Below, in pieces: positions 1 through 60,237 of a stretch of 60,237 nucleotides of DNA. The stretch is from IMG/VR virus record IMGVR_UViG_3300025571_000003, positions 1 to 60,237 of that record; one strand, 5' to 3'. Each line of letters opens with the position of its first letter. The stretch's first letter is position 1. The position numbers and the translations under genes were made by a program. The stretch is from a virus (taxonomy: Duplodnaviria; Caudoviricetes). The notes below the pieces were generated by a model. It saw nothing but the letters and a program-made list of their open reading frames with translations. It ran no database searches and had not been told where the DNA came from.

Positions 1-195
1 CGGAACGATATCTCCCTTGAGACCCTTGATCTGCCCCTCGCTCAAATTCGTTTTGCGAGCGGCATTCTTGCCGCCGATGAAGGCACCCGAGTTTGCCGAC
101 CGGATAAACGATCCCCCGAATACGGCGCTGAGATATTTGCATAATTCGCGCTCGTAGCCCGAGCCCTTGTTTTTGGATTTGCTTCCGCCAGCCAT
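1..195 (-). CDS. Holliday junction resolvase (Hjc-like PD-(D/E)xK nuclease), 5' part only, runs off window
   Basis: Own translation from ATG at 195: MAGGSKSKNKGSGYERELCKYL...FIRSANSGAFIGG...KGDIVP. The KG..ERE and GDI motifs are typical of phage Hjc-type resolvases. TAAATA late box upstream at 226-231. Confidence 0.75.
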   Translation of the reverse strand, partial: MAGGSKSKNKGSGYERELCKYLSAVFGGSFIRSANSGAFIGGKNAARKTNLSEGQIKGLKGDIVP

Positions 196-283
196 TTTGG
201 TATAACAAGAAAATCAATATATACGTATTTATTTTCCGGGCGGGCTTGTGGTCCGTCCGTAATCATTCATTGAGGGATTGCAT

Positions 284-1030
284 ATGATTAGTAATAACAA
301 TGTCGGCGCGTGGTCATATCAGCTGACACCGACGCCGCGCGAAGTAAATCAGTTTCGACAGATTATCAAGGAAGAGACCCGTTATTACAACGCGGTCGTA
401 TCGGGTCTTGCCGGTCCCATTCGGTCAATCGGCGACACGATCATAAAGCTTACAGGCCACTGGGAGGAGATGTTTGGCCTCGCCGCAGCACTCAGCGTGA
501 ATCCTCTCCGGGATGAGACCGCCCGCGCGAGTTTTGCCAAGTACGCTCCGCTGATCGAGAGCGCCGACGAGCGTACGAAGCTCGTGTTCGATGTCGTTAC
601 GGCGCCTGCCTATTTGGCGGCCCTCGTCCGTCGGGCGATTGCGATTGAGGCGCTTCGTGCGGCTCGCGACCAGGTCACCGCTATGCGTGCGACTGTCAAT
701 TCTGACACTCAGGTCTACCGGAACCTTGTGACGACGCTCACACCCTATGAGCCGGGCCAGAAGCGTCACATCCAGATTCCGGTCAAGGCCTGCACCATCA
801 ACGATGCTCAGGACGGCAAGATCGCGATCAAGATACCCTACCTGCGTGATCCGATAACGGTCTCAGCTCCACCGGTGTCGTGGAACCTGATGATCATCAA
901 GGATGATGACACGCGCTGGACGATGACACTCCTGCGCGAGAAGTCCATGTATCTTATGGGACGTGCTGATGCTCCGGGTCTGCGCAAGCGCCGCAAGAAG
1001 GCGCAGCGCCGAACCTCGGAGAAGGCTTGA
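284..1030 (+). CDS. TnpB-derived protein (HTH/REC/WED-like region, no RuvC)
   Basis: N-terminus AWSYQLTPT..EV..F......RYYNAV resembles the IS605 TnpB AYKYRLYPT...R..YN motif. C-terminal IKIPYL...NLMIIKDDDTRWTMTLL resembles TnpB WED strands. The protein stops where RuvC-I would begin. Confidence 0.5.
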   Translation: MISNNNVGAWSYQLTPTPREVNQFRQIIKEETRYYNAVVSGLAGPIRSIGDTIIKLTGHWEEMFGLAAALSVNPLRDETARASFAKYAPLIESADERTKLVFDVVTAPAYLAALVRRAIAIEALRAARDQVTAMRATVNSDTQVYRNLVTTLTPYEPGQKRHIQIPVKACTINDAQDGKIAIKIPYLRDPITVSAPPVSWNLMIIKDDDTRWTMTLLREKSMYLMGRADAPGLRKRRKKAQRRTSEKA

Positions 1031-1473
1031 TGGCAGTCAGCATCGCGCAGGAGATTCCCCGTCGCTACCATGACAGGCTCAACAAGCCCTACCTGCTGGA
1101 GGACGGGGAGTATCTAGACCCCATCCGGGTCGAGTACCGCATCAGGGACAAGTTCGTCTTCCGCAAGATCGTCGATGCCCTGTTCGAGGGCATCACCCGC
1201 GTGGAGCTCATGAAGCGCTACCGGAAGATCGAGCGCACGGACGAGAACTGCATCAACCTGCTCGCGAGCATGGCGGAGGAGAAGTACGGGTTTCCGGCGC
1301 CGATCGCGAGGAAATTCGTTGAAAGGCGCATCCACTTCCTGATGCGGGAAACGAATGAGACGGTGGCGCGCACCGTCGCGCCGACGGCTCAGGACCTTGC
1401 ACGTGAAGATCGGGTGAGGACTCTAAAACGGATGCGAAAGTGGAGGAGGGATTACTCCCACCGCAATCTGTAG
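1030..1473 (+). CDS. hypothetical protein
   Basis: TGATG stop/start overlap with the upstream gene. Phage-like codon usage. Confidence 0.7.
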   Translation: MAVSIAQEIPRRYHDRLNKPYLLEDGEYLDPIRVEYRIRDKFVFRKIVDALFEGITRVELMKRYRKIERTDENCINLLASMAEEKYGFPAPIARKFVERRIHFLMRETNETVARTVAPTAQDLAREDRVRTLKRMRKWRRDYSHRNL

Positions 1474-1796
1474 GCGAGGGCAGATTCCGTATTCTCGAAG
1501 CTGAAACCGTCCTCGTTCATGCACCAGAGACCAGTCGTGTTTTCGACGATCCACATGACGCGAAGCGCGATTTCACGGTCGCGGATCAGAGGTATCTCGA
1601 AGACATGGGGTTGTGTCTTGCTGGTGTAGCGAGGGAGCTGGTCGAGACGATGGACACCCCTCAGGAACTCCGGAAGGGGTCCATCGTGTTCGATGACCAT
1701 CAGGCGGATGAGCCTGTTCACATGTGAAATGGTCGCGCCGAGGAACCTTTCCACGTCCGTGAGGTGGGAGCTGATGGAAGCAACTTCCGCCTTCAT
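1452..1796 (-). CDS. hypothetical protein with C-terminal F..(E/D)A.A(F/Y).L.W motif
   Basis: ATG at 1796 overlaps the upstream stop. Ends GFSFENTESALAYRLRWE, a motif shared with other ORFs here. Confidence 0.65.
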   Translation of the reverse strand: MKAEVASISSHLTDVERFLGATISHVNRLIRLMVIEHDGPLPEFLRGVHRLDQLPRYTSKTQPHVFEIPLIRDREIALRVMWIVENTTGLWCMNEDGFSFENTESALAYRLRWE

Positions 1797-2026
1797 AGGA
1801 GGGGTATCCTCGTTTTTTCCGTCATGCGGAGCCGTTCGTCGATTTGCTTCATGATATCCTTTCGCTCGACGGGCGAAAGAGTCCATGCCTCTTCTCGTGT
1901 GAGACCACCGCGCATATGCCACAGAATCGTGTATATGTGGCGCCGCAGTTCCTTCTGCTCCGCGTAGAGTTCACCGTACAGCTCCTGAACTTCCGCTTCC
2001 GTCTTGCAGTTCAGGAGCCTTGCCCG
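1793..2026 (-). CDS. gp51-like baseplate/tail assembly domain, probably expressed by -1 frameshift from the upstream gene
   Basis: ILWHMRGGLTREEAWTLSPVER motif. No convincing RBS or start. Frame is -1 relative to the gp26-like gene at TTTTTTC. Confidence 0.65.
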   Translation of the reverse strand, partial: RARLLNCKTEAEVQELYGELYAEQKELRRHIYTILWHMRGGLTREEAWTLSPVERKDIMKQIDERLRMTEKTRIPLL

Positions 2027-2032
2027 AAAAAA
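1981..2032 (-). promoter_or_regulatory. -1 programmed ribosomal frameshift signal (slippery T_TTT_TTC, 7-nt spacer, 11-bp hairpin)
   Basis: Minus strand reads AG T TTT TTC GGGCAAG GCTCCTGAACT-(16 nt)-AGTTCAGGAGC. Confidence 0.75.
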
Positions 2033-2904
2033 CTGGATGGATTGAACTCCAGCTGGACATCCCATGTGTGATTGCACTTCTGGCACACCGCTTCCAGTGA
2101 GCGATTGATGCCTCCCTCGTTGAGTTCCTGAACACCCTTCTGGATCGCTTTTGACCACGACGCGGAGACTTTGTCCAGAAATTCTCGGATCATCCTCTTG
2201 TCGGTGACGGTGACATCCGGCAGGACGATCGAGACGATGCTGTCGGCAAGCACCTCGGTATTGAGATCGGCAAGCTTTCGATAGCTCTGGTGCAGAACCT
2301 TCTGACGCTCATCTTCATCCAGTTGCTCGGCGTACTGCGCGCGGCGTGTCTCCTGGAAGGCGGCCATCGCGATCTTGGCGCCGGTGCGGATGTCGTGCGG
2401 CCGAAGGTATACGACGGCCTCCGCATCGAGACGGATGTGCTTTCCTCCAGGAATTTCCTTCATCGTGCTCAGGACGGCCGGGATGTTGCAGGTGAATGAA
2501 TTCTGGTGGCCGCAGGAAGGGCAGGAGGCTTCAACATCCATGTCGTTTCCCGACGTAGCCGCCCGGATGGCGAGCATGAGTACATCGAGGTCGGGCAATG
2601 AGACGTATTCAGGAGCCCTGATCGACGGGACGCACGAACGAATAAGCTCCTCAATGGCGTAGCCGCTCATCAGCGCATCAGGCGACTTCAGAAGCATTTC
2701 ATCGGCTGCCCTCATCGGGAACACGGGTAGCTCACCTGTTGCGGTGAACTCTATCGTTCCGGGGGGCATGTAGGCGCCCTTGGTCGGGATCGTGATGTGA
2801 ACACCCGGCACGCGGAAGTACTTCGCAAGTGGGTTGGTGTTGGTCGGGGCCGGACGTGCGGCAGGCTGGCTGAACATTTCACTCTCGTCGAAATCGTCGA
2901 TCAT
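2011..2904 (-). CDS. baseplate hub assembly / tail chaperone protein (T4 gp26-like)
   Basis: NPLAKYFR..P.G..Y, M.AADE.LLK.PDALM.G, LLAIR.A..G, two CxxC pairs (CPSC, CQKC), C-terminal SSFF. Confidence 0.7.
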   Translation of the reverse strand: MIDDFDESEMFSQPAARPAPTNTNPLAKYFRVPGVHITIPTKGAYMPPGTIEFTATGELPVFPMRAADEMLLKSPDALMSGYAIEELIRSCVPSIRAPEYVSLPDLDVLMLAIRAATSGNDMDVEASCPSCGHQNSFTCNIPAVLSTMKEIPGGKHIRLDAEAVVYLRPHDIRTGAKIAMAAFQETRRAQYAEQLDEDERQKVLHQSYRKLADLNTEVLADSIVSIVLPDVTVTDKRMIREFLDKVSASWSKAIQKGVQELNEGGINRSLEAVCQKCNHTWDVQLEFNPSSFFGQGS

Positions 2905-2930
2905 AATTCCCTGCTTAGAAGTTATATGCG

Positions 2931-2974
2931 TATTTATCTATTCAATAACCGACGACTCATCCGTCGCGTAAATA
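2931..2974. promoter_or_regulatory. divergent pair of T4-like late promoter boxes (TAAATA)
   Basis: TAAATA on - at 2931-2936 and on + at 2969-2974, between the divergent gp26-like and tape-measure-like genes. Confidence 0.6.
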
Positions 2975-2999
2975 CAACACGGCGCAACGGAAAAAGTCC

Positions 3000-5834
3000 A
3001 TGGAACGCGAAGACGAAATAATCGACGGCCTTAAAAAGGTAGCAGAAAACCTGAAGAGGGTTAGCGGTATCTTTGCAGATGTCGCGAAGGAGAGTTACGA
3101 CAACTCGACTGCCGGTGCCCGTTTGCGTCGGGACATGTTCAGCAACTATGAGAGCATGGACGAGGCCACCGGCAAGATGGCGGCTACCATCCAGAAGGCT
3201 GCCAAGGCTTCTGGTCATCTCGACCGCGTCAACCAGGGCGTCGTCAACGCCATCAGCATGCTCGGCAAGGACGTGAACTTCGCGGCCGAGGCTCTTCAGG
3301 GCTTCAGCAGGACCATTCTGGGCGGCTTCCTGGGCGGTGCCTTCGTTGCAGGCATCATCGGCTGGACGAAGAGTTTGACCGCCACCTATCGCGAAATGAC
3401 CGAGTACGGTCAGACCTTCTCGGGCGGCATCATGGAGATGGCCCGCACGGCTTACCTCGGAAACATGTCGCTCGACGAATTCACCCGCGTCGTCAAGGAG
3501 CACTCGGTCACACTCGCGCAGATCGCGGGCAATAGCGAAGCCTTCGCGAAGCTCTCGGCGGATGTCCGCAAGGCGACCGAGAGCATGGGCCTGTACGGTT
3601 ACACCATCGAGGGCATGAACGACATGATGCTCCAACAGCTCGAAGTCATGCGCCTCAACGGCATCCTGGAGAACTTCGACCATCGCCGGGTGTCGGAGAA
3701 CATGCAGACGTTGGCGCGGGACACGTCGTTCCTCTCGACGGCGTTCGGCAAGAGCCGCAGGGAAATCCTTGAGACGAGCAAGCGCGCGCAGATGGACAGC
3801 CGCTACATGGCGTTGATGCTGTCCAAGGATGCCAAGGAGCGACTGTCCGAGCAGGAAAGGTACGTATCGGCTATCAATTTCATGGCCTCTCAGGCCAATG
3901 AAGCCGGACAAATCCTCTCCACGTTCCTGGCCCAGACCATAGGCTCGGGTGGAATAGCGGCCTACACGGACGCCTTCAGGAACCTCTTTAGCGGCATGCT
4001 TCCGGAGGCCGCCTTCGCCATGGAGAGGTTCGTCCAGGACATCGAGGCGGGCATCCCTAAGGACCAGAAGTTTGAGCGCTATCATGCGTTCATCAAGGAG
4101 TTCGACGCCATGTTCAGCCCGGATGTCATGGCGCGGCTCAGAACGCATGCGATGGACGAAACCACTCGCCAGCAAGCTGAATCGCTGATTGCCTTTGCTG
4201 CTGAGATCAAGAATGCGGCCAACCGCGACATCAAGGAGGCGAAGAAGCAGGCTGATCTGTCCAGCCACTACACGAACAATGCTCTCAAGGCAGCCGAGGT
4301 GTGGAGCCGCTTCACGACCGCGATCCAGTATTCCTTCACCCCGCTGATCCTCGGGCCGCTTGAAGCTTTCACGAAGTCTCTCGAACGGCTCAATAGCACC
4401 GGCATGATCGACAAGATCGCGGACTCGGCCACACGCCTGGTCGGACGCATCGAGGACTGGGTGAGCTCCTTGAACACCGAGGATTCCATGCTGCGAATAC
4501 AGAAGTTCGCAGAGCAGGTCATCGGTTCATTCTCCAAGCTCATGACTGTCGGCTCGGCGACCATGGAAGCGCTGTTCGGGCCGAACGGAATCCTCACTGC
4601 CCTCGGCCGTGTGGCGATGACCCTGTCTCCGATGCTGATCGGTATCGCCGACGGCCTGCTCTCGGCGGCCAACTTCCTTCTGGACATCTTCAACAGTTTC
4701 ACCTCGGCCCTGGGGTCGTTTGGCGGCAGCGTCAATATCGCGGCCGATACGGCAAACAAGTTCGCTGACATGCTGAGGCTGGCGGGCGAGTACGGTACGT
4801 ACGCCCTGCTTGGTATAATCGCCTTCAAGAAGCTTAGCGGCTTCGTCCAGTCCGTGGCGAACTGGACCGGACTGCGCACGATCTCGATGGCCGCCACTGC
4901 GGTCTACGTCTCGGGAAAGACGATCTTCGACAGCGTTGGCAAGCGCTTTGGCGGTCGTGACAAGGATGATGGGGATGGTAGTCCGCGCGGCCGGGGAGGG
5001 CGCATGCGCCGGGTGGCAGGAAAGATAGCGGCTGTAGGCGGCACTCTCGCCGGTTCGGCGATGATGTACGGCTCCGACTTCATCTCCACCGTGTCGGATG
5101 CGCTGTACGACACGGGATCGAAGGTCGCCAAAGGAGCAAGCGAGGCCGCTACAGCCGCCGCGACGAAGGCGTCGGAGATCGCCAGCAAGGGGGCGGAGGC
5201 TACAGCAAAGGCTTCCCAGTCGCTCTTCACCAAGGGGCTTGGCACACTCGGGCTCTTCGTGGAGGCAATCAACGCCACCAAGGACCTCCATGACCTGTAC
5301 CAGCGCAAACAATCCAATGAACTGACGGAGCAGCAGTTCGCAGCAAAGGTGGTTGAGATCATCACCTCCAAGGTCTCCGGAGCCGCAGGCGCGTATGCGC
5401 TCGGAATACTCGGAGCCGGTGCCGGATCGTTGATCGCTCCCGGCCTGGGATCGACGGTCGGTGGCATCGCGGGCGGTGTCGCGGGATTCCTTGGTGGGGA
5501 GTACATCGGCGAACGGATTGCTGAAGCCATCGTGAAGCAGCTGGCGACACCAGCCAATCCGCCCACAGAAAAGATTGCGGCTACGCCTGATGCCGGTGCC
5601 CTGACAAAGGATGACCTGGCTCGGAGTCAGAAGGCCTTCGAGGACAAATTGGCGAATTGGGATCAAAACCCCGGAGGTGTTTCGATGGGCGATGTCTTGG
5701 CGAAACTCTCCTCCATCGAGCAGGCCATCAGGGACCAGACTGCTATCGAGGCCCAGCTGAGCAACCGCGACTATCGCGAGGCTCAGAAAAACATGCACCT
5801 GCTTAGCAATAGTTTGTCCAGAATTAGCCAGTGA
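3000..5834 (+). CDS. tail tape-measure-like protein
   Basis: 944 aa, helical Ala/Leu-rich, Gly-rich hydrophobic segments (GAGAGSLIAPGLGSTVGGIAGG). Lies next to the tail chaperone-like gene and the head module. Confidence 0.6.
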   Translation: MEREDEIIDGLKKVAENLKRVSGIFADVAKESYDNSTAGARLRRDMFSNYESMDEATGKMAATIQKAAKASGHLDRVNQGVVNAISMLGKDVNFAAEALQGFSRTILGGFLGGAFVAGIIGWTKSLTATYREMTEYGQTFSGGIMEMARTAYLGNMSLDEFTRVVKEHSVTLAQIAGNSEAFAKLSADVRKATESMGLYGYTIEGMNDMMLQQLEVMRLNGILENFDHRRVSENMQTLARDTSFLSTAFGKSRREILETSKRAQMDSRYMALMLSKDAKERLSEQERYVSAINFMASQANEAGQILSTFLAQTIGSGGIAAYTDAFRNLFSGMLPEAAFAMERFVQDIEAGIPKDQKFERYHAFIKEFDAMFSPDVMARLRTHAMDETTRQQAESLIAFAAEIKNAANRDIKEAKKQADLSSHYTNNALKAAEVWSRFTTAIQYSFTPLILGPLEAFTKSLERLNSTGMIDKIADSATRLVGRIEDWVSSLNTEDSMLRIQKFAEQVIGSFSKLMTVGSATMEALFGPNGILTALGRVAMTLSPMLIGIADGLLSAANFLLDIFNSFTSALGSFGGSVNIAADTANKFADMLRLAGEYGTYALLGIIAFKKLSGFVQSVANWTGLRTISMAATAVYVSGKTIFDSVGKRFGGRDKDDGDGSPRGRGGRMRRVAGKIAAVGGTLAGSAMMYGSDFISTVSDALYDTGSKVAKGASEAATAAATKASEIASKGAEATAKASQSLFTKGLGTLGLFVEAINATKDLHDLYQRKQSNELTEQQFAAKVVEIITSKVSGAAGAYALGILGAGAGSLIAPGLGSTVGGIAGGVAGFLGGEYIGERIAEAIVKQLATPANPPTEKIAATPDAGALTKDDLARSQKAFEDKLANWDQNPGGVSMGDVLAKLSSIEQAIRDQTAIEAQLSNRDYREAQKNMHLLSNSLSRISQ

Positions 5835-5881
5835 GTGGTATACTGGCTTAAATAGTTTAGCGATTTTATAGTAGGGTGTTA

Positions 5882-7657
5882 ATGTCCTGGAAGAAATATT
5901 TTAGGGTACAGAAAACCTCTGTTGTGCCTGATCAGCTCTCCTCCGTTCTTGCGTCTACGGCGGAAACAGCTGCGAGATATGCTTCTCCTCTTCCGCATGT
6001 CTACACAGGTCATCCAAGCCGTCTTCAGAGATACTACCAGTATGATGACATGGATCGGGACTCGGACATCAACGCCGCCCTCGATACCATCGCTGACTTC
6101 TGCACCCAGTCTGAGGAACAGACCGAGGAGCCGCTGCGCCTCAATTTCGTGAAGGAGGCGTCGGAGACCGAGGTCAGAATTCTTAACTCGCTCCTCAACA
6201 AGTGGGTCTCGATCAACCAGTTCCGCTCGAAGCTCTGGTATATCTTCCGCAAGACGATCAAGTATGGAGACGCATTTTTCCTTCGCGATCCGGAGACTGG
6301 CGAGTGGTATTGGCTCGATGAGTTCTCGGTCGTGATGGTCAAAGTAGATGAAAGTGAGAAGACGCCGACCGAGTACATAGTTCGAAATCTCGACTTCAAT
6401 CGGGCCGCCAAGTTCGCCACCAAGCGCGTCGATCCGAGTGAGTACCATCACGGGCTGGCGACGATCACCGCAACGAGCGCCCGTCCGGTCGGTACGATGA
6501 CCGGATCACCCAACTTCGCGATGATCGGCTCCCATATCGACCAGCGGAGCCTCAGAAACCAGACCAATAATAATGCCAACGAGTTGCAGGTCATCGACGC
6601 CGAGCACGTCATCCATCTGTCCCTGTCGGTCGGCCTCGACATCAATTGGCCCTTCGGTGCATCGATCCTCGAACCAATCTACAAGACCTTCCGCCAGAAG
6701 GAGCTGCTCGAAGACGCCATCATCATCTATCGCGTCCAGAGAGCACCCGAGCGCCGCATCTTCTACATCGACGTTGGCTCAATGCAGGGCGCGCGGGCCA
6801 AGGCCCACATCCAGCAGATCAAGAACGAAATCCATCAGCGCCGCATTCCCAACAAGACAGGCGCCGGTGGATCGATCCTCGACACCGCCTACAACCCGCT
6901 GAGCATGATGGAGGACTACTTCTTCGCCCAGACGGCGGAAGGGCGAGGCTCCAAAGTCGAGACGCTTCCTGGTGGAGACAACCTGGGCGAGATCGGGGAC
7001 CTCGACTATTTCACCCGCAAGCTTGCGCGAGGTCTCAGGATTCCGCCGTCCTACCTGTCGCTGACCGATGAGGGCGGCGCCATCTACAACGATGGACGGG
7101 TGGGCCAAGCCCTCATCCAGGAATTCCGCTTCAACAAGTTCTGCATGCGTCTTCAGAACCTTCTGGCCCCGGCGTTCGACGCAGACTTCAAGAGATTCGT
7201 GCGTGAGAACGGCGTCCAGATCGACGAGGCGATCTACTACGTAACGTTCTACCCGCCGCAGAACTTCGCCAAGTACCGCCAGATCGAGGTCGATGCCCAG
7301 CAGGTCGGAGTCTATATGCAGGTCGCGGAAAACAAGCGTCTTTCCGAGCGCTTCAAGCTGAAGCGTTTCCTCGGCCTGAGCGAGGACGAAATCCTGGAGA
7401 ACGAGCGCCTTTGGGCGATGGAAAACGCCGAGAGAATCAAGGCTGCCACGGGTGCCACTCCAGCCGAGACCGAGCACGACACGGACCTCTCGTCGGTCGG
7501 CATCAGGACGAACGACTCGTTCAGAAGCATGTCGATGTCCACGCCTCCGTCTCAGAACGGACCGCTGGATGAACTGGAGGACTTCAACCCACTCGGTGCG
7601 TTCGGCAATGCGCCTGGCGAACCGCCACCTTCCCCCAACGAGACGCCGGAACAGTAA
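5882..7657 (+). CDS. portal protein (T4 gp20-like)
   Basis: LLEDAIIIYRVQRAPERRIFYIDVG, EDYFF..GRGSKVETLPGG.NLGEI.D..YF, and RGL.IP.S motifs. Confidence 0.95.
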   Translation: MSWKKYFRVQKTSVVPDQLSSVLASTAETAARYASPLPHVYTGHPSRLQRYYQYDDMDRDSDINAALDTIADFCTQSEEQTEEPLRLNFVKEASETEVRILNSLLNKWVSINQFRSKLWYIFRKTIKYGDAFFLRDPETGEWYWLDEFSVVMVKVDESEKTPTEYIVRNLDFNRAAKFATKRVDPSEYHHGLATITATSARPVGTMTGSPNFAMIGSHIDQRSLRNQTNNNANELQVIDAEHVIHLSLSVGLDINWPFGASILEPIYKTFRQKELLEDAIIIYRVQRAPERRIFYIDVGSMQGARAKAHIQQIKNEIHQRRIPNKTGAGGSILDTAYNPLSMMEDYFFAQTAEGRGSKVETLPGGDNLGEIGDLDYFTRKLARGLRIPPSYLSLTDEGGAIYNDGRVGQALIQEFRFNKFCMRLQNLLAPAFDADFKRFVRENGVQIDEAIYYVTFYPPQNFAKYRQIEVDAQQVGVYMQVAENKRLSERFKLKRFLGLSEDEILENERLWAMENAERIKAATGATPAETEHDTDLSSVGIRTNDSFRSMSMSTPPSQNGPLDELEDFNPLGAFGNAPGEPPPSPNETPEQ

Positions 7658-7668
7658 AGGAGACAGAG

Positions 7669-7917
7669 ATGCGCCTACTTGAGTTCACTGATGAGGTCGT
7701 TGCAACCGGGCACTACGACCCGGCCGAGGATAGGATGAACACCCGCAATTTGGGTGATACGCGAAAGCCCGTCCTGACGCTGCGGAAGCTCAACAAACTG
7801 AAGAAAATGAGAGCCGTCCGCCAGCTTGAGGCTCTCAAGAGGCAGGACTTGATGGCCGTCATGTACGGGGATGCTGACTCCGATCGAGGAAGAATGGGAG
7901 GCGGCTTTAGTTTTTGA
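7669..7917 (+). CDS. small basic head-module protein
   Basis: AGGAG RBS. DTRKPVLTL..LNKL.KMR motif. Directly after the portal gene. Confidence 0.8.
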   Translation: MRLLEFTDEVVATGHYDPAEDRMNTRNLGDTRKPVLTLRKLNKLKKMRAVRQLEALKRQDLMAVMYGDADSDRGRMGGGFSF

Positions 7918-7919
7918 GG

Positions 7920-7944
7920 AAGGCGGCTTTGGGCCGCCTTTTTT
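7920..7944 (+). terminator. rho-independent terminator
   Basis: AAGGCGGC-TTTGG-GCCGCCTT followed by a T-run. Confidence 0.8.
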
Positions 7945-8063
7945 ATTATCGACAGTATAGAAAAACAGCTCAAAAACCACCCTTATCTAGGGTATTTCTC
8001 CGCGTAGCAATAAATAACAACAGATGCAATGGCATCCGAGCAACCAAATGTGGAGAAATACCT

Positions 8064-9047
8064 ATGCGTTCCATTCTTGAGAAAGCGCTGATTCACCTTA
8101 TCAATGAGGAGAAGGAGCAGGCGGAAGCGCTGTTCCACAAATTCATTGTCGAGCGCGCGCGTCAGGTCCACGAGTCTCTTCGCAATGAGGACGACGACAT
8201 CGTGGATGACATCGACGACATCGTCGCCGACGAGATGTTCACCGAGGAAGACCTCCGTGGACTGGAGGACGACGAAGAGAACGGCGTCGATGGTGAAGAA
8301 GATGAGGGCGCCGAGGAGGGTGCTGAGGATCGCGAGGAAGAGGTCTCGGCCGATGAAGAGGACGACGACCTTGAGGACGACGACCTTGAGGACGACGCCG
8401 AGAAGGTCGCTGACGATCTCGACATCGACGTTGAGGACGCCAGCGAGGACGACGACGAGGACGAGATTTCCGATCCTGAGGCAGAAGAGCGCATCGCTCG
8501 TCTTGAGGATCAGCTGGAGAAGCTGACTCAGGAGTTCGAGGAGCTGATGGCTGCCGAACAGGCAGAGGAAGAGGCCGACGAGGAAGAGGAAGAGGAAGAG
8601 GACGAGGACGAGGAAGAGGAAGGCGAGCTCGATCCTGAGCTGTCCGACGAGGAGGCTGAAGAGATTGCCGACACCGTCGAGGACGACATGCAGGACGAGG
8701 TCCGTGAGTCCGAGGAGGACCTTGAGGACTTCGAGGGTCTGGCCGAGTCCGCCCTGAGCGATCTTGAGAAGGTCAACGTCGAGAACATTGACGGCAAGGA
8801 AGTCGGCAAGGGCAGGATCATCGACCGCAATACCCGTTCGGCCGTTCCCGGCAAAAAGGCCGATCCGAAAAATGCCAGGCCAGTTGCCATTAAGGGCGAG
8901 ACGCATGTCGGCTTCGACCGCGAGCCCGCTCCCCCGGTCAAGGAAATGAAGAAGCGCCGCAACGTTCGCTCGAAGGCGACGGATGGCATGCAGCCCGTTT
9001 CCAAGGAAGGAGACAAGAAGGCGCTCGTCAATAAGCCGATGTGCTGA
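8064..9047 (+). CDS. highly acidic prohead core/internal scaffold protein
   Basis: GGAGA RBS, TAAATA at 8011-8016. LIN.E...A..LFH...VE.AR..HE N-terminus, very D/E-rich centre. Lies between portal and protease. Confidence 0.7.
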   Translation: MRSILEKALIHLINEEKEQAEALFHKFIVERARQVHESLRNEDDDIVDDIDDIVADEMFTEEDLRGLEDDEENGVDGEEDEGAEEGAEDREEEVSADEEDDDLEDDDLEDDAEKVADDLDIDVEDASEDDDEDEISDPEAEERIARLEDQLEKLTQEFEELMAAEQAEEEADEEEEEEEDEDEEEEGELDPELSDEEAEEIADTVEDDMQDEVRESEEDLEDFEGLAESALSDLEKVNVENIDGKEVGKGRIIDRNTRSAVPGKKADPKNARPVAIKGETHVGFDREPAPPVKEMKKRRNVRSKATDGMQPVSKEGDKKALVNKPMC

Positions 9048-9085
9048 TTGAAATAAAGAAAATAATAATAAGTTGAGGTTGCGTC

Positions 9086-9718
9086 ATGACCATGTTTTTG
9101 AAGGAAAGCCTTTCATTTGATCAAGCCAATGTCGTTTATGAGGCCGCAGAGGATCAAGGCGGCAAGGGCAAAAATCTTTTCATGAAGGGCATTTTCATTC
9201 AGGGCGGTGTGCGCAACCTCAACGAGCGCATCTATCCGGTGCGCGAAATTCAGAAGGCCGTAGATCACGTCAATGACATTCTCCGGCGCGGTGAGAGCGT
9301 CCTCGGCGAATGCGACCACCCGGAAGAACTGACGATCAATCTTGATCGTGTTTCCCATAAGATCGAGTCGATGTGGATGGACGGTAATTCCGGCTACGGA
9401 AAGCTCCGTATTCTTCCGACCCCGATGGGAAATATCATAAGAACCCTTATTGAGGCGGACGTAAAACTTGGTGTTTCCAGTCGCGGTTCTGGAAACGTCA
9501 ATGAACGAGGTGAAGTATCCGATTTCGAAATCATCACCGTAGACATCGTTGCCCGGCCGTCCGCTCCAAATGCGTATCCGAAGCCGGTCTACGAAGCCCG
9601 CTACAGCAGACGCGGCGCCGTTATTCAAGACCTCGCCGAAGCTGTTTCTCACGACCCCAAGGCTCAAAAGTATCTCTACGAAGAGCTTATGAACTGGATC
9701 GATAATCTTAAGTGTTAA
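9086..9718 (+). CDS. prohead protease (T4 gp21-like)
   Basis: GIFIQ...N.N.RIYP, LGE.DHP, LGVSSRG.G, D.V..PSAP.AY motifs. Confidence 0.95.
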   Translation: MTMFLKESLSFDQANVVYEAAEDQGGKGKNLFMKGIFIQGGVRNLNERIYPVREIQKAVDHVNDILRRGESVLGECDHPEELTINLDRVSHKIESMWMDGNSGYGKLRILPTPMGNIIRTLIEADVKLGVSSRGSGNVNERGEVSDFEIITVDIVARPSAPNAYPKPVYEARYSRRGAVIQDLAEAVSHDPKAQKYLYEELMNWIDNLKC

Positions 9719-9740
9719 ATACACCGGAGGAGTAATTCTG

Positions 9741-10964
9741 ATGGATAATGTTGCCAAAATTCTTGGAGAGAGCGGTCTTCCGAAGGAGATGATCGATTCC
9801 CTCCAGGAGGCATTCGAAAAGAAGGTCTCGGAAGCGCGCGCTGACATCGAGCTGTCGCTGCGCGAGGAGTTCGCCCAGCGTTATGAGCACGACAAGGCGA
9901 ACCTGGTCGAGGCCATGGATCGCATGCTCTCCGATGTCGTGAACAAGACCGAAAAGGAGAAGGCCGAGGAGGTCGCCAAGCTGAAGGAAGCGCGTGACAA
10001 CTTCGCCACCGCTGTCAAGGAAGCTCGCGAGCACTACAAGGCCAAGCTCGCTGAACACATTTCCCAGTCGCGGAAGCTCATCGATGCGCAGCTGACCAAG
10101 ACGATTCGCTCCCTTAACGAGGAGAAGAAGGCTCTCAAGGCCAGGAAGAAGAAGCTCGATGAGCAGTACCAGGCCGTAAAGGCGGATGTCGCCAAGGCGA
10201 CGGCTCAGCGCCTGAAGAAGATCGACGAATTCGTGGTTAACCAGCTCAGCAAGGAGCTGACGGAGTTCCGCCAGGACAAGCGTGCCCTCGTCGAAGCTCG
10301 CGTCAAGGTCGTTGCGGAAGGCCGTCAGAAGATTGCCGAGACCAGAAAGAAGTTCATCAAGGATGCGGCCCGCAAGGTCGAGTCCGTGATCACATCGACA
10401 CTGAAGCATGAGATGTCTCAGCTTCACGAGGACCTCGAACGGAACCGGCAGAACAACTTCGGTCGCCGTATTTTCGAGGCTGTCGCTGCGGAGTTCATGG
10501 CCTCCTACTTCACCGAGGGGTCTGAAATTCGCAAGCTCCAGAGCATTCTGGAGAGCAAGGACAAGGCTCTCTCCGAGGCCCAGGCCAAGCTCAACGAGGC
10601 CAATGAGGAGCTGAATATTCTCCAGCGCAAGATGCGCCTCGCCGAGGAACGTGCCAATCGCGCGAAGATCATGGGAGAACTCCTGTCCGGTCTGAGCCGC
10701 GAGAAGCGAGCCGTCATGGAGTCTATGCTTGAGACCACCAAGACGGAGCACCTGCGGGCCACCTTCGACAAGCTGCTGCCCGTCGTCCTGAACGAGACGC
10801 GCCGCAAGCATGCCCGCGAGAGAGACGTTCTCAACGAGGCGAAGTCTGTTCGTCGCACCGTCCCCGTCACCGGAGACAAGACCCCCGCTCCCTTCGCTCA
10901 GGGCCTCTTCGAGGAAGACAGCGAGGTTGCTGAGGTTGTGCGTCTCGCAGGCATTCGAAAATAA
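9741..10964 (+). CDS. prohead core scaffold protein (T4 gp22-like)
   Basis: Coiled-coil, LREEFAQRYEHDK and FGRRIFEA.A.EF, ends LAGI. Lies between protease and capsid genes. Confidence 0.85.
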   Translation: MDNVAKILGESGLPKEMIDSLQEAFEKKVSEARADIELSLREEFAQRYEHDKANLVEAMDRMLSDVVNKTEKEKAEEVAKLKEARDNFATAVKEAREHYKAKLAEHISQSRKLIDAQLTKTIRSLNEEKKALKARKKKLDEQYQAVKADVAKATAQRLKKIDEFVVNQLSKELTEFRQDKRALVEARVKVVAEGRQKIAETRKKFIKDAARKVESVITSTLKHEMSQLHEDLERNRQNNFGRRIFEAVAAEFMASYFTEGSEIRKLQSILESKDKALSEAQAKLNEANEELNILQRKMRLAEERANRAKIMGELLSGLSREKRAVMESMLETTKTEHLRATFDKLLPVVLNETRRKHARERDVLNEAKSVRRTVPVTGDKTPAPFAQGLFEEDSEVAEVVRLAGIRK

Positions 10965-11060
10965 GGCTTAAATGCCCGTTTTTAGCGTAATCAAGTAAAT
11001 ATACTTGGAAAAAGTAATTCGGTTTAGCCGGTTCTTTGAAGTAATTGGGAGCAAAATAAT

Positions 11061-12275
11061 ATGAATATTCTTTTCGAGTCCCAGTGGAAGAGAACGAAGG
11101 AAGCCCTCTGCGAGGGTCGTGATCTCACCCACAACCAGGACGGTTCTCGCAACGACACCAAGCGTCGGGTTATGGAAACCGTTCTTGAGAACACCCGCCG
11201 CGAGCTGATGCTGCTTGAGCAGGCCACCGCTGGCGCCACGAACGCCGCCTCGGTCGCGACCCTCAACAAGGTTATCCTGCCGGTCATCCGTCGCGTCATG
11301 CCGACCGTCATTGCGAACGAAATCATCGGTGTTCAGCCGATGACTGGTCCGGTCGCCCAGATTCACACCCTGCGCGTCCGCTATGCCGACACCTTCCCGG
11401 CTGACGGTTCGGGTGTCACCGCTGGCGCTGAGGCCCTGTCGCCCTTCGATATCGCCCGCTTCTACTCGGGTAACGGCGATGTCAACAAGCCGGGCGCTGC
11501 TCCGACCGCCGTGCTTGAGGGGCGCGCTGGTAACCGCCTGTCGATACAGATTCTGAAGCAGGTCGTCGAGGCCAAGACCCGTAAGCTCAGCGCTCGCTGG
11601 ACCTTCGAGGCCGCTCAGGACGCCCAGGCTCAGCAGGGCATCGACATCGAGGCCGAGATTCTCGCGGTTCTCGCCCAGCAGATCACCGCTGAGATCGACC
11701 AGGAAATCCTTGCTTCGCTCCGTGCTCTGCCGGGTGCTCCGACCTCTGTCTTCTCGCAGACCGCCGTGACCGGCACCCCCACCTTCGTCGGTGACGTTCA
11801 CGCCGCTCTCGCCACTCTCATCAACCGTCAGGCCAACCTGATCGCGTCCCGTACGCGCCGTGCGGCTGGTAACTGGGTCGTCGTCTCGCCGACCGCGCTG
11901 ACGATCCTCCAGTCCGCCACCACCTCGGCCTTCGCCCGCACGACCGAGGGCGTGTTCGAGGCTCCGACCAACACCCGTTACGTCGGTACCCTCAACAACA
12001 CCCTGCGCGTCTACGTGGACCAGTATGCGTCTGACTCGACGCCGGTCCTGGTCGGTTACAAAGGCAATGAAACCGATGCTGCGGCGTTCTACTGCCCGTA
12101 CGTCCCGCTGACCTCTTCGGGCGTTCTGATCGACCCGCAGACGATGGAGCCGGTCGTGTCCTTCATGACCCGTTATGGCTACGTGGAGCTTTCGAACTCT
12201 GCGACCTCGCTTGGTAACGCTGCTGATTACCTGGGTCTTGTTGGTATCGACACCTCCTCGCTGACGTTCATCTAA
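11061..12275 (+). CDS. major capsid protein (T4 gp23-like)
   Basis: VIRRVMPT.IANEI.GVQPM.GP, RKL.ARWT.EA.QD, AFYCPY.PL, F.TRYG motifs. TAAATA at 10996-11001. Confidence 0.97.
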   Translation: MNILFESQWKRTKEALCEGRDLTHNQDGSRNDTKRRVMETVLENTRRELMLLEQATAGATNAASVATLNKVILPVIRRVMPTVIANEIIGVQPMTGPVAQIHTLRVRYADTFPADGSGVTAGAEALSPFDIARFYSGNGDVNKPGAAPTAVLEGRAGNRLSIQILKQVVEAKTRKLSARWTFEAAQDAQAQQGIDIEAEILAVLAQQITAEIDQEILASLRALPGAPTSVFSQTAVTGTPTFVGDVHAALATLINRQANLIASRTRRAAGNWVVVSPTALTILQSATTSAFARTTEGVFEAPTNTRYVGTLNNTLRVYVDQYASDSTPVLVGYKGNETDAAAFYCPYVPLTSSGVLIDPQTMEPVVSFMTRYGYVELSNSATSLGNAADYLGLVGIDTSSLTFI

Positions 12276-12299
12276 AGAAAGCGGCAAGAAAATGCAAGC

Positions 12300-12333
12300 A
12301 AAAAGGCGCCAATTTCGGCGCCTTTTTGTTTTT
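12300..12333. terminator. bidirectional rho-independent terminator
   Basis: AAAAAGGCGCC-AATTTC-GGCGCCTTTTT between convergent genes. Confidence 0.85.
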
Positions 12334-12354
12334 ACAGGCTGGGCGTAATGCACT

Positions 12355-13551
12355 TCAGTGTCTTGGCGTCCATCTGAACAGCATGGAGCCGCAATCGTAA
12401 ATTCTCCAGAATCCGAGATTGTTCATGATCTCGCGCTCTGTGTCCCCCTCGGCATCGGGAAACATCGACTTGATCTTGTCCTTCCGAAAAAGATAGCGAT
12501 GAAAACGACGAACGCGGTTGCAGTCGATGTACCAGTAGTTGACGTCTGTATTCCTTACGTGTTCGAAGCCGAGTATTTCATACAACCACCCAGTCGCCCA
12601 GCGACGATCGGCATATGAAATGATTTCCTCGGGGTTGTACTCATCAACGAAGGCCTTGAACAGCCGATTGGCGATGCCGGGATACGATCCGCCGTCGGTT
12701 GCGAACCTCAGCAGCTCTACCGGTCCAGACTTGCTCCTTCCAAGAGCCGCTCGCGGTTTGCTGAAGGTCATCACCGCAACGAGACGATCTCCTAGAAACG
12801 CGCCGTACTTCCGCAGAGACGTTTCACGACGCCTTTCCTGTGCCTCTGGAATGAGAACCGCGTTGGTGACGCCGTATTTCGCCAGGAGGGTCTTCTGCTG
12901 CCGCTCGACGCGGACACGTCGCTCCTCTTCGGATAGGGCTGCGTGATGTGTGCGGATGGCCTCAGCCTGATCCTCACGGCGACACAGGCAATGCGAGTTG
13001 TCCTCACAGGAACCATGGTAGCCTTCTAGGACCGATGCGAATGATCGGCGCTGACCATGTTTGCAGATCGTTTCCTCGGGGCCGTTGAGCGCCACGTAGC
13101 AGCGCTCAGCCACCGAGGCGTGCTCAGGCAGCATCTTGGACTTGTTTTCGATCCATCCCATGAGAGACGGGCGTGAGAGGAGGAGGCAAGGGAAGCTCTT
13201 GGGATACTCCTCAATCATGGCCTGAAGTTCCGCAATGGCGTCCCTGTCGTCGGGTAACGCGGCCTTCCTGGCCTCCGCCAGCGCTTCTTCTTTCCTGTGG
13301 GTCAGGACGCTCGAAATGACTTCACTCTTGTGCTCGGCGAGGCACTGGCACGATTTGTCCTTGGAGCAGAACTTCCAGCCGCTTTCGATGTCTTTGAAAG
13401 CGCGTTCGCGACCGTACTTGCATGCGGGAGGGTCATCGTATACCGCAATCCAGACGCGCGCTTTCAGCGGGAGGTCTGAATACTGAGTTGTACTATTTTC
13501 GACAAATGAAAGGAACTCTGCGTTGGCCTTGACGCCACGCATCCAGTTCAT
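12355..13551 (-). CDS. Hef-like homing-endonuclease-family protein, apparently with an internal deletion
   Basis: Two Cys-rich CK(Y/H)G..R.F repeats, KYGV repeat, C-terminal LVAVMTF.KPR..ELLRFA..ISYADRR..RIYDCG. The usual nuclease segment is not visible. Confidence 0.65.
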   Translation of the reverse strand: MNWMRGVKANAEFLSFVENSTTQYSDLPLKARVWIAVYDDPPACKYGRERAFKDIESGWKFCSKDKSCQCLAEHKSEVISSVLTHRKEEALAEARKAALPDDRDAIAELQAMIEEYPKSFPCLLLSRPSLMGWIENKSKMLPEHASVAERCYVALNGPEETICKHGQRRSFASVLEGYHGSCEDNSHCLCRREDQAEAIRTHHAALSEEERRVRVERQQKTLLAKYGVTNAVLIPEAQERRRETSLRKYGAFLGDRLVAVMTFSKPRAALGRSKSGPVELLRFATDGGSYPGIANRLFKAFVDEYNPEEIISYADRRWATGWLYEILGFEHVRNTDVNYWYIDCNRVRRFHRYLFRKDKIKSMFPDAEGDTEREIMNNLGFWRIYDCGSMLFRWTPRH

Positions 13552-13666
13552 CTTTCCGTACTAGGAAATTATTTCATTCAGGCGCTTTCGCGCGCCCTCG
13601 CGGTTGTTTATTATTTCTTTCCGATTCATATCGATACTTATACATCGTTGGCTGCAACAGCGCAAC

Positions 13667-13692
13667 AAAAAGGCCCGCTGGAGCGGGCCTTT
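13667..13692 (-). terminator. terminator of the porin gene
   Basis: AAAGGCCCGCT-CC-AGCGGGCCTTTTT on the minus strand. Confidence 0.8.
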
Positions 13693-13711
13693 CTCATCAA
13701 GTCCGGCTCTG

Positions 13712-14257
13712 TCAGAACCGGTAGTTGACGCCGACCGTGAACAGGTGGTCACGCCCCTTGTTGAACTGGAACGGGGCCACGTAGCGGTACCGGCCGTCGA
13801 TGTCGAGGTTGTCAGTGACGGCATAGCGAAGGCCAGCGCCGAGGACATAGACGCCGATGCGCTCGTTCCACTTCACGTCATCGGCGAAGCGGAAGCCAGC
13901 ACCAGCGAGGACGTAAGGGGTGAAGCGGTCGAAGTCATGCTCCAGGATGGCGTTGGCAGTGAACATGTGGCCGCGCACGCCCTTCTTGCCACCCAGGTAG
14001 TCGTAGTCGGCCTCAAGGCGGACCATGCCGAAGTCATAACCGGCGCCGACACCCACGACGGCGCCCTTTCCGAGAGTTGCGCCGCCAGCGTGACCGGAGA
14101 CATAGAAACCGGTCTTGGCGAAGGTCGGAACGACCATCACGGGACGGGCGGGGAGAGCGGCCCGGTTAGGCACGTCGGCGGCGACGGTCGGCGTGGATGC
14201 GATGGCGACAAATGCGAAAGCGAAAAGGCCAAGCGCGGCCGTAAGAATCTTCTTCAT
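13712..14257 (-). CDS. outer membrane beta-barrel protein (Omp25/RopB-like porin family)
   Basis: Signal peptide MKKILTAALGLFAFAFVA, AADVP...TGFYV.G.AG, TPYVLAGAG, C-terminal VGVNYRF BAM signal. Confidence 0.9.
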   Translation of the reverse strand: MKKILTAALGLFAFAFVAIASTPTVAADVPNRAALPARPVMVVPTFAKTGFYVSGHAGGATLGKGAVVGVGAGYDFGMVRLEADYDYLGGKKGVRGHMFTANAILEHDFDRFTPYVLAGAGFRFADDVKWNERIGVYVLGAGLRYAVTDNLDIDGRYRYVAPFQFNKGRDHLFTVGVNYRF

Positions 14258-14338
14258 GAAATATCCTTCCACTGATTGAAAAAACTCGTTGAACGAGAAT
14301 GCCTCATACATAGCGGAACGCTTGCGTCTATGTCCAGA

Positions 14339-14354
14339 ATTTCGTATACGAAAT
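14339..14354. promoter_or_regulatory. perfect 16-bp palindrome, putative operator/activator site
   Basis: ATTTCGTATACGAAAT just upstream of a TGGACA -35-like hexamer of the porin gene. A related box lies at 30112-30127. Confidence 0.45.
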
Positions 14355-14554
14355 GGCACCTGAGGCGTTCACAGTGATATTTAGGCAACATATTGAGGCA
14401 GAGATAGTGGGCGTATGGGGAATTGTAGGCCGTATATTTTGTCTTGGTGTCGATATGTCCCGACCAAGAAGGAGCATCCACGTAATTCGATAGATGATTC
14501 AGCCCTGGTCGGTCTGACGACATCCTGTCTGACGCAGCGTGATGAGCGGAAGGA

Positions 14555-14788
14555 ATGAGGGAATACGTCATCGAGCTGTGGTGAGTACTGCTCAGTGAGT
14601 ACGCCGCAGCAGCTACACCGGGTGAGCGTTTCCCAGAAACGCTGGACATTCGCGTCGGGAGGGCCGCCATCGAGTACATTCGCAGGACGCCGCTCAGGAA
14701 GCTCTTCCCCGATACCTTTGACCGCGAGTGGTCTGACGAGGAGCTGGCGGCGCTCGAAAACACACGAAGGAGAAAGGGCCCGGCGTAA
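14555..14788 (+). pseudogene. paralog of the next gene with in-frame TGA at codon 10
   Basis: MREYVIELW*VLL..IRVGRAAIEYIRRTPL..EWSDEEL aligns with MRGYVIALGREI..IRIGKVAVDFVRATPL..EWGEEEL (14985-15431). Confidence 0.65.
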
Positions 14789-14984
14789 TTAAGGTTTTCG
14801 CGGACACATTTCGGATCGAGAACCGTCTTGAGAACGTTACCGTTCATATTTCGTCTGACATGACAACGTCATCGGACGAAGAGAAGAGAATGGAATTTTT
14901 CTTCTATGGACGGAACAGCCTAGATAAGGTATACGAAATACGCGGAGTTACCAAAGATAGGCGAGTAACGAGTTGAGGGACACG

Positions 14985-15431
14985 ATGAGGGGTTATGTCA
15001 TTGCGCTAGGGAGGGAGATCGCCGTCTGTTACGCTCAGGAGATGGAGGACCAGAACGGGGCGCCTCCCGACGAGAGCCACTTCATCCGTATCGGGAAGGT
15101 CGCTGTGGACTTCGTGCGGGCAACTCCGCTGACGACCATGTTTGACGCCTTTGACAGGGCGGAGTGGGGTGAGGAGGAGTTGATCGAGATCGGGCGGATC
15201 ACGCAGACGCATCCTCTATCCTACGAGCGCAGGGGTGTCGGTAGCTCCGACCGTCACGACTGTCACGTCATTCGCAATCATGATGGCGAGATCGACGTTT
15301 TCCTGACTACCAGTCGGGATCGTTATATCGAGGAAATTGTAAATCTGCGTCGGTTCGCTATTGGGCGTTCCGCCCTGTTCAAGATGATTGAGTTTTCCCG
15401 GTGCAATGAGGAAGTCGTGAATGCTATTTAG
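14985..15431 (+). CDS. hypothetical protein
   Basis: GAGGG RBS, followed by a terminator hairpin at 15448-15474. Confidence 0.7.
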   Translation: MRGYVIALGREIAVCYAQEMEDQNGAPPDESHFIRIGKVAVDFVRATPLTTMFDAFDRAEWGEEELIEIGRITQTHPLSYERRGVGSSDRHDCHVIRNHDGEIDVFLTTSRDRYIEEIVNLRRFAIGRSALFKMIEFSRCNEEVVNAI

Positions 15432-15447
15432 TCGATAGACGGGGCAC

Positions 15448-15474
15448 AAAAACCGCCGATACACGGCGGTTTTT
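15448..15474 (+). terminator. rho-independent terminator
   Basis: AAAAACCGCCG-ATACA-CGGCGGTTTTT. Confidence 0.75.
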
Positions 15475-15531
15475 ACATTCTAAATAGTCATGTGCGGCAC
15501 AAATAAACCAACCCACAAAAGGGAGGCCCAC

Positions 15532-16308
15532 GTGGCTAAACACTGTACCCGGCGTGCCAAGCGCGCCAATAAGCCAAACCCGCGTGAGGACCGGAACTAC
15601 GGTCGTCACACTCATGAAGCTGAGATCATCCCGATCGGTGACCACGAGGATCGCAGGCTGGCCCGGAAGAGGCGAGTGGAAATCATCCCGCGCAATCTCG
15701 CCCAGGAGGAATACGTCGAAACCCTCTACGACGCGAGCAAGCACATCGTCTTCGCAATGGGACCTGCCGGATGCGGCAAGACTCTCCTCGCGACTCTATA
15801 TGCCATCCAGCAACTCCAGACAGGCAGTATCGATCGGATTGTCATCACCCGTCCGGCCGTGAGCACAGACGAGCAGCACGGGTTCCTGCCTGGAACTATC
15901 ATCGACAAGATGTCTCCTTGGGTCACCCCCATCATGGACGTGTTCAAGGAGCACTACTCGGTCTCACAGGTGGAGCGCATGCTTCAGGAGGAGATCATCG
16001 AGATCGCTCCCCTGGCCTATATGCGCGGCAGGACCTTCAAGCGGTCCATCGTGATCTTCGACGAGGCCCAGAATGCGAGCTCAAGCCAGATGAAGATGGT
16101 GCTCACCAGAATTGGAGAAGGCACCCGAATCTTCGTGACAGGCGATCTCCAGCAACACGACAGAGGCTACGCTCAGAACGGCCTCAAGGACTTCGTTGAA
16201 AGACTGGAACGTATAGGATCGGATGCCATTGCAGTTTGTAAGTTCACTAATGAAGATGTTGAGCGTCATCCCGTGATTGAGGACGTTCTTAGGATTTACG
16301 GAGATTAA
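15532..16308 (+). CDS. phoH: PhoH-family ATPase
   Basis: GPAGCGKT P-loop, GFLPG, APLAYMRGRTF, DEAQN, VLTRIG, GD..Q.D, RHP.I motifs. GGAGG RBS before GTG. Confidence 0.95.
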   Translation: MAKHCTRRAKRANKPNPREDRNYGRHTHEAEIIPIGDHEDRRLARKRRVEIIPRNLAQEEYVETLYDASKHIVFAMGPAGCGKTLLATLYAIQQLQTGSIDRIVITRPAVSTDEQHGFLPGTIIDKMSPWVTPIMDVFKEHYSVSQVERMLQEEIIEIAPLAYMRGRTFKRSIVIFDEAQNASSSQMKMVLTRIGEGTRIFVTGDLQQHDRGYAQNGLKDFVERLERIGSDAIAVCKFTNEDVERHPVIEDVLRIYGD

Positions 16309-16714
16309 TGAGCGCCTAATTGTTGGCCGCACACAGTGCCTCTGGGTTGCGCCCGGAGGCTTTTCATTTTAGAATTATCGTATTACGCAATGCTGGGGGA
16401 TAGATGTAACATATCAAATCCATCGGAGATTTCTATGAGGGAATCCTATTGGCGGGGGAATGTTTTGGTATCAGTCCCTCTCGAAGGGGAAGAAGAAAAG
16501 AAACTCGCCCAGATCGGTGGCCGGTCGGCACAGAGGGGTGGACCGTTACCTGCGGCGATGATGCCGCGCCCACCAAGTTTCAGGATTACAACGAGGCGCG
16601 TAGGTTTGTGCGGGCGAAGATGCGTGCCGCTGGATACTCCATCATCTCATCAAAGGACGGCCGCCGACGGTCAGGGCGAATGACCTTCGATTGAAAGGCA
16701 CCGTGCGGTGCCTT

Positions 16715-17287
16715 CTACATCCGCCAGTGCTGATTGCACCTGGCCTCGTACTTATCAGTCGCCCCAAGCTCGATGTGGGGTCCATCCGCAGCGTGGTGAC
16801 CGGTGGTTGAGCGATGGGTCTTTGACGCCGGTCGGCCGCAGACCGTGCAGTTTGCCCTGGCCTTGATGATCTCGTCCGCCATGGCGGCAAGACTGGCTGT
16901 GATCGCGAACGGAACTCCGTTGATGTCCAGATCGAGACCACCAGCGACCACGTCGATACCCCTTCCGAGGCACCCACGGACCCAGGAGACAGTGTCCCCG
17001 GATACGTAGGGCTCCATCATGAACTGGACCTCGTCCAAGACCACGAGATCGACACCCTGCATGTCGTCGAGAGGGGGGAGGGTGGTCAGGTTTTCTGCCG
17101 TCGTCCTCAGGCCGTCGTGGGAGACGATCTCAGTCTCGGAATAGCGATTATCGAACGCGGGCTTGAAAACGCGAACATGCAGTCCCTGACCGTTGCGCGC
17201 CCACAGGACACGCTTCAACATTTCGGTCGTCTTTCCGGCGTACATCGGCCCGCAAACAAGAGTAAGTGAACCGTAACTCATGGTCAT
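16715..17287 (-). CDS. tdk: thymidine kinase (TK1 type)
   Basis: GPMYAGKT, D.RY, DEVQF, GLDLD..G.PF, C..C...Y.ARC zinc motifs. Confidence 0.95.
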   Translation of the reverse strand: MTMSYGSLTLVCGPMYAGKTTEMLKRVLWARNGQGLHVRVFKPAFDNRYSETEIVSHDGLRTTAENLTTLPPLDDMQGVDLVVLDEVQFMMEPYVSGDTVSWVRGCLGRGIDVVAGGLDLDINGVPFAITASLAAMADEIIKARANCTVCGRPASKTHRSTTGHHAADGPHIELGATDKYEARCNQHWRM

Positions 17288-17372
17288 TATTAAATCAATA
17301 TCATAAAAATCGACATATATAATATTCGTTGAACGCTATAATTCCTTGAATTTACGTCAATTACGTAGAGTT

Positions 17373-17590
17373 GGAGGCTCGACAGGTCCTAGAAGGTGTC
17401 GTCGAACCTGTCGAGTTTCGCTGACGGCGGTGTCGATCTCGTTCTAATCGACGATCAGATGGACCCGTGTGCGAATGACACGGGCCACGGGTCTGATGTC
17501 CTCTTGAGACAAGCACAGCCAGGCTGTGTTGTGTCATTGAGGTCGCAAGCTACCACCGAGAATAGAGCGAGGTCGATGGCGTTTTCGTCC
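17373..17590 (+). ncRNA. candidate structured intergenic RNA
   Basis: 10-bp hairpin CTCGACAGGT/ACCTGTCGAG. A 15-bp stem (17432-17446/17563-17577, 3 G-U pairs valid only on +) encloses two further hairpins. Confidence 0.35.
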
Positions 17591-17635
17591 TGGGTGACAC
17601 AGAAGCACAGAGAAGCTCCCGAATATCGCCTATAA

Positions 17636-18358
17636 CTAGGCAATACCCTGCAAACTAGAGGCGTACGTCGCCAGGTCGCGTTTCATGTCGGCGATCGGCT
17701 GCAAGGCATATCCTCCGACCGTCCAGTTCCGCCCCTTGCGGGTCGCTGTTACCTCTATGAACGCTCCACGTCGATCTCCGAACCGCTCGATGATCGCGCT
17801 AGGGATCAGGTACATAGCGATGGAGCCGATTCCTCGCACCATGACCCCTATAACGATGCACCTCGCATGCCCATTCGGAGCCTCAAATCGGACCTGATCC
17901 GCGTCCTCCTTCGCCAGGCAAACAGAGATGTTCCGCTGTCGCCCGTTGATGATGGCGTAGATGTCAACACCCTCATTCGGATCGTCGGGATCGGGAAGAG
18001 CGCAGTGCCCACCCGAAAGCTGGATGAAACCGGCTACAACATTCGTGGCTCCACTTTCAGCGAGCCTTCGAGCGGGGCGCTGTGCCACGTCGATGTCAGG
18101 AGCAACTCCGAACGCCAGCCAACCATAGTCCACGCCAAGCAGAGTGGCCAAAGACTTCAGCGCGCTGTGCCGAGGCACTGTGACGCCGTTGTACCATTTG
18201 CGGACGGTCTCGCGCGTCACGGATATACCGTAATGAAGTTCAAGCTGGTCACGAATCCAAGTCAATCGCCCGCGATTAAACGGAGGCACCAGAGGGTTAT
18301 TCTCGCAAACCTCTTGGAGCCGCTTCGCAAAATCTTTGTATGGAAGATTCACCGTCAT
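17636..18358 (-). CDS. XRE-type HTH transcriptional regulator with C-terminal domain
   Basis: VTRETVRKWYNG.T.PR...L..LA.LLGV...WL.FG HTH signature. GGAGG RBS. Confidence 0.8.
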   Translation of the reverse strand: MTVNLPYKDFAKRLQEVCENNPLVPPFNRGRLTWIRDQLELHYGISVTRETVRKWYNGVTVPRHSALKSLATLLGVDYGWLAFGVAPDIDVAQRPARRLAESGATNVVAGFIQLSGGHCALPDPDDPNEGVDIYAIINGRQRNISVCLAKEDADQVRFEAPNGHARCIVIGVMVRGIGSIAMYLIPSAIIERFGDRRGAFIEVTATRKGRNWTVGGYALQPIADMKRDLATYASSLQGIA

Positions 18359-18471
18359 CAAATGCTCCTCCAGGGCATTCCGACTTGCCATGACCAAATA
18401 GGCACCAAAAAAGTGCCTGTTCACCTCTTAATCGGCACTGGCGAACGGAGTCAAGATGGTCCGCCCCGGCT

Positions 18472-19038
18472 TCACAGGAGCTGTTCGGCGATGTCATGCC
18501 AGCTCCGCACACGGGTAACGGCCGCGATCGGATCGCACTCGTTGTAGGGTCGGGTCAGCAGGAAGGCCCTATGCCCGACTGAAGCGCCATCGATGGCGTG
18601 AAGGGCGTTATCCTCGACCCACACGGACGGGCTATAGGCCCTGAGCTGTTCCGTCTTGGCCGCCCGTAGCGGGAGCACATGGACCGCCTGCCACCGGAAG
18701 CCGAAGACCTCCTCCAGGCGCCGTTTGCGGGCATTCCGGAAGGCCTCGTCGCCTCCGCAGGCGGTAATGGCCACGAACGTGTAACCGGCCTTGTGGAGCT
18801 CCGGGAGGACCTCTAGGGCGCATTCCTCTGGCGGTTGCTCGTTAAGCCATCCCTCGTCCACGAACCTCCTCATGAGAGCAAAGGTCTCCTCGGGGGTGGC
18901 CCCAGTCGCCTGCTCGATGCTGTAGTGGCTTCGCAGTGGCACAGAAAAACTGAAACCCTGCTTCTCGGCCCACTCTTGGAAATAGTCGGTGTAGCGGAGG
19001 ACCGTGTCATCCACGTCCGTCAGGATGAGCTTGTGCAT
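18472..19038 (-). CDS. HAD-family 5'(3')-deoxyribonucleotidase-like
   Basis: DVDDTV motif I, ITA motif II, K, WVEDN and PYN. Confidence 0.8.
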   Translation of the reverse strand: MHKLILTDVDDTVLRYTDYFQEWAEKQGFSFSVPLRSHYSIEQATGATPEETFALMRRFVDEGWLNEQPPEECALEVLPELHKAGYTFVAITACGGDEAFRNARKRRLEEVFGFRWQAVHVLPLRAAKTEQLRAYSPSVWVEDNALHAIDGASVGHRAFLLTRPYNECDPIAAVTRVRSWHDIAEQLL

Positions 19039-19448
19039 CAGTGCTCATCCTTCTGGTCATCCTGCGCATCGGTGGTCGCGCTTTTCTTCCGGTCATGGAA
19101 ATTGAAATGCCAGACCGTCATCGCCTTTTTGACTTGATCCCGGTACTTGTCCAGGTAGTAGGCGGCAGCGACTGCGTCAGGAACGGCCTCATAGCGGTTC
19201 TTCACGACTGTCCTGTTGAGGATGTCTATGACGACGGAAGCCTCGGCAATATCGTTGTCCGAGATGCGGTCCTTTACATAGGGACGTTCGAAAATATCGA
19301 CCGAGCCCGGCTTCTCGTGCCAACCCTTCTTGCTGGTGTTCACACCCTTGGCCGGTCGGGTGACCGTCGTGACGATGAGGAAGGGTCTGTTGCGAAGATT
19401 CTTGAGGTTTCGCGGGCGATTGTTCTCAGGAGGAATAATAGAATCCAT
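19038..19448 (-). CDS. hypothetical protein
   Basis: TGATG-coupled to the downstream gene. In the groES/clamp-loader operon. Confidence 0.7.
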   Translation of the reverse strand: MDSIIPPENNRPRNLKNLRNRPFLIVTTVTRPAKGVNTSKKGWHEKPGSVDIFERPYVKDRISDNDIAEASVVIDILNRTVVKNRYEAVPDAVAAAYYLDKYRDQVKKAMTVWHFNFHDRKKSATTDAQDDQKDEH

Positions 19449-19501
19449 AATGTAAAAATCCAGAGTACGTAAAAAGCAATGAATGTAATAGAACGGCGAA
19501 A

Positions 19502-20446
19502 TTAAATGATGCCGTCCTTCAAAAGCTTAAGCTCGACGAGGGTTGCGGACAGATTAATCTCAGGGTCGGCCGCTATTGAATGGTTCACAAGTCCATTTCG
19601 AATGATAATCAGGGCCTGATCCTGCTGACGCTCGGTGTCACCCCACAGTTCGAGATTGCGATAGAGGGACCGGTAGATGTCCGGATAGTCCTCTACAAGT
19701 GCCTGGGCGGCAATGAGCTTGCGAGCCTCTCGGATGCGGCCCTGCTGGAACAGACTGACCATTTCGAGGATATAGTCCTTCGTCTCTTCCACGTCCTCGG
19801 TCTTCGGCCGATGGAACTTGCCGCCGACCGTGTTCTTCTGCGCGAGATTGATGCTCTTGCGCAGGTCCGGATAGGTGAGGTCCGTCAGGGCGATAACATC
19901 GTCGATGTCGAACTCGACGTTCTCCCGCGTGAGGATTTCACCAATGCGGCAGATGAAATCCTCACGGTCGAGGGCCGCGAAAGTGAATGTCTGGCAGCGG
20001 GAATGGATCGGATCGATGATGCGCGCCGGATTGTTGCACGTCAGGATGAAGCGCGTCGTGTCCGAGTAGGTCTCCATCTCGGTGAGAAGGAGCCGCTGGG
20101 CCCTCGGCGACATGATCTCGCACTCGTCCAGGATGACGTACTTGATACCGGTCGGACCCATGGACCAGGTGCTCACGAAGCCCACGATCCGGTCCTGAAC
20201 GTCCTCGATCCTTCTCTCCTTGGCTGCGTTGATCTTGAGGATGTCCGCATCCGGTATGTCCAGACGCTTCAGAAGTAGCATGGCAAGCGAGGTCTTGCCG
20301 GTGCCTGGAGAGCCCGAAAAAAGAAGGTGGGGGAGGGCACCATCGGCAAGGTACTCCTCCATGCGGCGGCGATGGGTGGCGTCCTTCCAGACATACTCGT
20401 CAAAGGTCTTGGGTCGGTACTTCTCGACCCACATCTCGATTGCCAT
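19502..20446 (-). CDS. clamp loader ATPase subunit (T4 gp44 / RFC small subunit-like)
   Basis: WVEKYRPK, GSPGTGKT, ILDE, FILTCN, I.SRC, YPDLRK.IN motifs. Confidence 0.93.
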   Translation of the reverse strand: MAIEMWVEKYRPKTFDEYVWKDATHRRRMEEYLADGALPHLLFSGSPGTGKTSLAMLLLKRLDIPDADILKINAAKERRIEDVQDRIVGFVSTWSMGPTGIKYVILDECEIMSPRAQRLLLTEMETYSDTTRFILTCNNPARIIDPIHSRCQTFTFAALDREDFICRIGEILTRENVEFDIDDVIALTDLTYPDLRKSINLAQKNTVGGKFHRPKTEDVEETKDYILEMVSLFQQGRIREARKLIAAQALVEDYPDIYRSLYRNLELWGDTERQQDQALIIIRNGLVNHSIAADPEINLSATLVELKLLKDGII

Positions 20447-20493
20447 GTGCGCGAAATCCCTTTGATAAAATGATTTAGTCGGACGACCCCGCG

Positions 20494-20808
20494 TCAGCGG
20501 GGATCGTCCTCCGACACGAGAAGAACGGCGTCCGGATAGTCGATGAGCCAGACGGAGATCGGACCTTCGTCGGTCTCGACGGTCATTCTCGGAGACCAAC
20601 GGCCGTGCTTGAGAAGGACCCACTCACCAGGCTTGAGATCGTCCCGTACATCCGGCCCAACCGCATAGACCTTCGCCCAGCGTTCGCGAATGCCGTGCTC
20701 CCGCATGTTGTCGTCGCGAATGATGATTCCGGATGAAGTCTTGCGCTCGCCGTGTTCCAGATTAGTAACAAAAACACGATCCTTGATAGCAATAAGTGTG
20801 TTGGGCAT
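20494..20808 (-). CDS. groES: GroES-like co-chaperonin
   Basis: DRVFV...ERKT.SGII, V.AVGP, ..GEWVL..HGRW. TTGACA promoter upstream. Confidence 0.8.
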   Translation of the reverse strand: MPNTLIAIKDRVFVTNLEHGERKTSSGIIIRDDNMREHGIRERWAKVYAVGPDVRDDLKPGEWVLLKHGRWSPRMTVETDEGPISVWLIDYPDAVLLVSEDDPR

Positions 20809-20931
20809 ATTCCTTTAAGAAAAAACTGATGAATGATCCATAATATACAGAAACGGCCCGTTTACTGTCAATCTAATTGCTTCCGCGAATTCAGGAGGAC
20901 CGGAAATGAATTTGAAAGTGACCTGGCACTG

Positions 20932-20954
20932 AAAACGCCCCGCGAAGCGGGGCG
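20932..20954 (-). terminator. rho-independent terminator
   Basis: CGCCCCGC-TTC-GCGGGGCGTTTT on the minus strand. Confidence 0.7.
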
Positions 20955-20960
20955 CTTAAA

Positions 20961-21308
20961 TCAGTCGTCTTCCTTCTCGACGATCTTGCGTGACTTGCCC
21001 TTCGGTTCGGGCTTCTCGGGTTTCTCCGCCTTCGCCGTCTTCTGAGAGGCGGCAAGAGTTTCCAGGGCCTGCGCGGGTGTTTGGAAGACCTCGGTGTCGA
21101 GTGCCTTGATCGGGACCTGCTTCACCGATCTCTTGTTGCGGTGGTACTCGGACTTGATTTCCTCTCTCGTCTGGATCACGCGACCGCGCTTGTCGAGAAG
21201 GTCGCCACGAGCATTGAGCATGGCGTTGCCGAGAGCGACTTCATCTCCGTTTTCATTGACCAGTCGAGTGAAATCAATCGTTTCGCCGCGAATGGACCTG
21301 ACAATCAT
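20961..21308 (-). CDS. conserved-type late hypothetical protein
   Basis: RS.RG..ID...L...N....A.GN...NARGD.L...G motif. TAAATA at 21340-21345. Confidence 0.75.
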   Translation of the reverse strand: MIVRSIRGETIDFTRLVNENGDEVALGNAMLNARGDLLDKRGRVIQTREEIKSEYHRNKRSVKQVPIKALDTEVFQTPAQALETLAASQKTAKAEKPEKPEPKGKSRKIVEKEDD

Positions 21309-21371
21309 GTAATGAACCTCAAATATATATGGACTTATCTATTTATTCGCGAAGGGTATTCGGGAAAATGT

Positions 21372-22013
21372 TCAACTCCACGTCAGGCGGAAAGCTACTG
21401 CATCCTCGTATTTTCGAAAGGCCCACACGGGACCTGCGCAAGTCCAAGCAAACTTACCTGCGCAGTTATTCAGACACCAGTGGGTACGCTCCAAAATTGA
21501 GGATGCTCTTTCCTTGTACGGAATGTTGTCCCACCAAGGCAGGAGGACGTGGAACAGTCTGTCGTCGCTGGCGTGTTCGTGGCAGTAGATGAAAGACCCA
21601 TGGAACTCCGGAGTGTAGAACGTTTCCGGATAGACAATTTTCTTAACCTCAATCATTTCCCATTGCGTCTCCCCAGTGTCAGGAAGACCGGAGACGTATG
21701 CGAGTATTTCCATCACCTCAGCGATGGATTTCTTGTTCCGGACACCATAGCGGGGAGTGAACAAGTTGAGGTCGTACTGGGCATGTTCCGCCCGGCTGAT
21801 GTCATGCAGAAAGTACGTGTGCTCGAAGAACGGAATGCTCGCCTCATAGAACGTTGTGGAAATGTCCACGCGGCACCCGTTGTCAAAAACCACATGGGCC
21901 GTCCTCAGAGCCGGATTGATGTCGATGCTGCGGTGGACGTGCGTCGGCGGATAGAACCGAATGTCCTCGAACGTCAGGTCAGGTCTGTAGCGAACGGCCT
22001 TGATGACGGGCAT
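21372..22013 (-). CDS. two-domain hypothetical protein (C-terminal WAF..EDA.AF.L.W domain)
   Basis: Paralogous to the two upstream ORFs. Confidence 0.7.
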   Translation of the reverse strand: MPVIKAVRYRPDLTFEDIRFYPPTHVHRSIDINPALRTAHVVFDNGCRVDISTTFYEASIPFFEHTYFLHDISRAEHAQYDLNLFTPRYGVRNKKSIAEVMEILAYVSGLPDTGETQWEMIEVKKIVYPETFYTPEFHGSFIYCHEHASDDRLFHVLLPWWDNIPYKERASSILERTHWCLNNCAGKFAWTCAGPVWAFRKYEDAVAFRLTWS

Positions 22014-22014
22014 G

Positions 22015-22323
22015 TCAGCTCCATCTCAGCTTGAACGCCAGGGAGTCCTCGTAGTTGCGGAACGCCCAGACAGGGCTTGCGGCTGTCCATGCAAACGGAC
22101 CGCTGCAATGATCCCGACACCAGCGATTGATCACCACAACAGCCCTCCCATCTGGGTACTCTGAAGCAATGTCGTACCAGTTGGGAAGAAACACGTGGTG
22201 AAGCCCTTCGTCGTTGGTGTGCTCATCGCTGTATAGGAACGAGCCGTGCACGTCCGGCTGGTAGAAACCCGGAGGTGGGTCGTAGGCATCCGGGACCGTA
22301 AGATCGGAGAGTTTGCTTGGCAT
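22015..22323 (-). CDS. hypothetical protein, paralog of the C-half of 21372-22013
   Basis: GGAGG RBS. HGSF.Y..EH..D..L.HV.LP.W...WC...C.G.FAWT...PVWAFR.YED..AF.L.WS. Confidence 0.7.
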   Translation of the reverse strand: MPSKLSDLTVPDAYDPPPGFYQPDVHGSFLYSDEHTNDEGLHHVFLPNWYDIASEYPDGRAVVVINRWCRDHCSGPFAWTAASPVWAFRNYEDSLAFKLRWS

Positions 22324-22618
22324 CGGCTTGCCTCCGCCAAAAGACGCATGACCTCGTCCATGGTGGCGAAAATATAGAACGTCTTGCCAACCGCAACTTC
22401 ATACGTTGCGCTTTCGGCATGACCCTTGAGAAAGTTGTGACGACATTCCCGTTGTCGAACACCACGCGCGCGGCACGGGACGACGCGAATGAAAAATCAA
22501 CGGTATCATTACCAGTTTTCGCAGTTCGAGCAGCAAGGTGGGGGTAAAACCGTATATCGCCGGACGGCATTCCCGGCGAAAATTTGATTGCCCTCAGAGT
22601 TACCATCTTCTGCTCCAT
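22324..22618 (-). pseudogene. frameshifted paralog of the N-half of 21372-22013
   Basis: DIRFYP..R.A.VVFDNG in one frame, then HNFL..AESATY..MDEVMRLLA in another. Confidence 0.5.
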
Positions 22619-22878
22619 AATGAACACCGATGGAGGCGGTATTCATCGTCTCTTTTCTAGCATGAGTCCACTCGTGACCCATCAGCAAGATATGTCGTGG
22701 ATCGTCGCAAGGAAACAGAAAAGCCGACCGCAATCCCCAAATCGGGACGCCGAAATTGACATCCTTGACCTACTTAATGCCAGGCGTGCGCTCGAAGAGA
22801 TGATGTAATCGTCATGAAAAAGCGCTCCTGACTATTCTTCTTCAAAATAGACCAGGAGCGTCGTCACCACAGCCTTGG

Positions 22879-23229
22879 TCAGCTCCCGTAACGGCTCGTG
22901 ATTTCCGCGTCGGTTTCGAGAACGTCGAGCATACGCTGTGCGAATGACGCCAGTTCGGGCTGGAACTCGCTGTATTCGCCTTTCGAGACGATGTCGGCGA
23001 TGTCTGGTGTGAGTTTGAGAACGGTCTCGTCGGGACCATGGGCTCCAAGACCCAGAACGCGACCATTGCCATCTTCGATGACGCAGGTCACCGTGTGAGA
23101 CGGGAACGACTTCGCGTAATCAAAGATGTCGGAAAACATCGCCGAAGGAAGCTGCTTGGTGTTCGAGACTTCCCGTCGAACAACCCGCCCTTGCGGTAGT
23201 TTGTCCGGCACGCTTGTCCAAATAATCAT
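22879..23229 (-). CDS. hypothetical protein
   Basis: GGAG RBS before ATG 23229, immediately downstream of the tRNAs. Confidence 0.65.
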   Translation of the reverse strand: MIIWTSVPDKLPQGRVVRREVSNTKQLPSAMFSDIFDYAKSFPSHTVTCVIEDGNGRVLGLGAHGPDETVLKLTPDIADIVSKGEYSEFQPELASFAQRMLDVLETDAEITSRYGS

Positions 23230-23252
23230 GCTGAAATAACTCCAAGAAAAAC

Positions 23253-23327
23253 TGGTGCTGATGAGTGGGATCGAACCACCGACCTTCCCCTTACCAAGGG
23301 GATGCACTACCACTGTGCTACATCAGC
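23253..23327 (-). tRNA. tRNA-Thr(GGT)
   Basis: GCTGATG acceptor, anticodon arm TCCCC-TTGGTAA-GGGGA, GTTCGATC T-loop, encoded CCA. Confidence 0.95.
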
Positions 23328-23334
23328 ATTACAA

Positions 23335-23409
23335 TGGTGCTGGATGAGGGATTTGAACCCCCGACCTGTCGCTTACAAGGCGACTGCACTACCGCTGTGC
23401 TAATCCAGC
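23335..23409 (-). tRNA. tRNA-Thr(TGT)
   Basis: GCTGGAT acceptor, anticodon arm GTCGC-CTTGTAA-GCGAC, GTTCAAATC T-loop, encoded CCA. Confidence 0.95.
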
Positions 23410-23535
23410 GATGAAGGTACGATACTATTTATGCTTCAACGTTTCAATATAAAAGATCAGATACCGCACGGTGAAAAGAATCGGGAAGAATAGCTTCGTG
23501 AAGCGCAGTCGGAACGGTTATACAGGACTGTTGCA

Positions 23536-24123
23536 TTACATTGTAGGCGGCGCGCCGTAACTCCTTTTCCCGCCGAAGGACCGCAAGACGGCAGCGTCCT
23601 TCTGGCTGTCGGTCCAGTCACCGTCGATCATCATGCGGGTGTATTCAAACAGCTCGTCGAACCTGCCTTCGGCGACCTGGTGAAGTATTTCCGCATCCTC
23701 CTGGACCAGCTCCCAGAGGAAGTCTGCGACGATCTTCCTGTCTATGATCGGCAGTGACGAGCCGGAGACCATTTCGAATGGTACGAAGTCCGAAGGCTGG
23801 AGACCATGCACGTACTCAGCCAGGGTCATGACAGCCCGTCCCTCGATGCCATCGTGCTCGACTATGTCGTAGAGGAGTACAGTTGTCTCGGTCACGTCAT
23901 AGACGAGAATGACCTTACCGTGAAACAAATGGACGTGCCAAATTCCCTTCACTGGGCCAGATGGGAAGGCATAGTCCTTCTTGCTCCATGGGACATTCCG
24001 GGGAGCAGTCTTGCGGTAGTCTAGGAAGTCTATGAGAACGTTTCGTATGACGGGATAGCCACGGTCAAACTTTTGAACGTTTTTCTGAAAACGTTTTGTT
24101 GCTAAGACCTTACGCGAAACCAT
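23536..24123 (-). CDS. RelE/YafQ-like ribonuclease domain fused to an acidic C-terminal domain
   Basis: TKRFQKNV.K, KDY.F..GP.KG.WH.HL, .ILVY, I.EHD pattern of YafQ-type toxins. Confidence 0.6.
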   Translation of the reverse strand: MVSRKVLATKRFQKNVQKFDRGYPVIRNVLIDFLDYRKTAPRNVPWSKKDYAFPSGPVKGIWHVHLFHGKVILVYDVTETTVLLYDIVEHDGIEGRAVMTLAEYVHGLQPSDFVPFEMVSGSSLPIIDRKIVADFLWELVQEDAEILHQVAEGRFDELFEYTRMMIDGDWTDSQKDAAVLRSFGGKRSYGAPPTM

Positions 24124-24502
24124 TATCCATCAGTCACGATATTATTCGTTAAGCTTCCGGTACGACCGCTGTTCCATCAGACGCACCTCGTTGAGGATTT
24201 CCACCGGTTCGTCGAGCTTGATTCCGAGACGCTCGACAAGCTCTCCGACCGACGAGACATCCATGTAGGCCGGATCGTTGTCGCGAAGATAGACCAAAAC
24301 CTCTTCGGAGTTGACAAAGCCTCCCATCCAGAATCGCGCCCACCAAGAGCTTCAATAATAGCCTCAAGCTGCTTGCGACTAGCCTCGGCAATCTTCCTAG
24401 CGTGACGAATCTTTTCGTCGATGGACATGGTCGTAGGCATGAGGAAAATCTCCGGCCGCGTTAATATCTTGCGAGTGGTCACCTTTTGTCAACATATATA
24501 GC

Positions 24503-24531
24503 AAAAAAGGAGCGCGGGCGGCTGCCCGCGC
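24503..24531 (-). terminator. rho-independent terminator
   Basis: GCGCGGGC-AGCC-GCCCGCGC-TCCTTTTTT on the minus strand. Confidence 0.7.
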
Positions 24532-24601
24532 AAGTGAATACACAAAAGGTATAGAAACATTATCTCGTGTGTCGCTTTGCCGAGAACTGATGTTCTCGCA
24601 A

Positions 24602-25714
24602 TTATTTATCTTGATCCACGGGGTGCACGGGGAGAGACTGGTCTTTTTTGGGTGAGACCCGATAGACGTGTCTGACGTAGCCAAGACTGGCGTCCCCGCG
24701 CATGTGGGGAGCGATCCATCTCCGGTATTTCATTTCGCCCGTCGAGCGGTCGTAGATGGTGCGCCAGTGGCCACGCACCTCGTGCGCACGCCTGCGGATG
24801 CCGTGGGCATGCATCAGCTTGCGGTCGAGCCACTCGACCGGCCTCGTCTTGGGCGCCTTGATCCTCACGACAGAGTGGGAAAGGTAGGGGATGCGATGGT
24901 TCCGGATGGTCTGGAAGCCGCTCCGGGGCTGTACCTCGGCCTGGACTGTCGGAACATCGTTGATCACGGCCAGCAGGGTAATGAGGAACCGGGCGATGCC
25001 ACGGTTGTCTAGCAGGTAGGTTTCGAAATACCTCCGCTGGAACTCGGCGCGGTCACGCGCCTCCTTTTTCCTTGCGTGGAAATTCAGCCGATTGATTGGT
25101 TCACAGACGACCGCCAGACGGTCCTTGCACCAATCCGGAGCAATGATCCGGCCGGTCAGTCCGTCCTCTATGCCCATCGCGGCGTATTCAACGTGGCTGC
25201 GGACCGAATTGAATTCGCGGCTCAGCCGCAGGTGTCCGAGACCACCGCCAACCGGATGCTCCTCGGTTGCCTCCGGATCGACGACGATGGCGACATGACC
25301 TGGCCAGACGGCGCCATACTGGCGGGGCTGATCGTCAACGGGACGGAAGTTGATAGCCACCCAGCGGGAGGCCGACGCGCGCTCCCTGATGAAGAGGAAA
25401 CCGCTTTCTGGAGGCTCATCGAACGTCCTGGACTTGCCGAGGGCAGCAACGCGGACGCTATCGTCCAGCTCGAACCAGCATTCGTCGAAGGGAAGGCGGG
25501 CGAGGTCGATCCAGAGAGGCAGGCGCTCGATGTTCTGCGAAACCTGCACGACAAGCGACAGCATGGTGTCGTCGATGACGAAGCGCCTCGCCCGGTTGAG
25601 GACTTCCCGGTAGCGCGTGAGCTCCTTCTCAGCCTCCGAAGGAAGTCCGAGGGTCTTGGGAGGCCTGAGCGTCCAATAGTGAACTTCGTCGAAGAAGGGT
25701 TGTTCGAGTGCCAT
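24602..25714 (-). CDS. hypothetical phage protein with H.VRGHWR...WI.PH.RG C-terminal motif
   Basis: 370 aa, GAGGGG RBS. Confidence 0.75.
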   Translation of the reverse strand: MALEQPFFDEVHYWTLRPPKTLGLPSEAEKELTRYREVLNRARRFVIDDTMLSLVVQVSQNIERLPLWIDLARLPFDECWFELDDSVRVAALGKSRTFDEPPESGFLFIRERASASRWVAINFRPVDDQPRQYGAVWPGHVAIVVDPEATEEHPVGGGLGHLRLSREFNSVRSHVEYAAMGIEDGLTGRIIAPDWCKDRLAVVCEPINRLNFHARKKEARDRAEFQRRYFETYLLDNRGIARFLITLLAVINDVPTVQAEVQPRSGFQTIRNHRIPYLSHSVVRIKAPKTRPVEWLDRKLMHAHGIRRRAHEVRGHWRTIYDRSTGEMKYRRWIAPHMRGDASLGYVRHVYRVSPKKDQSLPVHPVDQDK

Positions 25715-25735
25715 GCCCCTCTCTTAGCCGACCGT

Positions 25736-26269
25736 TCACCCGTGTCTAGGGGCAACCTGGTTCGGGGACTTCTCAAACCGGCTTGCGTCACGCTCCCTGA
25801 CGAAAAGGCCGACCGCATAACAGTGGCTCCAGGCGCAGACTATAGCAATCATCCCAAAGAAGTTGGAAGCGGTGTTATCGCTGAGGTAAGCGCAGACGGC
25901 GAGTACAAGAAACCAGGAAACCAAGACGCGGATCATAGAGTTCCGATCGCTATGATATGCCGAGGCCTGCGCATTCAGAGCGATGAACTTTCCGGACTGG
26001 TGAAGGCGATTGTCTATCCGGAGGTGGATGAACATCTGGATCGCCATGAAGATAGTGCCCACGAAATAGATCGCGGCGAGGGCGACGAAGCCACTATTGC
26101 CTTCGAGATAATAGTGATACAGCGTCGCGAACGCGATGGCGATGTACATGAACGAGAACATCGCCCGCCAGTCACCGATAAGAATGTTCCATCGGTCGTA
26201 GACGTAATCGTAGATAGACTGGGCGTATCTGAAAATCAAATCGTCAAAAGCGATAATATAATTCATCAT
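25736..26269 (-). CDS. membrane protein (about 4 TM helices)
   Basis: Four hydrophobic stretches. TTGACG-17-CATATA promoter upstream (about 26330). Confidence 0.7.
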   Translation of the reverse strand: MMNYIIAFDDLIFRYAQSIYDYVYDRWNILIGDWRAMFSFMYIAIAFATLYHYYLEGNSGFVALAAIYFVGTIFMAIQMFIHLRIDNRLHQSGKFIALNAQASAYHSDRNSMIRVLVSWFLVLAVCAYLSDNTASNFFGMIAIVCAWSHCYAVGLFVRERDASRFEKSPNQVAPRHG

Positions 26270-26385
26270 GATAGCGATATAAAGAGGTTACACTGTAATC
26301 ATATATGCCAAAGGCCGCTTCTTCCGTCAAGGATTTGCTTGAGAGCCCACGTTCGGAACCCGTTTGACGCTGAATTTGTTGCGGG

Positions 26386-26685
26386 TCAGATGCACCGCCA
26401 GTTCAACCTGGTCGCAAACAGGTCTGCATCACTTCCGAGCAGCACGCAATGATACACCACGTTCGGCGTGGACTGCTTCCTGTACCAGTTCGTCCAGATC
26501 ACAGCCTGCTCCAGGTTCTCCTCCGCCCAAGACAGGAACGTTCTCAGCGTATCGACCACTATCAATCCGTCAATAATGAGCGTCGTTCCGAGCTTGGCGT
26601 CGATGCGGGCCTGCATTTCGTCTCTGCGATACCGCAGCCAATCAAACAGATAGTGCCTGCGGTAGTCGTTGAGAGTGTACAGCAC
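26386..26685 (-). CDS. hypothetical protein
   Basis: TAGTG overlap with the upstream ORF. Confidence 0.55.
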   Translation of the reverse strand: MLYTLNDYRRHYLFDWLRYRRDEMQARIDAKLGTTLIIDGLIVVDTLRTFLSWAEENLEQAVIWTNWYRKQSTPNVVYHCVLLGSDADLFATRLNWRCI

Positions 26686-26873
26686 TATTTTCTCACCGTG
26701 GCGCGAATACGCTCAGCGGCGCGCGATACACTGTGCTCCTTGATGCACGCCTCCCGGAAATCATTATAATCGCAAAGCCGAAGTACGCCCTCATTTACGA
26801 GGCGCCTGAACTCGCATCGGATGGAGTGTTCCAGCGAGACGGCCGGATCAGACAAATGTGTACGAATGGTCAT
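26685..26873 (-). CDS. hypothetical protein
   Basis: 62-aa ORF coupled to the next gene. Confidence 0.5.
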   Translation of the reverse strand: MTIRTHLSDPAVSLEHSIRCEFRRLVNEGVLRLCDYNDFREACIKEHSVSRAAERIRATVRK

Positions 26874-26946
26874 CAGGCTACCCCAAAGAATGAGAATTCA
26901 GACAAATTTATCCGTTAACTATCGCTGAAAGTACTCGAAAGTGTAG

Positions 26947-26975
26947 TTGAAGAGGCCCCACCCTGATCGTACAAT
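26947..26975 (+). promoter_or_regulatory. sigma70-type promoter for the small RNA
   Basis: TTGAAG-17 nt-TACAAT. Confidence 0.65.
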
Positions 26976-26978
26976 TTA

Positions 26979-27062
26979 GGTCTATGGGGACGAGACCCCA
27001 GACCCCAAGGCTTGGGGCGGCCATTCGTTTCCACCCCCTCCGCCATGGCCGCCCCGCTTTTT
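26979..27062 (+). ncRNA. candidate small RNA, two hairpins, C-rich anti-SD loop, U-tail
   Basis: Promoter, hairpin GGTC..TGGGG/CCCCAGACC, 11-bp stem GGGGCGGCCAT/ATGGCCGCCCC with loop TCGTTTCCACCCCCTCCGCC, then TTTTT. Confidence 0.6.
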
Positions 27063-27943
27063 CACCTGTATTTCTCGATCAGCAGTTCCAGGTCGCGCAG
27101 AAGCGCCTCGTTCCCTCGGTTCTTGGCGATAACCTTGTCGAGTGACCCGTAGTGGTGCTCCAGGCACCGCAAGAGCAAGTCCTTCACGATCTGCTCGTCA
27201 GGCCTTTCCCGAAGAGTCGAGCGCACATAAATATCCTCAAGTTGACGCTCCTTCTCGCTCGCCCAGGCTTGAAGATGTTCTAGTGTCCATTCTCCGCGCC
27301 GGATCGCCTTCAGAACCTCCCGGTCACGCTCCAGATCGAGATCATGGGTCGTCATAATCTGCTCAGCTTCGAGCAGAAGGCGAACGCAGTGGTAAGCAAA
27401 TTTCGTGTCGTATCCATGCTTTTCTATATCAGCGGCCCTCGAATTTGAGGGGTTTCGCTTGTTGACGATTTTCGACATCTGCGCGTGTGCGTAAGCGCGC
27501 ATCTTGTAATGGCAAGCTTTAGACAAAAAGAGCTTTCGGTTTTCCCGCACAATCTCAGCGACAGGTGTCGAATGCACAACGCAGCGTCGAGGTGTGAAAA
27601 GCGAGTCTATCAGGTTCGGGTTGTTTTCCAGACACAGGTGGAAAAACTTCACTATACTGTATACAACGAAGTCATATAGCTGATTTGAATCGGGCGATTG
27701 GACTCTGTGCTCCTGCCACTGCTCAAAACGCGGAATTTGTCGCCCAAATCCCGGAATCTCTCCTCGCAGATGGGGGAAGACCATATCGAGAGGAGGCATG
27801 GCGAAACCATACAGGTCCATATCCGAACTGTCTGAGGACACGCCATATGCCATCGACCCCATGATCGTCAGGTAGACGGTATTATTGGGAAGCCATGCAG
27901 GGGGATGAATTGCCCGCGCTTTCTGCAACTTTTGAAGTAACAT
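27062..27943 (-). CDS. Pol-beta-like nucleotidyltransferase (RlaP/YcgL-type)
   Basis: GS.AYG....SD.D.YG, NNPN.ID.LF, YDTK.AYH.VRLL, L.AIRRG motifs. Confidence 0.85.
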   Translation of the reverse strand: MLLQKLQKARAIHPPAWLPNNTVYLTIMGSMAYGVSSDSSDMDLYGFAMPPLDMVFPHLRGEIPGFGRQIPRFEQWQEHRVQSPDSNQLYDFVVYSIVKFFHLCLENNPNLIDSLFTPRRCVVHSTPVAEIVRENRKLFLSKACHYKMRAYAHAQMSKIVNKRNPSNSRAADIEKHGYDTKFAYHCVRLLLEAEQIMTTHDLDLERDREVLKAIRRGEWTLEHLQAWASEKERQLEDIYVRSTLRERPDEQIVKDLLLRCLEHHYGSLDKVIAKNRGNEALLRDLELLIEKYR

Positions 27944-28061
27944 ATGAATTTTCACTCCAATATATGCTATCGTACCAGCGCTCGAAATAATTGCAATAAT
28001 TTCATCTGCGATGTGCGTACCTAAGGCAGTTTCAACAAAGCTCGTAAGAACGCTGAAGACA

Positions 28062-28607
28062 ATGGACCCCGAGACGCCGGTTACCGTATTCACGGTGCAA
28101 AGCCCCGCCGCGCTGAGGTGTGCCGAGAGCCTCGGTTACTGGCACGGAAGCCGTGACTTTATCGAGGATGAGGACTTCCGGGATGCATACCTCTGGATGC
28201 GGGACCAGATGGCAGAACGAATTTCATTTTTCAGCGGCGACTACCCGATCTGGGCAACGCTGCATCGGCCAAATTTCCGCAAACTGCGGAAGTGGGCCGA
28301 ACCCCAGGTTCTCGTGAAGGCGAGGGTTCCTCGTGGGCGCATCCTGCTGTCGGACTATGACGACTGGCACAGTGTGCTCAACCGGTTCATCGCGACCCAC
28401 GACGAGAAAGAGGCGGATCAGTGGTGGGAGCTCCCCGAGACGGAGAAGCTTGCCAACCTCCACTGGGAGCGCATCCTTGACCTCGACTGGGTTATTGAAA
28501 ACGGAAGGAAGCCGCGCCTACAGGCTTGTGTGGACCGCATCTATGCACATGAGGTCGAGCGCATCACCTTCGTCAACGGCCGCCGCAGGTACTGTCACGC
28601 AGCCTGA
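28062..28607 (+). CDS. DUF3841-like protein
   Basis: TVQ, F..AY.WM..QM..R, YPIWA, LLSDY..WH.VLN, W.RI.D, LQA motifs. Confidence 0.7.
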   Translation: MDPETPVTVFTVQSPAALRCAESLGYWHGSRDFIEDEDFRDAYLWMRDQMAERISFFSGDYPIWATLHRPNFRKLRKWAEPQVLVKARVPRGRILLSDYDDWHSVLNRFIATHDEKEADQWWELPETEKLANLHWERILDLDWVIENGRKPRLQACVDRIYAHEVERITFVNGRRRYCHAA

Positions 28608-29041
28608 TCGAGGAGGAAGGCTCCACCGACGGCGGCCTGCTCGACAACCATGAATGCCTCCCAGTAGTGGTCGGTCGAGACGACCTGATCCGGGTTTTCT
28701 GTGTCGAGGACTTCAAACCGGCCGTTTGGTGTCAGGCTCGGGCCACGAATGATGAAGCGACCCGAACGGCTCTCCCAACAGTCCGTTTGACGCTGGATCA
28801 TGTCCGTGTCTGGGCTATCGAAAATATTGGCAGGACGCTCAATATCTCCGATCCACGCTATGGCGTCCTTGGGGGAAACCTCACACTTGGCGATGATCTC
28901 CAGGTGTCGCCATTTCCTTCTGTAGTAGGATCTAATTATTCTCGACCGAGTGTTGGACGAACCGTCGCTCGACAAATGAAAAAGAAGATCAACGAAGCAT
29001 TTCTTGATATCGGTATCGATCACGAAACCCCCAGAAATCAA
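28595..29041 (-). CDS. hypothetical protein
   Basis: ORF with a TTGACG promoter-like element upstream. Start uncertain. Confidence 0.45.
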   Translation of the reverse strand: MISGGFVIDTDIKKCFVDLLFHLSSDGSSNTRSRIIRSYYRRKWRHLEIIAKCEVSPKDAIAWIGDIERPANIFDSPDTDMIQRQTDCWESRSGRFIIRGPSLTPNGRFEVLDTENPDQVVSTDHYWEAFMVVEQAAVGGAFLLDQAA

Positions 29042-29109
29042 CGGTGTAGCAAAAGGCTACTACGGTTTCTGAATTCGTCAAACTTAAAGTGAAGGGTTTC
29101 GCAAGGATA

Positions 29110-30072
29110 AAAAAAGAGCGCCGAGCAGTTCTGTCGGAGGAGCGTCAAAGTTCAGAGAACTGATACCAGCCTGAGATTACAGCTGGTGCAGCCGGGCTTC
29201 CGGAGGTATCCCGCCACTTGCGGTGGGGGTTTTCCGGGCATCCACGAGACGGGCGTGACCCTCGCCTCGTACCCAACCAGTGTCGCCGTTCTGCTCCTCT
29301 TGCGAGAAGCACGAGTGGCAGGTCTCGTGTCACCGTATGCTACTCGACGGTTCCGACGCCACCGACCTTGCGGGCCGTTCGCAGGAGCTACCCCGCTATG
29401 ACACCTTCTCCATCAACATCGGATCGGCTTGCGGCCTCCCCAATGTCCCGGTTCTCTAGCGAGCCGGGAATTAGACACCTTTCACACACGGCCGGGGCAG
29501 ACTTTGCGTTTTTCAAGTGATATTATAGTGCAACAGCCACATAACGAACAAACCTACCGAGACGCGCTGCCCCCGTTGCTCCATCCTCCTTTCGGAGGAC
29601 GAAATACAACACGCCTCATGTCTTTCTCCTTGCGGGATACTCGACGGATATTTCGGACGCTTCCCCCATCAGGGACCGCGCCCTCATATCTGTCACGCTG
29701 CACTTGGCTGCGGGCCTCGCACTACGTGACCACCCGTTGACCATACGTCTATTGTGGGTTCGCATGCTGGTGCCCGGTTGCGAGACGGGCTTCGCGGTGC
29801 CCCCGCTTATCTGCTGCCAACAGACCAACACCCACCGTTCGACCTATCTCCCTCATCGGAAGACCCCTGGTGGCTCAGGGGAGGTCCGAGCCTCCGTGGA
29901 TGCACCATCCGAGGATGGCGGGGCTATGTAGGCTTCACCCCTTTGACGCGAGTTGCCTCGCGCTGCGCTGACGACGCCACGGCGCCAAACACGCTCGATC
30001 CAATCGGATGCATATGCATTCAACGGGACCGAAACTCGACGATCATCAGAGGGCGGCGCCCTCATCGATCAT
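29110..30072 (-). ncRNA. giant ornate noncoding RNA, GOLLD-like (about 960 nt)
   Basis: No credible ORF. Many GCAA/GAAA tetraloop hairpins on -. Own promoter. Terminal ACCAGC-TGTAATCTCAG-GCTGGT hairpin. 9-bp 5'-3' complementarity. U7 tract at the end. Confidence 0.8.
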
Positions 30073-30078
30073 GTAGAC

Positions 30079-30107
30079 ACAGTATCCAAACTCGCTTCCG
30101 ATGTCAA
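30079..30107 (-). promoter_or_regulatory. sigma70 promoter of the giant RNA
   Basis: TTGACA-17 nt-TACTGT on the minus strand. Confidence 0.75.
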
Positions 30108-30162
30108 CAAAAAATCGTACACGAAATACGAAATATGTGGCGGCGAGGGGAAACGACGGAAC

Positions 30163-31752
30163 TTAAAGGGAAAACCAGCGACCTTGAGAAGTGCCGACAA
30201 CCGTCAAGGTACTTCCGCGAGACAGCAGGATTGGGACATCAGTCGATGAGAAATCAATTCGCTCGCCAGAAGCCGGAAAAACGTTGATATCAGTCTGGGC
30301 GTCGTTGATGACGACCATGAATGCGCCGGGGATGGATCGCGGAAGACGAACGGCGCAGTCGCTTGCACTGGCGACGGAGACGATGTTTACCGACGCGGAC
30401 AGCGGCTGGGCAAAGTCCTGGTTGTTTCCCGTGGCCTCAACGTTCTCGGCGATGGTGTGCTGGATGATGCCAGTCAGGACACCACCAGAGGCGGGCAGGG
30501 CGCCAATGTCCTTCGGCTTCACCATCATGGTGGTCGCCATGGTCACATCGTCCGACCCGTCGAAGGTCGCTTCCCCCTCAACCGCTCCCCTCAGACGAAT
30601 ACGCTTCGGTGCTTCGAGCCTGCGTGCATACGGGGCAACGGCATCGGAAGAGAACGATGTCTGGAGCGTTACATTGCTGCTGCCGTCGATGATCGCAGAA
30701 CCCAGGATGTCTCCCTGAAGCTGGAATGCGCGCGGTGTCCTCCAGCGTTGGCTAGTCTCTGCGGTCCCCTCCAGGTCGCCGACAAATGGTCCACGGACAG
30801 TCCCGTCCTGATCCCGCAGGACCACATCAGGGGTCAAGGAAAGCATGATCGTGCCTCCGTTCGGGCCGGATGAGCTGACTGACAGCCCGCCGCCAGCGGT
30901 CGTGATGTCTCCCACGTAGGAGCCGATGGTGTCCTCGCCGAGACGGATGGCGCCCATGGATGTCTCGATCTTCACGTCATCGGCGCCGTCAAACGTTCCC
31001 TTTCCGGTCACCGCCCCCGTCAGGGTAATCGCCACCGGGTGCTCAAGGCGGGATGCCGAGGATGCTACGCCGTCGAGCTGACCCGCTATCCGTTCAGCGC
31101 GAAGTTCGACTAGTTCGGCTGTTTCGGCCGCAACTCGCGAAAGGCGTGCCTCCGAAGCCTCGAACGACCTGGCGGTCAGGTTCTCGATGTCAGCAACCGA
31201 ACCGCCCTTGAATGACCACCGCTCTGTGGAGGCATCCCATACGAGACTGGCGATGGACCCGGTTCCGCGAACGATTTTCATTCCTGCATCGGAGACGCAG
31301 GGGGTATCAGTCCCGGAATGCAGCTGGATGAAAGCTTCTCCGAGGTCGATCTGCGCCCGCTGGACCGTCCGGAGTGTACCACGGACATTGAGATCACCGT
31401 CGATGGTCAGGCTTCCATTCACGCTTACCCGGTCATCGGAGAGGGTCACGACCGTGCTGGACGCCCTGTCCTGAACACCGACCGGCCTGTCGGCAATCTC
31501 CTGCCAGCGATAGACGGGTTTCTGAGAGGCCCGGAGACGGCCGTTTTCGTCGAGGGAAGCAACGCCGTTAGCTGTCCCTATGAGCGTTTGTGGAATCGCG
31601 CCGACCTGAGCAGCCGTCACACGGTGCGGATTGTTTTCATCCTCGGCGTGCCCGAAAAGTTCGGCGAAGTTGTCGTTAATCTTCCTGCTTGCGTCGCGAA
31701 GGGTGTCACCAGAGTTGGTGGCATCACCTATCTTGAGAAACTTTCTGGCCAT
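30163..31752 (-). CDS. tail fibre / virion fibre protein
   Basis: N-terminal IG...N.GD.LR.A..KIN.NF.EL anchor, NPH.VT..QVG, three L.G.V.G...FDG..DV repeats. TAAATA at 31778-31783. Confidence 0.75.
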   Translation of the reverse strand: MARKFLKIGDATNSGDTLRDASRKINDNFAELFGHAEDENNPHRVTAAQVGAIPQTLIGTANGVASLDENGRLRASQKPVYRWQEIADRPVGVQDRASSTVVTLSDDRVSVNGSLTIDGDLNVRGTLRTVQRAQIDLGEAFIQLHSGTDTPCVSDAGMKIVRGTGSIASLVWDASTERWSFKGGSVADIENLTARSFEASEARLSRVAAETAELVELRAERIAGQLDGVASSASRLEHPVAITLTGAVTGKGTFDGADDVKIETSMGAIRLGEDTIGSYVGDITTAGGGLSVSSSGPNGGTIMLSLTPDVVLRDQDGTVRGPFVGDLEGTAETSQRWRTPRAFQLQGDILGSAIIDGSSNVTLQTSFSSDAVAPYARRLEAPKRIRLRGAVEGEATFDGSDDVTMATTMMVKPKDIGALPASGGVLTGIIQHTIAENVEATGNNQDFAQPLSASVNIVSVASASDCAVRLPRSIPGAFMVVINDAQTDINVFPASGERIDFSSTDVPILLSRGSTLTVVGTSQGRWFSL

Positions 31753-31833
31753 GTCCGTTGATCATAAAGACCGGACATATTTATCAGCCAGATATGATTT
31801 GGCCTGCGGCAGGTGCCGCAGGCCTCTTGGACA

Positions 31834-32016
31834 TTAAATGATGAAGTCCTCTCGGGCGGCGTTGTCCGCCTCCTCACGTGACCGGAAGGGACCCTGAGGT
31901 TCTCCGAGCACGACCTTTCCGGCATAGAGCTGGTAGTACCAACCAGCGTCCTCCTCCTGCTCCTGGGAAGAGGCAACGATCTCGAACGTCTCGACGCGCG
32001 GAAGGATAGCCATCAT
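31834..32016 (-). CDS. hypothetical protein
   Basis: GGAG RBS. GWYY...GPF.S.EEA..AA motif. Confidence 0.65.
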   Translation of the reverse strand: MMAILPRVETFEIVASSQEQEEDAGWYYQLYAGKVVLGEPQGPFRSREEADNAAREDFII

Positions 32017-32083
32017 GTAAGGACTCCGTTTGAAATATTTTGAGAGAATACGGGAGGGCAGAAAATGTCACCTCCCGGAAGAA

Positions 32084-33733
32084 TCAGTACCCATACATAT
32101 TCAGATGGGTCTGGAAAATCAAGTTCTCAGTGAAGTTAAGGCCATTGCAAAGCGCTCTATTCACTGCCCCAATCTGAAGAGTGGTCGTGAAGCGCCACGG
32201 GATTACCTCGCCATTACGCTCATAGGGCTTCATCATGAGCGTATCGGGGAACAGATGGGAGATGTCGAACGGCTCGTCGAACGTCGTCTCGTGCTTGTCG
32301 AACCAGGCGCGGGGCACGACCGCCACGAGGCACTTTCCGTCCCTGAACGGGGTCGAGCACATGTAGAACTCTTCCCCCTTCCACGTCTTGCGGTTCTCTT
32401 CCTTCTGCTCGTCGGTGAGGGCATCCCACTGCGCGCGGTCATTCCATGGACGGATGAGGCGATCCATCCCGACCGGGTTCTTGGTCAGAAGACCCTGCAT
32501 CAACTCGACGAGGTTGTCCTCGCTGCTCTGCGCGCCGCTGGCATCCACCTTGGATCGCTCGCAGACCATCCCGGCCTCCTCAAGCACCTTCGTGATACGG
32601 TCAGCGAAGCGCTCAAGGACGCAGGCCATCCAGCAGCCCCTCACGCTGTCGCGTGCCTTGGCGACGTACTTGTCGAAGTCGATGCCATCCTTTTCGAGGA
32701 GGGGGCGCACCTCGTCGAGCTTCCAATCCCGGACGAGGACCTTGTAGTACAGCTCGACGAGGCTATCCCTCGCGATGGCGATGTTGTCGCCGTTCTCGTC
32801 AAGAACGACGGCGTCGTCGGGCTCCGCGATGCGCTTGTACTTCATCTCCAGCTCCTGCTGGAGCGCATCGTCGTGCTTGAAGCCGACTTCGGCCAAGAAG
32901 CCGCGAATGAAGGCCTCTGAGGGGCAGTTCTCGAAGGCATAGAGGCCGGTGCCGTCAATTGACGCTTCGAGATCGACGAAGTAGTCGTCGATAAGGCCAA
33001 GATTGACCTCGTCAACGTTTCCATCGTCGATCGTCTTCACCTGAACATAGACGAGCGGATGTCCTGCCGTGTTCACCGTCGTCACCGTGGCGAACTTGTA
33101 GGGCGAGCCGTCGAACTTGGTTGGGTCGAAGTCGTCCCTGCCATCGAAGGCGTGGCGATCGCGCTTGAAGACGTGAGCGTCAACCAGCACCTTGCCGTCC
33201 GGAGTGATCTTCACGTTGACCCTCGAAATACCGAGGATCGAGTCGCTATTCTGCTCGGCGGCTTGCTCCTCGGAAAGCCTGCCCTCGCGCTTGGCCTGCT
33301 CGTACTCTTCCTTGGCGCGCGCCTCCTCGTACTCTGCTTCGGCCCGCTGTTCCTCTGTCATCTGCGACTTGGGGTCATACAGGCCGTGAATTTCGCCGAT
33401 AGGGCGCTCGTCAGCCAGGGACTGGCGGACGCGATGCGCCTCCATCATTTCGTCGGCACGCTTGACGATCATCCCATCGGAAAGAAGCTTGACGTTGAAC
33501 TTCTCGATAAAAGACTGGCGCTGCGCAGCGTCAGTATGCGTTACGATGAGAGGCGTACGCTTCAGCTTGGAAAAGACAGGGTCAAAGAGAACTTCCTCAA
33601 AAGATGCGAATTCGGCCGATACGCACAGCGGAAGGTCGGTCGAAACATCCTGAATGAAGGAAGACAATTCATCGAGATCGGAGGCGGCGGCAATCACCGT
33701 CTTGGCTTCGTCCCTCAAAAACCCATAGATCAT
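32084..33733 (-). CDS. hypothetical protein (549 aa)
   Basis: GGAGG RBS, strong phage codon bias. Confidence 0.8.
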   Translation of the reverse strand: MIYGFLRDEAKTVIAAASDLDELSSFIQDVSTDLPLCVSAEFASFEEVLFDPVFSKLKRTPLIVTHTDAAQRQSFIEKFNVKLLSDGMIVKRADEMMEAHRVRQSLADERPIGEIHGLYDPKSQMTEEQRAEAEYEEARAKEEYEQAKREGRLSEEQAAEQNSDSILGISRVNVKITPDGKVLVDAHVFKRDRHAFDGRDDFDPTKFDGSPYKFATVTTVNTAGHPLVYVQVKTIDDGNVDEVNLGLIDDYFVDLEASIDGTGLYAFENCPSEAFIRGFLAEVGFKHDDALQQELEMKYKRIAEPDDAVVLDENGDNIAIARDSLVELYYKVLVRDWKLDEVRPLLEKDGIDFDKYVAKARDSVRGCWMACVLERFADRITKVLEEAGMVCERSKVDASGAQSSEDNLVELMQGLLTKNPVGMDRLIRPWNDRAQWDALTDEQKEENRKTWKGEEFYMCSTPFRDGKCLVAVVPRAWFDKHETTFDEPFDISHLFPDTLMMKPYERNGEVIPWRFTTTLQIGAVNRALCNGLNFTENLIFQTHLNMYGY

Positions 33734-33766
33734 AAAATGCCTCCAAGAGGATGACTTGTAGGCCGA

Positions 33767-34231
33767 CTATGTAATCTGGCTTTCGACGAAACGCAAGGAA
33801 ATTTCGTTGTCAGAATTTATCAGGTTGAGGACATTAAGAAAATATCCACCAGGTATCAGAGGTCCGCCAATGGTCGGTGGTGTAGTGGGCTCCGTGAACG
33901 CATCATACACAGTAACGGCGCCAGCGGGATGACGATCAGGGTGCCAAAACGAAAGAGTAGGAGGAGAATAGAATACGGTCATTCCGATCGGCTCGCGAGA
34001 AATCCACGCACGCAGTGAATGATCCTGCTGTCGCCCTACAGGTATCGCATGCATGTCGCAGATCGTCACAGCCTTTCCGGGGCAAAGATGAAATGGAAAG
34101 CATACAGCATGCCCTGGCAATAGACGGACGTTGCACACGTTTAACGGCGTGCCTGCGACGGTGTACGGGTAGATCGGCTGTCCGGGGTTGCGAATATACG
34201 GTACGGGGTCGGTAATACGGCAATTGCTCAT
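33767..34231 (-). CDS. hypothetical protein, likely virion-associated
   Basis: GAGGAG RBS, in a late-promoter unit. Confidence 0.6.
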   Translation of the reverse strand: MSNCRITDPVPYIRNPGQPIYPYTVAGTPLNVCNVRLLPGHAVCFPFHLCPGKAVTICDMHAIPVGRQQDHSLRAWISREPIGMTVFYSPPTLSFWHPDRHPAGAVTVYDAFTEPTTPPTIGGPLIPGGYFLNVLNLINSDNEISLRFVESQIT

Positions 34232-34259
34232 GTGAAAAAGCTCCTCGAAATGGGCTCAT

Positions 34260-35036
34260 TCAGAGCGTGACGTCTGGATCGTGCAGGGAAATGTCCTGGT
34301 CCACCGTGACCAAAGGCATAATTGTCGAACAAATTCGAGCCGATCCGACTACGCGGACGATGCCTCGCATAGAGACCTTCGTCATCTCATTCTCAGACAC
34401 GGGGTCGGACGGAACGGTCTCGACAAGGGAGTAGGAGATCAGCGTCGGAACGCGAACGGGATCAAGCTCCTCGTCGTAAAGGGCGTAGCCAAGAACCGAG
34501 GAAACGGAAAGCTGACCGGGTGAGAGAGCCGACGCTGCGGTGATTGAGGCCACGTCGGTGGCGCTGATGTCCAGGAGGCTACGGCCGATGTACGAGCGGA
34601 CTGTGATTGGATCGGCTCGCTCGTCGAGGAGAGAGAAGGCGACGATGCCCGCAGCCGTCTGTATCTCATTGGGTTGGTCTAGGGCTGTGTGGGCGGTTAT
34701 GGCCGGTATGCGCAGCGTCGTGAACTCGTCGAGAAGCGTGTAGCCCGACATGCCGACGACAGTGGCAGATGACGGTTCCGCGACGGTTAGGGCTAGGAGA
34801 CGGGTGAGCGCCGATGACAGGCGCAGGTCGTCAAGGATCGTCAGCACATAGGCTGAATCGACAGCCATGGCCGCGTCAGGGACATCGACCAGGGACGTTG
34901 GCTGGAGGGCGGCAACCCGGACATGACCGTCGTCCGGCGATAGGACAGACGAACCCACGAGCGCGGAAACGGTGGTCTCGGGAATGGGAAGATCGGAATC
35001 CTGCTGGTCGCCGCTCATGTCATCATTGTCTTGCAC
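34260..35036 (-). CDS. hypothetical protein with short internal repeats, likely virion-associated
   Basis: Repeats such as GY.LLDE/.SLLDE/.SLLD. TAAATA at 35044-35049. Confidence 0.6.
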   Translation of the reverse strand: MQDNDDMSGDQQDSDLPIPETTVSALVGSSVLSPDDGHVRVAALQPTSLVDVPDAAMAVDSAYVLTILDDLRLSSALTRLLALTVAEPSSATVVGMSGYTLLDEFTTLRIPAITAHTALDQPNEIQTAAGIVAFSLLDERADPITVRSYIGRSLLDISATDVASITAASALSPGQLSVSSVLGYALYDEELDPVRVPTLISYSLVETVPSDPVSENEMTKVSMRGIVRVVGSARICSTIMPLVTVDQDISLHDPDVTL

Positions 35037-35054
35037 GATAAAGTATTTAACGCT

Positions 35055-35573
35055 TCATGCGTCGAACACGTGGATCGTGTCGAGGTTATCGCTCGGACGG
35101 ACATGAATGATAGACTGAAATTCGTCGAGACTGGGCTCTTCGAAATTAGCCTTCATGCGCTCAATAACCGCAGATGAAATGTACTTTCCGGTGCGATCAC
35201 CGCGATCTTTAATGCGCTTGTACAGAAGAGCGTCGTCGCAATGGAACATGACTCCGACGATTTTGTAGTCGCGGGGAACCTGCGAAAGGAATGACGCGCG
35301 CGTCTTCTTCGACATGTTGGTGCGGTCGATGATGATCGACTTTCTTTCGGCGATGGCCTTACGGAAGTCGGCCCGCGCCTGCTTGGCGAAATCGTGCAGA
35401 GGAGCGATCTTGAAGGCCTCGTTGTACGTAATATTGTTCTGCCAGGCGAAGTTGTCGATCATGTCGTCCTGCGAAATGACGACGAATTCCTCATCGGAGC
35501 TGGCGATCGTGTTCTCGCGCCACGTCGTCTTGCCGGAGCCGGGAAGTCCAATGAGCATGTAAACGGTAGGCAT
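35055..35573 (-). CDS. P-loop kinase, polynucleotide kinase-like (AAA_33)
   Basis: GLPGSGKTTW, IS.D, IID.TN....R, R..R, P...E.F motifs. Confidence 0.85.
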   Translation of the reverse strand: MPTVYMLIGLPGSGKTTWRENTIASSDEEFVVISQDDMIDNFAWQNNITYNEAFKIAPLHDFAKQARADFRKAIAERKSIIIDRTNMSKKTRASFLSQVPRDYKIVGVMFHCDDALLYKRIKDRGDRTGKYISSAVIERMKANFEEPSLDEFQSIIHVRPSDNLDTIHVFDA

Positions 35574-35779
35574 GAAATGTCTCCAAATATGCCAATATGA
35601 ATACGCCGAAACGACTTCTGAGGATGGCCTTCCGAAAGGCAAAGCGAAATCGGATTATTCGGGAATGACTGCCGTCGTCAAACGGATTAAGTATACAACG
35701 GCTATATATGGTTTGCGAAGCAAATTTTGTTTGACGAAATCAGATCCCGATCTACAACGGTCGAGGAAGGGAGGCTCGA

Positions 35780-36280
35780 ATGCGCAAGCTTCTGATTCTC
35801 GGATTTTTGCTCGCCCCCTCGGTTGCCCTTGCGGCTATGGCCGAAGAGCCCGTGTGGGATTTCGTCCCGAGCTCTGGCGCTCTCATTTACGGTATTCCAT
35901 TCACGGATGCCGTTGGGGTTACCATCACGTGCGCCTCGGAGCCCAAGACTTATGAGATTGCGACGCCGATGGCCGCAGAGGGCGGCACAATGAAGGACGG
36001 GGTGTGGACCATCACGCTTCAGGTCGAGACTGACGAGGGCATGAAGTCATTCACGCTCACCGGGAAGCGGGAGTACGTGGAAGATGAGATGAACGACCCA
36101 CATCACACTGCAATCCTGAAGGTGTCGAAGGATTCGGACTTCATTCACGCCATCGATATTGGGAAACGACTGATCAATCCGGCTACCAAGGAATCCATCC
36201 CGCTCACGAATATCTTCCACGAACGCGGGCATCTGGAAGGGTACTGTTCGGAAATTTCAGGGTGGGACGGCAGCGAATAA
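35780..36280 (+). CDS. exported/periplasmic protein
   Basis: GGAGG RBS, signal peptide MRKLLILGFLLAPSVALA, own promoter (TTGACG..TACAAC) and terminator. Confidence 0.75.
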   Translation: MRKLLILGFLLAPSVALAAMAEEPVWDFVPSSGALIYGIPFTDAVGVTITCASEPKTYEIATPMAAEGGTMKDGVWTITLQVETDEGMKSFTLTGKREYVEDEMNDPHHTAILKVSKDSDFIHAIDIGKRLINPATKESIPLTNIFHERGHLEGYCSEISGWDGSE

Positions 36281-36307
36281 GCGAGGAAACCATCCGGAAG
36301 AAAATGG

Positions 36308-36334
36308 AAAGCGGGGCCGAAGCCCCGCTTTTTT
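36308..36334. terminator. bidirectional terminator
   Basis: AAAGCGGGGC-CGAA-GCCCCGCTTTTTT. Confidence 0.8.
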
Positions 36335-36347
36335 CGATACGATGCCA

Positions 36348-37478
36348 TTACTTCACGTACCCGGCGTTCAAGTACGCCGCATGGTCGTGTGCCTCCTTCG
36401 AGAGGGCAGGGAGGTTGTTGGCCGCACAGAACCGAAGGAAGTTCACGCCGACATTATCGACCGGCTCCTTCTGGATTGCGGCGATGATGACGGCGTCCAT
36501 GCGTTCCTTGACCTCGTCTGGTTGGGCCGTGAGATCGATGAGAAGTCGATTGCGCTCGTACTCGTCAATGACGCGGACCTCCTTCGTCACGGGACTGGAG
36601 CCATCAGTCTCTACGAGTTTCTCCCACCGCTGGAGCATGAAGTTGTTCCAGTGGTAGCCACCACTCTTGCGGTCCTCCCAGGCCTCGTGGATGCCGGTCT
36701 TCTTGCTCGATCCGTAGTAGCGAACGCCGGGGTAGGCGGACTGGATGCCGTCGCCAACATCGCCACGAATGCATTTCACGAACAGGGCCTTTTTCCACCA
36801 CTCCTCGTCGGGTGACGGAGGCTCCCACTTGAATTCCTTGGGTTTGTAAGAGGGGTCCTTCTTCTTCGCGTTCTGCTCTGAACGCTTATGCTGGCGCGCA
36901 ACTTCCTCAACCGTGCCCGCGACCTTGATCTTGCCGCTCGACTGGCAGATCGAAAATACGCACTCCTCGCCCTTGAATGTCTTAACACCGGCGATGGTGA
37001 TGATGCGCTCGGACACTCCATCGATGATGGTTACGTTCGGCGCCAGAAGCTGGACGAAGTCGGAGTCGCCCGAGAGAATGAAATGCTCATCGTTGGGGTG
37101 GAGCTGAATCCAGCGCGCCACGAAATCATCGCCCTCGACGCCGTCGCATTGCAGGACCGTGCAGCGGGTCTTCTCGGCCAGGTACTCCACGAACTGGCGC
37201 TGGACCTCGTAGAAGACCTCGTCCTCCTCACGCTCTCGCTCGGACTTGTTCAGGCGGTCCAGACGGCGCTTGGCCTTGTAAGCCGGGTAGTAGTCGTATC
37301 GCCACGAGCGGCCTTCCACGCAGAAGACCATGTGATCGACGTTCATTTCCCGATAAAGCTTGCGCAAACTGCGGAAGATGATGTGAAGGGTCATACCAGC
37401 CTTTGTAAATGCATCCCCGCGAACGACATGCTGAGCGCGGCCAAACAGATTGGCGAGATCAATAATTGCAAAACGCAT
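36348..37478 (-). CDS. 5'-3' exonuclease / flap endonuclease (T4 RNase H-like)
   Basis: IID..N, SWR..Y..YK..R, EGDD, SGDSDF.QL, KC.RGD..D.I.SA.PG motifs. Confidence 0.9.
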   Translation of the reverse strand: MRFAIIDLANLFGRAQHVVRGDAFTKAGMTLHIIFRSLRKLYREMNVDHMVFCVEGRSWRYDYYPAYKAKRRLDRLNKSEREREEDEVFYEVQRQFVEYLAEKTRCTVLQCDGVEGDDFVARWIQLHPNDEHFILSGDSDFVQLLAPNVTIIDGVSERIITIAGVKTFKGEECVFSICQSSGKIKVAGTVEEVARQHKRSEQNAKKKDPSYKPKEFKWEPPSPDEEWWKKALFVKCIRGDVGDGIQSAYPGVRYYGSSKKTGIHEAWEDRKSGGYHWNNFMLQRWEKLVETDGSSPVTKEVRVIDEYERNRLLIDLTAQPDEVKERMDAVIIAAIQKEPVDNVGVNFLRFCAANNLPALSKEAHDHAAYLNAGYVK

Positions 37479-37523
37479 CAAAGGATATCCTGTGAAGAAA
37501 TGTACCGGAATATACGATATTGA

Positions 37524-37814
37524 TCATGATCCGGGAAATCTGTTCTTGAGGCGCCAACTGGAGCTTTGCAGTTTGTCCATTTCCCCGTTTGGCCTTTCCC
37601 ATTCGCCGTTGTCAGCGACGAAGAGTATGGCGTTCGCTGCCATGTCTATGAGACTGGCTACGTCCTGAGTATGAATCCCGTTCAGCACAGCCGTGGAATC
37701 GTCATCCATGGCCGCATCGAGCTTCTCCCGCACGATGCGAACAACGGCTTCTACCCTGAGGGAACGGTCGAGTTTGGAAATATCGTCAAAGGAATAGGTC
37801 ACGGCAATCCTCAC
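37524..37814 (-). CDS. hypothetical protein
   Basis: GTGA overlap with the upstream gene. Confidence 0.55.
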   Translation of the reverse strand: MRIAVTYSFDDISKLDRSLRVEAVVRIVREKLDAAMDDDSTAVLNGIHTQDVASLIDMAANAILFVADNGEWERPNGEMDKLQSSSWRLKNRFPGS

Positions 37815-38635
37815 ATATAGTCGGTGCTACCATCGCCACGTGAGGCGCTCTGGACAAACTGATTTCGCGGAGGGATGGGGCCACCAAATCGGACGTTCTC
37901 GGACGTGATCGAGCGGCAGACATCTGCAAACCATTGGTCCACGATCTCTTCATCCGAGTTGCCCGTGTAGCCGTTGATCTTCAAGAACTCGATCCAGTAT
38001 TCGTTCCAGTCGAGTTCGATACCGAAACCATTGATACCGAGGTTCGGGTTGTACTCTTGATCGATGACACCAACCCACGGCTCCATTCTTGCTGTGGCAA
38101 TGCGCTTGTTCATCTCGTGCTCGGTGATGTCACCAAATTCATAGGCAAGCCGGGTGAGCGCGATTTCCTTCTCAACATCGTCCTCACATTCCATTTCGAT
38201 TACGCGAGTGCGATATTCCCTCTCGGTTATGTGGCCGTGCTCGTAATCGAGTTCGAGCAGAGACCTCATGAGTTCGTTATCGTTCTTGGCAAATTCCGTG
38301 ATAACGATTTTCTCATAGTCGTATTTGCTGATCACGCCATGACGATAATCGACATCGGCCTTGGCAATACGATCATTATCCTTGCCGTCCAGGCGAAGAA
38401 GCTCGCACTCGTAATGGTACTTGTCGATCCGATTATTGACGAAATCCCGGCGCAGTCGCTCGCGTTCCCTCTCGACCGGGTCTGGATACTCAAGCTCCAG
38501 CAGGCGGCGCTCGCGCTCCTCGCCATCGTAATAGTAGCGGACCCGCTCTTTCTCACGTTCCAAGCCGGTCAGAGACCAGTGGGATGGCAAAAATCCGAAA
38601 GGAATAAGACGAAATCGCTTCATGAAAGTCTCCAT
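37811..38635 (-). CDS. hypothetical protein with internal repeats and conserved-type C-terminus
   Basis: Repeats (Y/F).(H/F)G.I(S/T)..EY. C-terminal ELDWN..I..L...GY.G..DEEIVDQWF..VCR. Confidence 0.75.
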   Translation of the reverse strand: METFMKRFRLIPFGFLPSHWSLTGLEREKERVRYYYDGEERERRLLELEYPDPVERERERLRRDFVNNRIDKYHYECELLRLDGKDNDRIAKADVDYRHGVISKYDYEKIVITEFAKNDNELMRSLLELDYEHGHITEREYRTRVIEMECEDDVEKEIALTRLAYEFGDITEHEMNKRIATARMEPWVGVIDQEYNPNLGINGFGIELDWNEYWIEFLKINGYTGNSDEEIVDQWFADVCRSITSENVRFGGPIPPRNQFVQSASRGDGSTDYM

Positions 38636-38640
38636 AAAAT

Positions 38641-38674
38641 GACGGGGAGAGTAGACCGTCTACTCTCCCCCGTC
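38641..38674 (-). terminator. long hairpin, terminator or processing site
   Basis: GACGGGGAGAGTAGA/TCTACTCTCCCCCGTC near-perfect stem, followed by TTTT on -. Confidence 0.55.
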
Positions 38675-38776
38675 CGGCGAAGGACAAGCGCGGTGGCCGT
38701 CCCTCTTCCCCACCCGCAATACGATTATTATCACCTCCAAATCTGAATATCAGGCAGAGTGGGGCGATTTTGACTA

Positions 38777-39511
38777 TCAACGCGACGCGCGCAGATAGTA
38801 GCGATAGACGCCGATTTCCGTCTCGATTTCGGTCGAAATGATACCGCGAGCGGAAACACGGACGGTGGCATCCTCGGCTGAGAGCTTGAGCGTCTGAAGG
38901 AACGGCCCGACCTCCCAAGAGTAACCTGGGGTGAGTGCACCGTCAGGCGCATCAACGCCCTCGGCGAACACGACGGTCGCATAGTGTGTGGACGACGTGT
39001 CCTGACCGAAGGAGAAGATAAGGTTGCCGTCCTGGATGAAGGCACCGAAGGTCTTATCAACCTCCGAGATCAGCGACGACATCTGCTGGAACTCGGCAAC
39101 CTTGGACTTCGAGGGAACGACGGAGACGGTCCAGTTGATATTGGCGGCAAGGCCCGAGCCAGCGACCTGATCGGGGCTCATGCAGCGCATGACGGCCCGA
39201 CCTCCCTTGCCGTCCCGGAACTCGAAGTGCTCGACCGTTTCTCCGCCCGACCACGGACGGTGCTTCACGGTGAGACTTGCGGACTCGCTCCGGTAGCTCG
39301 GGAAGTCCAGGAGACCCTTGAGCAGGCCGAGGTTGGAGATGCCAAACTCTCCGCGCAGTTCTGGAGCGGGGACCTTGATGGTGCCGCTCAGGAACTGGAC
39401 CTGCTTCTTGTCCTTCGCAAGAAGTGTTGTCTCCTTCTCGGAGCCAATGATCTTGATAACGTCAAACAGGCCGTAAGAATGCTTTACAATATCCGAAAGA
39501 ACGTCTCGCAT
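38777..39511 (-). CDS. sliding clamp (T4 gp45-like)
   Basis: About 244 aa directly after PolB. M.D.L.DIVKH, FG..NL..L..LL, C-terminal Y.Y.L.A. Confidence 0.65.
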   Translation of the reverse strand: MRDVLSDIVKHSYGLFDVIKIIGSEKETTLLAKDKKQVQFLSGTIKVPAPELRGEFGISNLGLLKGLLDFPSYRSESASLTVKHRPWSGGETVEHFEFRDGKGGRAVMRCMSPDQVAGSGLAANINWTVSVVPSKSKVAEFQQMSSLISEVDKTFGAFIQDGNLIFSFGQDTSSTHYATVVFAEGVDAPDGALTPGYSWEVGPFLQTLKLSAEDATVRVSARGIISTEIETEIGVYRYYLRASR

Positions 39512-39573
39512 AAGTCTGAACCCTGAATGTGCCAATAATACTTCTCGGCAGTCCCAAAATCAAATTATGTTTG

Positions 39574-42537
39574 TCATTCGAGGAAAATAAGTTCGTCGTC
39601 GCCGACCAAATCCTTCGACGGAGTCAAGTCCCAGTCGAGAACACCGACAAGATTGAGAATCTTGTTGTCGATGATGGTCGCCTCCATCGCCGCGTGGTCG
39701 AAAGGCAGTTCCTTGAACCATTTCGGGAGGTGCGGTTCATCGATGGGATAGGCCACCGAGTCCATGTTGAAGACGTTCGGTTTCAGCTTGCACACGATGA
39801 CCTTCGAGCCGTCGCCGATGCGCATGCTGTAGAGGTCGTTGTGGATGTCGAGGAGCTTGTTCCAGTTGATGGACGCCCTGACATGGCCTGGCATGTCGAT
39901 CCTGGACTTCTCACCCTTGCGCAGGGCCTTGAGGAGCATGGCCTTGTTCTCGGTGGCCTCCTGCCTGTCGGCGTAGTCAGAAAGCGCTTTCACGCCCTTG
40001 GGTGTGCCCTTCTCCCAACCGGGGCGGGCGGCGAACGCGCGGCGGAATTCCTTAAGACGCGCGTTGAGTTCGTCACGGCTCAGGCCGGTCAGCAAGCCCA
40101 GGAGAAACTCGTTCAGGAACGTCTGCATGAACTTCGGTGTGTCGGCCCGCTTGAGATCGAGGCCCATGGCCTTGATTTCTCCGGGCTTGCCGTCACGGTC
40201 CTTGCGCTTGCCCTCCTTGTCGTAAACGAGACAGGCGTATTTCTTCTTCTTGATGAAGAGTGCCTTCGTGGCGACGATCTCACGACCGGCCTTGATGTAG
40301 GAACCGCGTTCGAACGTCGTGTTGAAGGTGCGCATCATGAACTCGGGAAACGAGGCATTCGCCACCTCGGTGATCGCGTCGTAAAGCTCGATCACGTTCT
40401 CCTTGGTCCATGTGAAATTTGCATAGGCCGGATCGTCCTTCATGGCCTCGTAGACCGAGAAGTAACAGCTGTCGGTGTCGGCATACTGGATGGCTGCGCC
40501 CTTGTAATCATAGACGCCGGTGATCACCTCGTTGATCTTGGCGTTCATGTGCCGGACGATGCTTCGGCCACTGAGCGTCGTGGACTGTCCGAGCCGCTTG
40601 TCGAAGAACCTCAGGCCCTTGTTGAGGAGGGCACCGTAGAGAGAGTTGAGCAGGATTTTTCTCGCCAGCTGGCGGCGGTTCCAGAAGCCCGTCAGGTACT
40701 TGTACTCGCCCTTGGTCTCCTCGTCCTGCGGGAGGATGCGACCGTCCTGAATGACGAGCTTGTTCGCCTTCATGAACGTGGCGATCTCCACCGGATCACC
40801 ACGTTCGACGATCTCACTCAGACGGTCACTTGAAGCCGTATCACCAGGGGTTGCGGCGGCGACTTCAGCTGCCAGCTCGTCGGAGATGGACACGCCGTAA
40901 TATAGGTCCTCGTAAAATTTCTCCCGGTACTGCATGGCCTTGCGGTCGGCATACCACCGCGTGAGCAGGGCCGGGATGATCCCATCCCTATCGGTGCGGA
41001 AGAGCGTACCGTTGGCCGTAATGCAGAGGTGGCTGTCCGGATTGAAGATGTGGTCGTGCCACTCGGCCCCGGTGCGCGTCTCCTCGCGCCCATCCTCCCA
41101 GTCGATGGTGATGAGCTTGTCGGTCCGGTCGAGGATCGCGCTGAATTCCAAAGACGCGAAGATGCCGTCCCACGCGTCAGCGGGCTTCACTCCCTTGGCG
41201 AGAAGGCCGTTGATATACTCGTCGGTGTAGACCGGCCGACACTGGCCCACGATTGTCTCGGGGCTCATGTTCAGCGCACGGATCGTCGAGGGGTACAGGG
41301 AGTTGATATCGGCCGCTCCGACCCAGTCGCGCAGCCCTACCTTAGGCACGGCGACATAGGCGCCAACGACGGCCTTCGGGATGGGGTCACCATCCTCGTC
41401 GTATTCGAGCTCCTCTTCTTCCTCTGGCTGTTCCTCCCGATCAGGACGATCCGGGACCACAAATCCCATGTCGTGCATCTCGTTGATGATCGCCTGCTCG
41501 ACGAGGGCAACCGACCCCATGGTGGTCTTCAGAAGGACCGAGTTCGCATGGGCGATCTGGTTGGACAGCTCGATGTACTTCTTGTTCTGGTCGATCTTGT
41601 GCAGCAGGAGGGTGTCCTGCCTGTTATAGGCGATGAACTTTTCGAAATCCTCCCTGTAAAGCTGGTCGAGCGTACCGTGGTACGGGACCTTGTTCTCGCC
41701 GACTTCGACCTCTCCCACGTAGTCGAGGCGATAGGAGTGAAGCTGTTGAGTGTTGTGCTTCTGGTAGAGCAGCAGATAGTCCAGATGCACGCGCCCCACG
41801 AGATCGTACGTCGTGTGCTTTTTCTTGAACTTCTCATACTCGCGAGACCGGGGAAGCTGATTCCACAGGCAGAGTTCGCGGGTGGCATCTTCGCCCAGCA
41901 CGCGCGCGATGCGATTGACGATGTAGGGAATATCGTACCCTTCCGAGTTCCAGCCGCTGAGAACGTCCGCGTCCTGGATCACGTTGAGGAAGGCCTTCAG
42001 GAGCTGTGACTCATCCGCGAAGATGATCGTGTTCTCAAACTTGGCACCAATGGCCTCGGCTTCCGCCATGGAGAGAGTCGGAGGGCAGAGCGCCAGCGTG
42101 AACAGGGTACCGAGCCAGTTCGCGTAAATCGAAATGGCGTTGATCGAATTGAACGGATCGTTGGGTGGCGCGTATCCTCGCTCCGGGTCGAAGTTCACCT
42201 CGATATCGAAGAAGGCCACATGCAGGTTCGGTGCTTCGCATCCCTTGTAATGCTTTGCGAGGGCGCGGAAGACCGGGTTGATGTCACTCTCGAATACGCG
42301 AACGGGTTTGCCAACCTTGGGCTCTTTCTTCCGCATGAGTTCCTGACGGAACTTGCCGGGGTTGTTCGTCACAAAGCGCTTGCAGGTGTCACCGAAAATG
42401 GAGCGATGGCCACCGGCGGGGTGCTCATAGTAAAATACATATTCGGCCGGGACATCGTTGAAAACCCGTTTGCCATTAATTCGCTCAACAATTCGGATGG
42501 TGTTGGAATAGCGATCATGAATTGCATCTACGTACAT
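39574..42537 (-). CDS. family B DNA polymerase (T4 gp43-like)
   Basis: Exo DIE, GWN..YD, YN.QD. Pol DINSLYPS, K.LLNSLYG, YADTDS, KKKY. Confidence 0.97.
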   Translation of the reverse strand: MYVDAIHDRYSNTIRIVERINGKRVFNDVPAEYVFYYEHPAGGHRSIFGDTCKRFVTNNPGKFRQELMRKKEPKVGKPVRVFESDINPVFRALAKHYKGCEAPNLHVAFFDIEVNFDPERGYAPPNDPFNSINAISIYANWLGTLFTLALCPPTLSMAEAEAIGAKFENTIIFADESQLLKAFLNVIQDADVLSGWNSEGYDIPYIVNRIARVLGEDATRELCLWNQLPRSREYEKFKKKHTTYDLVGRVHLDYLLLYQKHNTQQLHSYRLDYVGEVEVGENKVPYHGTLDQLYREDFEKFIAYNRQDTLLLHKIDQNKKYIELSNQIAHANSVLLKTTMGSVALVEQAIINEMHDMGFVVPDRPDREEQPEEEEELEYDEDGDPIPKAVVGAYVAVPKVGLRDWVGAADINSLYPSTIRALNMSPETIVGQCRPVYTDEYINGLLAKGVKPADAWDGIFASLEFSAILDRTDKLITIDWEDGREETRTGAEWHDHIFNPDSHLCITANGTLFRTDRDGIIPALLTRWYADRKAMQYREKFYEDLYYGVSISDELAAEVAAATPGDTASSDRLSEIVERGDPVEIATFMKANKLVIQDGRILPQDEETKGEYKYLTGFWNRRQLARKILLNSLYGALLNKGLRFFDKRLGQSTTLSGRSIVRHMNAKINEVITGVYDYKGAAIQYADTDSCYFSVYEAMKDDPAYANFTWTKENVIELYDAITEVANASFPEFMMRTFNTTFERGSYIKAGREIVATKALFIKKKKYACLVYDKEGKRKDRDGKPGEIKAMGLDLKRADTPKFMQTFLNEFLLGLLTGLSRDELNARLKEFRRAFAARPGWEKGTPKGVKALSDYADRQEATENKAMLLKALRKGEKSRIDMPGHVRASINWNKLLDIHNDLYSMRIGDGSKVIVCKLKPNVFNMDSVAYPIDEPHLPKWFKELPFDHAAMEATIIDNKILNLVGVLDWDLTPSKDLVGDDELIFLE

Positions 42538-42800
42538 TAATCTGCTCTATCTTCTAGGAAATAAAAAGTACAACGCTCCTGAAGTGGGTCTTCGGATATG
42601 ATTATGTCCTGAAATGTTAACTTGAAGGCCAGGGCGTCCGTATAGCTTCTGAAGTACACCGCCATCGAATGAGTATCGAACCGGTATCCTTCCTCGCAGT
42701 TGTCCTTCAGCCAAGACCGGATCGCGTCACGCTGCGACTTGAATAGTAATTTCTTGGAAAGTATGAAAGAATGGTCGTACGGTCGAAGGTATGTCTTCAT
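42537..42800 (-). CDS. hypothetical protein with F...DA.AFKL motif
   Basis: WL.DNC..GY...VYF....DALAFKLTF. TAATG-coupled to pol. Confidence 0.6.
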   Translation of the reverse strand: MKTYLRPYDHSFILSKKLLFKSQRDAIRSWLKDNCEEGYRFDTHSMAVYFRSYTDALAFKLTFQDIIISEDPLQERCTFYFLEDRAD

Positions 42801-42852
42801 GATCGTTGGAGAACACAAAGAAAGAGGGGCGGCCAAGGCCGCCCCTGAACAG

Positions 42853-43110
42853 TCAAAGGCGACCAGTCGCCTCAAGGATCGTCTCGACCGCCTGGACCTT
42901 CTCGACCTCTTCGTGGATGTTCGCCTTGTAGGCGTGCCGGAGGGTCTTCATCAGCAGGGAAGGTTTCACATCGAGGTGCTCGGCAAGCTCAGAAGCAAGG
43001 TCCTTCAGGCTGCCCTTCAGGTCGTCGATCTCCTGAAGCGTCTTGATACCCGCATCCATGAACTCGGTGAGCTTGGTCTTGTCGGCGGTCGAGAGATGTT
43101 CAAAAGACAT
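42853..43110 (-). CDS. small DNA-binding protein (T4 DsbA/GapR-like)
   Basis: EI.DL...LKD....LAE..D.KP..L.K..R.AYK pattern. Followed by a hairpin at 42821-42846. Confidence 0.6.
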   Translation of the reverse strand: MSFEHLSTADKTKLTEFMDAGIKTLQEIDDLKGSLKDLASELAEHLDVKPSLLMKTLRHAYKANIHEEVEKVQAVETILEATGRL

Positions 43111-43221
43111 ATGCAATCCCTTTGTTTAAAACGAATAACAATATGAACCGGCAATGGTCGGATGCTTAGAAAGTACGCATCTCACCCCTCGAATGTCAAA
43201 ATCTTTTCGATGGGGTGTGGA

Positions 43222-44592
43222 TCAAAGCTTTTCGCCGGGTACGGTGCCGCGAAAGCCCCGAAAGCGCGGGAAGCGCAGGGAATGGACGCTGGCGCCCTGC
43301 TCAAGCGTCAGTGCATCGGCCCTGATTTCCACGATCATTCCAAGATAGGCTTCCTTGTTGCGCCAGATTTGATCGCGCAGCTCGTCGGTGAGGCCAGACC
43401 CGACATTGGTTTCAATTTCGACATCCATGTCATGGCCGCGACAGACGAGGGCACCAAGAGTACCTGCATACTTTCCGTCTGGATCGCCCTCTTCGAAGCC
43501 AACAATCGATAACGACACCTCAATGAAGGGCTTTTTCTTCAACCAGTGCGGACGGCGTCTTCCCGGCTCATAGGGAGCGTCCGGGTCTTTGTACATGACC
43601 GCCTCATGAAATCCTGCACGAATTGCTTCTTCTGTCAGACGCGCAGCTTCCTGTCGGCCTTCCTCGGTGTCCAGATCAACGAGGACCTTGGGCAACACGA
43701 AGACACGGCCATCCGTCTCCTTCTGAAGAAGGCCGCTGACCTCCAACTCAACAAGCATCTTGTGCCGATCCATCTGAGAGATGGGACAGTACCCGGCCAT
43801 GAAATCGGAAAGTGGAATGATATCAAACAGCGCGAGGCGGCAGGTCGAGGTGTCGAGATCGGTGGTACGGCTGATCTGCTGCATCAATTCCTGAAAAGAA
43901 CCGGCAACGACTTCGCCATCAAGAACCACCGAACCGGGCAGGTGAGGGATGATCCTCTCAAGGCCCTGCCTGATTTCAGTGAAGCGGTCGTTGGGTGAGC
44001 CGTTGCGTCCGGTGAGCTGGGTGACCACCCCGGATTCCTTGTCGAGGATGCTGAGCAGGCGGACGCCATCGAGCTTGGTGTCGATGAGTTTCTTCCCCTT
44101 GAGGAGCTTGGCGTTCCTGCCGGAACCGTCCTCGGCGAGCTGGGCTGTGAGGACGGGGATCATGAATTGCTTCGCGTCTGGGTCATTCTTGGCAATGGGG
44201 CCAAGGATGCTGTTATAGGTTTTGGCCTCCACTCCGATCCGGAGGTCCTTGCGAAGGATGCGGCGGTAGAAGTCATTCCACATCCCAATGTGGCAACGAC
44301 AGGCAGCGTCGAGGATGGCTTCCCTGGCGGCGTTTCCGGTCAGTTCGCGACGCCTGAGCTTCTCTGCCAGAGCCAGGAAATCCTCGAACGTGAAAGTACC
44401 GGGGTCGTTTTCGTCACCTTCCTCGATGAATGGAACCTTCTGGACGCCGAAAGTGATGAGGGGGTCATACGCAAGACGGCATGCGTAGAAGAACTCCCGG
44501 TTACCTGCGTGGTAGGCTTCTGTGATCAGCTCGGCCTTTGCGTTGCGACTATTCGTGGATTCGAGACTATGAATCAAATCAATGGTTTGCAT
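43222..44592 (-). CDS. ATP-dependent DNA ligase
   Basis: KLDGVR motif I, LDGE, LFD, Y...R...WLK.K, GSG, SLRFPRF. Confidence 0.95.
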   Translation of the reverse strand: MQTIDLIHSLESTNSRNAKAELITEAYHAGNREFFYACRLAYDPLITFGVQKVPFIEEGDENDPGTFTFEDFLALAEKLRRRELTGNAAREAILDAACRCHIGMWNDFYRRILRKDLRIGVEAKTYNSILGPIAKNDPDAKQFMIPVLTAQLAEDGSGRNAKLLKGKKLIDTKLDGVRLLSILDKESGVVTQLTGRNGSPNDRFTEIRQGLERIIPHLPGSVVLDGEVVAGSFQELMQQISRTTDLDTSTCRLALFDIIPLSDFMAGYCPISQMDRHKMLVELEVSGLLQKETDGRVFVLPKVLVDLDTEEGRQEAARLTEEAIRAGFHEAVMYKDPDAPYEPGRRRPHWLKKKPFIEVSLSIVGFEEGDPDGKYAGTLGALVCRGHDMDVEIETNVGSGLTDELRDQIWRNKEAYLGMIVEIRADALTLEQGASVHSLRFPRFRGFRGTVPGEKL

Positions 44593-44727
44593 GTTGGTAT
44601 CTTCCTAACAGGCAACATTATATTTGGCGGGCAGCAATATGCAAAAATTTTCGCTTGACGATTCGCCGAATCGAGGTAAAAAATGAGGACATAAAGAATT
44701 TCACGAGACATAAAAAGGAGCGACGAG

Positions 44728-45288
44728 ATGGCTTTCCTTTCGCGCGAGATGTATATCCCGAAGGGCGCTACCAAGGTGGAGGATGAAGCCACCGGCGCGG
44801 TCGCCTATTACATCAGTGAGGGCAACTCGCATATTGCCCTTGGCTTCAAGGGGCGCGCGAGCAAGCCGAGCTTCCACTACCGTTTCCAGTCCCGCGAGAA
44901 GATGGACAAGTACATTGCCGACTTCTTCAGCAACGTTCGCGCGCAGAAGGAGGCCGCTGTCGCTCGCCGCAAGGAGCGATACGCCCCGCACAATGTCGTT
45001 GTCGGTGACATCTTCGGCTGCTCCTGGGGGTGGGAGCAAACCAACGTTGACTGGTATCAGGTCGTGGATGTGCGCGGGAAGAACAGCGTCTACGTCCGCC
45101 AGATCAAGGGAAGTACGCGGGAGTCGGGTTTCATGAGCGGCTACAGCTCGCCGATTCCCAATGCCTTCATCGATGACACGGTGATTATGTGCCGCGTCAA
45201 CATGCAGAATGGTACCCCTTGCATCAAGATCAAAGGTCACTACGCGTTCCGTGGCACTGAGCCGCGCTACGTGAGCTGGTATGCCTAA
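44728..45288 (+). CDS. hypothetical (early-type) protein
   Basis: AGGAG RBS, TTGACG promoter at 44655. GDI...SWG.EQTNVD.YQV motif. Confidence 0.8.
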   Translation: MAFLSREMYIPKGATKVEDEATGAVAYYISEGNSHIALGFKGRASKPSFHYRFQSREKMDKYIADFFSNVRAQKEAAVARRKERYAPHNVVVGDIFGCSWGWEQTNVDWYQVVDVRGKNSVYVRQIKGSTRESGFMSGYSSPIPNAFIDDTVIMCRVNMQNGTPCIKIKGHYAFRGTEPRYVSWYA

Positions 45289-45301
45289 GAGGAAGTTTCC
45301 G

Positions 45302-45589
45302 ATGAACGCTCTCAGCTATGAACAGGCGAAGGCTCTGATCGCGGAGGCCGAGCGGACAATGTTTGAAGCTAGCGCTCGACTGAATTCCATTCCCGGCGTC
45401 GGGTCAGGATATGCGGGATTGACGCCGGAGCACGTCCGGTGCTCACCCCAGTACCGCAAGGCAAAAATGGAATTTGACGCGGCATTCGCGAACCTCCGAG
45501 AACTGAATAGCTGGTTCGTCGAAAATTTCGCGAAGGAAATTCGAGCGGAGCGTCGCCGGAAGATGAACATCACGACCGCAGGAGTCTGA
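45302..45589 (+). CDS. hypothetical protein
   Basis: GAGG RBS. GLTP..V..SP.Y..AK..F..AF..LR..N motif. Confidence 0.65.
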   Translation: MNALSYEQAKALIAEAERTMFEASARLNSIPGVGSGYAGLTPEHVRCSPQYRKAKMEFDAAFANLRELNSWFVENFAKEIRAERRRKMNITTAGV

Positions 45590-46202
45590 TAAGACTATCC
45601 AGCTCTCCTTTTGTGATCACGGCATACCCCTGGTCGTTCAGGAAATCGAGAACGACCTGGGGGGTTTTCTCATCCGGAATACGCAACTTCTCGGGAAGTT
45701 GCTCCCACGGCCGCATGAGGGGATGTGTTTTCTCCTTGATCGAGAACTCCGGCCCATAGCGCCAACCAGCCTTTTCCCGCTCTGCCATCCATCGGGCATG
45801 CTCGGCCTGGGCAATGCGGAGACACAGATTCCGGTAATCGTCGCGATCCACTTCAACAACATCGGAGCGCTCGATGGTCTCGACATCGACAGCCGAGGCG
45901 CGAATGGTGAAGTCTAGGTCCTCGTGCTCCTCACTGAATGCGGTGACGATGATCTCGATCTCCGCAGCATTGAGTTCGCGCGACAATGGAATGATGTAGT
46001 GGTGGCTCCCGTCCTGTTTCTCGCGATGGATAAGTGAAACGCTTCTCGGGACGCCGTCACCGTCAGGAATAGTGATAGACCAGCGCGTCCCGGTCGGTGA
46101 ATAGGTGTCCACGCATTTGAACCAATCGGAGACGACTTCCTGCGGAAGCTCGTCCTGCGTCACGAGAGTTATATGGCGATCTATGGCGACAGGTCGGTTC
46201 AT
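45570..46202 (-). CDS. RyR-domain-containing protein
   Basis: IA..EH.RWM.ER...GWRYG......KTHP.M.PW..LPE, the ryanodine-receptor repeat signature. Confidence 0.8.
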   Translation of the reverse strand: MNRPVAIDRHITLVTQDELPQEVVSDWFKCVDTYSPTGTRWSITIPDGDGVPRSVSLIHREKQDGSHHYIIPLSRELNAAEIEIIVTAFSEEHEDLDFTIRASAVDVETIERSDVVEVDRDDYRNLCLRIAQAEHARWMAEREKAGWRYGPEFSIKEKTHPLMRPWEQLPEKLRIPDEKTPQVVLDFLNDQGYAVITKGELDSLIRLLRS

Positions 46203-47674
46203 TTTACCATAACCTCAACAAAACCTTGTTCGCCGTCGAAGTCCTCAAGAGCAATGCCAATCACCGCGAGCGGTGAGGGGGAAGTGGCCGCCATGGCGTG
46301 ACCTGGCACGTTGCTGGTGACAAGGAAGTCACCCCGCCGAACACGGCCGACCACCTTGCAGGGCACGCGGCCCTTGAGGGCAAGCGGAGGATGCGTATCG
46401 TCAGTCCCGACCGGGTCATTCATCACAAGCCCGGCTTTTCTTGAGACGATGCCAGCCACGCGCTCATTGGCGATCTGGTCGGTCACCGTGACCTCGCAGC
46501 GGCCACCAATCACGAGCACGTCTCCGGCTTCGTAGACGGCGTCGGCGTGATAGCGTTCAGCGATGTCGGCACCGGTCGAGTAATAGACCCCGGCATTGAT
46601 GGAGCCATCGGCGTTGAACCGCTGCCTGTTCGTTCCCTGATGCGTGAACGTCAGGCTGGAGCCGTTGGAGGAGATTTCCCAGTCCGCGCCGATTTTCGTC
46701 CTGACTGTCTCCACCCGACCGGTGAACGAGGCATCCTTGCCGTGGAGCCAGTTGCTGATGTTGGCGGTCGCCGCTTGGAGAGCGCTTGCCTGGAAGACAT
46801 CTGCCTTGGCGGTTCCGGTACCGCTGATGGAAAGCCTGGAGGCTCCACCGAAGCGGAAGTTGAGACCGCTGCTACCTTCTTCCAGATACCACTCGTCGCC
46901 GAAATACCAACGCTCCATGGCGAGACGCGATGCCTCAAGCGTGCCATCGGGATAGACCGTCAGACGAGGGGTGTTTTCGAAGGACAGAACGAGGGAATTG
47001 TTCGGAAGGTGGCTGGCGGTCCAGGTCTTTCCCTGGGTGGTCAGGATGATCTGGGAGGCCAGGTTGGGATCGGCCAATGCGACATCGTCTGGAAGAACGT
47101 CGATCTGGGATGTCGAAAGGCGCTGGGAATTGACCACATCGGCTTCCAGGACATCGATCCGGCCTGAGGTAATGGCAATTTCATCCGCGTGGAACCGGTC
47201 AGCCGAAAACACTTCTGCCGAGATCGAGCGGGTCTTGATAGGCTCGAAGAATTCGAACCCGGTCGGGTGAGCGGTTGCCAGATGGATGCCCATGGCGGAG
47301 AAACGCATGCCGCCCGCCTCATCGACGGAAAGACCGGTGCCTGGCTTCGTTTCGAAGGTGATAGACGGCTCTTCGACGGTGCCGTTGTCGGCTTGAAGAT
47401 CGCCGCCGCGCATGACGAGGTCGCCGGTCATGATGCCGCCGCTCGACATGACAAAGTCACTCGTACCGCGCGAAACGCCTACCTTCTCCCACGCCCAGTC
47501 ATTACCGTTGGGGAGATAGACCTCGACAGCATCCGTGCCGGGGTTGTAACGAATTGATCCGACAAGAGGTTCGATGCCGGGAATGATGCCTTCAGAATCG
47601 GACGGAAGTGTCAGGTAATTTCCGAGAATGACAAGGCCGCCATCCGTGTCGCGCAGATCAATAACCTTCGCCAT
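46199..47674 (-). CDS. fibre protein with C-terminal peptidase-G2/intramolecular-chaperone-like domain
   Basis: G.IRYN, GG.MTG.L, ADIAERY...GDVLVIGG...LKGRVPCKVVG.V..GD.LV.S..PG.A. TAAATA at 47701. Confidence 0.75.
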   Translation of the reverse strand: MAKVIDLRDTDGGLVILGNYLTLPSDSEGIIPGIEPLVGSIRYNPGTDAVEVYLPNGNDWAWEKVGVSRGTSDFVMSSGGIMTGDLVMRGGDLQADNGTVEEPSITFETKPGTGLSVDEAGGMRFSAMGIHLATAHPTGFEFFEPIKTRSISAEVFSADRFHADEIAITSGRIDVLEADVVNSQRLSTSQIDVLPDDVALADPNLASQIILTTQGKTWTASHLPNNSLVLSFENTPRLTVYPDGTLEASRLAMERWYFGDEWYLEEGSSGLNFRFGGASRLSISGTGTAKADVFQASALQAATANISNWLHGKDASFTGRVETVRTKIGADWEISSNGSSLTFTHQGTNRQRFNADGSINAGVYYSTGADIAERYHADAVYEAGDVLVIGGRCEVTVTDQIANERVAGIVSRKAGLVMNDPVGTDDTHPPLALKGRVPCKVVGRVRRGDFLVTSNVPGHAMAATSPSPLAVIGIALEDFDGEQGFVEVMVK

Positions 47675-47725
47675 GAAGCAGTAAACCTTAATATTTCGAT
47701 TATTTATGCACCGTGAGACCTGCTG

Positions 47726-47757
47726 AAAAAGAAAAGGCGGCCCGAAGGCCGCCCCTT
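47726..47757 (-). terminator. rho-independent terminator
   Basis: GGCGG-CCTTCGGG-CCGCC then TTTTCTTTTT on the minus strand. Confidence 0.7.
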
Positions 47758-47774
47758 CCTGAGTTACGATCGAA

Positions 47775-49691
47775 TTACGCAGCGATGTACTCGATCATGA
47801 CGGTGGCCAAACCGACCGTTCCGGTTGCGGTCGCGATGATCTGAGTAGCGTTCGCGTAGTTCACGACACCCTCGACCACGTACATGCCAGTGGCGGTCTC
47901 GTCGATGTCGGCCGCAGCGACGACTGCGTCGCTGACGACGGCGTCACCGACGACGAGCTGACCGTCAAAGGCAGTAGTGATGACGACCTTGGTGCGCAGG
48001 ATGGTGCCCTTGATCTCCTCGCCGACATTGGTGGTCTTTCCGGCCTCCACGGTGGCGACGACGGTGCGCACCGCGCCAACCTGAGAAGCGCCGACAGAAG
48101 CGGCAACGGCATCGAGCTGGGACTTGTTGACCGCATCGGTCGGCTCGACACCCTCGGCGACGTTGGTGATGCGGGCCGACGAGACATCAACCGTGCCCTC
48201 TCCCTTCGGAGCAAGCTTCAGGGTGACATCCTCCTCGGTACCCTCACCGGCGAAGACAACGGCGCCTTCCTCCTTGGTGACCTTGACGGTCACGGCCTCC
48301 TCGGCGTCACCACCGATGTAGATGGCACCGTAGGTCTGTCCGACACCGGCCTTCAGGATGAGGTCACCAGCGACACCAGCCGCATTGTCACCACCGGCCA
48401 GGACGAGTGCATAGCCGTCGTCAGCCTGGATGACACCGTTCGAGCCGGTCTCGCCGACGATGACCTGGCCATTGCCCTGGGGGACAAGGCGGATGTCAAC
48501 GTCCGTGGCAGTCTCGGAAATGGCCTCAAAGCGGACCTCACCAGCCGTGCTGAGGTCGATCTCGAATGCGGAGTCCGTCGCCTCACCACCGACGATGGAG
48601 CCAACCTGGGTGCGGATGCCATCAACGTTGACCTTGAACTGAACGCCGGTGTTGTCGGCGCGCACCGAGGTCAGGCCGTCGAGCGAGACGATCTCGTCCT
48701 GGGTCAAGCCAGCGAGGTCGTCGGCGACCTCCTTAAGGGCTTCGTCGAGGAGTCCGATTGCGGACTTCAGCGAGGTCGCGGAATCGACATAGTTGCTGCC
48801 CTCGAACGCGGCGAATGAGCCATCTTCCTCAAGGCCAGCTCCGGTCAGCGCAGCGGCAACGGTCGTCTCAAGGTCGGTGACGCGCTCCTTGAACGCCTCA
48901 TCGAGATCAACGACAAAGCCGGTGTCGGATGATCCGGAGACGGTGATGAAGCCCTCCGTACCGGAGACAACCGAGTTGGTGTTGTCGATGATATCGACAC
49001 CGCCCGAGGTATTGAAGACAAGGCCGTCATTGCTGTTGGCATAGAACGGCGTGCCTTCCTCGCCGACCTTGAAGTAGCCACCGGTCGCGACCTTGTAGTA
49101 GGCACCCGAGTTGGTGGTGGCCAGGGTCGAAAGGTCAAAAGCCTCCTCCTCGGACTCACCACCGGCAACGGTGCCGACGTAAGCAAAGGCGTTACCGAGG
49201 TTCTGGATGGCGGTATCGACATAGAGCTTGGTCGCAGCGTCCGTGTCATCGACCGGGGCGCCAAGGTTTGTCAGGCGATAACCACCCATCGACTGGTCGC
49301 CAGTGAAGGCAACCGAACCGTCGTGGAGGATGGCCTTACCGAACTCGGTCTTGAGCGCAGCGTCGATCAGGGCGAGCGCGCTGGCAACCGAAGTGGCGTC
49401 ATCGAGGTAGTTGGTCTCCGAGAAAGGGATGAATTCACCGTTCTCCGACAGACCAACGGCGGTGTTGATGTTGTCGATCAGGCCAGACAGGCGAGTGTCG
49501 AGAGCATCCAGCTGGCCAAACGTGGCAACGTCGTTGGCTCCAACGCCGTCAGCCACCTGAAGGCGCATCAGCTCGTTCTGAGCGCTGATGAGCTTAAACA
49601 GACCCTCCTCGCTGACGACGCGGCCACCATTTTTACCAAATTGAACGTCAGAACCGACGCCAATAAGGCCGAAATTCTTGATAAAAGCCAT
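47775..49691 (-). CDS. virion fibre/whisker structural protein
   Basis: KNFG..GVGSDVQFGK.G N-terminus, DAATK.YVD and DAVNK.QLD neck motifs. Confidence 0.75.
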   Translation of the reverse strand: MAFIKNFGLIGVGSDVQFGKNGGRVVSEEGLFKLISAQNELMRLQVADGVGANDVATFGQLDALDTRLSGLIDNINTAVGLSENGEFIPFSETNYLDDATSVASALALIDAALKTEFGKAILHDGSVAFTGDQSMGGYRLTNLGAPVDDTDAATKLYVDTAIQNLGNAFAYVGTVAGGESEEEAFDLSTLATTNSGAYYKVATGGYFKVGEEGTPFYANSNDGLVFNTSGGVDIIDNTNSVVSGTEGFITVSGSSDTGFVVDLDEAFKERVTDLETTVAAALTGAGLEEDGSFAAFEGSNYVDSATSLKSAIGLLDEALKEVADDLAGLTQDEIVSLDGLTSVRADNTGVQFKVNVDGIRTQVGSIVGGEATDSAFEIDLSTAGEVRFEAISETATDVDIRLVPQGNGQVIVGETGSNGVIQADDGYALVLAGGDNAAGVAGDLILKAGVGQTYGAIYIGGDAEEAVTVKVTKEEGAVVFAGEGTEEDVTLKLAPKGEGTVDVSSARITNVAEGVEPTDAVNKSQLDAVAASVGASQVGAVRTVVATVEAGKTTNVGEEIKGTILRTKVVITTAFDGQLVVGDAVVSDAVVAAADIDETATGMYVVEGVVNYANATQIIATATGTVGLATVMIEYIAA

Positions 49692-49839
49692 ATAAAACGC
49701 TCCTTATGTTATGTGTTGTGCAAAAAGCGGCAATGCAGACTAGAAAAATCGCGTGACGAACAAACGCCACGCGATTAGAGGATATGTCTGCCCGCCGATA
49801 ATATTTACGTGCCAGTCTGAGACATTAAAATATGTTATC

Positions 49840-51801
49840 TCAGCTGTAGCTTATAGAGATCAAAGCTCGACCGGTTGTTGCTGTTGTCTGCAAACTGTAT
49901 TCGACATTTATGTCGGCCATTCGCGTGAATACGTGTGACGGGGTGGTCGTGTATTCTCCAACCACCGACAGGTCGTTCTGATCCTCGGGCATCAGTACAA
50001 AGCCATCGTCGGAAAGGACTGAAAGGGTCGTATCCGCATCGAACGGCTCGATCACCGAGACAACCACGCGATTGACGCGAGTGTTTCCGCTGATCTCCCC
50101 GATAATACCGGTCGGGTCGGAATCGTGTGCGATTTCGATGCTGATCGTCTTGGCGTCCGTTCTTGCAGACTCCTCGGTCGAAACGATCTCCCAGTTACTA
50201 CCGTCGAACAGGAAAAGACCCCACTCGCCATCGCCCTTGTCGAGAACGAAAGCCATGTCTCCAATGACCGGGGCAAGCGCCTCCATGTTCGCGATGCTCG
50301 GAAGTACCGTCGTGCTGGCGGAGCGAAGGCCCTGCTCTATGTAGAGAGCCGCCGCCTTGGTGCCGTTTTCGGCCGAGACGAGGCCAAAGTCGGTGGTCAC
50401 CGTGCCAGTCACGTCGAGCAGATTGATTGCCCGAGCATCGATGGCCGTCAGCAAGACCTTTCCACCCGTCGAGGCGGGCGTGGACAGCGGTAGACCGGAG
50501 CCGGAGTTTGGACCGGCGAACGGGATGCCGTCTATGTCCGGGGTGACGTTGACGATGGTGATTGGGCCGCCCGTAGCGTGCGTCAGAACAAGGCGGTTGG
50601 TCTCGGTGGAGGCTGTGATGCCTGGGATGTTGGCCGCGTTGATGTCCGCAGCCATATCTTCTTCAAGAGCATAGGGAGCGCCATAGAGAGCCATGCCTCT
50701 GGTGTTCGTCGCGAAGGTGACGGACACGCCGTTGATAGTCGCGACGGCATACGGGCCGCCGCTGGGGGCATTCAGGGCAGGCTCACCGAGAGCCATGGAG
50801 AGGCTCGTCTTGACCACCGTAGGAGAGGGAAGGGACGAGGCCGTGACGCCATGAAACGATGTCCCGGCATTCACCGCGTCGATGAGATCGTTCGTGGAAC
50901 CGGAGCCGCCCACCGTCACCGGTACGCCATTGATTTTGAAGACGCTTCCCGGCGTTGTCGTCGCATCCACAACAGTCGATTCAACCCAGGACTGGGTATA
51001 CTCGCGCAGCTTGATCATGACGGGCTTTCCACCCGGCGTTGTCGTCAGGCCACCGGGGACGGAGTCGTCTGAGTAGATGATGCTGCCGACCCTGCCGACC
51101 AGGCTGTCAAAGTTGATCACCTTCTGGAGTGGATTGATCGCGAAGCTGTGGGGGCTGTTCACATGTGAAACGGTCCCGACGATGTACGGATCGCGAGCCG
51201 TCGTCAGGGTGAACTTTCCCGTCTCGGCATCTACCGAGACGAGCTGATCGACGGAGAACCCGTGGTTTTCCTGTTCCAGGAAAAAAGCAACGCTTTGCTC
51301 TTGGTTCTGGAAACGGGACATCAGGTTGGCGAAGAAGGCCGCACCGACGCCATCGGCCGGGATCGGATCAACGACAGGAAGGCCAGATTCGTTGAGGTTG
51401 AAGATCAGAGCATTGGCCGGTGTCGGGAAGATACCTGAACCAAACCCGGTCTGATCGCGGTGTGTGTTGTAGCGCAGGAAATCCTCCACCACACAGGTGA
51501 TGCTCGTCTCCGTCTTCGCCAGCACCTGAACGATCTTCAGAGCCACGCCAGTCTGTTGGTGGGCAATCCAGTCTCCTGGGTGCACATCGAGACCGTTGAA
51601 GACGTACGGCTGCCGCGTCCGATGATTGGAATGGCCTTGAGGGGTCACAGTGGCGGTCAACACCCATTGATAATCGACGGGTGAGGCGCCACCGGACCAG
51701 AAGGGGTCGCCCGTGCCGTCGTCGTGCGGCCACTTGGAGTGGCCGACGACACTGCTAACGGCGCAGAACAGGACCTTAGCCGGTAGATCAAGGTATCTCA
51801 T
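49840..51801 (-). CDS. virion structural protein
   Basis: 653 aa, beta-rich. C-terminal domain similar to that of 47775-49691. Confidence 0.7.
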   Translation of the reverse strand: MRYLDLPAKVLFCAVSSVVGHSKWPHDDGTGDPFWSGGASPVDYQWVLTATVTPQGHSNHRTRQPYVFNGLDVHPGDWIAHQQTGVALKIVQVLAKTETSITCVVEDFLRYNTHRDQTGFGSGIFPTPANALIFNLNESGLPVVDPIPADGVGAAFFANLMSRFQNQEQSVAFFLEQENHGFSVDQLVSVDAETGKFTLTTARDPYIVGTVSHVNSPHSFAINPLQKVINFDSLVGRVGSIIYSDDSVPGGLTTTPGGKPVMIKLREYTQSWVESTVVDATTTPGSVFKINGVPVTVGGSGSTNDLIDAVNAGTSFHGVTASSLPSPTVVKTSLSMALGEPALNAPSGGPYAVATINGVSVTFATNTRGMALYGAPYALEEDMAADINAANIPGITASTETNRLVLTHATGGPITIVNVTPDIDGIPFAGPNSGSGLPLSTPASTGGKVLLTAIDARAINLLDVTGTVTTDFGLVSAENGTKAAALYIEQGLRSASTTVLPSIANMEALAPVIGDMAFVLDKGDGEWGLFLFDGSNWEIVSTEESARTDAKTISIEIAHDSDPTGIIGEISGNTRVNRVVVSVIEPFDADTTLSVLSDDGFVLMPEDQNDLSVVGEYTTTPSHVFTRMADINVEYSLQTTATTGRALISISYS

Positions 51802-51807
51802 CGGCCA

Positions 51808-54800
51808 TCACCACTTGAAGATGATGGCGCAATGAGCACGCTGGCCGAGACCGGCCCCCGCTCCGGTGTCCTCCATACGGAGCTGGATTGTGTAGTCCGT
51901 GAACTCCGTCATAAAGGTCGGGTTGTCGGCCGTGCCTCCACCAGAGAACTTCGTGGTGGCAAAAAGACCAGTCACGACGTTCTTGTAGATGAACTGGTTC
52001 GTCTGGTAGTGCTGGCCCATGACAGCAATGGAGGACGGCGGACGCGTCTTGCCCGTGAAGTTGAACTTCACGATGCAGTTGTCGCCATCGAGGACTTCGA
52101 CTTCGACGCCAGGAGTCTTCGACTTGACATTGTCTCCGCTGCTGAAGTTGCCGGACGCTCCAGGAGAGTAACGGAAGACGACGATTTCCTCGTTGGAGTC
52201 GCCACCAGGGATGTTGACGGTCGCCACCCCGCTCTCGTTCGTGACGGTCACACCGGGACCGGTGAAGTTGATGGCTGTTGGAGCCGCAACGACCTGGGTG
52301 CCGTCCTTCTCGACCGGGGTGGAAGCGCCACCGGAGCCACCGGCAGCCGCGATGGTGATCTCATCGGCGGTCTCGGAGATCGTAACGTTGGCACCTGCCC
52401 GGATCGTCTTGAACCGGAGATCGGCACCCACCTTCTCGGAGAAGACATGACCCTCGCCGGAACCGACGTTGGACGCCGTGGTGGTCTCGCCAGCCTCGGG
52501 GGCGTCGATCCAGGCGAATCCAGTACCGGTTTCATTCATCGCCATGACCTGGCCCGCCAAACCAAGGGGGATGGCATCCTGCTTGGTGGAGAGAGCCGAG
52601 GTCAGCTCGGGATGCGTCACAAAGTCAGAGTCGTCCACCAGATCACTGATGGCGCCGGGGATCATCGGCTTGTCCGTGAGGTCGTTGTACGAGCCGCTTG
52701 TGGCAACCGGCGCAAGACCAGTGATGTCCGAGGCCGAGGCCTGTTCGCCAGCGATCACGCGGCCGTGGGCATCGACCATGACCTTGCTGTAGCTACCAGC
52801 CGACACGCCGGTCTCTGACAGGGCGATAGAGAATGTGCCGCTCTCGGTGACCGGCGAGCCCGTGATGACGAAGTCGCTCGTGCCGACAAGACCGACAGAG
52901 GTGACCGTGCCAGAGCCACCACCGCTGACCGGGGCGCCGTTCGACGCCGAGGTGATGCGGCCGAACTCGTCAACCGTGATGGTGGCATAGGAGTAGGTTC
53001 CGGCGACGACGCCAGTTTCCTCAAGTTCGGTGTTGATCTGAACGTCCTGCGAGCCATCGAACGTGACGGAGCCAGACACTGGACCGGCGAGCGTGATGGT
53101 GTGGGCCGTCGTGAGCTTTTCGGCCTCGCTCGCCGTGCCAGCCAGTTTGCCGTAGAAGGTGTCAGCCTCCACGTCACCGAGGACGAGCGAGCCTTCCTCT
53201 CCCACGTATGAGCCCCAGCGGTTGTTGTTCGTATTGTAGAACCAGTTGGCGGTAAGGCTCTCAGTCGGAACCTGCATACCGATGAAATCGGTCTCCTCGC
53301 CGGTGACAGTCAGAAGACCGTTGACGACCGTATCGTCGTTGAAGGTCTTCTTGCCGTTGACAATCTGATCCGTTGTCAGATCGACGTAGTCATTTGGCAT
53401 GATCGGCTTGTTGATGAGGTCGTTGTAATCACCCGAGAACGCGATATCTGCGAAGTTGAGCTTCTCTCCAGCGGTGACACGACCCTTGGCATCAACCACA
53501 ACCGAATTGTACTCGCCGGGGACAACGCCGGTGTCGGTCAGCGCCAGGCCAATTGTGCCGTTCTCTGTGATAGGCGAACCTGTGACCTCGATGTCGGCTG
53601 ACCCCTCGACAGCGATAGAGGTGACCGTGCCCGCACCAGCCGTGTTGCTGGAAATGGCCGTAACGCGTCCCGTCTCATCGACAGTGACAGTCGCATAGTG
53701 ATACTCACCGGGTGTGACGCCGGAGGCACTGGCCTTGATCCTGATCTGGTCGGCTTCCTCAGTGATGTCGATGCCGTCTCCAGCAACGAGGCTGCGCAGC
53801 TTGATCTCGCCCGCTTCAGTCTCCTTGTAGACGCCAGCACCGGAGCCGACGTTGACGAAAACGTCCGAGGTGGCCGTCCCGGTGGACGCAGCGATGACGC
53901 GACCATGGGCATCGACCGTGATGGTCGCATTCGTGTAGGTACCAGCCGCGACTCCGGTCTCGTCGAGCGAGACCGTCACAACATCGGTTCCCTGCGTGAC
54001 GACAACGCCGTTGTTGCCGTCGATCGAGCGGAAGTTGAACTCTTCGCCGGTCTTGTCGCGATAGACGTGGGCACCCGAGCCGACGTTCTTGGCTGTGACC
54101 GGGCTGGAGGAGATTGCGGTGATACGACCGAACTCATCGACTGTGACAACCGCAGACGAATAGGTACCAGCGCTGACGCCGGTCGTTTCGAGGCCGATCA
54201 CGAACTGGCCGCTATCGACAATCGGGCCACCGGATACGGTAATGCCGTTTTCACCGACAGCATCGACCATCGTAACCGTGCCGTTGCCAGGCTGAGAGGC
54301 ACCGGGGACAAGGCCAACGATGCGACCGAACTCGTCGATGGTGATGGAGGCAGGCGAGTAGCTACCAGCCGTGACACCAGACGGGGCAAGGGCAACGTTC
54401 ACGACACCGCCATCGGTCGTGACGGCGATACCTTCGCCAGCCTCGATCGCAGTGATGGCGTCAGAGCTGATCACGACCTCGTCCGTACCCTGGGTGACAG
54501 TGACGGCACCCTCGCCACGGAGGCTGCGGACCTGGAGCGTGGTTCCGACCTTTCCCTTGTAGATGCTCGCGCCGGTGCCGACCGAGGACAGTGTGTTGGC
54601 CTCTCCGAGCACGTTCGAGGTGATCGAGGTGATACGACCGGTCGAGTCAACGAAGATGGTCGGAGCCGTGTAGGTACCTGGGGTGATACCAGTATCTGAC
54701 AGGCGGACAATGAATTCACCGGTGGAGGTGATCGGGCCACCGGTCGCGATGATGCCGTTCTGACCGCTGATGCCGATGCTGGTGACGGCGTTGCCGCTCA

Positions 54801-57147
54801 GAATGATCTCGTTGTCATTGGAGGTGACGGTGACAACGCCCGAGCCACGGATGCTCTTGAAGCGGAGACCGTCGCCCAGCACGTCCTTGAACACGCCATG
54901 ACCGGCGCCGAGGTTGATACCGCCAGAGACAGTTGAGCCGCTGAGACCGATGGTGACGTTGTCGTTGCCGTCGGTCGTGACCGAGAACTTGTCGTCGAAT
55001 GTGATCGACTTCACGCTCTCCGAAACCGCGTTGATGGCGTGAGCCGAAAAGATGGCCGGGTTGAGAGCCGTGATGACGACCTCATCGACTTCTTCGCCCT
55101 GCGCAACTGTCGCATTCGACACCTTGATGGTGTTCACGCCTTCGATGGACGTGGAGCCATCAGTGACAGCGAGCCTCGACGGAGGATCGATAGTGATGAC
55201 GGCACCGCCATTTGGGGCCTCCTCGACCGTCGCACCCACGATGTCGAGGTAGTTGACCTCTGTGGCGACTTCCGTGCCATTCGAGAGAACCGAGAGAGGC
55301 GAGGGGACCTCGATGTCGATGGAGACGCGACCGGCTCCATCAACGGTCAGGCTGCCATTGGTGAAGGTGATCTCGCGGGCAGACGCCAGGGCGCCGTCCT
55401 TGTCGCGGACCCGCATCTCAGGGATGTTGACCACCGCCTTGCGGTCGTCTCCATCCGGGTGGGTGACATCAACGTTGCCGGTGAAGACGAAGTCCTTGGC
55501 GTTCTGGACGACAGCGCCGTTCTCGTCATGGACGGCAATGGGGTCTGCGACGCCAGGCGCCAGCGAAATATCGACTGTCCCGGCGACGGCAGAGTTGACC
55601 GCGAACTGGTTGCCGAAGCGGATTTCGGCCGTGCCATTGAACTGCTGCGGGACATCGACGTTGTCCTCGTTGAAGCCGGACACGGAGAGAGGCGAAGTAG
55701 CCTCGATGGTGATGGTGTTGTCGTCCTCGGTGATGGTGATGTTGTCACCGGCGACGATGGAGCGGAACTCAAGAACGTCACCCGTCTTGCCAGCGTAGAC
55801 TCCCGCGCCGTTGCCCAGGTTGTTGCCCGTGTTGACCTCGCCTACCGAGCCGTTCGAGGCGGCAATAATGCGGCCCTGCTCGTCAACAGTGATGGTGGCA
55901 GCGGTGTAGGTTCCGGCGACAACACCAGTGTCGCTCAAGGAAATGTCGAACGTACCGGAGTTGGTTATCGGGCCGCCCGTGACGACGACACCCTTGCTAC
56001 CAACGGCGTTCACGCTGGACACATATGGCGTGGACGAGATGACCACCTCACTCGGGGTCGAGGTGATCTGGATGCCACCAGAGCCGACAATGGTTTTGAA
56101 GCGAAGATCGGTTCCTTCCTTGCGGGCGAAGAGACCTTCGCCGATGCCGATATTGGACGCGGTATTGGCCTCACCCCACGGCTCCATCGAGGCGGCGACG
56201 ACACGGCCGAACTCGTCAACCTGCACGAAGTTGTAGGAACCGGCGGCAACGCCGGTCGGCGCAAGGGCAATGTTGTAGGAGCCGGACGAAGTAATGGGCG
56301 TTCCTGACAGGGAGATACCTGGACCTGCCGTCAGCTCGACATGTGTGACTGCATCGGCGCGGATGGTGATCTCGTCATCTGTCGAGGAAATCGTGGCGAC
56401 ACCCTCGGCCTTGATCGTCTTGAACTGGAAATCAACTCCGTCCTTCTTGGCGAAGACGGGCTCTCCGTCGCCGAGGTTGGAGGCAGTATTCGTCTCGCCG
56501 ACCGGAGTGGACGAGGCAGAGGTGATACGACCCGTGGAATCAACGGTGATCGTCGCGGCGGTGTAGGTACCGGGAGTGACGCCAGTATCGATGAGCGAGA
56601 CCGTGACGGTTCCGGTCTCGGTGATCGGGGCGCCGGTGGCGAGGATTCCGTTCTCACCGACGACATTGACGGAACGGACCGTACCCTGGGAGATCGTCCG
56701 CCACTCCAGGTTCACGCCGTTAAAGACGAGTACGGAGTTCTGGACGGTCGGGGCATAGAGGAACTCAAGACGGCCGTCATGGGTACCCATGAGCAGGCCA
56801 TTTCCGACGATGCGATCCGGCGCCTCGGAGAGTTGCAGGAAAGACATCGTCTGGGTGTTGGAATTAGAGATGATGGTGATCGTATCGAGGTCCTCGATGA
56901 ACTCGATACCAGGACCGGCGATAAGCGAGCGGAACTCCAGAACCACGTCCGAAGAGCCGTTGACGCCGGAATAGAGACCAGAGCCCGTGCCGATATTGCG
57001 ACCCTGCACGGTCATGACACCGTATTGCGGCTGCGTCGTAGTGGAGGACTGACCCGACCCAGCGACAACGCCGGTGTTGATCTCCTCTCCCTTGAGGTAA
57101 ACCTTACCTGTTCCTTCCTGGACGCGCCCGTTCTCAATGCTTGGCAT
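51808..57147 (-). CDS. giant repetitive fibre protein (about 1780 aa)
   Basis: 11 copies of (T/S)G(V/I)..G.Y....(V/I)D..GR and about 9 copies of N.G.G..(F/Y)....L.F(K/R)(S/T)I. TAAATA at 57175. Confidence 0.85.
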   Translation of the reverse strand: MPSIENGRVQEGTGKVYLKGEEINTGVVAGSGQSSTTTQPQYGVMTVQGRNIGTGSGLYSGVNGSSDVVLEFRSLIAGPGIEFIEDLDTITIISNSNTQTMSFLQLSEAPDRIVGNGLLMGTHDGRLEFLYAPTVQNSVLVFNGVNLEWRTISQGTVRSVNVVGENGILATGAPITETGTVTVSLIDTGVTPGTYTAATITVDSTGRITSASSTPVGETNTASNLGDGEPVFAKKDGVDFQFKTIKAEGVATISSTDDEITIRADAVTHVELTAGPGISLSGTPITSSGSYNIALAPTGVAAGSYNFVQVDEFGRVVAASMEPWGEANTASNIGIGEGLFARKEGTDLRFKTIVGSGGIQITSTPSEVVISSTPYVSSVNAVGSKGVVVTGGPITNSGTFDISLSDTGVVAGTYTAATITVDEQGRIIAASNGSVGEVNTGNNLGNGAGVYAGKTGDVLEFRSIVAGDNITITEDDNTITIEATSPLSVSGFNEDNVDVPQQFNGTAEIRFGNQFAVNSAVAGTVDISLAPGVADPIAVHDENGAVVQNAKDFVFTGNVDVTHPDGDDRKAVVNIPEMRVRDKDGALASAREITFTNGSLTVDGAGRVSIDIEVPSPLSVLSNGTEVATEVNYLDIVGATVEEAPNGGAVITIDPPSRLAVTDGSTSIEGVNTIKVSNATVAQGEEVDEVVITALNPAIFSAHAINAVSESVKSITFDDKFSVTTDGNDNVTIGLSGSTVSGGINLGAGHGVFKDVLGDGLRFKSIRGSGVVTVTSNDNEIILSGNAVTSIGISGQNGIIATGGPITSTGEFIVRLSDTGITPGTYTAPTIFVDSTGRITSITSNVLGEANTLSSVGTGASIYKGKVGTTLQVRSLRGEGAVTVTQGTDEVVISSDAITAIEAGEGIAVTTDGGVVNVALAPSGVTAGSYSPASITIDEFGRIVGLVPGASQPGNGTVTMVDAVGENGITVSGGPIVDSGQFVIGLETTGVSAGTYSSAVVTVDEFGRITAISSSPVTAKNVGSGAHVYRDKTGEEFNFRSIDGNNGVVVTQGTDVVTVSLDETGVAAGTYTNATITVDAHGRVIAASTGTATSDVFVNVGSGAGVYKETEAGEIKLRSLVAGDGIDITEEADQIRIKASASGVTPGEYHYATVTVDETGRVTAISSNTAGAGTVTSIAVEGSADIEVTGSPITENGTIGLALTDTGVVPGEYNSVVVDAKGRVTAGEKLNFADIAFSGDYNDLINKPIMPNDYVDLTTDQIVNGKKTFNDDTVVNGLLTVTGEETDFIGMQVPTESLTANWFYNTNNNRWGSYVGEEGSLVLGDVEADTFYGKLAGTASEAEKLTTAHTITLAGPVSGSVTFDGSQDVQINTELEETGVVAGTYSYATITVDEFGRITSASNGAPVSGGGSGTVTSVGLVGTSDFVITGSPVTESGTFSIALSETGVSAGSYSKVMVDAHGRVIAGEQASASDITGLAPVATSGSYNDLTDKPMIPGAISDLVDDSDFVTHPELTSALSTKQDAIPLGLAGQVMAMNETGTGFAWIDAPEAGETTTASNVGSGEGHVFSEKVGADLRFKTIRAGANVTISETADEITIAAAGGSGGASTPVEKDGTQVVAAPTAINFTGPGVTVTNESGVATVNIPGGDSNEEIVVFRYSPGASGNFSSGDNVKSKTPGVEVEVLDGDNCIVKFNFTGKTRPPSSIAVMGQHYQTNQFIYKNVVTGLFATTKFSGGGTADNPTFMTEFTDYTIQLRMEDTGAGAGLGQRAHCAIIFKW

Positions 57148-57185
57148 AGCAATCACCCCAAAAATAGTTTGAGGTATTTATCGGG

Positions 57186-57548
57186 CTATGCGGAAAGTAA
57201 TATACTAGTAACCGATCCTGTACGATTCTGCTTTGAGTGGTTGGATAGGCTTCCTCTTGGTGCAACTACGGCGCTAATAAACGTGAAATTTCCCTCGAAC
57301 GTAAGACCGACACAGCACTCTTTCGGAGAATCCGGTTTTATCGGGAAGTGGAAAGGATCAATCACATCGAACCAGTCGTGTTCGGCCGGTTCGAGTACTA
57401 GCGTTCCTTGAATGCGTATGATCCCAGAAAAGGATGCTGTCCGCACCGAGACTGCAAATAGATGGCGACCCGTCACCATTACGGGATCGGTGCGGAGGAA
57501 TTCGGCTGTCGAGCCTTTGGAAAGAAGGTTTACGGGAAACCCGGCCAT
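57186..57548 (-). CDS. hypothetical late protein
   Basis: F.G.I.IQGTL..EP...DWF.. GNF motif. TAAATA at 57554. Confidence 0.7.
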   Translation of the reverse strand: MAGFPVNLLSKGSTAEFLRTDPVMVTGRHLFAVSVRTASFSGIIRIQGTLVLEPAEHDWFDVIDPFHFPIKPDSPKECCVGLTFEGNFTFISAVVAPRGSLSNHSKQNRTGSVTSILLSA

Positions 57549-57607
57549 GAAATTATTTATCCGACCGGGCAGTGTGCTATAAGGTCGATTTTCGAGGAGC
57601 TATACTG

Positions 57608-58165
57608 ATGATCGAAATTGACATTTCAGACAGAGGACATCTTTTCCCTGTCCGGTTCGTCAGACGGATAGCGCAACGATTTCAATTCGGGGATGAAAAA
57701 AGAGGGCCGTGGATTGCCGGTGGCATAGCCCGAGACATCTATCTAAACGCGAACACGATCCGGGGTGACATCGATATTTTCGTCACGAACCCCGATGATA
57801 TGGATCGTCTGGAAGAAGTTCTCGGCAATCCGTTCCGCACGAATACGGAAACAAAGCGCTTGTTCTACGATGACGGCCAGATTATCCAGGTCACTCATTT
57901 CGCAGGTGTGGTCGATCTGGAGGGCCTTTTCCGGTCGTTCGACTTCAACGTCGCGAAGGTAGAGACCGACGGATACAGGCTGAGGATGCATCCACGGGCC
58001 AAGGAGTCCCTGGACCAGTTACGCCTCGATATTGAATATGACGAGTGTGCGAAACTTCCGAGTCTATACCGTGTTATGAAGTATTTGCGCTACGGTTTCA
58101 ATCCAGAGCCGGGTCTCATTGACAGGATTGTTGAAGTCATTGACGAAGAGAATGACGATTATTGA
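57608..58165 (+). CDS. nucleotidyltransferase, CCA-adding/poly(A) polymerase head-like
   Basis: GAGGAG RBS. WIAGG..RD, DIDIF, FDF.V, R..KY..YGF motifs. Confidence 0.75.
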   Translation: MIEIDISDRGHLFPVRFVRRIAQRFQFGDEKRGPWIAGGIARDIYLNANTIRGDIDIFVTNPDDMDRLEEVLGNPFRTNTETKRLFYDDGQIIQVTHFAGVVDLEGLFRSFDFNVAKVETDGYRLRMHPRAKESLDQLRLDIEYDECAKLPSLYRVMKYLRYGFNPEPGLIDRIVEVIDEENDDY

Positions 58166-58631
58166 AAATCTGGTTTCGCTGCGGCTTGCTGGTAAAATCG
58201 ATCCCAGACCGAATGCTCTTGCGTTCAAATATGGGGACACCGTCGAGATTGTTGTCTCCATTGAAGGTAAGCTGTTCCTGAGGCGCGACGCCCTGTATGC
58301 GGGTTTGCAGTCATCCTTTTACCCTAAGGAGCCCTGCGACGCGGGCGTAAGACATCGGGTCATTCGCCTGAACTCAGCAAAAGAATTCGTCGGGGATGCG
58401 CCGCTCAACATAAGCGCATTGAAATTCAATGACGTATTACTCACAGGCGAAAATATGCGCGATGACAGGAGTCTCTTCACAGAATGGTACAGTAGTATTG
58501 AGAAGAGCTGCATGGAAAGCCTGAAGGACCCGATCATAACGCACGATGTAATGAGACTTCATCGGCTCTCATTGGAAAATATTACTGCGTTACCAGCCGC
58601 CTTGAGCGCCGTTCTGTGGCCGTATTCATAA
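58152..58631 (+). CDS. hypothetical protein
   Basis: Overlaps the upstream stop region in the same operon. Confidence 0.55.
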   Translation: MTIIENLVSLRLAGKIDPRPNALAFKYGDTVEIVVSIEGKLFLRRDALYAGLQSSFYPKEPCDAGVRHRVIRLNSAKEFVGDAPLNISALKFNDVLLTGENMRDDRSLFTEWYSSIEKSCMESLKDPIITHDVMRLHRLSLENITALPAALSAVLWPYS

Positions 58632-58662
58632 ATAACGCGGGATATATTTCGGAGAGAGCCAC

Positions 58663-58839
58663 ATGGCCAAGATTGTGGAAGAGACGTTCATCGTGACGGT
58701 TTCCGTGCTTCGACCTGACCATGCGGAGGATGCCCGTGTCGTCAGTGACGAATTCCCGGCCATTCTGGAGAGTCTCGCCCAGGAGGTCGTCAAGGACCAG
58801 GGCGGTGGCGTCCTCGTCGAGGTAGTTCGCGCGAACTGA
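58663..58839 (+). CDS. small late protein (58 aa, below the ORF-track cutoff)
   Basis: TAAATA 58629, GGAGA RBS, MAKIVEETFIVTVS...LESLAQEVV...GVLVEVVRAN, then a terminator. Confidence 0.75.
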   Translation: MAKIVEETFIVTVSVLRPDHAEDARVVSDEFPAILESLAQEVVKDQGGGVLVEVVRAN

Positions 58840-58858
58840 CCGGAAGACGAAAGACATG

Positions 58859-58885
58859 AAAAAAGGCGCCGAGAGGCGCCTTTCT
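58859..58885. terminator. bidirectional terminator
   Basis: AAAAGGCGCC-GAGA-GGCGCCTTT between convergent genes. Confidence 0.75.
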
Positions 58886-59260
58886 TCATGCCGTGGTTTG
58901 TGCCTTGGGCTGCACCCGTTTTGGTCTGCGACCGCGCTTCGGAGGAGGGGTAATTGTCTCCCCGGTCGGGGAAATCTGATGTGTCTGGGCGAAGCGCTCG
59001 GGGGTCATGCCGTCTATGCGGTAGATCATCGTTCCCTTGATGGTGCGAATACGACCGTCATAGGAATCGGCGCACTTCATAATGTAATCTCCGGTCTTCG
59101 AGCGGAGGATGTCGATGACAATGAGAGTGCCATGCGCCCGCACGAGCGGATTTCCCGCCATATCATCCGCCCGGTAGAAAGCGTCGATCTCCGTTCGGTG
59201 TTTGATGCAACCGCGTCGAACAAGAGCATCAAGCAGCTTTGGATTGATAAGACAATTCAT
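58886..59260 (-). CDS. hypothetical protein
   Basis: IDGM.P.RFA motif, basic tail KRGRRPK. Confidence 0.65.
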   Translation of the reverse strand: MNCLINPKLLDALVRRGCIKHRTEIDAFYRADDMAGNPLVRAHGTLIVIDILRSKTGDYIMKCADSYDGRIRTIKGTMIYRIDGMTPERFAQTHQISPTGETITPPPKRGRRPKRVQPKAQTTA

Positions 59261-59819
59261 TCCGAAGTATCCGCTGTTGAATATGGTTCTTGAAATGGCC
59301 AAAAGTGAAAAGAAATACGTCAAGAGCCAAGTAGTTAACAAGATACAGACGGCGCGGAGTTGAATAAACGAAACGGAAGTCATCCTCCGGCGTCAGTTGA
59401 ATGGACAGGACTTCCTGTGCTTCCGCTAGCTCGTCGTCCGAGACACTTCCTCGAATGACAACACAGTAACGGTACTTGTTCCAGAACAAGTAAGGCGCAA
59501 ACTCCGTCTTCTCGATCCCGCCGGGTTTGAGGAGTTCCATCTCCTCCTCCGTGGCTGGCCCAACCACTTCCGTAATTGCCTCGGGGAAGTCGGTGACAAG
59601 ACTGGCCACGGCGCTTGCATCGGATAGGTAGATGTAGGTACAGAATTTCCCTTTCCGAAGCATGATTTCGCCTGGAAGAGTTTCTAGTTTCTCTTCGAGG
59701 GTCTCTCTCCATGAGGATGCGGTGAAGAGTATCCGGAAAAAGTATTTCTTAAAATATACAGATTGAATGGGGCGAAATGTCACTTGATGCTTGTGCACCA
59801 GTCTTCTCAAATCAACCAC
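59229..59819 (-). CDS. hypothetical protein
   Basis: Two internal repeats (Y/L)F.KY.(F/Y). Confidence 0.65.
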   Translation of the reverse strand: MVDLRRLVHKHQVTFRPIQSVYFKKYFFRILFTASSWRETLEEKLETLPGEIMLRKGKFCTYIYLSDASAVASLVTDFPEAITEVVGPATEEEMELLKPGGIEKTEFAPYLFWNKYRYCVVIRGSVSDDELAEAQEVLSIQLTPEDDFRFVYSTPRRLYLVNYLALDVFLFTFGHFKNHIQQRILRNELSYQSKAA

Positions 59820-60193
59820 TTTTGAAATCCATTCTCATGAACCTGAATATTTTCGTAATGCTCTGGACGCAGCCAACCGAGGAACACGGTGCCGTGTGGA
59901 AGTTGCGTGACGATGAGAACGCGACCGTGCAAATCGCCAATGACGACTCCACAGAGGTCATCGCTCGGGATTTCAAATCCGGATGGATGCCTCACGTAGC
60001 CGTGTGTGAAGCGTATCCATTTCCCTATCATCGGGCCATCACCGAGTGGCCCATAGAGAAACGGATCAGGCGAAAGAACACGCTCGTCGTAGAACAGTTG
60101 TGATTGCGGTTGTACTTCCGCCCTGGCGTACGCATTCTGAATAAGTTCTCTCGCATACTGCGCGTACTGCGCCGAATTTTCAACTTCGTACAT
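59807..60193 (-). CDS. hypothetical protein
   Basis: 128-aa ORF overlapping the next gene. Confidence 0.55.
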   Translation of the reverse strand: MYEVENSAQYAQYARELIQNAYARAEVQPQSQLFYDERVLSPDPFLYGPLGDGPMIGKWIRFTHGYVRHPSGFEIPSDDLCGVVIGDLHGRVLIVTQLPHGTVFLGWLRPEHYENIQVHENGFQKWLI

Positions 60194-60237
60194 GAATGAA
60201 TTATTTGATAATGAGCATCGTGGGCGTGGATTATACC

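What the first reader, a model, noticed from the sequence alone, without database searches (positions are those of the whole stretch)
284..1030. Phage-domesticated TnpB-like protein truncated before RuvC
Seen: the N-terminus AWSYQLTPTPREVNQFRQIIKEETRYYNAVV and the later KIAIKIPYLRD...WNLMIIKDDDTRWTMTLLRE follow the pattern of the IS200/605 TnpB HTH/WED/REC lobe. The ORF then ends in a basic tail (RKRRKKAQRR) where the RuvC-I GID motif would be. No TnpA or IS ends are evident. The gene sits among core genes, next to a resolvase. Known: TnpB is an RNA-guided nuclease, and nuclease-dead derivatives (TldR) have been exapted as RNA-guided repressors, but these keep the RuvC fold. Inference: this may be a minimal recognition-lobe-only nucleic-acid binder, possibly partnered with the translationally coupled ORF 1030-1473 or with one of the phage ncRNAs.
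Basis: partly seen in the sequence, partly recalled or inferred. Interest (0 to 1): 0.75.

Follow-up and report, generated by a model that had tools for sequence, protein, structure and literature searches.

The report
Nuclease-less TnpB recognition lobe, jumbo phage
A giant T4-like phage carries a conserved 248-residue gene whose protein is predicted to fold like only the DNA/RNA-gripping front half of the transposon nuclease TnpB (ancestor of Cas12), with the cutting half absent, so it is probably a non-cutting nucleic-acid-binding factor of a kind not found described in print.

Summary
ORF 284-1030 (+) is a real gene (SD GAGG 272-275, ATG 284). An exhaustive HMMER search found 74 cluster representatives, all 345 aa or shorter. 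They carry invariant motifs (E..YYN, KRHxQxP, Y223, D/E229) and a basic tail.

The window has no RuvC, TNB, TnpA or IS ends. Sequence-level similarity to TnpB is not significant.

This is an old, selected, recognition-lobe-only family, not a fresh truncation or an IS remnant. Most likely it binds nucleic acid without cutting. Whether it uses a guide RNA, or ORF 1030-1473, as a partner is open.

Earlier notes of this scan report similar RuvC-less lobes in other phages. I found none in print.

The parts
284..1030 (+). Gene for the 248-aa recognition-lobe-only TnpB-like protein (P0001), stop codon included
308..325 (+). Residues 9-14: first WED beta-strand, before the REC insertion
   Evidence: Secondary structure of the model. 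The model aligns from residue 4-6 to residue 1-2 of ISDra2 TnpB.
335..697 (+). Residues 18-138: helical REC domain inserted in WED. It holds invariant E31 and the YYN motif (Y34, Y35, N36).
   Evidence: Six helices in the model. E31 in 71 of 71 and N36 in 69 of 71 members. The best local hhalign stretch, query 8-44 to TnpB 5-41, puts YYN on TnpB's vyN but is not significant.
761..781 (+). Residues 160-166: KRHxQxP motif at the REC-to-WED junction
   Evidence: K160 71/71, R161 64/71, H162 69/71, Q164 71/71. The 12 aligned TnpBs have a basic-x-x-Q-S motif at the same junction. This is a resemblance, not a scored match.
767..934 (+). Residues 162-217: six beta-strands that complete the WED barrel
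   Evidence: Strands E162-166, 171-174, 179-183, 191-194, 202-208 and 211-217. They align up to TnpB residue 174. WED is residues 1-12 plus 117-176 in ISDra2 TnpB (PMC10097598, passages).
950..970 (+). Residues 223-229: conserved Y...D segment after the last WED strand. It may be a vestige of the first RuvC strand.
   Evidence: Y223 70/71; D229 is D in 61 and E in 9 of 71. pLDDT is 96 for residues 221-230. The link to RuvC-I is inference only.
974..1027 (+). Residues 231-248: basic C-terminal tail, predicted helix 234-247
   Evidence: The tail after D229 has net charge >=+3 in 63 of 71 members, with median length 17. Helix.
196..283 (.). Divergent intergenic region: A+T-rich stretch, 5' hairpin at 238-258 on the + strand, and SD GAGG at 272-275
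   Evidence: Sequence. The fold of 225-300 gives -20.5 kcal/mol, z -1.93, which is only modest.
1030..1473 (+). Translationally coupled 147-aa ORF (P0002) of unknown family. It is a candidate partner, unproven.
   Evidence: TGATG overlap. GC1-3 is 0.58/0.38/0.83. No family in Pfam, PHROGs, NCBIfam or PADLOC. The word-index search found only itself.
1452..1793 (-). Convergent 113-aa ORF, the last gene of the hub operon. It overlaps the 3' end of P0002 and is part of the variable island that Phosso lacks.
   Evidence: GC1-3 0.58/0.40/0.73. The protein is identical in L003 despite a base change at 1566. Phosso has other genes at this place.
1470..1825 (.). Unusually structured stretch just 3' of the two-gene cassette. 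It is a possible RNA element, and its link to the gene is unproven.
   Evidence: z -3.47 on the + strand and -3.10 on the - strand; 0 of 100 shuffles fold as well on either. There is a terminator-like hairpin plus T-run at 1799-1811 (+).
1..195 (-). N-terminal part of the divergent PDDEXK (Holliday-junction-resolvase-like) gene, given as context
   Evidence: PF24608 E 1.5e-9 and phrog_244. The full 172-aa gene is in L003, E 1.2e-18.

Best explanation
ORF 284-1030 encodes a stand-alone 'REC lobe' of the TnpB/Cas12/Fanzor superfamily. It has a WED beta-barrel with the helical REC domain inserted after its first strand. A short conserved Y...D segment and a basic tail follow. There is no RuvC nuclease and no TNB zinc finger.

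Shown:
- The gene is real.
- It belongs to a conserved, metagenome-only family of about 250 aa whose members all end at the same point.
- Its confident predicted structure matches only the WED+REC lobe of TnpB, Cas12 and Fanzor.
- No nuclease half, transposase or IS ends lie in the 60-kb contig.

Inferred:
- The family descends from, or shares an ancestor with, TnpB.
- It works as a non-cutting nucleic-acid-binding protein. In TnpB the cleft between WED and REC holds the TAM DNA duplex. Here that cleft, helped by the basic tail and a net positive charge, would grip DNA or a structured RNA.
- In this T4-like jumbo phage it would then mark, regulate or protect a nucleic-acid site. The place of the gene, beside the Rad50/Mre11-like genes and the resolvase, suggests a role in DNA transactions.

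Whether a guide RNA is used is open. TnpB holds its guide scaffold with WED and RuvC together, and half of that surface is missing here.
For: Family. The exhaustive HMMER search gave 74 representatives at E<=1e-3, 30 at <=1e-10 and 9 at <=1e-30, with lengths of 106-345 aa and none of TnpB size. The 12 TnpBs fetched for comparison are 366-419 aa. In the 71-row alignment, E31, K160 and Q164 are invariant. N36, R161, H162, W200 and Y223 are near-invariant, and position 229 is acidic in 70 of 71.

Domain limits. In ISDra2 TnpB, WED is residues 1-12 plus 117-176, REC is 13-116 and RuvC starts at 185. The TAM duplex lies in the WED-REC cleft (PMC10097598, passages).

Charge. All 71 of 71 members have net positive charge (median +9). 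The tail has net charge >=+3 in 63 of 71.

No nuclease half or transposon. PF01385 has no match in the window at E<=10. PF01797 has none. PF07282 gives only a 15-bit match at 19196-19288 with two stops inside.

Selection and composition. The four variants in the gene seen in other samples (328, 376, 694, 826) are all synonymous. Codon-position GC is like that of the core genes.

Other viruses. BFVD holds two viral look-alikes of the same size: A0A345MN37 (280 aa, E 7.4e-13, TM 0.71) and A0A6J5KSC0 of an uncultured Caudovirales phage (269 aa, E 3.3e-6).
Against: The link to TnpB rests on a predicted structure. By sequence it is not significant:
- No Pfam TnpB model hits any of the 71 members.
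- hhalign against 12 TnpBs gave probability 0.15 and E 0.4, although the best stretch is the collinear N-terminal motif.
- The profile of all 71 members touched Fanzor1 9cf0 only at E 0.012. Sub-profiles A4 and A2 found only unrelated noise.

No binding of any nucleic acid is shown. No genomic context of any homologue could be fetched, so synteny, partner genes and a conserved RNA are unknown. Only about 16% of the phage genome is in hand, so a nuclease half encoded elsewhere cannot be excluded.

The invariant polar residues (E31, K160, H162, Q164, D/E229) could instead mark an enzymatic site of unknown kind.
Confidence: 0.62

Rival explanations
1. Minimal RNA-guided DNA binder. The lobe still loads a guide RNA, for example one encoded in the structured stretch 1470-1825 or elsewhere in the phage. 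It would then bind complementary DNA next to a TAM-like motif and act as an ultra-small TldR-like repressor.
For: WED and REC form part of the heteroduplex channel and the TAM cleft in TnpB (PMC10097598 passages). TldRs show that nuclease-dead, C-terminally truncated TnpBs still do RNA-guided binding (preprint 10.1101/2023.11.30.569447, passages). A stretch with z -3.47 lies directly 3' of the cassette. Scan note e1-5872619 reports a frequent structured RNA beside a similar protein in other phages (unverified).
Against: In TnpB the guide scaffold is held by WED and RuvC together, and its pseudoknot is sandwiched between them. That RuvC surface is absent here. The structured stretch folds about as well on the minus strand (z -3.10) and overlaps a coding ORF. 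No Rfam family matches in 1-2300. No covariation test was possible.
Confidence: 0.2
2. Anti-defence decoy. The phage makes a recognition-lobe mimic that soaks up guide RNAs of host Cas12/TnpB-type systems, or forms dead heterodimers with dimeric Cas12f-like effectors.
For: It is phage-encoded, small, nuclease-free and shaped like the RNA/DNA-binding lobe of type V effectors. It lies in a variable island that the related phage Phosso lacks.
Against: The family has diverged beyond sequence recognition from every TnpB/Cas12, which is unexpected for a mimic that must fit a host partner. It has its own invariant motifs. No PADLOC family matches. There is no evidence on the host's defence systems.
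Confidence: 0.08
3. Fold convergence. An OB-like barrel with a helical insertion arose independently and has no evolutionary or functional link with TnpB.
Confidence: 0.07
4. Decaying IS remnant: a truncated tnpB pseudogene left by an IS200/IS605 element.
For: It ends about where RuvC would begin. TnpB genes are common in phages: 429 records matched an E. coli TnpB in the phage collection.
Against: It belongs to a conserved family of uniform length with invariant motifs. The 4 variants seen are all synonymous. Its composition is that of the phage. It has an SD and is coupled to the next ORF. There are no RuvC remnant, TnpA or IS ends.
Confidence: 0.02

Closest known systems
TnpB of IS200/IS605 elements (ISDra2 TnpB; PDB 8H1J, 8EXA, 8EX9, 8BF8; ISFba1 8IAZ)
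   Different: The whole NUC lobe (RuvC, TNB, C-terminal domain) is missing. There is no significant sequence similarity, no TnpA or IS ends and no known guide RNA. REC is longer, with six helices over residues 18-138 against four over 13-116.
TldR, TnpB-like nuclease-dead repressors (preprint 10.1101/2023.11.30.569447; passages read)
   Same: A TnpB-derived, non-mobile protein without nuclease activity. Some TldRs are phage-encoded. A role in binding rather than cutting is likely.
   Different: TldRs keep the overall TnpB fold and the RNA-binding interface, with mutated or partly truncated RuvC/ZnF, and are still recognisable as TnpB by sequence. Here the entire RuvC half is gone, and no guide RNA or target is known.
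Miniature type V effectors and Fanzor (AsCas12f 8J12/8DZJ, Cas12n 9J09, CasLambda 8DC2, mimivirus Fanzor2 9B0L)
   Different: All of them carry RuvC and act with crRNA or omegaRNA. No CRISPR array or RuvC is present here.
Uncharacterised viral proteins A0A345MN37 (280 aa) and A0A6J5KSC0 (269 aa, uncultured Caudovirales phage) in BFVD
   Same: Same size and fold (E 7.4e-13 with TM 0.71, and E 3.3e-6). They are probably members of the same family.
   Different: They are unnamed and unstudied. Their sequences could not be fetched here, so membership was not tested by alignment.

Membership tests
TnpB/Cas12/Fanzor superfamily | Recognition lobe: WED (OB-like beta-barrel) with a helical REC domain inserted between strands 1 and 2 | tested here: met
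TnpB/Cas12/Fanzor superfamily | RuvC (RNase H-fold) nuclease domain with the D-E-D triad | tested here: not met
   The protein ends 31 residues after the last WED strand. PF01385 has no hit in P0001, in the 71 members, or in six frames of the window at E<=10.
TnpB/Cas12/Fanzor superfamily | TNB zinc-finger domain | tested here: not met
   PF07282 is absent from the protein and the family. The only window match is 15 bits, below the cut-off, at 19196-19288 with 2 stops. P0001 has a single Cys.
TnpB/Cas12/Fanzor superfamily | Statistically significant sequence similarity to TnpB models | tested here: not met
   No Pfam, NCBIfam or PHROGs hit. hhalign E 0.4. The PDB profile search gave Fanzor1 at E 0.012 with A1 only and nothing with A2 or A4.
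TnpB/Cas12/Fanzor superfamily | Cognate guide RNA (omegaRNA or crRNA) encoded at the locus | tested here: inconclusive
   No Rfam match in 1-2300. Stretch 1470-1825 is structured on both strands. No related loci were available for a covariation test.
IS200/IS605 or IS607 transposon | TnpA transposase and transposon ends | tested here: not met
   PF01797 has no match at E<=10. No framing repeats in 1-2300. The gene lies between conserved phage genes.
TldR (TnpB-like nuclease-dead repressor) | Retains the overall TnpB fold, including most of RuvC and the guide-RNA interface, with a dead active site | tested here: not met
   No RuvC part at all. TldR features are taken from passages of the preprint.
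TldR (TnpB-like nuclease-dead repressor) | RNA-guided binding to a promoter target | not testable with these tools
   This needs RIP-seq and ChIP-seq.
Unnamed ~250-aa recognition-lobe-only family (this report) | Length about 220-345 aa; motifs E..YYN, KRHxQxP, PY, WN, Y....D; basic tail; ends right after the WED barrel | tested here: met
   P0001 carries all the motifs. Counts over 71 members are, the alignment is, and the search is.

The most novel reading that the evidence does not exclude
This family, and the similar RuvC-less lobes noted elsewhere in this scan, would be a widespread and undescribed class of phage proteins in which the TnpB/Cas12 recognition lobe alone is a working module. 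It would be the smallest natural programmable (guide-RNA-using) or TAM-reading DNA binder, at about 250 aa. Alternatively it would be the free-standing building block from which TnpB was assembled by adding RuvC.
Probability: 0.15. Interest if true: 0.9.

Novelty: new variant of a known kind. Interest (0 to 1): 0.7.

Why it matters
Exaptation of TnpB is known for Cas12 effectors and for TldR repressors, but all of these keep at least most of the RuvC scaffold. A conserved family that keeps only the WED+REC lobe would show that this lobe is a self-sufficient functional unit.

It would also extend the known fates of the commonest prokaryotic transposon gene, and it would offer a protein of about 250 aa that may read DNA (a TAM-like motif) or RNA.

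TnpB surveys tend to discard candidates without RuvC as partial. A passage of PMC10432273 says this, so such families are easily overlooked.

For phage biology, it marks an unannotated accessory gene beside the recombination genes of uncultivated jumbo phages.

Tried and rejected
- Viral-contig scans with P0001, P0004 and alignment A3 gave no relative.
- The metagenome scan found only L003, a near-identical strain of the same phage. It has 0 of 747 bases different in the gene and 29 differences in window 1-8382.
- The genome-contig scan with P0001 gave one 43-residue match in a Myxococcales MAG contig (L018). On reading, it is a repeated non-family element that carries PGQKRH, so I rejected it.
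- tblastn of five members (P0001, P0004, P0040, P0024, P0064) against 50,697 phage records gave no match.
- The A1 profile found nothing in phage Phosso.
- Word-index searches found only the query itself, or 3 proteins with A1.

Structure and complex.
- The single-sequence AlphaFold2 model was useless (pLDDT 44.9).
- The ESM Atlas was uninformative for P0001 and P0002.
- Complex prediction of P0001 with P0002 gave no verdict (score 0.00). This is no evidence either way.

RNA libraries.
- Contigs from 4 of 4 RNA-seq-labelled metatranscriptome runs lie on parts of 247-1909. Contigs cannot show transcription, ends or strand.
- The nearly bare bin 135-268 and the contig ends at 247 and 269 are not evidence.
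- Variants seen in single low-depth contigs may be errors.

RNA scans.
- The sliding fold scan of 150-6000 gave only moderate z values around the gene itself.
- The promoter and terminator counts are within shuffle expectation.

Scan lead on a TV-Pol polymerase. Scan notes e1-5482096 and e1-5321060 report one beside such proteins. Pfam on 38 further window ORFs showed only a family-B polymerase. TV-Pol may not be in Pfam, so this is not excluded.

Literature. Searches found no paper describing a RuvC-less, WED+REC-only TnpB family. Supplements were not read.

Full report
**What the window is.** The 60,237-base window is a whole IMG/VR viral contig, estimated at about 16% of a genome. It carries T4-type core genes:
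- portal (PF07230, E 9e-96), baseplate hub, Gp23 capsid protein, clamp loader, family-B DNA polymerase, ligase, PhoH and thymidine kinase;
- a GOLLD RNA and two tRNA-Thr genes.

By DNA it is distantly related to the jumbo phages Sinorhizobium phage Phosso (469 kb) and Agrobacterium phage Atu_ph07. A near-identical strain lies on a 91.9-kb bioreactor metagenome contig, L003. That contig shows the genes upstream of the window start: NaeI-like, Mre11-like, Ros/MucR, DUF1612-HTH, Rad50-like and the full PDDEXK resolvase.

**The observation.**
- The ORF is open over 278-1030. ATG 284, with GAGG at 272-275, is the likely start.
- The stop overlaps the ATG of the next ORF, 1030-1473, reading TGATG.
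- Codon-position GC (0.59/0.46/0.69) matches that of the phage's core genes.
- Four variants inside the gene appear in contigs of other samples, at 328, 376, 694 and 826. All are third-position and synonymous. Single low-depth contigs can carry errors, so this is small support.
- The window has no Y1 transposase, no RuvC-type OrfB domain and no framing repeats.
- The only TNB-like match is 15 bits, below the cut-off, 18 kb away, with two stops inside.

**A family, not a truncation.** Pfam, PHROGs, NCBIfam, PADLOC, PDB sequences, tblastn against 50,697 phage records and the word-index protein search found nothing. The exhaustive HMMER search of 1.84 billion representatives found more:
- 74 proteins at E<=1e-3, 30 at <=1e-10 and 9 at <=1e-30, with lengths of 106-345 aa.
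- None has TnpB size. The 12 TnpBs I fetched for comparison are 366-419 aa.

I aligned P0001 with 70 of these (alignment A1). I left out P0003, which is identical to the query, and three short rows (P0033, P0074, P0075). The counts are:
- E31, K160 and Q164 are invariant.
- N36 is conserved in 69/71, H162 in 69/71, R161 in 64/71, W200 in 64/71 and Y223 in 70/71.
- Position 229 is acidic in 70/71.
- All members end a median of 17 residues after that acidic position.
- The tail has net charge >=+3 in 63 of 71.
- All 71 proteins are net positive.

Ten clusters that I looked up are metagenome-only, unnamed or called 'hypothetical protein'. No Pfam or PHROGs family matches the members consistently.

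**Structure.** A single-sequence model failed (pLDDT 44.9). With alignment A1 the model has pLDDT 93.6 and pTM 0.90. Its elements are:
- strand 9-14;
- six helices spanning residues 18-138;
- six strands spanning residues 162-217;
- a confidently placed loop, residues 221-230;
- a terminal helix, 234-247.

Three structure searches agree:
- Foldseek against the PDB ranks ISDra2 TnpB first (8h1j, E 1.2e-4), followed by Cas12n, Cas12f, Cas12p and Fanzor2.

Passages of the ISDra2 structure paper (PMC10097598) give the domain limits. WED is residues 1-12 and 117-176, REC is 13-116, and RuvC starts at 185. The TAM duplex lies in the WED-REC cleft. The guide scaffold is held by WED and RuvC. The matched part is therefore the recognition lobe, and the protein stops before the nuclease lobe.

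In BFVD the two best hits are viral proteins of the same size (280 aa, E 7.4e-13, TM 0.71; and 269 aa from an uncultured Caudovirales phage). TnpB-like 'transposases' of giant viruses and phages follow.

**Limits of the homology claim.** By sequence the link to TnpB is not significant.
- The A1 profile touches Fanzor1 at E 0.012 over profile positions 13-95. The sub-profiles A4 and A2 give only noise.
- hhalign against my 12-TnpB alignment gives E 0.4 and probability 0.15. Its best stretch is the collinear N-terminal motif, query 8-44 on TnpB 5-41, with YYN on vyN.
- A second collinear resemblance lies at the REC-to-WED junction: KRHxQxP in the family against a basic-x-x-Q-S motif in TnpBs. 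This is by eye and not scored.

I therefore file the protein as structurally a TnpB-type recognition lobe. Common descent is likely but not proven.

**Context.**
- In Phosso the same backbone has RNase HI and two small ORFs where this phage has P0001, P0002 and the convergent 113-aa ORF. That backbone runs resolvase, small conserved ORF, hub, large protein, portal.
- The A1 profile finds nothing in Phosso.
- The gene thus sits in a variable island between conserved genes, but its composition is fully that of the phage.
- P0002 has no family and no detectable relatives.
- The complex prediction gave no verdict.
- The stretch 1470-1825, just downstream, folds much better than shuffles on both strands (z -3.47 and -3.10). 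It overlaps a coding ORF, so its meaning is open.

**How it most likely works.**

Shown:
- a conserved, positively charged lobe of about 250 aa;
- the TnpB WED+REC architecture;
- no nuclease.

Inferred: it binds nucleic acid in the WED-REC cleft, helped by the basic tail, without cutting. It would serve the phage as a site- or structure-specific binding factor, perhaps in DNA transactions, given the neighbouring Rad50/Mre11-like and resolvase genes.

A guide-RNA mode is possible (I put it at about 0.2). It has lost half of the scaffold-binding surface that TnpB uses. A decoy against host type V systems, fold convergence and an IS remnant are less likely. The last is contradicted by the family-wide conservation.

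**Novelty.**
- TnpB exaptations (Cas12, TldR and inactivated clades) are known. In the papers I consulted they keep at least most of the RuvC scaffold: PMC10691335 passages and the TldR preprint passages.
- One Fanzor survey set aside candidates without RuvC as possibly partial (PMC10432273 passage).
- Four literature searches found no description of a WED+REC-only family.
- Earlier notes of this scan report similar RuvC-less lobes in other phages: e1-5738767, e1-5872619, e1-6053664, e1-5482096, e1-5321060 and e1-5959567. They are unchecked AI notes. None shares close sequence with this window.
- If those notes hold, the theme recurs in uncultivated phages.

I rate this a new variant of a known kind, with interest 0.7.

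Noticed in passing
window 29168-29617 (-): GOLLD RNA (RF02032, 181 bits against a gathering score of 150, E 2.5e-49, full-length match) in this jumbo phage. Two tRNA-Thr genes (GGT, TGT) lie at 23253-23409 (-).
   Followed up: no
window 1470-1825: Folds far better than dinucleotide shuffles on both strands (z -3.47 and -3.10, 0 of 100 shuffles each). It lies where the convergent transcripts of P0002 and the 113-aa ORF would overlap. Terminator-like hairpins sit at 1799-1811 (+) and 1377-1359 (-).
   Followed up: partly
window 13715-14359 (-): A phage ORF with an outer-membrane beta-barrel / Opacity-porin domain (PF13505 E 1.4e-11, PF02462 E 3.4e-8).
   Followed up: no
L003 5228-5686 (+), same phage upstream of the window start: Ros/MucR-family regulator (PF05443, E 3e-54). 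A NaeI-like nuclease (3232-3834), a Mre11-like phosphoesterase and a Rad50-like ATPase lie beside it. Ros/MucR may point to an alphaproteobacterial host; the family-to-host link is recalled, from no call.
   Followed up: no
window 919-939 and 1043-1063: A 21-nt inverted repeat, 81% complementary, spans the P0001 stop / P0002 start junction. It could gate the coupled translation.
   Followed up: no
window 45573-46202 (-): ORF with a RyR domain (PF02026, E 2.3e-10).
   Followed up: no
L002 5433-6448 (phage Phosso): A stretch of about 1 kb without annotated genes lies between the resolvase and RNase HI, at the place that corresponds to P0001 in this window. Only short ORFs were seen there.
   Followed up: partly

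Follow-up and report, generated by a model that had tools for sequence, protein, structure and literature searches.

Genomic context of the locus

The window analyzed in this work is the whole of one IMG/VR virus record (60,237 bases), which is estimated to be 16% complete and encodes a T4-type portal protein and a Gp23 capsid protein. In its capsid protein, the virus shares 78% identity with Sinorhizobium phage Phosso (469 kb) and 67% with Agrobacterium phage Atu_ph07, and based on these identities it is a jumbo phage, probably of Rhizobiales. The region of interest is a 188-nt spacer between two minus-strand genes, which harbors a putative small transcription unit on the plus strand. The spacer and its surroundings are composed of the following:

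26685-26873, minus strand: orf62, a conserved small protein of 62 aa, with a homologue that follows the NTase in L010
26874-27061: spacer of 188 nt, from the NTase stop to the orf62 start; a lineage-specific insertion
26906-26911, minus strand: T4-late-type motif ATAAAT, 33 nt before the orf62 ATG (6/7 match to ATAAATA)
27062-28093, minus strand: RlaP-family nucleotidyltransferase (NTase; PF10127, E = 4.4e-21; phrog_388, E = 2.2e-49)

The true start of the NTase is likely the ATG at 27943, because the homologue in L010, the locus of the nearest other relative, begins at the residue matching this position. A promoter-like TTGCAA-16-TACGAT is found upstream of the gene on the minus strand. Relatives of the NTase are present at eight loci in viral contigs (one 100% identical, seven 50-64% identical) and at 39 metagenome loci (45-65%), and no match at E <= 0.001 was found in Phosso and Atu_ph07. 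The codon statistics of the gene are atypical (third-position GC of 0.58), a self-trained codon model did not pick it, and a match in Rhizobium phage RHph_I1_18 is annotated beside a Seg-like homing endonuclease. The gene may be mobile among jumbo phages.

The small protein orf62 matches no family. We regard it as a real gene because its stop overlaps the start of the next gene (orf99, 26386-26685) and because a homologue lies behind the NTase in L010. In that locus, where the NTase is 61% identical, 12 nt separate the NTase stop from the orf62 homologue, compared to the gap of 188 nt in the window, and the pair of genes ends with an ordinary terminator. Judged from this comparison, the spacer is an insertion relative to L010 and specific to this phage lineage. 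Neither the stem described below nor a CCTCC loop was found downstream of the NTase in any of the 30 relatives that have at least 120 nt of downstream flank; the flanks of five further loci were too short for this comparison.

The motif ATAAATA occurs at nine intergenic and three coding sites in the window, and seven of the nine intergenic sites are located 17-32 nt before a start codon on the same strand. Based on this distribution, it looks like the T4-type late promoter of this phage; examples are found at 2931, 21340, 31778, 47701, 57175 (-), and 58628 (+). Two adjacent tRNA-Thr genes (GGT and TGT anticodons; 23253-23409, minus strand) also have an ATAAATA 17 nt upstream, at 23426-23432. 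Since ATAAAT is found at the usual distance upstream of orf62, this gene appears to have a late-type promoter of its own inside the spacer.

An inverted repeat joins the orf62 start region, including the ATG (26862-26886), to the hairpin arm and first loop bases of the unit described below (27012-27028), with arms matching at 8/8 and 9/11 positions. The predicted minimum-energy fold does not contain this long-range pairing, and the repeat may have been left by an inverted duplication from which the spacer arose.

Anatomy of the plus-strand unit

The unit occupies positions 26947-27062 and has these parts:

26947-26952, plus strand: -35 hexamer TTGAAG, separated from the -10 hexamer by a 17-nt spacer
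26970-26975, plus strand: -10 hexamer TACAAT, forming a sigma-70-like pair with TTGAAG (9/12 consensus matches)
26982-27062, plus strand: predicted RNA of about 80 nt, with its start placed 5-9 nt past the -10 hexamer
26985-26989 pairing with 26996-27000, plus strand: 5' hairpin of the predicted fold (5 bp, 6-nt loop)
27014-27024 pairing with 27045-27055 (27014-27055 as a whole), plus strand: perfect GC-rich stem of 11 bp, with 9 GC pairs (-22.5 kcal/mol)
27025-27044, plus strand: 20-nt C-rich loop TCGTTTCCACCCCCTCCGCC, which contains CCCCCTCC with CCTCC inside
27058-27062, plus strand: T5 run, separated from the 11-bp stem by GC

The distance from promoter to hairpin is 39 nt, a second C4 run is located in the linker, and on the opposite strand the NTase stop codon begins at the position of the last T of the T5 run. 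No ORF is contained within the unit. The only plus-strand ORF at this position (26984-27145) continues past the terminator and scores very low as coding sequence (3.1), and the plus-strand ORFs throughout the surrounding stretch are shadows. A preliminary description of this DNA had listed a promoter, a 5' hairpin, an 11-bp stem with a 20-nt loop, and a U5 end as parts of one mini transcription unit on the plus strand between two minus-strand genes, with a transcript of about 80 nt that lacks an ORF. Our examination recovered every one of these parts, and the coding score and the flanking genes bear out the absence of an ORF and the setting, respectively. The anatomy and orientation of the unit are thus confirmed, and the element is an orphan.

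Orientation of the hairpin

The stem core GGCGGCC...GGCCGCC is present in three copies in the window, compared to none in 100 shuffles. The two other copies are as follows:

42825-42846: sister stem, a tetraloop terminator behind a minus-strand gene, with the U-rich tail on the minus strand
47736-47753: sister stem, a tetraloop terminator behind a minus-strand gene, with the U-rich tail on the minus strand

One of these two sister terminators is followed by ATAAATA and the next gene (47701-47755). The copy in the unit is turned round, with the T-run on the plus strand and a loop of 20 nt instead of a tetraloop. Its hairpin is therefore a flipped member of the phage's own terminator stem family.

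To place this orientation among other gene ends, we surveyed the hairpins behind minus-strand genes that have a perfect stem of at least 7 bp with at least 5 GC and lie within 25 nt of the stop codon (n = 8). Six of the eight have at least 4 A in the preceding 9 nt, which corresponds to a U-rich tail on the minus strand, and one (at 31801) has a tail on neither strand. The hairpin at 27014-27055 is the only one with a T-run on the plus strand (5 T in the 9 nt after the stem, compared to 2 A in the 9 nt before it). With just 2 A before the stem, a minus-strand transcript would lack a U tail behind the hairpin. The combination of a GC-rich stem and a U-run that characterizes intrinsic terminators is thus found on the plus strand and not on the minus strand. 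The loop of 20 nt is outside the short range of such terminators (3-8 nt) and is unusual for an efficient one; a terminator scan restricted to loops of 3-8 nt does not list this hairpin. Both flanking genes are on the minus strand, and the predicted 80-nt RNA is the only plus-strand unit upstream of the hairpin. The preliminary description had named a hairpin that acts merely as the minus-strand terminator of the NTase as the case that would speak against a small RNA; a U-run that serves the plus strand does not favor that case.

Fold and promoter compared to chance

The plus-strand RNA (26982-27062) has a predicted fold of -34.8 kcal/mol (z = -2.74), which was equaled by 5 of 200 shuffles. 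For the minus strand of the element the z-score is -0.97 (33 of 200 shuffles equally good), and a second estimate gave -1.02.

Four promoter-like sites were found in 3 kb, compared to 1.7 +/- 1.5 expected, and a single 9/12 site is not significant alone because this count is within chance for a region of this size. The relaxed motif TTGA[AC][AG]-N16-18-TA[CT]..T has seven matches in the window, five of which, including the site of the unit, fall in intergenic DNA (14% of the window). TTGAC and an A/T-rich tract upstream are found at most of the other intergenic sigma-70-like sites. The site of the unit has neither, and its -35 hexamer TTGAAG is weak; its promoter would consequently be the weakest of the intergenic set. 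In the related phage PA5oct, host RNA polymerase is described as being used with TTGAC/TATAATA promoters (account in PMC7318152).

Natural variants and RNA libraries

Over 7029 aligned positions, the near-identical contig L002 has 22 differences from the window, four of which are located within 27013-27038 (binomial P = 8.6e-6). They consist of an additional G (27013), T>G at 27025, and N at 27034 and 27038, the last being an ambiguous base within CCTCC. Three other N positions of L002 coincide with sites that are variable in the RNA runs, which suggests that the Ns of this contig mark polymorphism. A 1312-nt contig from the RNA run X16 has eight differences from the window, five of them in the element: a deletion of one base at 26956, +G at 27013, T>G at 27025, +A at 27032, and C>T at 27044. 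The promoter spacer in X16 is 16 nt, and both hexamers are unchanged in L002 and X16.

In total, seven sites vary in the 188-nt spacer, and five of the seven are inside the 20-nt loop (binomial P = 2.4e-4). The stem arms, the 5' hairpin, the two hexamers, the T-run, and the late motif are invariant in all three variants. The loop-closing pair 27025/27044 is U.C in the window, G-C in L002 (which extends the stem to 12 bp), and G.U in X16. Within the element, conservation is lowest in the loop.

Six RNA runs contain at least part of this phage, which is also present in the DNA runs X1-X14; the four RNA runs that were compared consist of unstranded contigs. Over 25000-28400, the contigs have a depth of 2-18. 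At the element, X15 contigs end at 26970 and start at 26997, an X17 contig starts at 27039, and one X16 contig spans it. Because these contigs are unstranded and lack transcript ends, they count neither for nor against an 80-nt plus-strand RNA.

Searches for relatives of the element

An Rfam 15 scan of 26000-28000 at E <= 10 returned three hits, all to C/D-box snoRNA families and none overlapping the element. At the gathering threshold, a scan of the whole window found only GOLLD and two tRNAs, and nothing at the element. Searches of phages by megablast and blastn gave no match or matches at chance level; for the spacer, 11 records were returned, all with E >= 2 and covering at most 18% of the query. 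The exact 42-nt hairpin is absent from the viral contigs searched, and within the window only the stem core of the spacer block recurs. When the flanking genes orf99 and orf370 were used as queries, only the near-identical L002 contig was found.

A covariance model (R1) was built from the window and L002. It had no hits at E <= 10 in five related viral (jumbo-phage) records and none in Atu_ph07, and its sole hit in Phosso (14.5 bits, E = 0.5) is inside a topoisomerase CDS. In the window itself, the second-best hit is just the sister terminator at 42819-42875. A gapped pattern of the stem matched the L002 contig, one other viral locus, and 13 loci in bacteria of unrelated phyla. Further complementary segments are present in the interiors of 12 of the 13 bacterial loci and of the second viral locus. 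Since none of these bacterial loci and the second viral locus shares the loop of the unit, they were rejected as homologues and are regarded as generic terminators. A CRISPR-repeat mimic, a tRNA-like RNA, and a Y-RNA-like RNA were also considered, and nothing supports any of them.

A candidate cis-antisense RNA

We tentatively favor the explanation that the element is a unit for a cis-antisense small RNA of the lambda OOP kind, although we hold it at less than even confidence. The course of events that we infer from the parts at the locus would be as follows. A spacer of 188 nt, probably regulatory, was inserted into the NTase-orf62 pair of an uncultured T4-like jumbo phage whose closest named relatives have Sinorhizobium and Agrobacterium as hosts, with a copy of the terminator stem turned round so that its U-run serves the plus strand, and with a large loop in place of the tetraloop. 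The sigma-70-like promoter and the flipped hairpin would then most likely give rise to a plus-strand RNA of about 80 nt early in infection. Because minus-strand transcripts gain no U tail from the hairpin, those of the NTase are expected to read through it, and the plus-strand RNA would match the 3' end and the intercistronic part of such a read-through transcript with perfect complementarity. The two complementary 20-nt loops could nucleate the pairing of sense and antisense RNAs, and the resulting duplex would expose the read-through transcript to cleavage. In consequence, orf62 and the genes behind it would be expressed only from their own late-type promoter in the spacer.

Several lines of evidence are consistent with this proposal. 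Among the eight gene-end hairpins, only this one has its T-run on the plus strand, and its stem core is common to two standard terminators. The promoter motif family is concentrated in intergenic DNA, and orf62 has a late-type motif of its own. The spacer is an insertion compared to L010, and the fold is better than shuffles on the plus strand (z = -2.74) and not on the minus strand (-0.97). Moreover, the structural parts are invariant while the loop varies. A variable loop fits a cis-antisense pair because both strands change together, such that complementarity is kept.

Other observations weigh against it. The plus-strand RNA is read from sequence, and the RNA contigs over the element are unstranded and of depth 2-18. 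The -35 hexamer is weak, there is no A/T-rich tract upstream, and one 9/12 site is within chance. The element has no homologue in any relative searched, and hence gains no support from covariation or conservation. The overlap with the NTase coding region is confined to the stop codon, and the ribosome-binding site of orf62 lies outside the RNA. Finally, a 20-nt loop is unusual for an efficient terminator.

Among the closest known systems are lambda OOP and P22 sar RNA, which are phage cis-antisense small RNAs (roles as given in the account of PMC5415839). The arrangement of the unit is of their type, with promoter, hairpin, and U-run all on the plus strand and set as near as they can be to the end of a convergent gene. 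Like them, the unit has a putative promoter and intrinsic terminator of its own, is located between co-oriented genes, and would be antisense to the end or intercistronic part of the mRNA of a neighboring gene; the promoter and terminator opposed to the flanking genes and the transcript overlap are all found, at the level of sequence. However, the unit has no sequence relation to these RNAs, overlaps a coding region only at a stop codon, has loops of 20 nt, and is predicted from sequence. For comparison, OOP is reportedly about 77 nt long and overlaps the 3' end of cII.

If the plus-strand RNA is real, a T4-like jumbo phage with hosts among soil or bioreactor bacteria would have an OOP-style antisense RNA. 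One of the phage's own terminators would have been flipped to build it, and it would keep a late gene block apart from upstream early transcription. It would then be an example of phages building regulatory RNAs from existing parts, and not a new principle.

Alternative explanations

It is possible, if rather doubtful, that no plus-strand RNA exists and that the hairpin serves the minus-strand NTase mRNA alone, where it would stabilize the 3' end, mark a processing site, or terminate weakly, with the late promoter of orf62 next in line; the plus-strand hexamers would then be chance. On the minus strand, the order of stop codon, GGGGCGGCC hairpin, ATAAAT, and ATG is indeed the same as at 47701-47755, and some relatives also have a hairpin directly behind the NTase (L005-L007 and L009/L047). 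That a single 9/12 promoter site is within chance and lacks the A/T tract of the other sites agrees with this explanation, as does the free variation of the loop, which fits a purely structural hairpin. Yet the minus strand has no U tail, unlike six of the seven other gene-end hairpins, the T5 run is on the plus strand, and the minus-strand fold is no better than shuffles (z = -0.97 and -1.02). An action on the minus strand only also leaves unexplained the 20-nt loop and the approximately 100 nt between the hairpin and the late motif.

We consider it unlikely that the spacer is a by-product, without selected function, of cassette shuffling or inverted duplication between terminator stem-loops. 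Recombination of this type is associated with PeSL (promoter-early stem-loop) cassettes, in which a stem-loop lies just upstream of a sigma-70-like promoter, and the next gene comes after it with its Shine-Dalgarno sequence and start codon (as PMC4122927 outlines them). In T4-type phages, such conserved promoter/stem-loop cassettes are linked to indels (treated in PMC4122927 and PMC2839356), and host-type promoters are reported to adjoin stem-loops in such phages (PMC4122927 and, for PA5oct, PMC7318152). The insertion relative to L010, the three palindromic copies of the stem core, the fast variation of the loop, and the inverted repeat between the orf62 start region and the hairpin arm are all in line with such an origin. 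The unit may share with PeSL and with the conserved-stem terminators of T4-type and Rak2-like jumbo phages the reuse of a GC-rich stem at several intergenic sites and the association with an indel between relatives. Three copies of the stem core and an insertion relative to L010 are seen, and the remainder of the block occurs once in a record that represents 16% of the genome.

The order of promoter and stem-loop on the plus strand is the reverse of that in PeSL, with the promoter before the stem-loop and no gene after it, the loop has 20 nt instead of 4, and the U-run is opposed to the flanking genes. On the minus strand, where the stem-loop does come first, the motif approximately 100 nt after it is of the late type and not of the early type. 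No second copy of the block beyond the stem core is found in the window. In addition, none of the three variants has a change in the stem, the T-run, the hexamers, or the 5' hairpin, which speaks against a spacer that is free of function.

The preliminary description had read the unit as an early trans-acting phage small RNA, the C-rich loop of which pairs with the GGAGG sites of host or phage mRNAs and blocks their translation. This reading now appears improbable. In its favor, an unpaired loop is predicted that has CCTCC within CCCCCTCC, the linker contains a further C4 run, and the probable host group is Rhizobiales (given the capsid protein 78% identical to that of Phosso). The CcsR/cuckoo and AbcR families have conserved, repeated anti-Shine-Dalgarno motifs in their loops, and pairing with many mRNAs that depends on Hfq is another of their features. 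Small RNAs with C-rich loops are also established regulators, such as 6C (as summarized in PMC6486639) and sX13 (as summarized in PMC3771888). The unit resembles the RNAs of this kind (CcsR/cuckoo, AbcR, 6C, and sX13) in being short, ending with a terminator, and presenting an unpaired C-rich motif that would be able to pair with G-rich ribosome-binding sites. It differs from them in being phage-encoded, in the absence of a covariance-model match and of homologues, and in the variability of its loop; instead of a conserved and repeated motif, it has a single CCTCC. The preliminary description had pointed to AbcR and CcsR/cuckoo as RNAs of this kind; the Rfam covariance scan, with these families included, returned no relevant hits at E <= 10.

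The best site in the window, GGCGGAGG before the gene at 22015-22323, reaches -17.3 kcal/mol. However, the duplex energy of the loop with the 56 start regions of the window averages -8.16 kcal/mol, compared to -8.59 kcal/mol for 2000 random internal coding 31-mers, such that pairing with phage start regions is no stronger than with random coding sequence. Three start regions are at or below -17 kcal/mol; they fall within the lowest 5% of the control (5% quantile of -15.7 kcal/mol), and this is approximately the number expected by chance. An SD-like 4-mer is present in only 24 of the 56 start regions, which were crudely defined. Furthermore, the loop is the least conserved part, with five of the seven variable sites, and L002 has an N at 27038 inside CCTCC. 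This variability speaks against a trans-acting seed because such a seed should be the best conserved part. With no excess of pairing at phage starts, and with the most variable part of the element as the proposed seed, the silencing of mRNAs through GGAGG was not borne out. A CCTCC in a hairpin loop of a GC-rich genome should thus be treated with caution, as it is not by itself a sign of an anti-Shine-Dalgarno regulator.

A variant of this idea, which we consider highly improbable, holds that an early RNA of about 80 nt uses a fast-evolving loop to track the G-rich ribosome-binding regions of the host and brings about an RNA-based shut-off of translation. The loop would then vary because it follows host targets, and not because it is unconstrained.

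A minus-strand gene for a 38-aa protein (27024-26908), for example a type I toxin checked by the plus-strand antisense RNA, is barely conceivable and was rejected: a GGAGG in the hairpin loop does lie 12 nt before its ATG (which is in the stem) on the minus strand, and the plus-strand RNA would cover its start region, but in X16 the +1 indel at 27013 and the -1 indel at 26956 shift the frame over approximately 19 codons and yield an unrelated, hydrophilic middle, and the peptide has no clear membrane helix and no homologue at any locus except in the same phage.

Other features of the window

A GOLLD RNA (RF02032) was identified at 29168-29617 on the minus strand, in an ORF-poor stretch (181.1 bits compared to a gathering threshold of 150, E = 2.5e-49), and it probably extends to approximately 30070. 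A sigma-70-like TTGACA-17-TACTGT is located beside it at 30079-30107 (minus strand). From 28001/28450 to past 29000, the RNA contigs have a depth of approximately 145-150, compared to 2-18 in the rest of the stretch compared, and by arithmetic the X16 contig ends near 30062. A DUF3841 gene (PF12952, E = 7e-16; 28011-28607, plus strand), divergent from the NTase, lies within this high-depth X16 contig. The tRNA-Thr pair, the RlaP-family NTase, and the GOLLD RNA form an RNA-centered region of the phage.

Large-loop hairpins are also found elsewhere in the window. A 348-nt gap between minus-strand genes (17288-17635) contains two of them, one at 17378-17415 (10-bp stem and 18-nt loop, followed by TTTCG) and the other at 17462-17493, together with a sigma-70-like site at 17333-17360 (minus strand). 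Lastly, an ORF of 1782 aa (51808-57156, minus strand) adjoins tail-fibre-like genes and has several families of internal repeats of approximately 95 nt; it probably encodes a repetitive fibre or decoration protein.

Follow-up and report, generated by a model that had tools for sequence, protein, structure and literature searches.

A solitary GOLLD RNA gene on a fragment of a jumbo phage genome

Positions 29987 to 29168 on the minus strand of IMGVR_UViG_3300025571_000003, a 60,237 nt virus record (Duplodnaviria; Caudoviricetes) that was analyzed in full and is called the window here, very probably encode a GOLLD RNA of a jumbo phage, and this is the best overall explanation of the locus. The conserved RNA is ~820 nt long; the length of ~960 nt given in a preliminary description, which had been made from the sequence alone, includes a 5′ leader and a 3′ tail. 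Its ~370 nt 5′ domain (29618-29987) is delimited by an nhmmer profile and RNAalifold, and its ~450 nt 3′ domain (29168-29617) by the Rfam GOLLD model. It is otherwise an ordinary member of the family, one that would not surprise a specialist.

Assignment to the GOLLD family

The Rfam model for GOLLD, RF02032, matches 29617-29168 on the minus strand from its first to its last position (1-416 of 416; 181.1 bits, E = 2.5e-49), above the curated gathering score of 150 bits. A search of the whole window at gathering scores returned no Rfam family besides GOLLD, ROOL included, and at E ≤ 1 GOLLD was the sole family within 28900-30300, the ROOL model being unmatched. ROOL differs from GOLLD in sequence and fold, although it too is large, phage-associated and able to form a cage of RNA alone, as stated in the available text of PMC12286853. 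The GC content of the RF02032 match is 0.60, and the RNA is thus GC-rich, as had been noted. The locus is almost certainly a member of the GOLLD family, in agreement with the family call of the preliminary description.

The 5′ domain lies outside the Rfam model. An iterated nhmmer profile of 366 positions matched 27 of 30 non-duplicate GOLLD-bearing sequences; the remaining three (L147, L164 and L168) have no detectable 5′ domain or too little upstream sequence. The match in the window (29987-29616) abuts the Rfam match, and its 5′ domain is homologous to those of 26 other GOLLD loci. RNAalifold on 21 sequences predicted 70 consensus pairs in this domain, with compensatory changes in 59 of them, and in a second run 70 of 89 pairs were canonical in the window. 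Two hairpins of the domain hold GAAA in their loops in 18 of 20 and 15 of 20 relatives and have other loops in the window, where they lie at 29825-29809 and 29881-29864; the contacts of the cap, and hence the oligomeric state, may therefore differ. The sequences compared exclude 9 of 36 metagenome loci, which had no nhmmer match, and the duplicates L119, L146, L149, L159, L161, L163, L165, L172 and L176; L002 is the same as L126, and L112 the same as L125.

Motifs, linker and closing helix

Every motif listed in the preliminary description was found at its coordinates on the minus strand. The capped hairpins are CGCGAG-GCAA-CUCGCG (29962-29947), UCCC-GCAA-GGA (29637-29627), UCCUCC-GAAA-GGAGGA (29599-29584), GGCC-GCAA-GCC (29436-29426), CUUCUC-GCAA-GAGGAG (29309-29294) and CCACC-GCAA-GUGG (29226-29214). 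The terminal hairpin ACCAGC-UGUAAUCUCAG-GCUGGU (29165-29187) corresponds to the 3′ end of the Rfam model; the columns of its GUAAUCUCAG loop are invariant in the 21 sequences of alignment A2, and its stem covaries. The CUUCUC-GCAA-GAGGAG hairpin is missing from the other 20 rows of A2, where an A-rich strand takes its place, and in the Rfam alignment it forms a 22 nt insertion where the consensus has 4. By sequence comparison this GCAA-capped hairpin is a lineage-specific insertion in the 3′ domain. An analogous GCAA hairpin is present in L164, and a soil RNA contig carries a 1 nt insertion within 29294-29309.

The sequence CCGUCGAGUA occurs twice, at 29647-29638 and 29350-29341, and the GAGUA with which each copy finishes belongs to a junction that relatives have as well (GGUUGAGUAG in alignment A1 and GGUCGAAUAG in A2). 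A duplication in the sense of a repeat was rejected, and the copies are read as two instances of one junction motif, which we presume could be loop-E-like.

The proposed pairing of GGGGCAG (29567-29573) with CUGCCCC (29500-29494) proved to be a real, covarying 7 bp helix that closes a variable linker. Among its 147 alignment cells 99.3% are paired, five of the seven pairs show compensatory changes and none of 500 shuffles was as good, while slid controls were paired at 24-46%. In A2 the linker itself (29501-29559, 59 nt) has the conserved GGUAGGUU at its start and AAAAACGCAAAG at its end. GOLLD linkers are characteristically variable and single-stranded, and a tRNA may lie within them. ARAGORN called no tRNA in the linker of the window; genuine tRNAs lie in the linkers of L129 and L136. 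A natural variant, A to T at 29544, falls within the linker.

Promoter, leader and 3′ end

The preliminary description had also placed a promoter upstream of the RNA. A promoter-like site indeed lies where relatives have strong promoters: a perfect −35 hexamer, TTGACA (30102-30107), a 17 nt spacer and the −10 hexamer TACTGT (30079-30084), which matches TATAAT at three of six positions, with a predicted start near 30072. The −35 element aligns with TTGACA of L125, L126 and L128-L131, and the whole site with better promoters of relatives. A consensus sigma-70 scan called neither a promoter nor a terminator at the ends of the RNA, and it missed this site because only half of the −10 element matches; we retained the site solely because its −35 element is perfect and aligned with the promoters of relatives. 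Among 19 evaluable loci, 11, including the window, have a promoter with at least 9 of 12 matches and a 17 nt spacer upstream of the core. Transcription probably starts from the RNA's own promoter; it may instead depend on a promoter specific to the phage, or on transcription running through from the upstream gene. The upstream gene (30163-31752, minus strand) encodes a tail-fibre-like structural protein according to PHROG structural and tail-fibre families and has a weak match to the T4 gp9/10 N-terminal family below the cut-off.

Between the predicted start and the core lies a variable leader of 85 nt (29988-30072, minus strand), which is covered by contigs of the RNA libraries X10 and X16 and predicted to form two stable hairpins (−35 kcal/mol, z = −2.73; 2 of 200 shuffles were equally good). 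The leader is unalignable to relatives, in which 11-104 nt separate the −10 element from the core.

At the other end, the tail (29109-29164, minus strand) finishes in U7 (29115-29109), a probable weak terminator. The tail folds no better than shuffles (−8.6 kcal/mol, z = +0.53). Five relatives have a canonical terminator, a GC hairpin followed by a T-run that starts 28-31 nt past the terminal loop, compared with 56 nt in the window. The extra 3′ extension of the preliminary description amounts to no more than a lengthened spacer that folds weakly and separates U7 from the terminal hairpin.

Contigs covered the RNA in all four RNA libraries examined, which come from four studies (two of bioreactors, one of soil and one of manure). 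They span 29188-30051, 29186-29975, 29171-29963 (in two pieces) and, in X10, 28001-30062; at the 5′ side they reach 30062 and 30051, near the predicted start. Such contigs carry no information on strand, ends, level or timing, and RNA libraries may contain DNA. GOLLD RNAs are characteristically expressed, with an increase during phage lysis. In X16, X17 and X20 almost none of 27000-32500 outside the RNA was covered, and in X10 positions 30063-30161 were uncovered; since the runs were chosen by the presence of the RNA and contigs drop rare sequences, these gaps do not argue that the transcript is discrete or abundant. Nor do the depths of the contigs (150, 30.3, 38.5 and ~8.6) allow genes to be ranked.

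Alternative readings of the locus

Could the region instead be a protein-coding gene or the degenerate remnant of one? The longest open reading frames inside the RNA have 71 aa (minus strand) and 177 aa (plus strand), and the existence of plus-strand frames of 100-177 aa is the one point in favor of this reading. Their GC content is flat by codon position and does not follow the GC3 > GC2 pattern of the real genes of the window, none of six tested frames has a Pfam match above the cut-off, and the substitutions across the 21 sequences keep base pairs, not a reading frame. The earlier statement that the region contains no credible ORF agrees with these results, and we give the coding reading practically no weight. 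A giant RNA of a new class or subtype, merely resembling GOLLD, would account for the modest 181 bits, compared with 299.8 bits for the classical AT-rich GOLLD L124, for a 5′ domain profile that matches L124 over 48 positions only (12.7 bits) and leaves L164 unmatched, and for the lineage-specific loops and one inserted hairpin of the window. However, the RF02032 match covers the whole model and exceeds the curated cut-off, and loci that score 172-222 bits on RF02032 have the same type of 5′ domain as the window. Variable 5′ domains are moreover described as a property of GOLLD in the available text of PMC12286853 and PMC12990946. A new class or subtype, which the preliminary description had linked to a partial or missing Rfam match, is accordingly most improbable.

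Two further readings concern the extent of the RNA. According to one of them, a 960 nt RNA would be closed end to end by pairing of GCGUCAAAG (29949-29941) with CUUUGACGC (29150-29142), both on the minus strand, which would make the 3′ extension a functional part of a GOLLD variant. Each 9-mer lies where the preliminary description had placed it, and the complementarity between them is perfect; the near-identical copy L119 retains the tail, and one RNA-library contig (X10) covers it. The number of such pairs is at chance level, however: the 963 nt RNA contains three complementary 9-mer pairs, dinucleotide shuffles contain 2.0 on average, at least one pair was found in 79% of 500 shuffles, and 52% of shuffles had at least one pair separated by at least 300 nt. 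Within the 5′ partner, GCG forms part of the covarying CGCGAG/CUCGCG stem. The tail that holds the 3′ partner folds no better than shuffles; the 3′ flank was read in 19 relatives, and it has no such tail in any of them. When 20 sequences were concatenated and scanned, no convincing covarying helix joined the 5′ and 3′ domains; the sole inter-domain stack has 4 bp and includes a pair that is non-canonical in the window. The solved GOLLD structure also has separate 5′ and 3′ domains in the available text of PMC12286853. The complementarity thus stands as observed, and closure of the RNA by it is very unlikely. The other two 9-mer complements (29903-29895 with 29246-29238, and 29640-29632 with 29214-29206) were unconserved in relatives by eye in A1 and A2 and were therefore treated as chance.

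According to the other, GOLLD would be the 5′ part of a longer transcript that crosses the weak U7 into the ORF at 28595-29041 and beyond, the discrete RNA arising by processing just after the terminal hairpin. This fits the weak hairpin of the tail and the downstream ORF, which is on the same strand and coding-like (codon-position GC 0.53/0.44/0.64, as in the real genes of the window) and has no Pfam or PHROG match; the opposite-strand ORF at 28667-29092 has flat codon-position GC. A single X10 contig of 2,069 nt spans 28001-30062, and in the three other runs the contigs end 56-79 nt before U7, within the terminal hairpin or at its edge (29188, 29186 and 29171), which is a weak hint only. Yet a contig over two genes does not show one transcript, and the contigs come without end or strand information. 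In addition, 28011-28607 on the plus strand is a real DUF3841 gene, opposite to the RNA, so that the X10 contig may merge convergent transcripts or DNA. Canonical terminators also end five stand-alone relatives. We consider read-through followed by processing unlikely, and a GOLLD RNA of ~820 nt with its own transcription unit remains the preferred reading.

Genomic context and relatives

The window is ~16% complete by CheckV and encodes a family-B DNA polymerase, a ligase and fibre-like proteins. Its DNA polymerase is 50% identical to that of Sinorhizobium phage Phosso (469 kb) and 48% identical to that of Agrobacterium phage Atu_ph07. The window is a fragment of a jumbo phage nearest to Phosso. 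The tRNA genes nearest to the RNA are two tRNA-Thr genes (23253-23409) ~5.7 kb away, and the RNA is indeed not embedded in a tRNA cluster.

GOLLD matches above the cut-off were also found in Phosso and in two complete virus records of 457 kb and 480 kb. The GOLLD of Phosso is unannotated and lies at 33533-34001 of PV764938.1 plus ~400 nt upstream. It shares the type of 5′ domain with the window (183.9 bits to the profile), and Phosso-type GOLLDs are, like that of the window, stand-alone units with their own promoter and terminator, located between protein genes and without a tRNA array. The two RNAs nevertheless show only ~71% identity over 185 nt by blastn. The Phosso linker contains a tRNA-like remnant by eye, which ARAGORN did not call, whereas that of the window is tRNA-free; in Phosso, unlike the window, a canonical terminator immediately follows the terminal hairpin; and the flanking genes encode NAD kinase and ClpP in Phosso but a fibre-like protein and RlaP in the window.

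Other GOLLDs of the same family, in Mycobacterium/Mycolicibacterium and at the loci L128-L131 and L136, lie inside arrays of tens of tRNA genes; their linkers often contain a tRNA or pseudo-tRNA, and a promoter or terminator of their own is often absent, whereas the GOLLD of the window is solitary. The neighborhood of a tRNA cluster is frequent for GOLLD but not obligatory. The GC-rich setting of mycobacterial GOLLDs is already known (available text of PMC6582537).

Blastn against named phages matched 19 records, none covering at least 80% of the query; 18 of them are Caulobacter phages with matches of at most 110 nt each, in or beside tRNA annotations, and these are nucleotide matches alone. 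A 14-mer scan yielded 120 loci, 121 with L122, of which only seven had an nhmmer match to the RNA of the window, and the rest were set aside as chance. A 19-base pattern hit eight loci in species genomes, none of them GOLLD by Rfam, and prophages thus gave no host clue; the viral loci L133 and L135 had no Rfam match. A literature search on GOLLD in jumbo phages listed no paper evidently on the subject, and on so limited a search we do not suggest that its occurrence there has gone unpublished.

Discussion

Few natural RNAs are known to assemble into a cage without protein, and GOLLD is one of them. In the available text of PMC12286853 and PMC12990946, the 833 nt env-38 GOLLD and the 700 nt Streptococcus agalactiae GOLLD form protein-free homo-oligomeric nanocages of 14 and 12 subunits, respectively. 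Deposited models of GOLLD include 9MEE and 9L0R. The RNA of the window has in common with solved and Rfam GOLLDs the complete 3′ domain, the invariant GUAAUCUCAG terminal loop, GCAA loops, the GAAAG/GAGUA junction motifs, a structured 5′ domain (~370 nt in the window), a variable linker, an overall length of ~820 nt and a phage-borne location. Unlike the solved GOLLDs, it is GC-rich (0.60), has no tRNA in or adjacent to it, possesses the extra GCAA hairpin at 29309-29294, has replaced two GAAA-type loops of the 5′ domain and carries an 85 nt leader and a longer 3′ tail.

We propose that the locus would work as a stand-alone unit. The sigma-70-type promoter TTGACA-17-TACTGT would start the 85 nt variable leader near 30072; the ~370 nt 5′ domain and the ~450 nt 3′ domain would be joined by the 59 nt tRNA-free linker, closed by its 7 bp helix; and the transcript would terminate at a weak hairpin with U7 located ~50 nt downstream of the terminal GUAAUCUCAG hairpin. 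By analogy with the solved GOLLDs, copies of the RNA would self-assemble without protein into a closed cage of ~12-14 subunits, in which the 3′ domains would make up the rings and the 5′ domains the caps, with the linker pointing inward. That this GOLLD forms a cage appears reasonably likely on the same analogy. Our best guess is that such a cage would hold or shield translation-related cargo (tRNAs, ribosomes) during lytic growth; a translation- or tRNA-related role is tentative, and we regard it as doubtful.

The solitary, tRNA-free GOLLD of Phosso-like jumbo phages might even represent a distinct functional form. A precursor with leader and tail would be transcribed from its own promoter with the strong −35 element and trimmed to the ~820 nt core, and the loss of GAAA-holding cap loops together with the gain of a GCAA ring hairpin would lead to a stoichiometry unlike that of the solved 12- and 14-mers. 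This combined reading is quite improbable; if it were true, the recovery of the RNA from bioreactor, soil and manure libraries would reflect an unusually long-lived particle and not ongoing transcription.

The locus leaves the picture of the GOLLD family unchanged. It adds to the family a GC-rich, solitary, tRNA-free GOLLD from a jumbo phage lineage with a cultured relative, Phosso. The exchanged loops of the 5′ domain, like the inserted GCAA hairpin, are natural variants that may bear on which contacts set the size of the cage, and the Phosso lineage lends itself to studying the role of the cage when no tRNA is attached.

GOLLD family membership and extent of the RNA

The Rfam GOLLD model RF02032 matched 29617-29168 on the minus strand over all 416 model positions (181.1 bits, E 2.5e-49; gathering score 150 bits). 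This match establishes the family membership proposed in the preliminary description and, being full-length, lends no support to a new subtype. In a permissive search of 28900-30300, no Rfam family other than GOLLD was found at E≤1, and ROOL was thus ruled out. The motifs listed in that description are all located where it placed them. The region indeed lacks a credible ORF: its ORFs are short, GC content is flat over codon positions (GC3 is well above GC2 in the real genes of the window), and none of the six ORFs tested inside the RNA region had a Pfam match above the cut-off.

RF02032 is limited to the GOLLD 3′ domain, and relatives were gathered to delimit the remainder. All five records reached via early hits carry GOLLD above the Rfam cut-off. 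A 19-base subfamily-specific pattern retrieved 12 viral, 36 metagenome and 8 species-genome loci; Rfam confirmed GOLLD in 7 of 17 loci tested and in none of the 8 species-genome loci, and nhmmer supported 27 of those from metagenomes. After removal of duplicates, 30 sequences remained, 27 of which were matched by an nhmmer profile built iteratively for the region 5′ of the Rfam match; this profile defined the 5′ domain of the window as 29987-29616 (minus strand), directly adjoining the Rfam match. RNAalifold on the alignment of 21 distinct 5′-domain sequences gave 70 pairs, with one or more compensatory double changes in 59 of these; under different settings it predicted 89 pairs, 70 of them canonical in the window. 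The conserved two-domain RNA is therefore, judged from sequence comparison, about 820 nt long (29987-29168, minus strand), the usual size of GOLLD according to PMC12286853. The 5′-domain profile matched over only 48 positions of L124, a classical AT-rich GOLLD scoring 299.8 bits on Rfam, and not at all in the GC-rich fragment L164, consistent with the 5′ domains being the less conserved half of GOLLD, as stated in PMC12286853.

Conserved helices and long-range pairings

Most of the GNRA hairpins noted earlier proved to be conserved helices: CGCGAG-GCAA-CUCGCG and UCCC-GCAA-GGA coincide with covarying helices of the 5′-domain alignment, and the Rfam model itself contains UCCUCC-GAAA-GGAGGA, GGCC-GCAA-GCC and the terminal hairpin as helices. 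The CGCAAG loop letters of CCACC-GCAA-GUGG, a hairpin inserted relative to Rfam, are aligned in most rows of the 3′-domain alignment. The CUUCUC-GCAA-GAGGAG hairpin (29309-29294, minus strand) is lineage-specific: an A-rich strand takes its place in the other 20 rows, and an analogue was found only in L164. The proposed GGGGCAG/CUGCCCC pairing is real, with 99.3% of 147 alignment cells paired and five of seven pairs compensatory; none of 500 shuffles was as good, and slid positions were 24-46% paired. This helix closes the variable linker and lies outside the Rfam structure line. Both copies of the duplicated CCGUCGAGUA are present, and the duplication reflects a GAGUA junction motif that relatives likewise carry in both domains. 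The loops of two 5′-domain hairpins, 29825-29809 and 29881-29864, are GUUGGCAGC and AGCCAC in the window; unlike these, the counterpart loops contain GAAA in 18 of 20 relatives for the first and 15 of 20 for the second. Either hairpin loop may correspond to L11a, a conserved GAAA loop named in the cryo-EM paper.

An unbiased scan of 20 concatenated sequences revealed 21 covarying stacks. The sole interdomain stack has 4 bp, one pair of which is non-canonical in the window. Within the 3′ domain, GGUGUC (29479-29474) forms a 6-bp long-range pairing with GACACU (29284-29279), in which each pair is conserved in 90% or more of the sequences and two pairs covary; it is absent from the Rfam structure line shown and may be an already known GOLLD tertiary pairing. 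Visual inspection suggests that 29329-29285 is an H-type pseudoknot, in which CACGAG (29329-29324) forms a stem with CUCGUG (29315-29310) and GCC in the loop pairs with GGC (29287-29285). The counterpart of the stem in relatives covaries (5 bp, four covarying pairs), and their A-rich third strand is replaced in the window by the extra GCAA hairpin.

Predicted promoter, ends and RNA libraries

The predicted promoter TTGACA-17-TACTGT has a perfect -35 hexamer and matches the -10 hexamer at 3/6 positions, and because of this poor -10 a consensus scan did not call it. It is nevertheless present as described and aligned with TTGACA-17-TATAAT-like sites of relatives; counting the window, 11 of the 19 loci that could be evaluated have a site in the 160 nt preceding the core that matches at least 9/12 positions with a 17-nt spacer. 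The 85-nt leader between the predicted start (~30072) and the core cannot be aligned to relatives and has a stable fold (z -2.73). In five stand-alone relatives, a GC hairpin is followed by a T-run beginning 28-31 nt past the terminal loop; the U7 of the window lies 56 nt past it, behind a weak imperfect hairpin. Loci within tRNA arrays mostly have neither promoter nor terminator.

The end-to-end 9-mer pairing exists and is not meaningful. The RNA contains three such pairs, shuffles average 2.0 and 79% have at least one; moreover, the 5′ partner overlaps a covarying stem, the 3′ partner lies in the tail (29164-29109), and the scan of concatenated sequences yielded no interdomain stack beyond the 4-bp one. 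As this tail is missing in relatives and folds no better than shuffles, a functional 3′ extension is likewise unsupported.

The stretch was found in 20 listed runs from 16 studies; seven of these runs possibly represent the sample from which the record came, and six runs are recorded as RNA. When 27000-32500 was compared, contigs covered the RNA in all four RNA runs examined, from four studies: 29188-30051 in X16 and 28001-30062 in X10 (both bioreactor by record), 29186-29975 in X17 (manure by record), and 29171-29495 and 29491-29963 in X20 (soil by record). Two contigs extend into the leader to 10 and 21 nt from the predicted start, and those of three runs end at or inside the terminal hairpin; contigs carry neither strand nor level, and such stops give at most a weak hint of RNA ends. 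RNA-library contigs contain two natural variants, 29544 A>T in the linker, an allele shared with the near-identical contig L119, and a 1-nt insertion in the lineage-specific hairpin, both in parts that comparison shows to be the least constrained.

By analogy with solved GOLLD structures, as described in PMC12286853 and PMC12990946, the window RNA would self-assemble without protein into a closed cage, with 3′ domains as rings, 5′ domains as caps and the linker facing inward. Solved GOLLDs differ in subunit number, which the review attributes to differences in secondary-structure elements (PMC12990946). Given its two divergent 5′-domain hairpin loops, the window RNA may also differ in stoichiometry. 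tRNAs and ribosomes are the cargoes proposed in these papers (PMC12286853; PMC12990946).

Phage context and distribution

The RNA is of phage origin. CheckV puts the completeness of the window, a linear virus record, at 16%, so that the full genome should measure several hundred kb. The window encodes a family-B DNA polymerase, DNA ligase and fibre-like proteins; a 1,782-aa ORF (51808-57156, minus strand) repeatedly matches fibre-like PHROGs and probably encodes a giant protein of the tail fibre or a decoration protein. As claimed, the RNA is not embedded in a tRNA cluster: the only other Rfam matches in the 60-kb window are the tRNA-Thr(GGU) and tRNA-Thr(UGU) genes called by ARAGORN at 23253-23409, ~5.7 kb away. 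RNA- and DNA-end-repair-type genes surround it, namely an RlaP nucleotidyltransferase (27062-28093, minus strand; Pfam E 4.4e-21), a polynucleotide-kinase-like protein (35055-35642, minus strand; phrog_505) and an ATP-dependent DNA ligase (43222-44592, minus strand). A DUF3841 gene (28011-28607, plus strand; Pfam E 7e-16) is convergent with the GOLLD unit and overlaps the RlaP gene end by ~80 nt.

The DNA polymerase is closest to those of Sinorhizobium phage Phosso (50% identity; 469 kb) and Agrobacterium phage Atu_ph07 (48%; 490 kb), followed by Rak2-like jumbo phages (~43%). Phosso carries an unannotated GOLLD above the Rfam cut-off (186.6 bits) within L122:2336-3381 (PV764938.1 ~33004-34049), a 1,046-nt feature-free gap between CDS 79 and CDS 81. 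No tRNA feature is annotated within 3 kb of this gap, and the arrangement resembles that of the window. Complete 457-kb and 480-kb virus records also carry GOLLD above the cut-off. The whole Atu_ph07 record (MF403008.1, via L181), in spite of its second-closest polymerase, gave no GOLLD match at all, and GOLLD is thus patchy in this jumbo-phage group.

In contrast to the window, five relatives (L128-L131 and L136) have GOLLD within large tRNA arrays, with a real tRNA in the linker of two. The array of L136, a related viral contig, also contains a manA RNA motif (RF01745; L136:5770-5941; 59.3 bits, cut-off 55.2). Linkers of L123, L125, L126, L127 and L164 contain, by eye, T-arm sequences that look like decayed embedded tRNAs; ARAGORN called no tRNA in the first four. 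The window RNA is a further GOLLD member, of modest interest as a solitary, tRNA-free and GC-rich representative from a jumbo-phage lineage with a relative in culture.
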